A stretch of 32,326 bases of DNA from Olavius algarvensis Gamma 3 endosymbiont (GTDB lineage: Bacteria; Pseudomonadota; Gammaproteobacteria; GCA-001735895). The stretch is taken from positions 1,406,045 through 1,438,370 of the forward strand of contig DS021198.1 in assembly GCA_001735895.1 (NCBI GenBank). Reading direction: 5' to 3'. Position numbers and translations under genes: made by a program. Below, piece after piece: positions 1 to 32,326 of this stretch; within the stretch, counting starts at the first letter, position 1; every line of letters begins with the position of its first letter. The notes under the pieces were generated by a model. The model was not told where the DNA came from and searched no databases. It saw only the letters and a list, made by a program, of their open reading frames with translations.

Positions 1-44
1 ATATCGACGCCGAGCTTTAATTTGATTTTGGCTCCAATGCAATT

Positions 45-476
45 TTGCTCGACTGGTTTGTATTTAATGGGGGTTTTCGCGTGACGGCCGGTATGTTCAA
101 ACACACCGGCAGCGTCGATTTTAGCGGTCAACTTCAAGGCAATATCTTAGTCGACGGGCAACCCCTTGCGACGGACGATCTAGGTGCTATTGACGGCGAA
201 GTCGAGCTCAGCGATTCGTATCAACCCTATCTTGGTATTGGCTGGGGCCGCGGCGCGGGCGGCACGGGCGGATTATCGTTTTCGGTCGATCTCGGCGTGG
301 CTATGCTCGACCCCGATGTCGATCTGAAAGCGACCGTAAATACCGGTGGCACTAACAGTTTAAACCAGGCCGAACTTGACAGCAGACTGGGCGAACTGGA
401 AAGCGACGCCGAAGATGATCTTGATGATTTGGAACGTTGGCCGGTATTGGCGTTCGGCGTCAATTATGCATTTTGA
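45..476 (+). CDS. C-terminal fragment of an outer-membrane beta-barrel-type protein (Gly-rich, alternating amphipathic strands, ends ...GVNYAF); upstream part missing or frameshifted
   Basis: ORF product ends with an aromatic residue (F) typical of OMP C-terminal strands. An in-frame stop at 18-20 prevents extension to the window edge in this frame, while frame 1 is open from position 1 to about 81, suggesting a truncated or frameshifted gene. Confidence 0.35.
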   Translation: MLDWFVFNGGFRVTAGMFKHTGSVDFSGQLQGNILVDGQPLATDDLGAIDGEVELSDSYQPYLGIGWGRGAGGTGGLSFSVDLGVAMLDPDVDLKATVNTGGTNSLNQAELDSRLGELESDAEDDLDDLERWPVLAFGVNYAF

Positions 477-506
477 TCGGGACTAACTCTGCTATCATTG
501 CAAACC

Positions 507-529
507 GCCGGCTAGCGGCTGTTTTTTTT
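507..529 (+). terminator. putative rho-independent terminator (short GC stem GCCG/CGGC followed by T8)
   Basis: gccggctagcggc stem-loop followed by tttttttt at 522-529, downstream of the 45..476 ORF. Confidence 0.4.
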
Positions 530-541
530 GGGTAGTAATCG

Positions 542-826
542 ATGACGCGAATGGTAAGTTGCCTGGTCCTGGGTGAAGAGGCTCCCGGGCTCGAAAAAGT
601 TCCCTATCCCGGCGAGCTCGGGCAACGGATATACGACAATGTTTCCGCCGAGGGCTGGCGCCAGTGGATTGAGCGCCAGACCATGATTATCAATGAAAAC
701 GGGTTGTCGACGATCGACCCGGCCAGCCTGGCGATTCTCGAACAGCATATGCTCGGATTTATTTTCAAGGAAGGCGAGCTCGGGCAGCAGCCGGAGGGAT
801 TCAGAGCGCCCGGCGCAAAAAAGTAA
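542..826 (+). CDS. yggX: Fe(II)-trafficking / oxidative-damage protection protein YggX
   Basis: 94-aa product MTRMVSCLVLGEEAPGLEKVPYPGELGQRIYDNVSAEGWRQWIERQTMIINE... aligns along its full length with the YggX family (E. coli [42 protein letters not shown]...). Confidence 0.85.
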   Translation: MTRMVSCLVLGEEAPGLEKVPYPGELGQRIYDNVSAEGWRQWIERQTMIINENGLSTIDPASLAILEQHMLGFIFKEGELGQQPEGFRAPGAKK

Positions 827-827
827 A

Positions 828-1994
828 TCAACCGGCCATATTTTCCAGCGTCCATTTCGGTTGCGTAATAAAACGGAGTTTGCCGTAGGCGCTTTGCAAC
901 GCGCCATATGTCTGTTCGAAATCCGGTCCCTGGGCGAAGATGAATCCTAGATAGCTCGCACCTTCAGGTAACGGGATTAACTCGTAACCCGGGTTGATGT
1001 GAATCTCGATATCCCTGACGAATTCGGTTTGCATGGCCGCGGTCAAACCTTCGACGCGTTTTAGAATGCCCGCGGCGGTAATCGGAATCATTAAAACACC
1101 AGCCGCTTCAGCCTGGTCATCGATTTCCGGCGTTATCCCGCACATGCCCCGGATTACGAGTTCCTCCAGCTTTTGCCGCAGCGAGAATTCGATCAACTGA
1201 CCGCACTGCCCACCAATGGTGCGCGCCGCGAGTTCGAGTAAAACCGGTCCCGTTACCGACAGACGCGCTTCGGCATGCACGGGCCCCTGTTCGAGGCCAT
1301 AGGCGTGGCAGCACTTCGTTATTTCTTCGACCAGCTGCCGCCGCTGCCCGGTATTCAACCGGGTAGGTGTGAGATAGTAAGTTTCTTCGAAAAAGGGCCC
1401 GCATAACGGTTCGGGTTTGTCGAAAATCGTTAATAACCTGAAATCACCACCGACCATGAATCCCTCGACAGCGTATTCGGGGCCGTCAATATAAGACTCA
1501 ACCAGCAGATGCTGGCGCGCAAAACCAGTGATTCCGACTGTTTCCAGGATGGCGTCGATACGTCGGCAGGCTGTATGGAACTCGATTTTGTTATCGGCGC
1601 GGATGACGCCGCGGCTGGCGGACAGGCCCAGCGGTTTGACGACGACCGGGTAAGGTAGTTGCAACTGCATAGCATCGATGTCTTGCAGCGCTACGAGTTG
1701 GAATAGCGGGATATTGCAGCCGGCCCTGGCAAGCGCTTCGCGTGCCAGATCCTTGCGCTGCGTGAGCAGGGCGGCAGCGGTTGTGTTGTGTGGCAGATCG
1801 AGCTTTCGCGCAAGGCGGCTACAGAGTTCGACGCAAGTGTCGTCGGTAGCCAGTACACATGCCACCGGTTTGCCTTCGATTGCGGCCAGAATGGTTTCGA
1901 GCGCGGCCTCGGGTTGCCCGAAATCGACCGTAATGCCGTTTGCAATATCCGGCACCAGCGAATGTTCGCTGTTGGAAATCACCATAATGGGCAT
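828..1994 (-). CDS. ATP-grasp domain protein (carboxylate-amine/peptide ligase-like), substrate unknown
   Basis: 388-aa ORF with the central ATP-grasp signature (...PYPVVVKPLGLSASRGVIRADNKIEF... ...LLVESYIDGPEYAVEGFMVGGDF...). It converges on yggX with only 1 nt between their stops. Confidence 0.7.
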   Translation of the reverse strand: MPIMVISNSEHSLVPDIANGITVDFGQPEAALETILAAIEGKPVACVLATDDTCVELCSRLARKLDLPHNTTAAALLTQRKDLAREALARAGCNIPLFQLVALQDIDAMQLQLPYPVVVKPLGLSASRGVIRADNKIEFHTACRRIDAILETVGITGFARQHLLVESYIDGPEYAVEGFMVGGDFRLLTIFDKPEPLCGPFFEETYYLTPTRLNTGQRRQLVEEITKCCHAYGLEQGPVHAEARLSVTGPVLLELAARTIGGQCGQLIEFSLRQKLEELVIRGMCGITPEIDDQAEAAGVLMIPITAAGILKRVEGLTAAMQTEFVRDIEIHINPGYELIPLPEGASYLGFIFAQGPDFEQTYGALQSAYGKLRFITQPKWTLENMAG

Positions 1995-2054
1995 ACCCAG
2001 CGTTCGCGCCGCCGAGCAATAGGCGGCGATGCGATAACTGCCGGATGGCGCCGC

Positions 2055-2084
2055 TAAAACAACAAAGCCGGCGGTGTGCCGGGC
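2055..2084 (-). terminator. rho-independent terminator downstream of the ErpA-like gene (minus strand)
   Basis: Read on the minus strand: GCCCGGCacaccGCCGGC hairpin followed by TTTGTTGTTTT (plus coordinates 2055-2084). Confidence 0.45.
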
Positions 2085-2142
2085 TTTGCGGGATTGTTAC
2101 GGTGGGTCTTAATTAGCGATCAAGTAGCGCTCAGCCGGAAAA

Positions 2143-2580
2143 TCAGGCGCAACCGCCACCGGCGGAACCACAGCCGCCGCAGACGCCGGAGCCGCCGGTT
2201 TCGGCAAACACGTTATTGAAAACGAAACGCTCGCGCCCGACTTCCTGGATATAATCGATCTGTGCGCCCTTGAGATAATTCAACGCCACCACGTCGACCA
2301 GAATCTTAAACCCGTCGAATTGCAAAATAGTGTCGAAATCGCCCTGCTCGTCGGTGAAGGTCATGCCGTATGACAGGCCGCCGCAGCCGCCGCCGCTGAT
2401 GTAAATACGAATCGCGGACACATCTTCGTCGGTCTGGGTGATAATCTCATGCAGCTTGTCCTGCGCCGGCTGGGTGACTTCCAGTTCGTTCACGGTCAGG
2501 CTGGGCTGAAATACTTCGGAACCGCTGCCAGAAACGCTAGGGCTGGCTTGCGGTGGGGTGTAAATACCTACGTTATCCAT
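2143..2580 (-). CDS. A-type Fe-S cluster carrier (ErpA/IscA/HesB family) with an N-terminal Ser/Pro-rich extension and an atypical Gly/Cys-rich C-terminus
   Basis: Core ...IRIYISGGGCGGLSYGMTFTDEQ...FKILVDVVALNYLKGAQIDYIQEVGRERFVFNNV... matches ErpA/IscA. The C-terminus is ...GVCGGCGSAGGGCA, i.e. C-x2-C plus an extra Cys rather than the canonical C-x-C. The first 35 residues (MDNVGIYTPPQASPSVSGSGSEVFQPS...) have no counterpart in ErpA. Confidence 0.7.
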   Translation of the reverse strand: MDNVGIYTPPQASPSVSGSGSEVFQPSLTVNELEVTQPAQDKLHEIITQTDEDVSAIRIYISGGGCGGLSYGMTFTDEQGDFDTILQFDGFKILVDVVALNYLKGAQIDYIQEVGRERFVFNNVFAETGGSGVCGGCGSAGGGCA

Positions 2581-2609
2581 TAATCGATACCTGTGTTGAT
2601 GATGAGCTG

Positions 2610-2617
2610 ATTATACA
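2610..2617 (-). promoter_or_regulatory. extended -10 element (TGTATAAT) of the promoter for the ErpA-like gene
   Basis: The minus strand reads gagTGtATAATcag about 33 nt upstream of the ATG at 2580. The -35 is weak (gtggct). Confidence 0.4.
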
Positions 2618-2806
2618 CTCGATTCGACGAAAGCCACATTAAATTGGCCTCTTATGCCATTGTTACCCGATACCCTGTACAGTTGGGGAATATTCCGACA
2701 ATTGCAAGCTTTCGTGCCGTAATAAAGGAGCTAATTGTCGTGTTTTATAGTGATACTTATGGGAGATTTTCGTATCATCCCCTTCTTTTTCCCCGAGGGT
2801 AACCCG

Positions 2807-4063
2807 ATGTTCACCAAATCAATGAATATTGCCGACTTCGATGCGGATCTGTGGCAGGCGATGGAAGACGAAGCAAAGCGCCAGGAAGATCATATCGAAC
2901 TGATCGCGTCCGAAAATTACACCAGTCCACGGGTGATGCAGGCGCAGGGTTCAGTGCTCACCAATAAATACGCCGAGGGTTATCCCGCCAAGCGTTACTA
3001 CGGTGGCTGCGAGTATGTCGACGTCGCGGAAGTACTCGCGCTCGAACGGGTTAAAAAAATCTTTAATGCGGATTACGCCAACGTGCAGCCGCACTCGGGG
3101 TCGCAGGCCAACGCGGCGGTATTTTTCGCGCTATTGAATGCCGGCGATACCGTGCTCGGCATGAGCCTGTCGGACGGCGGCCACCTGACGCACGGCGCCA
3201 AGGTCAACTTTTCGGGCAAGCTGTTCAATGCGGTCCAGTACGGCTTGAACAACGATACCGGAGAAATCGACTACGAGCAGGTCGAAGCACTGGCCAAAGA
3301 ACACCAGCCGAAGATGATCATCGCCGGTTTCTCGGCTTATTCGCGCATCATGGATTGGCAGCGTTTTCGCGATATTGCGGATTCGGTCGGCGCCTATTTG
3401 TTCGTGGATATGGCTCACGTCGCCGGTCTGGTGGCAGCGGGCCTCTATCCCAGTCCAGTCGGCATCGCCGATGTATGCACCAGCACCACCCATAAAACCC
3501 TGCGTGGACCGCGCGGTGGAATCATTTTGGCAAAGGCCAACGCGGAGATCGAAAAGAAACTCAATTCGATGGTTTTTCCGGGTACCCAGGGCGGCCCGCT
3601 GATGCACGCCGTCGCTGCCAAGGCGGTCGCTTTCAAGGAAGCCATGGGCGATGATTTTGTCGATTATCAGAAGCAGGTGCTGGTAAACGCCAACGCGATG
3701 GCCGAAGAGTTCATCAAGCGCGGTTTCGATGTAGTTTCTGGCGGAACCGATAACCACCTGTTCCTGTTGTCGCTGATCAGTAAGGGGATTACCGGTAAGG
3801 ATGCCGATGCTGCTATGAGCAAGGCGCATATTACGGTTAACAAGAATTCGGTGCCGAACGATCCGCAGTCGCCGTTCGTGACCTCGGGCCTGCGCATCGG
3901 TTCGCCCGCGATCACTACGCGCGGTTTCAACGAGCAGGATTCCCGCGACCTGGCCAATTGGATGAGCGATATACTCGACGATATGGGAAATGAAGATTTG
4001 ATCGCAACCGTCAGATCAAAGGTCAGCGATATCTGCGCCCGTCTGCCGGTTTACCGGAATTAA
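2807..4063 (+). CDS. glyA: serine hydroxymethyltransferase
   Basis: [60 protein letters not shown]... is the canonical GlyA N-terminus. Start chosen at the ATG at 2807 rather than the upstream ORF start at 2735. Confidence 0.95.
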
Positions 4064-4075
4064 AGCCGACGCATT

Positions 4076-4579
4076 ATGAAATGTCCTTTCTGCGGTACGC
4101 CCGATACGCGCGTGGTCGATTCGCGCCTCGCGTCGGAATCGGCCCAGGTGCGCCGCAGAAGGGAATGCGTGTCCTGCGAAACACGTTTCACTACTTACGA
4201 AGCGCCATTGCTGAACATGCCGATGGTGATCAAAAACGACGGCAGCCGTGACGCTTTCGATGAGATGCGGTTACGCAGCGGCATGATGCGCGCGCTGGAA
4301 AAGCGCCCGGTGTCGGCGGAGCAGATCGAAGACGCCATCAATCACATCAAACGCCAGCTGGTCGGCATCGATACCCGGGAAATATCGTCGCGCGAAATCG
4401 GCGCCATGGTGATGCACGAGTTACAGCGGGTCGACCAGGTCGCTTATATTCGATTCGCCTCCGTCTATCTGAGCTTCGAGGACATCCAGGCTTTCGAGGA
4501 AGCCATCCAAACCCTGGCCGCCGAACCAACCCCCGAAGAGCACCGTCGGCAAGTCCCCTTGATCGATGAGGAGAGCTGA
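4076..4579 (+). CDS. nrdR: transcriptional repressor NrdR (zinc ribbon + ATP-cone)
   Basis: MKCPFCGTPDTRVVDSRL...CETRFTTYE is the canonical NrdR N-terminus. The stop overlaps the ribD start (TGATG). Confidence 0.9.
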   Translation: MKCPFCGTPDTRVVDSRLASESAQVRRRRECVSCETRFTTYEAPLLNMPMVIKNDGSRDAFDEMRLRSGMMRALEKRPVSAEQIEDAINHIKRQLVGIDTREISSREIGAMVMHELQRVDQVAYIRFASVYLSFEDIQAFEEAIQTLAAEPTPEEHRRQVPLIDEES

Positions 4580-5694
4580 TGTCGCGGCAACAGCATCATC
4601 GTTGGATGGCGCAAGCGCTGCAACGGGCGCGTAAGGGATTTTACAGCACCCATCCCAATCCGCGCGTCGGCTGTGTGATTGTCAAGAACGGTAGGATGCT
4701 TGGCGCCGGCTGGCATGAATTCAGCGGCGGCCCGCATGCGGAAGTTAACGCAATTGCAGCGGCCGAGATTCCGGCCGGCGCCGATTTTTATGTTACCCTG
4801 GAACCCTGTTCTCACCACGGCCGCACGCCGCCCTGCGTCGACGCGCTTATCGCCGCCGGCGCGGCGCGGGTGATCGTCGCGATGCAGGATCCGAACCCCG
4901 AGGTCAGCGGGCGCGGGCTCGAGCAGTTGCGCGCCGGCGGCATCGAGGTAATCACCGGCGTACTCGAGTCGCAGGCGCGGGAGCTCAACCGCGGATTTAT
5001 AAAACGTATGGAGCGACAGCTGCCTTTTGTCAGCGTAAAAATGGCATTGTCCCTCGACGGCCGCAGCGCACTGGCAAACGGCGCCAGTAAATGGATTAGC
5101 GGCGAACCAGCGCGGCGTGACGTACAATTCCTGCGCGCTCGGGCCTCGGCCATTCTGAGTTCTTCGCAGACGGTGCTGGACGACGATCCATCTCTAAATC
5201 TGCGGCTGTCGAATCAGGAGTTAGGTCAGACACGGGAAGCGCGGCAGCCCATCCGGGTGCTGGTGGATTCCAAACTGCGCTTGAGCGGTCGGGAAAAAGT
5301 GTTTTCCAGCGCGGGCGAGATCTGGATTTATACTTGCAGCGACGATGCCGAGCGCAAGCATCGATTGCTCGAGCGCGGCGCGCAGGTGATCGAGATGACA
5401 GCGTCTGAGACGGGCGGGTTAAAGCTGAGTGCGATGCTGCAAGATATGGCCGCGCGCGGTATCAACGAAGTGCATACCGAATGCGGCAGCCGCCTCGCGG
5501 GCGCGCTGATCGAGCAGCGACTGGCCGATGAAATGATACTTTACCTGGCGCCGCATCTACTGGGTAGCCGGGCGCGCGGCGGATTCGACCTGGGCGAGCT
5601 GACCGCCATGGATCAGCGCAGGTCCTGTCGCATTTGCGATACCCGCCGGATTGGTGAGGATTTACGCTTGACCTTGAACTTCGAACAGGATTAA
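4579..5694 (+). CDS. ribD: bifunctional riboflavin biosynthesis protein RibD (pyrimidine deaminase / reductase)
   Basis: CMP/dCMP-deaminase zinc motifs (HAEVNAI, PCSHHGRTPPC) plus the C-terminal RibD reductase domain. Lies in the conserved nrdR-ribD synteny. Confidence 0.9.
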   Translation: MSRQQHHRWMAQALQRARKGFYSTHPNPRVGCVIVKNGRMLGAGWHEFSGGPHAEVNAIAAAEIPAGADFYVTLEPCSHHGRTPPCVDALIAAGAARVIVAMQDPNPEVSGRGLEQLRAGGIEVITGVLESQARELNRGFIKRMERQLPFVSVKMALSLDGRSALANGASKWISGEPARRDVQFLRARASAILSSSQTVLDDDPSLNLRLSNQELGQTREARQPIRVLVDSKLRLSGREKVFSSAGEIWIYTCSDDAERKHRLLERGAQVIEMTASETGGLKLSAMLQDMAARGINEVHTECGSRLAGALIEQRLADEMILYLAPHLLGSRARGGFDLGELTAMDQRRSCRICDTRRIGEDLRLTLNFEQD

Positions 5695-5696
5695 CC

Positions 5697-6269
5697 GTGT
5701 CGACTATTGTTGCCGTAATAAAAAATAGACAGGCCTGCATAGCCGCAGACAGCCTGACCAGCTTCGGCGATACTCGCCAGGCGGCTGAATTTGTCAGCGA
5801 CTACGAAAAGATTATCGCTTTTGCCGATCATAACCACATCGGTATAGTCGGTAGTGCGGCGCATCACCTGGTGATGCAAAATTTGCTGCAAAAGCATGCC
5901 GACAAGATTGATTTCTCTGATCGTTTCCATATTTTCGAGACCATGCGCCAGCTCCATCCGATACTAAAGGAGGAATACTTTCTCAACAGCAAAGATGAGG
6001 ATGACGATTCCTACGAGTCTTCCCGGGTCGATGCGCTCATCATGAATCGCACCGGCATTTTCGGGCTTTACTCGCTGCGAGAGGTCGATCAGTACACGCG
6101 CTTTTGGGCGGTTGGCTCGGGCGCCGAATTTGCGTTGGGCGCGATGCAGGTAGCCTGGGATCAATTCGATGAGGCCAGCGCAGTTGCGCGCGCCGGAATC
6201 GAGGCGGGTGCCTGCTTCGACACCGGTAGCGCTTTGCCCATGACCAGTTACAGTTTGGAGTTGGATTGA
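5697..6269 (+). CDS. HslV/proteasome beta-subunit-like N-terminal-nucleophile hydrolase (BPH/HslV-like), embedded in the rib operon
   Basis: GTG start 2 nt after the ribD stop; its stop overlaps the ribE ATG (TGATG). The product (M)STIVAVIKNRQACIAADSLTSFGDT...YEKIIAF...GIVGSAAHHLVM...FWAVGSGAEFALGAMQVAW parallels HslV: TTIVSV..IAGDGQ.T.G, Lys33, GSGG loop. Thr3, Asp18, Lys38 and GSGA are all present. Confidence 0.6.
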   Translation: MSTIVAVIKNRQACIAADSLTSFGDTRQAAEFVSDYEKIIAFADHNHIGIVGSAAHHLVMQNLLQKHADKIDFSDRFHIFETMRQLHPILKEEYFLNSKDEDDDSYESSRVDALIMNRTGIFGLYSLREVDQYTRFWAVGSGAEFALGAMQVAWDQFDEASAVARAGIEAGACFDTGSALPMTSYSLELD

Positions 6270-6934
6270 TGTTTACAGGAATCATCAAGGCGCTTGGCAG
6301 CGTCGCCGGCAGCGAACCACGCAACGGAGATATCCGGCTCACGATCGACTGCGGCGGCCTGGACCTGTCGCGCGCGCAACTTGGCGACAGCATTGCGGTT
6401 AACGGGGTATGTCTGACCGCGATCCAGCTCGGCGAGCAGTCTTTCAGCGCGGACGTTTCGTTGGAAACCATGGACAAGACCAGCCTCGGTGAACTCGCCC
6501 TTGGCAGCCCGGTCAATCTGGAACCCGCGCTGACGCTGAACGATGCCCTCGGGGGACATCTGGTCAGCGGACACGTGGACGGGGTCGGCAGGATGCTGGA
6601 GATGCAGCCGGACGCGCGCTCGATCCGGTACCGTTTTGAAATCGAACCCGCGCTGCAGCATTATGTCGCCACCAAGGGTTCGGTTACCATCGATGGCACC
6701 AGCCTGACGGTAAACCGCGTCGACGGCAATCGATTCGATGTTAATATTGTGCCGCATACCCAGCAGAAAACAGTATTCCAGTACTATCAGCCGGGTGCCC
6801 GGGTTAATATCGAAGTCGATATAATCGCGCGCTATCTCGAGCGCTTGCTGCAGGGCCGAGCCGATTCCAACTCAGACAAAGACCAACAGATGCTCGAAAC
6901 CCTGGTAAAATCGGGATTTATCAATCATGAATAA
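6269..6934 (+). CDS. ribE: riboflavin synthase (alpha subunit)
   Basis: MFTGIIKALGSV... with two lumazine-binding repeats. The ATG at 6269 overlaps the upstream stop. Confidence 0.9.
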   Translation: MFTGIIKALGSVAGSEPRNGDIRLTIDCGGLDLSRAQLGDSIAVNGVCLTAIQLGEQSFSADVSLETMDKTSLGELALGSPVNLEPALTLNDALGGHLVSGHVDGVGRMLEMQPDARSIRYRFEIEPALQHYVATKGSVTIDGTSLTVNRVDGNRFDVNIVPHTQQKTVFQYYQPGARVNIEVDIIARYLERLLQGRADSNSDKDQQMLETLVKSGFINHE

Positions 6935-7269
6935 ACCAGTTAAGCTAGCCTGCATATTGCATGAAGGCGGCACAAACTCCGGAGAAGTCACATAGATATC
7001 AAAGTATTAAGTCAATTATTCCGGAAAATGGCTGGTTACAGTTTGTGCCTGAACGAAATCAGGACCAATCCGCAGGATGCGGATTGGCGATGCGCAGCAA
7101 CCCCGAAGGGGTGTGCGCCATGGATGGCGCACATCAATAATCTGGCTGCCAATCTCGAACGATCCCCCTTGAGCCATAGCTATGGCTATGACTCGGCGGG
7201 CGATCGTCCGACCTTGTTTGCCAGATTTCCCCTGAGTTTCGTTCCCTTCATGCAATATCCAGGCTAGAT

Positions 7270-8367
7270 ATGAAGTTGAACTCGACCCAGGAAATCATTG
7301 ACGATATCAAAGCCGGAAAAATGGTGGTGATCATGGACGATGAAGACCGGGAGAACGAAGGCGATATTTTAATGGCCGCGGCGGCGGTTACCGCCGATAA
7401 CATCAATTTCATGGCCAAGTACGGACGCGGACTGATTTGCTTGACGCTGTCGGAACAACGCTGCAAACAATTGCGCCTGCCACTGATGGTGGGAGATAAC
7501 CGCGCCGCTATGGAAACCAATTTCACGGTTTCGATCGAGGCCGCCGTCGGGGTTACCACCGGGATTTCGGCGGCCGATCGCGCCGCTACTATTCAAGCCG
7601 CGATCGATGCCGATGCGACCCCGGAAAGCGTCGTGCAACCGGGGCATATATTTCCGGTGATGGCGCGTAAGGGCGGCGTTTTGTTTCGCGCCGGCCATAC
7701 CGAGGCGGGTTGCGATCTGGCCCGGCTGGCCGGTTTCGAGCCGGCAGCCGTCATTGTCGAAATACTGAATGACGACGGCTCGATGGCGCGACGCAAGGAT
7801 TTGGAAAAGTTCGCGATGAAGCACGATTTGAAAATCGGCACCATCGAGGATTTGATCCGATATCGAATCGAGAACGAACATACGGTTGAACGCATTGTCG
7901 AATCGCGTTTTGCCACCGATTTTGGCGAGTTCAAACTCTATGCCTTCGAGGATAGCATCGCCCAGGAGCTGCACCTGGCGCTGGTTAAGGGTACGATAAA
8001 TCCCGATAAACCGATTCCGGTGCGCGTGCACGTGCAAAATACGCTAACCGATTCTTTGGCGGGCACCCAGGGGCGTGGCTGGCCGCTGCGCGATGTCATG
8101 CAAACCATCGATAGCGCCGGCGAAGGCGTCATCGTATTTCTGCGCCAGGCGGAAACGCCCAAGGACATGGTGCACATGATCGAATCGATGATCCAGGCGC
8201 ATGGCGACGAAGATCATGGAGACGATCAGCGTACCTATGGGATCGGCGCGCAGATCTTGGCCGATCTCGGGGTGCGCAAAATGCGGCTGTTGAGCGCACC
8301 CAAGGTGTTCCACGGTCTGGCCGGCTTCGGACTCGAAGTAGTAGATTATTATTCTGATCAGGAGTAA
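7270..8367 (+). CDS. ribBA: 3,4-dihydroxy-2-butanone-4-phosphate synthase fused to a degenerate GTP cyclohydrolase II-like domain (RibBA / RibBX type)
   Basis: N-terminal domain carries ...[11 protein letters not shown]... (DHBP synthase). The C-terminal domain aligns to GCHII but reads [14 protein letters not shown] where RVHSECLTGE..CDCG is expected, so the zinc-ligand cysteines are absent. Confidence 0.85.
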
Positions 8368-8371
8368 CACA

Positions 8372-8845
8372 ATGACGGATGCCAACAAAATCGACGGTGA
8401 CTTGACGGTCAAGCAGGCGAAAATCGCCATTGTCGTCGGACGCTTCAACGGTTTTATCGTCGAAAGCCTGCTGAGTGCGGCGCTGGATACGCTGCAGCGG
8501 GCAGGAATCGACGCCGGCGATATCACGGTCAGCCATGTTCCCGGTGCGCTCGAAATTCCACTGGTGGCGCAAACTTACGCCGCCGCCGGTAAACATGACG
8601 CGGTGATTGCGCTGGGCGCGGTAATTCGCGGCTCCACTCCGCATTTCGATATCGTCGCCGGAGAGAGCGCCAAGTCGCTGTCTGCGCTGGCGCTGGCGCA
8701 TTCTTTGCCGGTAGTGAACGCGATTCTGACTACCGACACCATCGAGCAGGCGATTGAACGCGCCGGCACCAAGGCGGGCAACAAGGGAGCCGATGCCGCC
8801 ATGAGCGCGATGGAAATGATCAGCCTGCTGCGCAAGATCAAGTAG
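8372..8845 (+). CDS. ribH: 6,7-dimethyl-8-ribityllumazine synthase
   Basis: 157-aa product ...[24 protein letters not shown]...GALEIPL... is the canonical RibH. Confidence 0.9.
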
Positions 8846-8859
8846 GCATTGGTTCCCAC

Positions 8860-9300
8860 GTGAATGACAAGGCGCGATTTATCAAGCAGCGCAAGCATGC
8901 CCGTGACAAGGCCTTGCAGGCGCTGTACCAATGGCAGCTGTCGGGTGAAGATCTCGACTGGATAAGAGACCATTATCTAGAGGAGCAGGGGGTGTCTTCG
9001 GGCGACGAAGAATATTTTCTCGAATTACTATACCGGATTCCTCCTAGCGCCGTCGCCCTCGACGCGAAGTTTCGCAAGTATGTCACCAATTTTGAAGATC
9101 ATCTGGACCCTATAGAAACCAATATTTTACGTATTGCAACCCACGAGTTGGAGCATCATCCTGAGATTCCCTACAAGGTAGTGATCAACGAAGCGATCAA
9201 ACTCGCTAAAACCTATGGCGCCGAAGATAGCCATAAGTTTGTCAACGGGGTGCTCGATCCACTGTGTCGGGAGTTGCGCGAAATCGAAGCGGCCAGGTAA
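8860..9300 (+). CDS. nusB: transcription antitermination factor NusB
   Basis: 146-aa product ...ARDKALQALYQWQLSGE... matches the NusB family, in conserved ribH-nusB synteny. Confidence 0.9.
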   Translation: MNDKARFIKQRKHARDKALQALYQWQLSGEDLDWIRDHYLEEQGVSSGDEEYFLELLYRIPPSAVALDAKFRKYVTNFEDHLDPIETNILRIATHELEHHPEIPYKVVINEAIKLAKTYGAEDSHKFVNGVLDPLCRELREIEAAR

Positions 9301-9320
9301 ACGGCGCGCCGGAGACAACG

Positions 9321-10274
9321 ATGGCGAACGAGTTTGCGATCATCGAACAGTATTTTAAGGCTATCGGCGATCCTGCTAGCGGCACCGTCCTCGGAATTGG
9401 CGATGATGCCGCGGTAGTCGAAGTGCCCACCGGTCAGCAACTGGTGATCAGTATGGATACCTTGATCGCTGGAATTCATTTCCCGCAGTCCACCGCTCCG
9501 GCCGACATCGCTTACAAGGCGCTGGCGGTTAATCTCAGCGATCTGGCGGCGATGGGCGCCAACCCCGCCTGGTTTTTAATGTCGTTGAGCCTGGAGCACG
9601 ACGACTCGCAATGGTTGACGCAATTTGCGGCTGGCTTGAAATGGGTTGCGGATAACTACGGTCTGCAGTTGATCGGTGGGGATACCTGCCGCGGTAAGCT
9701 TGCCATCAGCATCCAGATCGCGGGTTACGTGCCCAGTGGCCGGTATGTTACGCGCCAGGGTGCAGCCGTAGGGGACATCATTCTGGTTTCGGGGGAACTC
9801 GGTAACGCGGCGTTGGGATTGGCGCAGATCGAGGGAAAACTGGAGCTTGAACCGACGCTACTGGCGAAAAGTGAGGCCGCATTGAATCGACCGCAGCCGC
9901 GGCTCGAGCTGGTCTTTTTCCTACGCGAATTTGCCAGTTCGGCAATCGATATATCCGACGGACTGGTGGCCGACCTCAGGCATATACTCGACGCCAGCGG
10001 CTGTGGCGCCGTAATCGAAAAGGCCGCGTTACCGGTAGACGTCTGGATTGAACGGCAGGGGCTCTATGAGTACGCGCTCGAAGCCGGCGACGATTATGAA
10101 ATCTGCTGCACCCTGGCGCCCGGTTTCCAGGCCGAGGTCGAGCGCTGGAATAGTTTGCATCCGCAAACCCGGTTGACGCCCATCGGTAAAATAACGGAGT
10201 CCGGATACCAGCTACTCGACGGTGAACATTCGATCGATCTGAGTCGACGCCAAGGGTATCGGCACTTTGACTAG
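9321..10274 (+). CDS. thiL: thiamine-monophosphate kinase
   Basis: MANEFAIIEQYF...GDDAAVV... with a GGAGA RBS upstream of the ATG at 9321. The longer ORF from 9264 overlaps nusB and is less likely. Confidence 0.85.
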   Translation: MANEFAIIEQYFKAIGDPASGTVLGIGDDAAVVEVPTGQQLVISMDTLIAGIHFPQSTAPADIAYKALAVNLSDLAAMGANPAWFLMSLSLEHDDSQWLTQFAAGLKWVADNYGLQLIGGDTCRGKLAISIQIAGYVPSGRYVTRQGAAVGDIILVSGELGNAALGLAQIEGKLELEPTLLAKSEAALNRPQPRLELVFFLREFASSAIDISDGLVADLRHILDASGCGAVIEKAALPVDVWIERQGLYEYALEAGDDYEICCTLAPGFQAEVERWNSLHPQTRLTPIGKITESGYQLLDGEHSIDLSRRQGYRHFD

Positions 10275-10743
10275 GATACCGCCCAGACTGCTACTCAACC
10301 CGCTGCATCTATTGTCGTTGGGTTTCGGTTCCGGCCTCGCCCCGGTTGCGCCCGGGACCTTCGGCACTCTGGTCGCGGTGCCTTTTTACCTGTTGTTAGC
10401 CCAGTTGAGTCTGCCCTGGTATCTACTGGCGGTGAACCTTGGGTTCGCTATCGGGGTCTATATATGCCAGTACACCAGCGATGCGCTCGGGGTTCACGAT
10501 CACGGCGGTATCGTCTGGGATGAGTTCGTCGGCTACTGGATTACGATGATCGCGGTACCGTTTGCCTGGCAATGGATACTGCTTGGTTTTGTGCTATTTA
10601 GAGGATTCGATATTGTTAAACCCTGGCCGGTTAAAATTGCGGATAAAAAAATTAAAGGCGGTTTCGGAATCATGCTCGACGATGTACTGGCGGGGTTGTA
10701 CGCTCTGGCCTGCATGCATCTGGTGCTGTGGTCGGTGAGCTAG
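10267..10743 (+). CDS. pgpA: phosphatidylglycerophosphatase A
   Basis: ...LLSLGFGSGLAPVAPGTFGTLVAVPFY... matches PgpA (E. coli ...LLAVGFGSGLSPIVPGTMGSLAAIPF). The TTG start overlapping the thiL end is uncertain. Confidence 0.8.
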   Translation: MTRIPPRLLLNPLHLLSLGFGSGLAPVAPGTFGTLVAVPFYLLLAQLSLPWYLLAVNLGFAIGVYICQYTSDALGVHDHGGIVWDEFVGYWITMIAVPFAWQWILLGFVLFRGFDIVKPWPVKIADKKIKGGFGIMLDDVLAGLYALACMHLVLWSVS

Positions 10744-11388
10744 ATGCTGCCGCGTCTGAAACTGTTGCTAATGTTATTGAGTCTGTGGTCGGGGGTAACG
10801 CTGGCGGCCGACACTGGCGTTAGGGTGATAGCGCTGTTCGCCAACAAGGCGCTACTGCAGATCGGCAACAAGCAGAAAATAGTTAGAACGGGCGAAACCT
10901 TCGAAGGCGTGCTGCTGCAAGCGGCTTCGGGACGCGGTGCAGTGGTCGTTATCGACGGCAAGCCGGTGAAACTGGGATTGAATCAATCGATTGCCGGAAA
11001 TTTCAAGAAACCGGAACGCAGCAGCCTGAAGATCTACCCCGATTCAATCGGGATGTATTTTGTCAATGGTACGATCAACGGCCAGCGCACACGATTTCTG
11101 GTTGACACCGGCGCCACCTTCGTGACTCTTAGCGGTAACAAGGCCAAGCAGCTTAACATCGATTTTCGCAAAGGTGTCCCCAATACCGTGCAAACTGCGT
11201 CTGCGCTGGTGCAGGCCTGGACCGTCAAGCTCGATGCCGTCCGTGTCGGCGGCATTCGCGTAAGCAATGTCAACGCCACCGTAATCGCCGGTGCGCAGCC
11301 CGCTGAAGTTCTGCTCGGCAACTCTTTTCTGGAACACACCCATATGCAGAAAGCAGGCTCGGTGCTGGAACTGAAGAAACGGTTTTGA
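10744..11388 (+). CDS. secreted retropepsin-like (clan AA) aspartic protease family protein
   Basis: Signal peptide (MLPRLKLLLMLLSLWSGVTLA) and DTGAT active-site motif (...FLVDTGATFVTLS...). The ATG immediately follows the pgpA stop (TAGATG). Confidence 0.7.
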   Translation: MLPRLKLLLMLLSLWSGVTLAADTGVRVIALFANKALLQIGNKQKIVRTGETFEGVLLQAASGRGAVVVIDGKPVKLGLNQSIAGNFKKPERSSLKIYPDSIGMYFVNGTINGQRTRFLVDTGATFVTLSGNKAKQLNIDFRKGVPNTVQTASALVQAWTVKLDAVRVGGIRVSNVNATVIAGAQPAEVLLGNSFLEHTHMQKAGSVLELKKRF

Positions 11389-11461
11389 AAGCCAAAATAG
11401 TCGGACCTGACGGCCAATATTCCGTTAAAATACCGCGCTTCTCAATGCTAGCCCGACCTTA

Positions 11462-12871
11462 ATGATTAAAACCCGATTTGCTCCGAGCCCAACCGGCGTT
11501 TTGCACCTAGGCGGTGCCAGAACGGCGCTGTTTTGTTGGCTTTACACCAAAAAAATGAATGGCAGCTTCGTGCTGCGAATCGAAGATACCGACCTCGAGC
11601 GATCGACTCCCGAGTCGGTAGATGCGATTCTGGATGGCATGTCCTGGCTGGGCCTCGATTACGATGAAGGGCCTTATTACCAAACCAAACGTTTCGATCG
11701 CTATCATGAAATCATCGATCAATTGATCGAACAGGGCGATGCCTATTACTGTGAGTGTTCGAAACAGCGCCTGGAGACGTTGCGTGAAAGCCAGATGGCG
11801 GCGAAACAGAAGCCTCGCTATGACGGTTGTTGCCGCGATCTGGGCTTGCAACCCGATCCTGCGAAAACCGGGGTGGTACGCTTCAGAAATCCCGCGCAGG
11901 GTGTCGTCAGTTTTAACGATCACGTAAAAGGACGGATCGACGTCAATAATTCCGAACTCGACGACTTGATCATTAAACGCAGCGACGGCAGTCCTACCTA
12001 TAATCTCTCGGTCGTGGTTGATGACATGGATATGAACATTAGCCATGTGTTGCGCGGCGACGACCATGTCAACAATACGCCGCGGCAGATCAACATTCTG
12101 CGTGCGCTAAAGGCACCGGTTCCCGAATATGCGCATGTGCCGATGATTCTCGGCGACGACGGCAAGCGTCTTTCGAAACGCCACGGCGCCGTCGGCGTGA
12201 TGGAGTATTTTGAAGCCGGTTATTTACCGCAGGCCTTGCTGAACTATCTAGTAAGGCTGGGTTGGTCCCATGGCGACCAGGAAATTTTCAGCCTGCAGGA
12301 AATGATCGATTTGTTTTCGCTGGATGCGCTCAACCGGGCGCCTTCGTCTTTTAACACCGAGAAACTGAACTGGATTAACCAGCAGTATCTGATGAGCCTG
12401 CCGCTGGCTGAGATAGTGGCGCTGGTCAGGCAGCGGCTGGAGCGCTTGGAACTCGATCATGACCCTGATTTCGATCTGGCGACGATCGTGGATTTGTATC
12501 GGCAACGGGTAGTGACGATCAATGAGCTGGTGGACAGTATCGGTTATTGTTTCCAGGAATTTGAGCACTATGACGACAAAGCCGCCAACAAAGTGTTGAA
12601 AGCACCGGCCCTGGAACCGTTGCAGCGCGCGCTCCGGCTATTTTCAGGGCTGGAAAGCTGGGATGCGGCATCGATACATGCCGTAATCGAAACGATTACC
12701 GAGGAACTCGAAGTGGGCATGGGCAAGGTCGGACAACCCTTGAGGGTCGCGGTTACCGGCGGTTCGTTTTCGCCGCCGATCGATCAAACCATCGAGCTGC
12801 TCGGTAAGCCGCGCAGCATCGCTCGGATTCAGCGTGCGATCGACTATATTTCTGCCAGTAGCCCATCCTGA
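11462..12871 (+). CDS. gltX: glutamate--tRNA ligase
   Basis: MIKTRFAPSPTGVLHLGGARTALF... (HIGH motif) ...KLSKR (KMSKS-like). Canonical class I GluRS. Confidence 0.92.
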   Translation: MIKTRFAPSPTGVLHLGGARTALFCWLYTKKMNGSFVLRIEDTDLERSTPESVDAILDGMSWLGLDYDEGPYYQTKRFDRYHEIIDQLIEQGDAYYCECSKQRLETLRESQMAAKQKPRYDGCCRDLGLQPDPAKTGVVRFRNPAQGVVSFNDHVKGRIDVNNSELDDLIIKRSDGSPTYNLSVVVDDMDMNISHVLRGDDHVNNTPRQINILRALKAPVPEYAHVPMILGDDGKRLSKRHGAVGVMEYFEAGYLPQALLNYLVRLGWSHGDQEIFSLQEMIDLFSLDALNRAPSSFNTEKLNWINQQYLMSLPLAEIVALVRQRLERLELDHDPDFDLATIVDLYRQRVVTINELVDSIGYCFQEFEHYDDKAANKVLKAPALEPLQRALRLFSGLESWDAASIHAVIETITEELEVGMGKVGQPLRVAVTGGSFSPPIDQTIELLGKPRSIARIQRAIDYISASSPS

Positions 12872-13014
12872 TTCTTTATATTACTCGTCAACATGCTATA
12901 TACATTAAAGCAAGAGCTGTATCGGCATGATAGATTCGGCCCCCGACCAAACGAGGCTTAAACAGGGACCGAAATGAATACGGCTTCCATTAGGGAACAG
13001 CTCAGACAGCAAGC

Positions 13015-13896
13015 ATGAAGAAAAGTAATTCAGTGTCCCGAGAAACGATCAATTGCGTGGTAATGTTTGCCGATGTGGCCGGCAGCACGGCCATGTACGA
13101 GAACATGGGCGACGATCTGGCGAGGGAACGTATCTCCAAGGCGTTGAACGCGCTGATTTCAATATCACGACGTCACAGCGGCAAGTTGGTAAAGACCATC
13201 GGTGACGAAATTCTGGTTTATTTTACCGATATCGATATGGCGGTGTTCGCCGCACAGGCGATTCAGGAAACCATGGAAGACGATCGTTCTCCCGAAACCA
13301 TCGGCGTATCGATCAGAATCGGTATGCAATTTGGCAGTGCCATCCTCGAGAACGACGATATATTCGGCGATACGGTAAATGTCGCGGCGCGTGTCGCGAG
13401 CATGGCCAAGGCGCGGCAGATTCTCTGCACCCAGGAAATCGCGTTTTTGGTGAAGAATGCGGATCTGTCCAATAGCATGCGCCCCTACGACCGTCTGCGC
13501 GTCAAGGGACGTAACGAGCAACTCGATGTTTACCTGTTTGCCTGGGAGCAGGAAGGCGACATTACCAACATGGCGACCGCCAGCAGTTTTACCAACCCGG
13601 CCCGTCACCAGCAAGTCAAGAGCCTGACTCTCAATTACGAGGGCGAACCCCACGAAATTTCGAATGAAACGACTTCTTACGTCCTCGGCCGGGACCGGGA
13701 CTGCGAGCTGTTAATCAAAGGTGACCTGATTTCTCGCTACCACTCCAAGATCGAGCATCGGCGGGGTAAGTTCATCATTACCGACCAGAGCACAAACGGC
13801 ACCTTCGTGCGCACCTCCGAAGGACAGACGTTTACCTGCGTCGCGAAGAGTTCACACTATTTGGCTCGGGATATATCAGCCTGGGTAAAAAAGTAG
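13015..13896 (+). CDS. class III adenylate/guanylate cyclase catalytic domain fused to a C-terminal FHA domain
   Basis: Cyclase motifs: VMFADVAGST (metal Asp), ...KTIGDEIL (second Asp, Lys), FGDTVNVAARV (Asn/Arg). The C-terminus ...YVLGRDRDCELLIKGDLISRYHSKIEHRRGKFIITDQSTNGTFV matches the FHA signature (GR..D..L....SR.H..I......I.D.STNGTFV). Confidence 0.75.
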   Translation: MKKSNSVSRETINCVVMFADVAGSTAMYENMGDDLARERISKALNALISISRRHSGKLVKTIGDEILVYFTDIDMAVFAAQAIQETMEDDRSPETIGVSIRIGMQFGSAILENDDIFGDTVNVAARVASMAKARQILCTQEIAFLVKNADLSNSMRPYDRLRVKGRNEQLDVYLFAWEQEGDITNMATASSFTNPARHQQVKSLTLNYEGEPHEISNETTSYVLGRDRDCELLIKGDLISRYHSKIEHRRGKFIITDQSTNGTFVRTSEGQTFTCVAKSSHYLARDISAWVKK

Positions 13897-13976
13897 ATTT
13901 GAACGATGCAAATGTAATTCAATTTCTATGTGAATAACGCGATATAATCCCGGCGACCATTCGTCGGAGATGCATC

Positions 13977-16596
13977 ATGTCGCCTGGAAGTAATAGTTTT
14001 AACACCCTCGTAACCCTCGAGGTAGACGGCCGGGAATTTCATTATTTCAGCCTCGAGAAACTCGCCGCACAAATTCCCGAAATCGAACGACTGCCTTATT
14101 CGTTGAAGGTATTGCTGGAAAATATTCTGCGCTTCGAACGGGGCGATCAGGATACGGCGGCGGATATCAAGGCCTTTGGCGACTGGGTGCGGGATCGCAG
14201 CTCGCAGCGAGAAATTGCGTTTCGGCCGGCGCGCGTGCTGATGCAGGATTTGACCGGGGTCCCCGCCGTGGTTGACCTGGCGGCGATGCGCGATGCCGCC
14301 GCTGAAGACCCGCAGCGTATCAATCCACAGATACCGATAGATCTGGTAATCGACCATTCCGTCATGGTCGATGAGTTTGCCTCGCCGAATGCCTTTGCCG
14401 CCAACGTCGCGCTGGAGGTCAAGCGCAACGACGAACGCTATCGTTTCCTGAAGTGGGGTGCCGAAACCTTCGATAATTTTCGCGTAGTGCCGCCCGGGAC
14501 CGGTATCTGTCATCAAGTTAACCTCGAATACCTCGCTAAAACGGTTTGGCAACAACAGTTTGACGGTAAGACTTACGCTTTTCCGGATAGCCTGGTGGGG
14601 ACCGATTCACACACCACCATGATCAACGGTCTCGGCGTGCTGGGTTGGGGTGTCGGCGGCATCGAGGCGGAAGCGGGGATGCTCATTTCGCTGCTGATAC
14701 CAGAGGTCGTCGGCTTTCAGTTCACCGGTCAGTTAGCTGAGGGTATTACCGCTACCGACCTGGTGCTGACCGTAACGCAGATGCTGCGTGAGCATGGCGT
14801 GGTCGGCAAGTTTGTCGAATTTTTCGGCGAAGGTTTGGTACAACTGCCTTTAGCCGATCGCGCCACGCTGGCCAACATGGCACCCGAATACGGCGCTACC
14901 TGTGGATTCTTCCCGGTGGACGTGGAGACAATTCGCTACCTGGGTTTGACGGGGCGTGATGCCCAAACCCTGGAACTGGTCGAAGCCTATTGCCGGGCGC
15001 AAGGCATGTGGTATCAGGCCGATACGCCGGATCCGGTTTTCAGCAGCAGCCTCACGCTGGACCTGGCTTCGGTCGAAGCTTCGCTGGCCGGGCCCAAACG
15101 TCCGCAGGATCGCGTGGCCCTGGGGGCTATCAAAGCGGCAACCCAGTCGATTATCGGCAATAAAGATACGCTTGAACGCGGTGCGGATGATGAACTGCAG
15201 CATGGCGATGTCGTCATTGCGGCGGTGACTTCCTGTACCAATACGTCGAATCCCAAGGTTATGATGGCGGCGGGGTTGCTGGCGCGAAACGCGCGCGCGG
15301 CAGGGATTTCTACCAAGCCCTGGGTCAAGACTTCGCTGGCGCCGGGTTCGAAAGTGGTCACCGAATATCTGACGGCTGCCGGTTTGCAACAGGAACTCGA
15401 TGCGATTGGATTCAATCTGGTCGGCTACGGTTGCACCACCTGTATCGGCAATTCAGGGCCCTTACCCGAGGCCATCGAAAAACAGATTCGAGAGCGCGAT
15501 CTCACCGTTGCCAGCGTACTCTCCGGAAACCGTAATTTCGAAGGCCGCATCCATCAGCACGTCCGGGCAAACTGGCTGGCCTCTCCGCCGCTGGTGGTCG
15601 CCTATGCGCTCGCAGGCAGTACCCGTATCGATTTGACTTCCGAGCCGATAGGCGAATCCAGCGATGGCAAAGCCGTGTATCTGCGGGATATCTGGCCGAG
15701 TAACCAGGCGATCGCCGACGAAGTTTTGAAAGTCAATCAGGCGATGTTCAAGCAACAGTACGCGGATGTGTTCTCCGGCGACGACAATTGGCGCGCAATT
15801 GACGTTGAGCGAAGTATGACCTACCGCTGGGATGACGATTCGACCTATATTCGCAACCCGCCTTACTTCAGTCTCGATAATAGCAATCAACTACAACCGG
15901 TGGTGGGGGCGAGAATCCTGGCGCTTTTCGGCGACTCGATTACCACCGACCACATATCGCCGGCCGGCGCCATTGCCGTAGACAGTCCCGCTGGCAAATA
16001 TCTGCTGGAAAAAGGCGTCGATCGAAGCAGCTTCAACTCCTATGGCTCACGCCGCGGCAATCACGAATTGATGATGCGCGGCACCTTCGCCAATATTCGG
16101 ATTCGTAACGAAATGACTCCGGATGTCGAAGGTGGCGTCACCTGTTTCATGCCCGGCGGGGAAGTCATGAGTATTTATGACGCGGCGATGAAATATCGAC
16201 AAACGGACACCCCGCTGGTAGTGATCGCCGGCAGGAGTACGGCACGGGGTCAGCCGGGACTGGGCCGCCAAAGGGACGCGATTACTGGGTGTCAGGGCGG
16301 TGGTTGCCGAGAGCTTCGAGCGTATTCATCGTTCCAATCTGATCGGTATGGGGGTATTGCCGCTGCAATTCATCGACGGCTTCGATCGCAAGCGGTTGCG
16401 CTTAAGCGGTGCCGAAAAGATTACCATTTCAGGTATGCAGCAAGGTTTGCAGCCGGGACAAAAACTGGAACTTTCGATTACCGACGAGAGCGGCAGCGTA
16501 CTGGCGGTGGACGTAATGTGTCGCATAGATACGCGGGACGAGGTGGCATACTACGAAGCCGGCGGCATATTGCAGTATGTGCTCGATAAGGAATAG
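13977..16596 (+). pseudogene. acnA: aconitate hydratase A, reading frame broken by two nearby 1-nt deletions (genuine pseudogene or sequencing/assembly error)
   Basis: The 870-aa ORF matches AcnA up to ...PLVVIAG, then goes out of frame. The expected KEYGTGS is encoded in frame +1 from 16231 and [38 protein letters not shown]... in frame +2 from about 16252 through the stop at 16596. This is consistent with a missing A in ggcAagg and another in tcaAgcc. Confidence 0.8.
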
Positions 16597-16608
16597 CCGA
16601 GACTAACC

Positions 16609-16908
16609 GTGCTGATAACTTTTAAGAGCAAGGCTTATGCAAACATCACCATGTTTGGCGATGTCGCGAAATCGATGCTGGAAATGATGGCGCTCGGCAC
16701 CTCGGTGCCGGGCGCAATCGACGCCGAGGATGTGACCACGGCGCTGGAAAATCTCAATCTGGCGCTGGACAAGATACCGCGGCAGGTCGAACCGGCCGGC
16801 GAGGCCGATGCCGATCAACCGGCAGTCAGTCTGCATACCCGCGCGCTACCCTTGATCGAGTTATTGCAAGCCGCGATCGCCGAGGAAACCTTTGTACGCT
16901 GGGAGTAG
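16609..16908 (+). CDS. small conserved hypothetical protein (DUF1840-like, recognised by eye only)
   Basis: 99-aa product MLITFKSKAYANITMFGDVAKSMLEMM... resembles the DUF1840 family N-terminus. Starts 12 nt after acnA. Confidence 0.55.
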   Translation: MLITFKSKAYANITMFGDVAKSMLEMMALGTSVPGAIDAEDVTTALENLNLALDKIPRQVEPAGEADADQPAVSLHTRALPLIELLQAAIAEETFVRWE

Positions 16909-17042
16909 CGTCACGGTTTGGTTCGCGATATAGCAGCCTTGGAGAAATAAAAGGCCGACACCGGTTTCGAGGTCAACCCGGGGCAGTCTTTCTGGGTAAT
17001 GACGACGGAGGCATTTTGGCCGAAAATGAAATTTGGTCACGG

Positions 17043-17066
17043 CTGTTACCGGTACCGGTAACAGCG
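17043..17066. repeat. 24-bp perfect palindrome GCTGTTACCGGTACCGGTAACAGC between convergent genes
   Basis: Exact self-complementarity read directly from the sequence. It lies between the DUF1840-like gene (end 16908) and the HDAC gene (end 17105). Confidence 0.6.
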
Positions 17067-17104
17067 CTGACCTTGCAAGCACCAGAGACGTTAGTTCGGC
17101 GCTG

Positions 17105-18067
17105 TCATCTGGTATCCGGGTCGTTGACCATCGAATCGACCACGGCGGTCCAGCCTTGGGCAATATTGTCGTGATTGTAACCGCCGCCGCCCATCGCCAG
17201 CATTCGTCCCGCGCAATAGTCATCCGCGATTTTGCGTAAACTTGCCGCTGCGTGCGCATGTGAAGCCGGGCTGAATTCCATGTTGGTAATCGGATCGCCC
17301 TTGATGCTGTCGGCGCCGCATTGCAGCAATATGAATTCCGGTTCGTGCTTACGCAGGTAGCTTTCGATGATTGGCCACACTTCCTCGAATACTGAATCAT
17401 CGGAAAAGGGCGGCACCGGGACATTGAGCTTGGTGCCTTCGGCTTCGCCGACGCCGGTTTCGTTGACGAAGCCGGTGCCCGGATAAAGGGTGCGGCCGTC
17501 CTGATGAATGTCGGCGAAAATGAGATCGGGGTCGTCTTCGAAACTGTAAAACACGCCATCGCCGTGATGCGCGTCGATGTCGATATAGGCTACCCGTTTG
17601 ATGCCGTATTGCTCACGCAGGTATTCGATTGCGATGCCGCAATCGTTGAACACGCAAAACCCGGCGGCGACGTGTCGGCGGGCATGGTGCAGCCCGGCTA
17701 TGGGAGAAAACGCGCGCTTGAATTCGCCCTTCATGATGCGATCGATCGCGTCGGTTACCGATCCGGCAACATGACTTGCGGCTTCGAACATGCCAACGAA
17801 CGATGGCGTGTCGCCGCCATCGAGATAGCCGTGTCCGCTGATCGAGAAGTCCCGCACCTTGTCGATATAGTCGCCGGTATGAAACAATTCGATGAGGTCA
17901 CTGGTGGCCGCTACCGGGGTTTGAATAGCCAGTTGTTTATCCAGGCCCCGGCGTATCAACTCGGCCTGGAAGGAATCGTGGCGTTGCGGGCCGAACGGAT
18001 GTCCGTCCTTGAAACCATAGTCGGCGAGGGCCTGTCCGAGGTAGATGCAGGTGTCTTTTGAAGACAT
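17105..18067 (-). CDS. histone deacetylase-family amidohydrolase (AcuC / acetylpolyamine aminohydrolase-like)
   Basis: 320-aa product with HDAC-family motifs ...GFCVFNDCGIAIEYL...VAYIDIDAHHGDGV... (zinc ligands D, H, D). Confidence 0.85.
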   Translation of the reverse strand: MSSKDTCIYLGQALADYGFKDGHPFGPQRHDSFQAELIRRGLDKQLAIQTPVAATSDLIELFHTGDYIDKVRDFSISGHGYLDGGDTPSFVGMFEAASHVAGSVTDAIDRIMKGEFKRAFSPIAGLHHARRHVAAGFCVFNDCGIAIEYLREQYGIKRVAYIDIDAHHGDGVFYSFEDDPDLIFADIHQDGRTLYPGTGFVNETGVGEAEGTKLNVPVPPFSDDSVFEEVWPIIESYLRKHEPEFILLQCGADSIKGDPITNMEFSPASHAHAAASLRKIADDYCAGRMLAMGGGGYNHDNIAQGWTAVVDSMVNDPDTR

Positions 18068-18153
18068 GGAAGAGTACCGGTTAGCTAAACAGACCCATTA
18101 AAGACCATCTCCGGTGGGTGGGTCAAATCCGTGTTCTTAAATCAGCCAAGCGG

Positions 18154-18531
18154 CTAATCCTCGTCCTGTCCGATTACCCATTGATGATCGCATTTCTGAC
18201 AGCGCGCATAAATTGGCCAGGCATCTCCCCGCACCTCGAACAGCCCGTATTTACCGCAATGGCTGCAGGTGGCGGAACTGGCGCATTGCTGCGCGAATGA
18301 AAACTGCATCCAGAAACGGCGAAACAACTCGATCGCAGCCAGGCCGATGCCATACAAAACCACCAGCGAAATTAGGGTGAAGATACCGGAAAGATTTTTG
18401 CCGACAAACTCGACAATCGCAGCAAACAGGAAACCGCACATTAGGCAACTGAGCAGCCAGGCAAAGCTCAAATAAAGCTGTTTTTCATGCCAGCGGTTGA
18501 ATTTTTGATGTTGCATGAGCCGGTTATGCAT
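18154..18531 (-). CDS. small membrane protein with a C-terminal CxxC...CxxC zinc ribbon
   Basis: Two hydrophobic helices (FAWLLSCLMCGFLFAAIV, IFTLISLVVLYGIGLAAI), then CSHCGKYG...CQKCDH. Lies 86 nt upstream of the HDAC gene on the same strand. Confidence 0.45.
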   Translation of the reverse strand: MHNRLMQHQKFNRWHEKQLYLSFAWLLSCLMCGFLFAAIVEFVGKNLSGIFTLISLVVLYGIGLAAIELFRRFWMQFSFAQQCASSATCSHCGKYGLFEVRGDAWPIYARCQKCDHQWVIGQDED

Positions 18532-19292
18532 GCTTCCGTCCTGGGCCGTTGATTATATTCCTGTTGTCGGCAATTTTCCGGCAATATTTAAATTTGCCGA
18601 TTTGCCCATATATATCATTGAATTGCTTCATTTTTTTCGTTTCCGTCATTGCTTTAACTGAGAAATGAACTAGAAACAACGCTAGGTGAAGCGCCCACAA
18701 CAATAAGGAGATGCGCCATGCTAATGGTATTTTTATCAGCCGCGGCATTGATAGTTGCAGCAGTAGTTTCGCGTCGCAGTCTTTCCGGCCGACCGGCTAT
18801 CGACCGCGCTATCAAGAGCTCGTTGGTGATCTTTGCCATTATCGGCTTTCTGTCGCGGTCGTTCGTGATCGTCGATGGCGATGAAATTGGAGCACTCAAG
18901 CGCATCTACCTGGGTGACGAATTGCCGTCGGGACGTATTATCGCACTCGACGGTCAAAAGGGTCCGCAGGCTGAAATACTCGGACCGGGGTTTCATTTGA
19001 TTCCATTCGTGCGGGTACTGTTCGAGGTCGAGTTTTTCCCGGTGCAGGAAGTCCCCGAAGGCCAGTACGGCTTGCTGGTGAGCAACGACGGCCGCTCGAT
19101 CGACGAAGGGGCCTACCTCGCCAGTCCGTGGTTCGAAGGTAAAGAGGAAGACATGTTGAATGCGACCTATTTCCTCGAAAACGGCGGCCAGAAAGGGCCG
19201 CAGTTTAACGTGCTGAAGCCGGGTAAATACCGTCTCAACCCGTATTTGTTCAAGATAAACAAGCTGCTGGCGACCGACGTTCCCACCGGGCA

Positions 19293-19310
19293 GATTCTGT
19301 TGAAAAACTC
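19293..19310. repeat. IS left terminal inverted repeat
   Basis: Perfect 18-bp reverse-complement match with 20850-20867. Confidence 0.8.
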
Positions 19311-19371
19311 TCGATTATGACTCGGCCATGAGATAATCGAGTTCGGTATCCACTTCATTAGGAAGTCTCCC

Positions 19372-20739
19372 ATGATGGGACAACTACCGGCGCAGCAGAA
19401 CGCATTGTTTTACGAGTTTTGCCTGGAAAAGCACATTCCAGACGAGCATCTTCTCCGCCAGATAGATCAGTTTCTCGACTTTGATCAAACCCGTGTCCAC
19501 CTTGACCCCTTTTATAGCCATACCGGCAGGCCGTCGATTGATCCTGAGCTCATGATTCGGATGTTATTGGTCGGCTATTGTTACGGCATCCGGTCAGAGC
19601 GACGGTTATGTGACGAGATCCGATACAACCTGGCCTACCGTTGGTTCTGTCGTTTGGGTTTGGAAGATAAAGTACCGGATCATTCAACATTTTCCAAGAG
19701 CCGGCATGGCCGCTTCCGGGATGCTGACCTGCTGAGACTGGTCTTTGATACGGTGGTGCAGCGCTGTAACGATGAAGGGCTCATCAAAGGCGAAGGCTTC
19801 GCCACCGATGCCAGCTATATCAAAGCCGATGCTTCCCGGCAGCGTATGGCCGATGGTCCGGTTGACTGGCAACCATCACCCACACAGTCACGGGCGGTAA
19901 GAGAATATCTGGATGCGCTAGACAACGATCCTTCAGCAACAAGAACACAGAAGAAAGTGTCTACCACCGATCCGATGGCACAGTGGGCGGGCGACAAAGG
20001 ACCAGGCCAGTTTTATTACAGCACCAATTACCTGATCGATATTGAACACAATGTCATCATGGATGTCGAGCCTACACCGGCTTATCGAATCGCTGAGGTC
20101 AGTAGCACTCGAACCATGATTGACCGGGTCGAAGAGAAACTGGCAATCAAACCTGAACGACTCATAGCCGATACCTCTTATGGCTCTGCGGAGATGCTGG
20201 ATTGGGTGGTGGAGCAAAAACAGATAGAGCCGCATATTCCGGTTTGGGATAAGTCTCACGGTAAACCGGGCATGTTTGGTCGGGCTGCATTCACCTGGGA
20301 TAACGAAGCCGATTGTTATTATTGCCCGGCGAACAAGCTACTGAGATGCAGAAATCGCCCATTCAAAAAACCGCGTTCACCCGTTACCAAAGCCAACACG
20401 ATTATCTATCGCTCAAGTCAGCATGACTGTAAAACCTGCGAACTTAAATATACTAGCCACAGAAAGATCGCCCGTAGTATCTATGAATCATCTCGTGACG
20501 TTGCCAGGGATATTTGCGAGACCACGGAATATTTACAATCCAGGAAAGACAGAAAAAAGGTTGAAGTGCTGTTCGCCCATCTTAAGCGAGTAATGAACTT
20601 TGACCGTTTACGATTGCGCGGTATCACTGGCGCACATGACGAATTTTTACTGGCAGCCACAGCGCAAAACCTGAAGAAGTTGGCGCAACAACGATTTAAA
20701 CCGCCTGATTACAGGATAGGTGCGCCTGCTTTATGCTAA
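19372..20739 (+). CDS. IS5-superfamily (IS1182-like) DDE transposase
   Basis: 455-aa product with an InsH-type N-terminal region (…LLRQIDQFLDFDQTRVHLDPFYSHTGRPSIDPELMIRMLLVGYCYGIRSERRLCDEIRYNLAYRWFC…), a DDE core, and a C-terminal Cys cluster (CYYCPANKLLRCRNRPF…CKTC). Confidence 0.85.
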   Translation: MMGQLPAQQNALFYEFCLEKHIPDEHLLRQIDQFLDFDQTRVHLDPFYSHTGRPSIDPELMIRMLLVGYCYGIRSERRLCDEIRYNLAYRWFCRLGLEDKVPDHSTFSKSRHGRFRDADLLRLVFDTVVQRCNDEGLIKGEGFATDASYIKADASRQRMADGPVDWQPSPTQSRAVREYLDALDNDPSATRTQKKVSTTDPMAQWAGDKGPGQFYYSTNYLIDIEHNVIMDVEPTPAYRIAEVSSTRTMIDRVEEKLAIKPERLIADTSYGSAEMLDWVVEQKQIEPHIPVWDKSHGKPGMFGRAAFTWDNEADCYYCPANKLLRCRNRPFKKPRSPVTKANTIIYRSSQHDCKTCELKYTSHRKIARSIYESSRDVARDICETTEYLQSRKDRKKVEVLFAHLKRVMNFDRLRLRGITGAHDEFLLAATAQNLKKLAQQRFKPPDYRIGAPALC

Positions 20740-20849
20740 ATCCGATCAAAAGCAACTAAACCAGAACAAAATCCACGAAAAATGTGGATTACCGAAGTGA
20801 TCCAATCATCGCCGTGATTTGGTGCGCGGAAATCGGCCATTTAATAACC

Positions 20850-20867
20850 GAGTTTTTCAACAGAATC
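20850..20867. repeat. IS right terminal inverted repeat
   Basis: Perfect 18-bp reverse-complement match with 19293-19310. Confidence 0.8.
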
Positions 20868-21981
20868 GGCATGTCGCGGTCATTCGCAGCAATATCAAGA
20901 CGACCACGGAAGTTTGCCCGGATCCGGCCAAATCGTTTGGCACCGCCGATAAGAGTGTCGCCCTGCCGCTGGTGCCCAAGGGTTGCGTTGGCGTCTGGGA
21001 AGAGCCGATTCCGCCGGGCCGTTATTACCTCAATGAAAAAGCGTTTGTTACCACCATCATTCCGACGCGGTTGCAGACTTGGGTTTATAAGGGTGGTTAT
21101 ACCGCGCGCCGCATCAACCTGACGGTATCCGACGAAGGCAAGATTCAGCAAAAGGAAGTCTCGGAAGTGATCGCCGTGCCGAAAAACGCCGCCGACCGCG
21201 CCATCAATGTGCGCGTCGAGGGCTGGACCGTGCCGGTCGAAATGCGCGTCGTGGTCGCGGTGAATCCGGCAAACGCGGCCAAGGTAGTTGCCTCGGTAGG
21301 CGGCTTGAAGCAGGTTGAAGACAACATCATCACGCCGGTGATTCGCGATATCCTGCGCACCATCGGCGGTCATCGCGGCCGCAAGGTGCTAGATCTGGTA
21401 GAAAAGCGAGCCGAAATTGTCGCCGAAGTAGAGAAGGCGATCGTGCCGGAAGGTTTGAAGGCGGGAGTTACCATCCAGGAAGTTCGCATGGGTGAACCGG
21501 CAATTCCGCCCGAGCTTTTAGTGGCCACGCTGCGTGAACAATTGGCGATCCAGCTGCAGGCGACCTATAAGAAGGAACAGGATGCGCAACGCGAACGGAT
21601 CAAGGTCGAGCGCGAGCGCGCGACCGCCGATCAGCAGAAAGAGCTGGTGGCGGCCGAAATCCGTAAAAAGGCCGCCGAATTCACCAAGGAGCAACTGCGT
21701 TTGCTGGGTGAAGGTGAAAAGCTGAAGCTGCTCGAAATTGCCAAGGGTCAGGAGGCGCAGGCGCTGGTGCTGGGCAAGGAAGCCGCGTTGCAGCTAGCGG
21801 CGCTGGAAAAAGCGCTTGAAGCCGCCAAGGAGAATCACCGTATCGTCAAGGTGCCGACCGTGCAGGTCATCGGCGGCGAGGCCGGCAGTTTCGAAGGCGC
21901 CGCGGCAATTCTCGGTTCGTCCAATATCATCCAGGCCTTGCAGGGACTCGATAAAAAAGAGGCCAAGCAATAGTTAAAACA

Positions 21982-22010
21982 AGCTAGTCGTCCGCGACTA
22001 GCTGTTTGTG
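21982..22010 (+). terminator. rho-independent terminator after the flotillin-like gene
   Basis: AGCTAGTCG tccg CGACTAGCT (9-bp stem) followed by GTTTGTG, 8 nt after the stop codon. Confidence 0.6.
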
Positions 22011-22229
22011 CAGCAGGCGATCGGTCTGATACCGAAGGAGAATTCCCGCCGTTGTTGCAGCGGATCGAGCCCGAGTTTCGAAAAAGCATCCTCGGTAGCG
22101 TTTGCGCTGGTTATATCTTCCGGCGGCAGGCCTCGATTTCGCCTCGGTTTATCGGCGCCGGACGCGACTATTACAAATCGATTGGCGTATGCAGTCAATG
22201 ATAACAATTCATGATATCTTTGCCGCCGA

Positions 22230-22886
22230 ATGAACAAGCCGATAATTCAAATTACCAGCGAGCCGATCGGCGTCGGACAGGAGCGCGCCTGTTATCAGCA
22301 TCCCGATGACGATGGCAAGGTGATTAAAATCCAGAAAGGGGACGGTGACAAGCAAACCCGGCGCGAACTCAGGTTATACAAGACCCTGGCACGGCGCGAT
22401 TTCAGTGATTTCACCCATATCCCACGCTACCATGGCAGGGTCGCGACCAATCTGGGCGAGGGTTATGTGGTGGACAAGATAGCCGACTACGATGGTGCGG
22501 TTTCCAAGTCCCTGTGGTGGCATTTCGAGCGCGGTTATCCGGTGGCCGAGTTCGAGCCTTATCTCGATCAGCTCAAACAATACCTGCTCGACAATTTGAT
22601 CGTGTTTAGCGCCGACATGGGGCGTTACAACATCCTGTTTCAGAAAGTATCGGCAGGACAGGCGCGCTTGGTGGTTATCGACGGTCTGGGAAACCACACG
22701 GCGATCAACTGGTTCGACAATAATAATTACTTTGCGCAGGGTAAAATCAATCGCCGCTGGCGGCGTTTTATTGCGCGGTTACGCGGATACTCGGCGGAAA
22801 TGATGCGCGCTTACGACGCCCAGCCGAAAATGCTGGATGCGGCCTACCGCAAAACGGGATCGCCAAATGGAGAACTCCGGCAATAA
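22230..22886 (+). CDS. YrbL-family (PhoP regulatory network) kinase-like protein
   Basis: 218-aa product MNKPIIQITSEPIGVGQERACYQHPDDDGKVIKIQKG... ...LVVIDGLGN... resembles the YrbL/PhoP_reg family, whose fold is related to Kdo/LPS kinases. Confidence 0.6.
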   Translation: MNKPIIQITSEPIGVGQERACYQHPDDDGKVIKIQKGDGDKQTRRELRLYKTLARRDFSDFTHIPRYHGRVATNLGEGYVVDKIADYDGAVSKSLWWHFERGYPVAEFEPYLDQLKQYLLDNLIVFSADMGRYNILFQKVSAGQARLVVIDGLGNHTAINWFDNNNYFAQGKINRRWRRFIARLRGYSAEMMRAYDAQPKMLDAAYRKTGSPNGELRQ

Positions 22887-22960
22887 CAGTTTACTGATTT
22901 GCGCTGGCCCTCGCCGATAGCAGGCATCCGCGCGCATCTACGCGAGCGAGTCATCCGGGC

Positions 22961-22978
22961 GCGCCGCGTAGGCGGCGC
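22961..22978 (+). terminator. possible terminator hairpin between the convergent yrbL-like and dksA-like genes
   Basis: GCGCCGC gtag GCGGCGC stem-loop followed by taagacTTTTcg on the plus strand. It overlaps the stop of the minus-strand gene. Confidence 0.3.
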
Positions 22979-23343
22979 TAAGACTTTTCGCTGGCAGATT
23001 GACAATTCAGGCATAGATCGGCAAAGGGTTGAACCTGCAGACGTGCAAACGTTATGGGCTCCTCGCATTGCTGGCAGTAACCGTATGCATCGCTGGCGAT
23101 GCGCTGCAGCGCGCGTTCGATTCGTTTTACCATTCGGGTCGTCTGTTGTTGATTGGCAAGCGCCATCTGCTGCTGCTGGATCGCGTCGATGCGCGACACC
23201 CGGCCGACCGATTGCTGGTCGAGCGTCACCGGTTTTGCGGCTGTGGCTGCCTGTGCGAGCTGCAATTCGAGTTCGCTTTTTTGAGTTTCGAGCAGCGCCA
23301 GCAACTCGTCGATCTGGCCTTGCTCGAGTTCGGGTGCGAACAC
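22978..23343 (-). CDS. DksA/TraR-family C4-type zinc-finger protein
   Basis: 121-aa product with an N-terminal coiled-coil region and C-terminal CQQCEEPI…CLNC (DksA/TraR C4 zinc finger). Its start lies 3 nt after the stop of the upstream GT2 gene. Confidence 0.65.
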   Translation of the reverse strand: MFAPELEQGQIDELLALLETQKSELELQLAQAATAAKPVTLDQQSVGRVSRIDAIQQQQMALANQQQTTRMVKRIERALQRIASDAYGYCQQCEEPITFARLQVQPFADLCLNCQSASEKS

Positions 23344-23346
23344 GGC

Positions 23347-24183
23347 TTAGTTTTCCCCCGACGCTTTGCCCGGATTCGGCTCGATGCCGTAGTCGGTGCG
23401 CGTAACCCGATGTTCGCGCGTATATTTGCGGATGCTTCGATTCTTCGCGATCGACTCAGGGCGTGCATACCCGCGACCGTGATCGAGATGTACGCAGCTG
23501 CAACGATAGCGCACTTGCCGGGTTTTGAGGCCCAAGTTCATCAAGCGTTCGCCGAATTCGCGGTCCTGACCGCCATATTGCATGCGCTCGTCGAAGCCGT
23601 TGGTTTCGATAAAATGTTTTTTCCAGGTCGAAGAACTGTGCCCGTTCCAGGTGGCGCGCGTAATCGTCAAGGCGTCCAGGATCGCGCCCAGCAGCGGATG
23701 AGAATAGAGTTTTGCAATTTTCGGCGTGAAGGCTACGCCATGACGCAATAACCAGCCGGGCCGGGTGCAGTCGCCGCTGAGGATGTCCTGCTTGGAAATT
23801 GCGCGCGAGACATCGAGCGGCAGCTTGAAATAACCGCCCGACAAGAGGGTGTTTTCCGCCGCAAGCGTAACGTGGTTTTGGACGAATTCAGGGTGCGGGA
23901 TGCAGTCACCGTCGGTAAAGATCAGATACTCGCCGCGGCTCGCGACTATGGCTTTATTCATGATCCGGCATTTCTGAAAACCGTCATCCGCCTGCCAAAT
24001 GTGTTGAATCGGAATATCGATCTCAGTCTTGAGCCGCTCGACGACTTCACGCGTCTCTTCATTCGAGCCATCGTCGGCGACGATGATTTCGAAGTCGCGG
24101 TAGGACTGTGCCGAGAAGCCCCACAGGGTTTTTTCGAGCCACCGCGGATGGTTATAGGTTGTGAAGATTACCGAGGCAAACAT
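23347..24183 (-). CDS. glycosyltransferase family 2
   Basis: MFASVIFTTYNHPRWLEKTL…IIVADDGS…LIFTDGDC (GT-A DxD region). The start overlaps the stop of the upstream GT4 gene (TGATG). Confidence 0.8.
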   Translation of the reverse strand: MFASVIFTTYNHPRWLEKTLWGFSAQSYRDFEIIVADDGSNEETREVVERLKTEIDIPIQHIWQADDGFQKCRIMNKAIVASRGEYLIFTDGDCIPHPEFVQNHVTLAAENTLLSGGYFKLPLDVSRAISKQDILSGDCTRPGWLLRHGVAFTPKIAKLYSHPLLGAILDALTITRATWNGHSSSTWKKHFIETNGFDERMQYGGQDREFGERLMNLGLKTRQVRYRCSCVHLDHGRGYARPESIAKNRSIRKYTREHRVTRTDYGIEPNPGKASGEN

Positions 24184-25307
24184 CAACTGCACTCCGCGTA
24201 AATCGATTCCAGCCTGGCGCATTGGCGGCGCACATCGAAATCCTTCTCTACCCGTTCTCTGCCGGCAATTCCCATTTTGCGACGCAGGCTTGAATCTTCC
24301 AGCAGCTGCGCGATATTTTGCGTTAGCCCGGCCACGTCCTTTTCACCGCTCAACAAGGCCGTCCTACCCTCGTCAACCGCTTCGACCAGGCCTCCGCTGC
24401 GGAAACTGACCACCGGGGTTTGCAGCGCCTGGGCCTCGAGGAATACCATGCCAAGCCCCTCCGCGTCACCGCTCTCGGCGGTGATGCTGGGCGCGACAAA
24501 TAGCCAGCATCGCGCCAATTGCTGTCTAATTTCGGCGGCGCTGGCGGTGCCGGCGAATTCGACATTCAATTTTCGCTCCGATGCCTCCTGTTGCAGCACA
24601 GGTTTTAAATCGCCCTCGCCGATGATGGTGAGCCTCAGTTCAGGGAATCGTGGTTTCAATTGCTCCATCGCCTGCAGTAAATAGGTGCAGCCCTTTTTTT
24701 CCACCAGGCGCCCGACGAACAGCAGCGAGGGGTCGGCGGTTTCGTTTTTTTGCTGGGTAAATTTTTCCAGATCAATACCGATGTAATGTTGGACCAGTTT
24801 CGTCTTGGGGCAGCCGCGCGCGAGGGCCTGCTCGGCGATAAATTTGGATACGGCGATTACGCGATCGACCCGCTCGAAAAATCTTTGCGTCCGCCCACCG
24901 GCAAGTTTTGCGTTTTCGTATTTGGTGATGTCATGGCCATGAACCGTGGTGATGACCGGTAATTCGAGCTGCCTGCCCAACTGCAGTGCGTCGATGCCGT
25001 CGTTAAAAAAATGCGCATGAATCAGCTTAGGATGATACTGCTCGATTGCGCTAAGCCATCGCCGGTTGGCCGATAATCCCATGCGTAAGGCAAGCTTGCT
25101 GAGGGCCGGCGTCCGGCTAAACTCGGAAAGCAGAGCATGCGGTGCGTTTTCGATCATTGCCAGCCCCGAGGTATCCTCGCCAAAACCGCAAAAAACCGCC
25201 TGCATACCGGGAAGCAACAGCCCCTGATCGGCGATAAAGGTCTCCGAATAGGAAAGCAGGCGCTTACGAAATATAACCACACTGGGAGTCATGTATTTCT
25301 CAATCAA
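24183..25307 (-). CDS. glycosyltransferase family 4 (group 1 glycosyltransferase)
   Basis: 374-aa product with the GT-B C-terminal domain and an E-x7-E motif region (…GDAEGLGMVFLEAQALQTPVVS…). Confidence 0.8.
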   Translation of the reverse strand: MIEKYMTPSVVIFRKRLLSYSETFIADQGLLLPGMQAVFCGFGEDTSGLAMIENAPHALLSEFSRTPALSKLALRMGLSANRRWLSAIEQYHPKLIHAHFFNDGIDALQLGRQLELPVITTVHGHDITKYENAKLAGGRTQRFFERVDRVIAVSKFIAEQALARGCPKTKLVQHYIGIDLEKFTQQKNETADPSLLFVGRLVEKKGCTYLLQAMEQLKPRFPELRLTIIGEGDLKPVLQQEASERKLNVEFAGTASAAEIRQQLARCWLFVAPSITAESGDAEGLGMVFLEAQALQTPVVSFRSGGLVEAVDEGRTALLSGEKDVAGLTQNIAQLLEDSSLRRKMGIAGRERVEKDFDVRRQCARLESIYAECS

Positions 25308-25344
25308 TCCCGAATCTGAGAATCGAGGGTAAATTGTCGACCTA

Positions 25345-26343
25345 TTACGAGCATTTCAGACCCCTGCGAATTTTCCGAATTGCCAGTCGCATCTTGACAT
25401 ATCGGCTGAGCGATCGCAGATCCAGTTTATCTTTCAGGATCAGCCAGGGCAGTTGGATTTTCCACTTTTGGCAGCGTTGTTCGAGCACGGTTAATACTTC
25501 CCGGGCTTGATCCGGCGGCAGTTTGCGGGATTCGCGTGCGAGCTGAGTCATGGTGCGCACCATCAGGTTTTTGTGGGCTCGCAAATGAATCCGATTGCGG
25601 GCGAATTGCGCGGTGTCTTCGACTGCGCCAAGCCAGTCGAGATAAGAGCCCGACGAGAATTTGCGACCGGTTGATCCACTATCGTGATTGCGATACCGGT
25701 AGACGTTTTTATCGAGCAGAAATAACGATCTGGCATGCGCGAATACTTCACTACAGTAAAACAAATCCTGGGCCATGCGTACCCCCTCCGGAAACCGGAA
25801 GGCGCCTAGATGTTCACGCCGAAAAAGCTTGCCCCAAGGGTGCCCTCGTACCTTGTCGTGTTGGTACAGGGTGGTCAATACAGCATCGTTTTCCACAAGT
25901 TTCGGATGGCCGACGTTATACCTCGCCCCGGTTTCACGAGCCGCGGTAAAGATCGTGTTATTACCCTTGACTATGTCGACGTTAAACGCTTCGGCCGCCC
26001 GGTATAAGTCGGAAAATGCCCGCGGCGGCAGTACATCGTCGGGGTCTACGAACATGAAGTATTTGCCCGCGGCGCTCGCCAGTCCGCGATTGCGGGAGAT
26101 ACTGACGCCCATATTGGTCTCATTTTCGAAATAGCTAAAATCTGCAGCATGGTCCTTGATCCAATTACGGCATATCTCCCCGCTATTATCCGGAGAGCAA
26201 TCGTTAATCAGGATAACTTCATATGACGCGCCAAAATCCTGCCGCGCGATACTGTCAAGGCACTCTTGGACATAATCCGCAACCTTGTATACGGGTACGA
26301 TCACAGAAATGGCCGGGATGTCGCTGGTGCTACTTGCTTGCAT
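25345..26343 (-). CDS. glycosyltransferase family 2 (with a long C-terminal extension)
   Basis: MQASSTSDIPAISVIVPVYKVADYVQECLDSIARQ…ILINDCSPD…FVDPDD is the canonical GT2 N-terminus. Confidence 0.8.
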   Translation of the reverse strand: MQASSTSDIPAISVIVPVYKVADYVQECLDSIARQDFGASYEVILINDCSPDNSGEICRNWIKDHAADFSYFENETNMGVSISRNRGLASAAGKYFMFVDPDDVLPPRAFSDLYRAAEAFNVDIVKGNNTIFTAARETGARYNVGHPKLVENDAVLTTLYQHDKVRGHPWGKLFRREHLGAFRFPEGVRMAQDLFYCSEVFAHARSLFLLDKNVYRYRNHDSGSTGRKFSSGSYLDWLGAVEDTAQFARNRIHLRAHKNLMVRTMTQLARESRKLPPDQAREVLTVLEQRCQKWKIQLPWLILKDKLDLRSLSRYVKMRLAIRKIRRGLKCS

Positions 26344-26697
26344 TATTGCCGATCCGACATGGTTGGCGTAATTTTACAATCACCGATTTTGGCCCCTAAC
26401 AGCGGTAATAACACTCCGATAAACATGGTAGCCGATTTCCCCTTGAAACGATCTTTCGCGATACGACCCACGCGGTAATTTACGCTGATAAAAATAATTG
26501 CGGGTATCAGATTTAACATAGGCGACGCCGAAAGCGCGTAGGTTATCACAGGCACCCAGATTTTTTACCCATGCTGTTTTCCGGCGACGGCGATTTCGCT
26601 TTACTCGTGTTCGAGCCGAACCATCAATCGTCTTAAACCTCAGCTACCGCCGGCGATCGGTTACTGCTCGGAAATTGATCCAGGTCAATTAATTCGG

Positions 26698-26725
26698 CTT
26701 GAAATTGAGCACCTAATCCTTAGGT
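26698..26725 (+). promoter_or_regulatory. candidate sigma-32 (heat-shock) promoter for hsp20
   Basis: CTTGAAA, a 13-nt spacer, then CCTTAGGT (consensus CTTGAAA-N13/14-CCCCATNT), about 62 nt upstream of the hsp20 ATG. Confidence 0.3.
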
Positions 26726-26786
26726 AATCGTGCGCATAAAAGGTCGTTCTTCATGAACGCCGTAATCAATTGACTAGGAGACCGCT

Positions 26787-27350
26787 ATGAATCTGGAAAA
26801 ATTCAAACCCTGGAACTGGTTCAAACACGAGGAAAGCGATAACGACGAAAAGCGGATACCGGTGAGCCGCGAGCGGGCCGTGGATCTGCCGCTTAGCCGC
26901 AGCGGATCGTTGTTTAGCCTGCATCGCGATATGGACCGCTGGTTCGACGATGCATTCGAATCCCTGGGTATGCCGGCACTGCAATCGCCGGCTATGGCTG
27001 GCGCCGGGCTGGCGGAATTTTATCGCCCGCAAATCGATATTTCGGCTGACGCCAACCGCTATCTGATCAATCTGGACGTGCCGGGATTGACCGAGTCCGA
27101 TTTATCGCTGGAGGTCGTTCGCGACGTATTGACCATCAAGGGTCAAAAAGAGGAAAAAAGCGAAGACAAGGATAAACATTACTATCGTATGGAACGCAGT
27201 TATGGGGCGTTTCAACGCACCCTGGCTTTGCCCGACGATGCCAACGCCGACGAAATAAAAGCCAAGCTCGATAAGGGCGTACTAAAGCTCGAAATCCCGC
27301 GGCGAACCACACTTGAGCAAGACGTCAAGCGCATTTCGATTGCAACTTAA
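26787..27350 (+). CDS. Hsp20/alpha-crystallin family small heat-shock protein
   Basis: 187-aa product with an alpha-crystallin domain (…INLDVPGLTESDLSLEVVRDVLTIKGQKEE…YYRMERSYGAFQRTLALP…LKLEIPR). AGGAG RBS present. Confidence 0.85.
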   Translation: MNLEKFKPWNWFKHEESDNDEKRIPVSRERAVDLPLSRSGSLFSLHRDMDRWFDDAFESLGMPALQSPAMAGAGLAEFYRPQIDISADANRYLINLDVPGLTESDLSLEVVRDVLTIKGQKEEKSEDKDKHYYRMERSYGAFQRTLALPDDANADEIKAKLDKGVLKLEIPRRTTLEQDVKRISIAT

Positions 27351-27363
27351 ATCCTGGTTTACT

Positions 27364-27388
27364 AGACCGGTCGCCCGTCGGCCGGTCT
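27364..27388 (+). terminator. weak candidate terminator after hsp20
   Basis: AGACCGG…CCGGTCT 7-bp stem with an 11-nt loop. There is no clear T-tract. Confidence 0.25.
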
Positions 27389-27514
27389 GTATTGTCGCGG
27401 GGGAAAAGAAACGGGGGAGTGTCATCTAACGTGATCCGTTAAACTGGCAACTCGTTTTGGAGTATCGTGGTATGTTAAACCAGAGGTCGATACCCGGCCT
27501 GAACAGGCTGTGAT

Positions 27515-28174
27515 ATGGAACCTCAATCTCGACCCGACACCGCCGCCGACGCACGGCGTCTGCGAATTGCATTCGGCATCGCGGTTGCGCTCGTGATGCT
27601 GCTGTGGATGGTGAAGATTATCGAGGTCGCCGGCGGTCTCGATTTTACCCGATTCGGCATCTATCCGCAGTCTCTCGGTGGCCTCGCGGGGATAATTTTT
27701 GCGCCTTTTATCCATGCTTCCTTTGCGCATTTGTTTGCCAATACCGCGCCGTTTATCGTGATCGGCACAATGCTGTCCTACGGTTATCCGCGCGCATTCA
27801 AACTGCTGCTGCCGAGTCTCTACCTCGGCGGCGGCGCGGCGGTGTGGATGTTTGCGCGCGAGGCTTATCACATCGGCGCCAGCGGAATTGTTTTCGGCAT
27901 GTTGTTCTTCGTTCTGACGATCGGGATCCTGCGCTGGGACCGACGTGCCATCGCCCTTTCGATGGTGGTTTTTTTACTCTACGGCGGCATGGTATGGGGT
28001 GTTTTGCCGACGCTCGAGGAGATTTCCTTCGAGTCGCATTTGAGCGGCGGTTTAATCGGCCTGGTGTTGGCCTTCCTGCTTAAAAATCGTGATCCCGAGC
28101 CGCCCCGCAAACGGTACAGCTGGGAGTTGGAGGAGGCGGAGACCGACGACTTCGACTGGCCGGATCGCCTCTAG
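27515..28174 (+). CDS. rhomboid-family intramembrane serine protease
   Basis: Six TM segments. Catalytic GASG (…HIGASGIVFGML…) and His in …ESHLSGGLIGLVLAF…. Confidence 0.75.
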   Translation: MEPQSRPDTAADARRLRIAFGIAVALVMLLWMVKIIEVAGGLDFTRFGIYPQSLGGLAGIIFAPFIHASFAHLFANTAPFIVIGTMLSYGYPRAFKLLLPSLYLGGGAAVWMFAREAYHIGASGIVFGMLFFVLTIGILRWDRRAIALSMVVFLLYGGMVWGVLPTLEEISFESHLSGGLIGLVLAFLLKNRDPEPPRKRYSWELEEAETDDFDWPDRL

Positions 28175-28299
28175 CGCAAAACGATCCGATACTCATGCTA
28201 TGACAGCGGCATTGACCTGGTCGATAAACCGGATTGAGCCAGGTGTCGAGTGGTTTTCATAAAAAAACCGACTAATTTAAGATTGCACTATATGCCCAT

Positions 28300-29319
28300 T
28301 TAAGTCTCGCAGGGGATCTTGCCGTCGGGAATTTGCGGGCATAGTTTGACTATCACCTGCAGTGAATCGAGACTGGCCGCGCCGACGAACTTTATCGGGA
28401 TGTCGGGAAACCGATTAGACAGCTGGCGCTGAATTTCACGAACCTTTTCCATGACCTGTGGCGAGGTGGAGTAATAGAGTATTTCCTGCCGATCGGTTCT
28501 GACGTTGGCAATATCGTCTTGATCAATAATGAAGCCTTTATCGAACAGAACTTGCTCAATTAATTTTAAATTGTTGCGATAGAGAACGGGTTCTTCTTCA
28601 CGATAATGCACGATAATTCGAAAGCGGCTGTTTTCGAGTTTCCTTATATTCTCAATTATCGCTTCGGCCTGAACCAGGTTTGACTCGGTATCCTCTTTCA
28701 GTGAATTGATCTCGGCAATCTTGGTTTCCAGGGTTAACTGATAGTCGCCGATTTTTTCGGTATTGATCTGGCTGAGTTTCGTCAGCTTCTCATCAATTGC
28801 GGCATCCGCCGATTCGAATTTATCGTCGATTTCAGTTTTACGCTGATTCAGATCGCGCGTGATCTCGGCAAACAGTTTTTCGTTTTCAAGTTTGCTTCGG
28901 TTCATCGCCTGCAGACTGGTTTTCAGGCTATCCGTGATGGTCGTTTCGCTGGTCTTTACCAATGCGCGGTAATCCTTAGCCGCGTCAAAACCGCTGAAGC
29001 CGGCATAGGCAAGTACTCCCAACAACAGGGTAAGTGCGGTAGTACCGGCGGCAAACTGGACCTTGGCCCACTTGGTCGCTTTTTCCTGGAAGGCCTCGAG
29101 CAACTCCAGTTTGATTTTCAACGCCTCCGCATTTGCCGCCTCACTGAATTCCTTGCGGATACGATGACTCTCCTCGACTAGCGACTGATTATCAAGGGCC
29201 GTCGGCGGCAAGCCCTGATCCAGCGGATGGCCGCATTGATTGCAGTGTCGGCTGGCCGCTGGATTTTCGTGATGGCAGTGAGAGCAGGTCGGGTTCATCT
29301 GGCTACTCCTGTGGTTCAC
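28300..29319 (-). CDS. hypothetical membrane protein: N-terminal Zn ribbon, one TM helix, long coiled coil, C-terminal alpha/beta domain
   Basis: CSHCHHENPAASRHCNQCGH (two CxxC pairs); TM helix TALTLLLGVLAYAGFSGF; heptad-rich segment …KLFAEITRDLNQRKTEIDDKFESADAAIDEKLTKLSQINTEKIGDYQLTLETKIAEINSLKEDTE…. Overlaps the upstream lipoprotein gene by 17 nt. Confidence 0.5.
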   Translation of the reverse strand: MNHRSSQMNPTCSHCHHENPAASRHCNQCGHPLDQGLPPTALDNQSLVEESHRIRKEFSEAANAEALKIKLELLEAFQEKATKWAKVQFAAGTTALTLLLGVLAYAGFSGFDAAKDYRALVKTSETTITDSLKTSLQAMNRSKLENEKLFAEITRDLNQRKTEIDDKFESADAAIDEKLTKLSQINTEKIGDYQLTLETKIAEINSLKEDTESNLVQAEAIIENIRKLENSRFRIIVHYREEEPVLYRNNLKLIEQVLFDKGFIIDQDDIANVRTDRQEILYYSTSPQVMEKVREIQRQLSNRFPDIPIKFVGAASLDSLQVIVKLCPQIPDGKIPCET

Positions 29320-30209
29320 CAGCCGGGCTAGTCGATTCTAGGGAAGCTTGATGCACGCACTTGCGGCGCTCGCTTGGGGATTCGGATGCGGAATTCCTGG
29401 TCTCTGGGCTGAACTGGTAATTCTGTTTGATGAATAACATGCCGCGGATATCGAACAACTTAACCTGGTGGTTTAAATCGTCGATTGTGAGGTCTCCAAT
29501 CCGTTCCACGATCGGATCGTATTTATTATCTTTGTCCAAATCTAGATACACCGGGTGTTGTTTGCTGTAATCGATAGAAAATGCCTTGTCGGCGGCGTTG
29601 GTCGTGTCGATCATCAGATCATGGCGTACGAGGATATCCTTGAAATAGGTGGTTTTTCCCGGAATACGGGCGATATACAGGCGGTTATCCAGCGCCAGGC
29701 AGCCCCCGGCAATCGTTTTAATTGAGAAGCGTTGTGGGGCTACGTGAAAATCACCGCTGATCAGAATTGCCCCGGTCTTGTCACGAATCGCAAAATACCG
29801 TCCGGAACCTTCCAATACAATTTTTTCGAGGTCCAGGGGGGTCGAGATAAATATTGAAATTGAACAATCCCTCCATGTGAATATCCCCGCTCAGGAGTTC
29901 CTCACGAACCGAGCTGACGCCATAGAGGTTTTTGATGAGCTGCCAGTTTTTCGCGCCGATTAAATTTATAAAAATCGAATCCATGCGCCGGTCGAGTTCA
30001 TCTTCGCGCCGGCGGGACTCGAGTTTTGCGATAGCGGGTGTATCGATGCGGAAATTAAGGGTGAATTTTTCGGACTGTGAAATGCGCGCCGTTTGAATCG
30101 GAATCTGGCGCCAGATTTCCAGGTTCTCGGTGGCGCATGCGCTGAGTTGCAGCAAAATCGCGAGCAGCAGCCAGGGTTTCATATGGCGTAAAAAATCAAT
30201 CACGGGCAT
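29303..30209 (-). pseudogene. lipoprotein gene (lipobox LSAC) whose frame is broken at a C6/A6 homopolymer tract; two ORF pieces 29781..30209 and 29303..29815
   Basis: The N-terminal piece MPVIDFLRHMKPWLLLAILLQLSAC… carries a signal peptide plus lipobox. Reading the C6 tract (plus 29836-29841) as C5 makes …NIYLDPLDLEKIVLEGSGRYFAIRDK… continuous into the 170-aa ORF. Confidence 0.5.
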
Positions 30210-30637
30210 CCCTTAACTCCTGTATCGGGCCGGCCATTCCGCTGCAATGCGTCCACAGCCTGGACAAATGTCAGAATGAATCGGTAAATGATTGCCGCCC
30301 ATACTAGAAGCAATATCCACAAGATTCAATGCCTTTACCGAAATGCGGATGCTATAAGGGGAGGTTTACAATATCGGGGCGATGCCCGCGCGCATCTTGA
30401 AAAGATGCGCTACACAAAATCGCGAAAATGTCTGAAATGACAACTGCGCTACCAGTAATTGATTCGGGATGTGTGTCGCTAGATCTCGAGAAATCCCCGC
30501 TCTTTATCGATCTTGCCCGTGTTCGAGAGAAAAGCATCACATAGTGCGATTCAACAGTCGAACGCGATTAAAATGTGGCCGAGCCTCAAGATTGATGGAA
30601 TTATATTTAGTGGCGCCGACGGTTAGTCCTGTCTTAT

Positions 30638-31630
30638 TTGCATGCGAAAAATATCTCCAGTAGGCTAGTTGTACGAGCCCGCTTCCTACAGAGTTTTCTA
30701 AATCAAGACGCTACGGAGAATTACTGGTTGCAATTACTTATTTTGATATCAGTTGTACTATTGACCCTAATATCCAGTTCGTTGGCTCGAGCTGGCGAGC
30801 ATATGACTTGCAATGCAACGGATAATTATAAGTCAGCAGCTTCGAGCTTATTTGCTCTGCAGGAACCCTTGTTTGAAAATACGGGCGAATATCAGCAATG
30901 GGTAAATCGCTGTTTATTACCCTTAAGCGAATATGAACGTAGCCGACAAGCTTATTTTGCGATCGACGTTCGCGATTCGAAATCGTATTCGAGAAATCAC
31001 ATTCGCCAGTCAATAAATATGCCATTGCATGCGGTTAAGTCAAAGTCATTTCTGAAAAATAAAAAAATCCTGTTATTAGATGAGGGTGTCGAACGGGCCA
31101 GATTGATCTACGCCTGTAAGCAACTTTTCGAAACCGGGTATCCCAATGTAAAAGTCCTTCAAGGCGGCATAATCGGATTGCAAAATAACGCGAAAAATGA
31201 ACTCAAGTTTAATAAAGCAGAAGGCATTTATAGCTTAACTCCAGGAAAGCTAATTTTTGATCAACGCTACGAACCGTGGATTGTTGTAGATATTACCATC
31301 CAGCCTTCAAAGCGCCTGGTTCAATATTTCGATGCTATTTTCTCCTTTGACCAATATCCGGCAGCTAACCAGTTGCGGCATATATTTAATTCAGGGCAAT
31401 CGAATCCGACATCAGGCTCGTCGCCTTCCGTCATACTGATCGATAAAGCTGGGCAAGGTTACGAGCAATTCGAACTATGGCGAAATGAAATGTCGAGACT
31501 GCTCAAACGCGATAATATATTTTATTTACAAGGCGGCACTAAAGCCTTTGATGAATATGTAATACGGCAGCATGCTATGTTAAGAAAAAAAGAATTTGTG
31601 ATGAATAAGCCCAAAGGATGCGCGAGATGA
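30638..31630 (+). CDS. secreted/periplasmic protein with two tandem rhodanese-like domains lacking the catalytic cysteine; located in a low-GC islet
   Basis: Signal-like segment WLQLLILISVVLLTLISSSLARA. Domain 1: …AIDVRDSKSYSRNHIRQSINMP…KKILLLDEGVERARL…VKVLQGGIIG. Domain 2: …PSVILIDKAGQGY…FYLQGGTKAF. Asp/Lys replace the active-site Cys in both. The true start may be an upstream TTG. Confidence 0.55.
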   Translation: MHAKNISSRLVVRARFLQSFLNQDATENYWLQLLILISVVLLTLISSSLARAGEHMTCNATDNYKSAASSLFALQEPLFENTGEYQQWVNRCLLPLSEYERSRQAYFAIDVRDSKSYSRNHIRQSINMPLHAVKSKSFLKNKKILLLDEGVERARLIYACKQLFETGYPNVKVLQGGIIGLQNNAKNELKFNKAEGIYSLTPGKLIFDQRYEPWIVVDITIQPSKRLVQYFDAIFSFDQYPAANQLRHIFNSGQSNPTSGSSPSVILIDKAGQGYEQFELWRNEMSRLLKRDNIFYLQGGTKAFDEYVIRQHAMLRKKEFVMNKPKGCAR

Positions 31631-31759
31631 AGCGGGTTCTAAATAGTAATCGCAAATTTATAGCCTACGGCCTTACAGCAATAGCGATATTTTGACATGG
31701 TCCAATAGATTGATACCACCCAGTTAAGAGATAATGAAACTTAACTGAGGTAACGATAG

Positions 31760-32053
31760 ATGACAACGAGAAAGAAATATACGAAAGAATTCAAACTGGA
31801 TGCAGTGAGCCTGGTAACTGATCAGGGCTACAGCCGGGCGGAAGCAGCGCGAAGCCTGGGCATCAATGCCAATATGCTGTGCCGATGGGTGCAAGAGGAA
31901 CAATCGGGTGATGGCCAGGCTTTCCGTGGGAACGGCAAGCTGACACCGGATCAGGAAGAGAACCGTCGACTTAAAGCTGAAATCAAACGCCTGAAGATGG
32001 AGAAAGAAATCTTAAAAAAGGCGACGGTATTCTTTGCAGCAGAAACGAAATGA
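31760..32053 (+). CDS. IS3-family transposase OrfA
   Basis: MTTRKKYTKEFKLDAVSLVTDQGYSRAEAARSLGINANMLCRWVQE…RRLKAEIKRLKMEKEILKKA is the canonical IS3 OrfA. Confidence 0.85.
   Translation: MTTRKKYTKEFKLDAVSLVTDQGYSRAEAARSLGINANMLCRWVQEEQSGDGQAFRGNGKLTPDQEENRRLKAEIKRLKMEKEILKKATVFFAAETK
32014..32020 (+). promoter_or_regulatory. programmed -1 ribosomal frameshift site A_AAA_AAG of the IS3-family element
   Basis: Heptamer AAAAAAG lies inside orfA, about 30 nt before its stop, upstream of the -1 frame orfB. Confidence 0.6.
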
Positions 32054-32326
32054 AATACTCGTTTATCACCCAACACAAGAATACCTTTCCCGTTCGCCTG
32101 ATGTGTCAGGTGCTGGGTGTGGACCGGTCATGTTATTACCACTACCGGCGCCAGATGGACACAAGACCGCCTGATCCCGAGCATGAGGAAATGCTGGAGT
32201 GGGTTCAGCGGGTTGATGATGCGAGTGATCATACCTACGGCAGCCGACGTATGAAACGGGCCCTGAACTGTCTGGGTTATCCGGTGAGCCGGAATAAGGC
32301 GCGGAATTTGATGCGGGAGGCCGGAG
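32050..32326 (+). CDS. IS3-family transposase OrfB, N-terminal part (truncated by the window end)
   Basis: MKYSFITQHKNTFPVRLMCQVLGVDRSCYYHYRR… is the typical IS3 OrfB N-terminus, in the -1 frame relative to orfA. Confidence 0.8.
   Translation, partial: MKYSFITQHKNTFPVRLMCQVLGVDRSCYYHYRRQMDTRPPDPEHEEMLEWVQRVDDASDHTYGSRRMKRALNCLGYPVSRNKARNLMREAG

Follow-up and report, generated by a model that had tools for sequence, protein, structure and literature searches.

A BPH-family proteasome homologue encoded between ribD and ribE in the riboflavin operon of uncultured Gammaproteobacteria

The riboflavin operon of the Olavius algarvensis Gamma 3 endosymbiont carries, between ribD and ribE, a gene for a member of the BPH (beta-proteobacterial proteasome homologue) family. 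We consider it likely that the observations, taken as a whole, are best explained by a Ser-type BPH, that is, a barrel-forming Ntn peptidase that is co-expressed with a housekeeping rib operon. The rib operon adds a fourth context to the three published for BPHs, and the gene lies there in all of the best 80 of 141 species-level loci. The BPH family and its structure, its Ser-nucleophile subtype, and its occurrence in Gammaproteobacteria are already described, and nothing established is overturned by a BPH in the rib operon. A riboflavin-operon context for BPHs or proteasome homologues was not found in the BPH papers or in full-text literature searches; the conservation of this context in every locus examined and the strength of selection there were likewise not found in the literature searched. 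The DNA analysed here, referred to as the window, is a contiguous stretch of 32,326 nucleotides.

Family assignment by sequence and predicted structure

A phmmer search of the window protein against PDB sequences returned full-length matches to the BPHs of Cupriavidus metallidurans (Cm-BPH, 5OVU; 5ovu_A, E = 8.2e-44) and Thiobacillus denitrificans (Td-BPH, 5OVS and 5OVT; 5ovs_A, E = 1.6e-34), and no other significant ones. HslV was absent from these matches at E <= 10. The only Pfam family matched was Proteasome (PF00227), at 24.2 bits versus a cutoff of 22.4. The NCBIfam equivalog models for HslV, TIGR03692 and NF003964, gave 16.0 and 17.2 bits versus cutoffs of 157.75 and 137, respectively, and scores against the NCBIfam 20S beta models were far under the cutoffs. 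Database homologues of the window protein numbered 2693 at E <= 1e-3, and an exhaustive family search yielded 645 clusters (50% identity) at E <= 1e-3. Source databases label some of the homologues HslV, and even 'MFS transporter'. A neighbor-joining (NJ) tree, rooted with an E. coli HslV outgroup sequence, places the window protein among the BPH representatives.

Two other candidates for the origin of the ORF were rejected. A chance ORF is ruled out by the phmmer match (E = 8e-44), by the number of homologues, and by the calling of an identical protein in 118 blocks of the assembly collection. For a degenerate fragment of a rib gene, Pfam and NCBIfam returned proteasome-family matches and weak chance matches to PlsB only.

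The structure of the monomer was predicted by AlphaFold2 from a 55-sequence family alignment (mean pLDDT 96.6, pTM 0.91). Strand and helix blocks alternate in the model, as in the proteasome-type sandwich fold. When compared with the PDB by Foldseek, the top six matches were BPH chains (TM 0.86–0.93, rmsd 1.2–2.8 Å, 37–43% identity). The best of these was Td-BPH 5OVS (TM 0.93, rmsd 1.2 Å, 38% identity), and Cm-BPH had a TM of 0.86. HslV chains ranked after BPH chains (TM 0.61–0.75, with the best chains at about 0.73–0.75; 15–18% identity), and 20S subunits ranked after HslV (14–20% identity).

Sequence and predicted fold alike place the protein clearly in the BPH family, and it should not be called HslV. 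A sequence-only reading of this DNA had proposed a short, BPH-type relative of the proteasome and HslV Ntn hydrolases. The proposal is supported by sequence searches, which found a proteasome-family match just above the Pfam cutoff and favored BPH over HslV, by the predicted proteasome-type sandwich, whose nearest solved structures are BPH protomers, and by comparative genomics.

The window protein resembles Td-BPH and Cm-BPH (5OVS, 5OVT, and 5OVU; Fuchs et al. 2018, PMC5777263; Valas and Bourne 2008, PMC3235984) in family by sequence, in predicted fold, in the set of Asp17, Lys37, and a Gly-Ser-Gly loop, in the lack of a propeptide, and in having a long acidic pore loop. As for these two, its gene has no adjoining ATPase gene and is embedded in a housekeeping operon. 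Sequence identity to the solved BPHs is only 37–43%. The nucleophile is Thr in the solved proteins, whereas it is most likely Ser in the window protein; the host here is an uncultured gammaproteobacterium rather than T. denitrificans or C. metallidurans; and the operon is that of riboflavin biosynthesis rather than one of the published arg, pyruvate dehydrogenase, or Hsp33 contexts.

Gene junctions and operon layout

The ORF listing and direct reading of the sequence agree on a 190-codon ORF with a GTG start at 5697..6269 of the plus strand, and the listing contains no in-frame start codon upstream of GTG 5697. The ribD stop codon (TAA, 5692–5694) is followed by CC and then by the GTG, leaving a gap of 2 nt. 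At the other end, the BPH stop codon (TGA, 6267–6269) and the ribE ATG (6269–6271) overlap by 1 nt (TGATG), and a Shine-Dalgarno motif, GGAG, occurs at 6257–6260, 8 nt 5' of this ATG. The earliest possible ribE start according to the ORF listing is TTG 6266; gene calls on identical contigs take the ATG, giving a protein of 221 amino acids. The coordinates confirm the junctions described in the sequence-only reading, and the Pfam matches of the flanking genes (RibD_C and Lum_binding) confirm their identification as ribD and ribE.

The tight junctions suggest translational coupling of the BPH gene with the rib genes. The sequence-only reading had gone a step further, to expression in stoichiometric amounts with the rib enzymes. 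Co-transcription and coupling are indicated by the arrangement, but equal protein amounts are beyond what a codon overlap shows.

Table 1. Positions of the BPH gene, its catalytic and loop features, and the neighboring genes in the window
Feature	Position	Strand	Evidence or remark
nrdR	4076..4579	+	First gene of the string, 3' end overlapping the ribD start; Pfam Zn_ribbon_NrdR and ATP-cone on the identical L001 protein
ribD (deaminase/reductase), 371 aa	4579..5694	+	Pfam dCMP_cyt_deam_1 and RibD_C
AGGA Shine-Dalgarno-like motif within the end of ribD, 6 nt 5' of the BPH start	5687..5690	+	Sequence reading
BPH-family proteasome homologue, 190 aa	5697..6269	+	phmmer, Pfam Proteasome, AlphaFold2, Foldseek
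Ser2 codon, putative N-terminal nucleophile (Ser1 after Met removal)	5700..5702	+	Family conservation, Td-BPH numbering
Asp18 codon (mature Asp17)	5748..5750	+	Invariant in the 55-sequence alignment and in 81 rib-linked sequences
Lys38 codon (mature Lys37; proteasome Lys33 equivalent, per PMC5777263)	5808..5810	+	Invariant in both alignments
Acidic pore loop, residues 95–111 (FLNSKDEDDDSYESSRV)	5979..6029	+	Fixed length in 81 sequences
G140-S141-G142 loop (GSGA through 6125)	6114..6122	+	Invariant in 81 rib-linked sequences
ribE (riboflavin synthase), 221 aa	6269..6934	+	Pfam Lum_binding; same start base called in L001
ribBA (DHBP synthase / GTP cyclohydrolase II), 365 aa	7270..8367	+	Pfam DHBP_synthase and GTP_cyclohydro2
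ribH (lumazine synthase), 157 aa	8372..8845	+	Pfam DMRL_synthase
nusB	8860..9300	+	Pfam call; thiL and pgpA next, in the same orientation

Pfam calls for the neighboring genes were made on a locus (L001) whose rib and nearby proteins are 99–100% identical to those of the window. No FMN riboswitch or other known RNA was detected at gathering thresholds across the whole window, and RNA matches in 2000–9000 were sub-threshold and at chance level only. Counts of promoter- and terminator-like sites around the BPH gene were not above those in shuffled controls. An AAA+ gene is absent among the operon neighbors nrdR, ribD, ribE, ribBA, ribH, nusB, thiL, and pgpA, and the BPH gene has no hslU gene beside it, either in the window or across the 80 loci described below.

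Conservation of the rib position and its bearing on function

The close clade was aligned and used as the query to search for relatives in a genome set with one member per GTDB species, and the best 80 of 141 were analyzed, a selection biased to the window's relatives. These 80 loci come from distinct species, and nearly all are from MAGs with the label 'Gammaproteobacteria bacterium'; for a few the label is Thiotrichales or Thiotrichaceae, and for three it names another phylum, possibly through binning errors. As judged by tblastn with the window proteins, the BPH gene lies between ribD and ribE in 80/80 of these best 80 of 141 loci, wherever the locus reaches, and to the same extent the gene order is nrdR-ribD-BPH-ribE-ribBA-ribH-nusB. 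Upstream, nrdR is present wherever the locus reaches and glyA in most loci. The sequence-only reading had called for a survey of the ribD-ribE junction in related genomes, and the BPH gene recurs there throughout this set.

Where a locus contains both genes of a junction, the spacer is short, with four exceptions. Between ribD and BPH the distance is mostly −22 to +30 nt in the 80 loci, with a few of up to 76 nt and three long ones (986 nt in L054, 687 nt in L065, and 230 nt in L066). L054 and L065 have an extra gene between ribD and BPH, encoding a protein with a hydrophobic, signal-peptide-like N-terminus, and the BPH gene still adjoins ribE in both. From BPH to ribE the distance is −1 to +27 nt, save in L041 (93 nt); L007 has no reliable ribE start.

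The BPHs of the best 80 of 141 loci are 56–88% identical to the window protein. RibD identity goes down to about 47% on near-full-length matches (two lower values come from partial ribD matches), and NusB identity falls to 36%. BPH is more conserved than RibD in 74/74 loci and than RibE in 73/77, and is less conserved than RibBA and GlyA in the 80-locus set. We propose that strong purifying selection has kept the BPH gene at the rib position.

Three further cases were seen in metagenomes. One (P0314; 56% identity) has the full order from nrdR to pgpA, a second (P0312) has ribE, ribBA, ribH, and nusB downstream, and a third (P0363) has a RibD_C gene on one side and ribE on the other. In the NJ tree the rib-linked proteins group in a single clade, and the nearest pair outside this clade includes P0363, which is also rib-linked. 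The simplest history would be a single insertion of the gene between ribD and ribE in an ancestral gammaproteobacterium of this uncultured clade, followed by retention.

Six more distant BPHs, with 48–55% identity to the window protein, sit outside rib operons, and none of these falls within the rib-linked clade. One of them, from a member of the Pyrinomonadaceae, has no obvious operon partner (P0299). The others lie behind a DUF4037/AAA_18 gene (P0289), behind phosphoglucomutase (P0280), with RidA-like and GFA genes in Verrucomicrobia (P0357), in a PorV/LPG-synthase cluster (P0378), and ahead of Hsp33 (P0375, of the Thr type). The last of these is a published context; the BPH operon contexts in the literature are arg, pyruvate dehydrogenase (PDC), and Hsp33, which the BPH authors tie loosely to stress. 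Published pull-downs detected no binding between Cm-BPH and the PDC subunits, its operon partners.

From these comparisons we infer that the position in the rib operon most likely provides steady co-expression at a housekeeping level. Constitutive co-expression is favored because BPHs elsewhere occur in arg, PDC, and Hsp33 operons and because no binding was detected between Cm-BPH and its PDC partners. BPH is probably not a riboflavin-pathway enzyme. The reason for the rib location is nevertheless the weakest step of the explanation: retention at one position across deep divergence also fits a direct tie to riboflavin synthesis, and co-expression only would leave that retention unexplained.

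Such a tie is the likeliest of the alternatives, and we still regard it as unlikely. According to it, the position reflects a partnership in which BPH trims, matures, or degrades a Rib enzyme (RibD, RibE, or the RibH/RibE complex) or damaged flavoproteins. It would account for the keeping of the position in the best 80 of 141 genome loci and the three metagenome cases, for the adjacency of BPH to ribE even where extra genes are inserted (L054 and L065), and for a constraint on BPH that is stronger than that on RibD or RibE. However, RibD, RibE, RibBA, and RibH, whose lengths here (371, 221, 365, and 157 amino acids) we take to be ordinary, show no apparent extension needing processing. Inertia can also hold genes inside tight operons. 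Moreover, other BPHs that share the catalytic residues and the acidic loop occur in unrelated settings (with Hsp33, with RidA/GFA, with PorV/LPG synthase, or with no obvious operon partner), and the pull-down result with Cm-BPH also counts against this alternative. The sequence-only reading had considered flavin-enzyme quality control or turnover of Rib proteins as roles; gene position is the one observation pointing to these, and close BPH relatives sharing the active site occur in unrelated settings.

It is conceivable, at a rather small chance, that BPHs of the rib-linked clade act on a specific substrate in flavin metabolism, for example to control how much riboflavin synthase or lumazine synthase is present or how either assembles, or to clear damaged flavoenzymes. 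If this were so, the rib operon would be the first context pointing to a natural substrate of any BPH. The context narrows candidate partners to RibD, RibE, and RibH and offers a lead to the function of BPHs. If there is no flavin link, the case is strengthened that BPHs travel as passengers in housekeeping operons and are expressed constitutively with them.

Active site, nucleophile, and mechanism

The features on which the sequence-only reading based its assignment, namely an MSTIVAV N-terminus, Asp18, Lys38, and GSGA (FWAVGSGAEFALGAM), which that reading contrasted with GSGG in HslV, are all present in the ORF. Asp18 and Lys38 are invariant in 55 diverse BPHs. In 81 rib-linked sequences, Ser2, Asp18, Lys38, Gly52 as the oxyanion Gly, and Gly140-Ser141-Gly142 are invariant; the pore loop is always 17 residues long, and five or more of these are Asp or Glu in 81/81. 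An elongated, highly acidic pore loop is a hallmark of BPHs. Together these sequences are an extensive natural alignment for the Ser-nucleophile subtype.

The catalytic residues agree with those of the solved proteins. Td-BPH has Thr-1, Asp-17, Lys-37, Gly-50, and Ser-139 (Fuchs et al. 2018, PMC5777263), and in mature numbering the Ser1, Asp17, and Lys37 of the window protein are an exact match to Td-BPH Thr1, Asp17, and Lys37. Ser139 of Td-BPH hydrogen-bonds the nucleophile and corresponds to Ser141 of the window protein (PMC5777263). Mass spectrometry of Cm-BPH showed that the start Met alone is removed; BPHs have no propeptides, and Ser1 is found outside Betaproteobacteria (Fuchs et al. 2018, PMC5777263).

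The family as a whole was represented by 91 full-length proteins, which are 50%-identity representatives from the exhaustive family search. At residue 2, 57 of these have Ser and 30 have Thr (87/91, 96%); at residue 3, 60 have Thr, 17 have Val, and 12 have Ile. Asp occurs at gene position 18, 16 residues past residue 2, in 89/91. The family-wide N-terminal pattern is M-[ST]-[TVI], with rare members starting MGT or MPT; the Cm-like representative P0239 begins MTTCVVV, and the BPHs of all 80 loci begin (M/V/L)-S-T. Ser2 is favored as the nucleophile because a hydroxyl at residue 2 is conserved across the family and because published BPH numbering places the nucleophile there. We take Ser2 (Ser1 of the mature protein) as the most likely nucleophile and expect no propeptide.

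The sequence-only reading had left two options, a Met-Ser dipeptide propeptide with Thr3 as nucleophile, or the use of Ser, and it is the second that agrees with the N-termini of the family and the published numbering. We consider it very improbable that Thr3 is the nucleophile, exposed by autocatalytic loss of a two-residue Met-Ser propeptide. Thr3 is likewise invariant in the 81 rib-linked sequences, and because of this the rib-linked clade alone cannot separate Ser2 from Thr3. Local phmmer alignments also start at Thr3, and the rare MGT and MPT N-termini would suit a nucleophile at residue 3. However, the PDB chains of BPHs start at the mature Thr1, and phmmer pairs Thr3 of the query with chain residue 2, so that Ser2 matches Thr1. 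Residue 3 is Val or Ile in 29/91 representatives, as against the near constancy of a hydroxyl at residue 2, and the Asp lies at the distance from residue 2 that separates Asp17 from Thr1. The lack of propeptides in BPHs and the occurrence of Ser1 outside Betaproteobacteria (PMC5777263) are also contrary to this option.

One metagenome sequence (P0001) has a Ser2-to-Pro substitution in an otherwise identical gene. It could be taken to favor Thr3, but it is too weak to bear on the nucleophile because it comes down to one T-to-C change, seen in one metagenome contig.

With Ser2 as the favored nucleophile, removal of Met would leave Ser1 with a free amino group to act as an N-terminal nucleophile, aided by Asp17, Lys37, and the Gly-Ser-Gly loop. 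We infer from the solved relatives that the protein would assemble into a two-ring barrel of 14 subunits enclosing the active sites. The barrel entrance would be lined by the acidic pore loops, which probably restrict entry and may touch substrate. No partner ATPase or unfoldase would be involved, and the protein is probably an ATPase-independent peptidase that is expressed constitutively with the housekeeping operon. The designation as a putative peptidase rests on active-site chemistry and on the labelling of relatives by inhibitors.

A function other than proteolysis, either as an enzyme (a small-molecule amidohydrolase, or some other new activity in flavin metabolism) or as a catalytically silent scaffold, seems to us a distant prospect. 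To our knowledge, the bacterial riboflavin pathway has no step requiring amide hydrolysis past GTP cyclohydrolase II (in RibBA), which argues against such an enzyme despite the placement of the gene among biosynthetic genes. The rib-linked clade and the non-rib BPHs also share active-site residues and the pore loop. In favor of this possibility, published BPHs showed no activity in vitro toward casein or standard peptides (PMC5777263), and connectase, a relative in the family, has been reported to be a ligase and not a protease. A silent scaffold is opposed by the invariance of the full Ntn catalytic set and by the labelling of Td-BPH and Cm-BPH with proteasome-specific peptide inhibitors (PMC5777263).

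The protein could be a second HslV that partners an HslU encoded elsewhere in the genome, as the database names and the published descent of BPH from HslV might suggest, but this is scarcely tenable given equivalog scores of 16–17 bits versus cutoffs of 137–158, the absence of any HslV structure matched by sequence at E <= 10, a structural similarity clearly lower to HslV than to BPH, an operon without an AAA+ gene, and published findings that HslU-contact residues are not conserved in BPH and that HslU was not pulled down with Cm-BPH; an HslV paralogue was rejected on the model scores, the phmmer search of the PDB, and Foldseek.

A Ser-type BPH nonetheless has much in common with HslV (ClpQ), the evolutionary ancestor of BPH. 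Both have the Ntn alpha-beta-beta-alpha fold (TM of about 0.73–0.75 for the best HslV chains), a hydroxyl nucleophile exposed by removal of Met, and two stacked rings. However, identity is 15–18%, the window protein fails the HslV equivalog models, and HslV assembles into HslU-dependent 12-mers with a short, basic pore region, whereas BPHs form 14-mers with an acidic pore loop and no known ATPase. The 20S beta subunits share the fold and a mechanism of the Thr/Ser1-Asp17-Lys33 type, and PF00227 is matched above its cutoff, but BPH has no alpha subunits or propeptide, two rings instead of four, and 14–20% identity. Bacillus subtilis CodW is among the few proteasome-family members reported with an N-terminal Ser nucleophile; it is described as an HslV that is active only with the ATPase CodX, which sets it apart from the window protein.

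Insertions in the rib gene string

The spacer between ribE and ribBA is 335 nt long in the window, compared with ~20 nt in most relatives. With its terminal inverted repeats of ~45 nt at 83% identity, it looks like a MITE-type insertion. Rfam matches within the spacer were weak and all sub-threshold. The element also occurs in locus L003 and in contig L001, whose rib and neighbouring proteins are 99-100% identical to those of the window. It is retained in contig L002 as well, with an insertion of ~70 nt near its end; in this contig the element is followed by unrelated genes (LysR, OYE) in place of ribBA.

In two distant relatives (loci L054 and L065), an extra gene is inserted between ribD and the proteasome-like gene BPH, and BPH is still located immediately 5' of ribE. 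The same site is occupied in a further relative, L066, by a ribD-BPH spacer of 230 nt.

Coordinates of features in the window and in loci of its relatives
Feature	Location	Strand	Description
ribE-ribBA spacer	window 6935-7269
Terminal inverted repeats within this spacer	window 6945-6989 and 7224-7267
Gene inserted between ribD and BPH	L054 652-1209		185 aa; hydrophobic, signal-peptide-like N-terminus
Gene inserted between ribD and BPH	L065 1158-1733		191 aa; hydrophobic, signal-peptide-like N-terminus
BPH gene of P0001	L100 1501-2073		metagenome contig ERZ27247855
Thr-type BPH (P0375) and neighbours	L091 5001-7643
Retropepsin-like aspartyl protease	window 10744-11388	+	214 aa; Pfam gag-asp_proteas / Asp_protease_2
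Cyclase-FHA protein	window 13015-13896	+	293 aa; adenylate/guanylate cyclase catalytic domain, C-terminal FHA domain
IS-type DDE transposase	window 19372-20739	+	DUF772 + DDE_Tnp_1
Gene with same domain set	L001 129-1511	-	DUF772 + DDE_Tnp_1

Variation, context, and naming of BPH homologues

The gene encoding the homologue P0001 is identical to the window BPH except for a single T-to-C difference, equivalent to window position 5700, which changes Ser2 to Pro (TCG to CCG). This substitution may be a rare allele or, with equal possibility, an assembly error; if real, it would constitute a variant lacking the inferred nucleophile. The Thr-type homologue P0375 is followed in gene order by Hsp33, an FMN_bind_2 protein (PaiB-like and flavin-binding), and Hsp15, and is a second, independent instance of a BPH near a flavin-related gene. 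Several BPH proteins of MAGs are named 'MFS transporter' by NCBI and many are named 'HslV' by JGI (P0032, P0036, P0281, P0305, P0334, P0353, and P0366 are homologues concerned). Both names look like annotation errors that have spread through the family.

Other genes of the window

The retropepsin-like protease gene is located immediately 3' of pgpA and closes the rib gene string. The same gene occurs at the same position in the distant relative L094, and thus a second unusual protease is kept in the BPH neighbourhood. The L001 gene with the same domain set as the window transposase adjoins the same glyA-rib region at a different site from that of the window, and the occurrence of same-domain genes at different sites suggests that the IS is active in this population. 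The cyclase-FHA gene lies between gltX and the aconitase gene.
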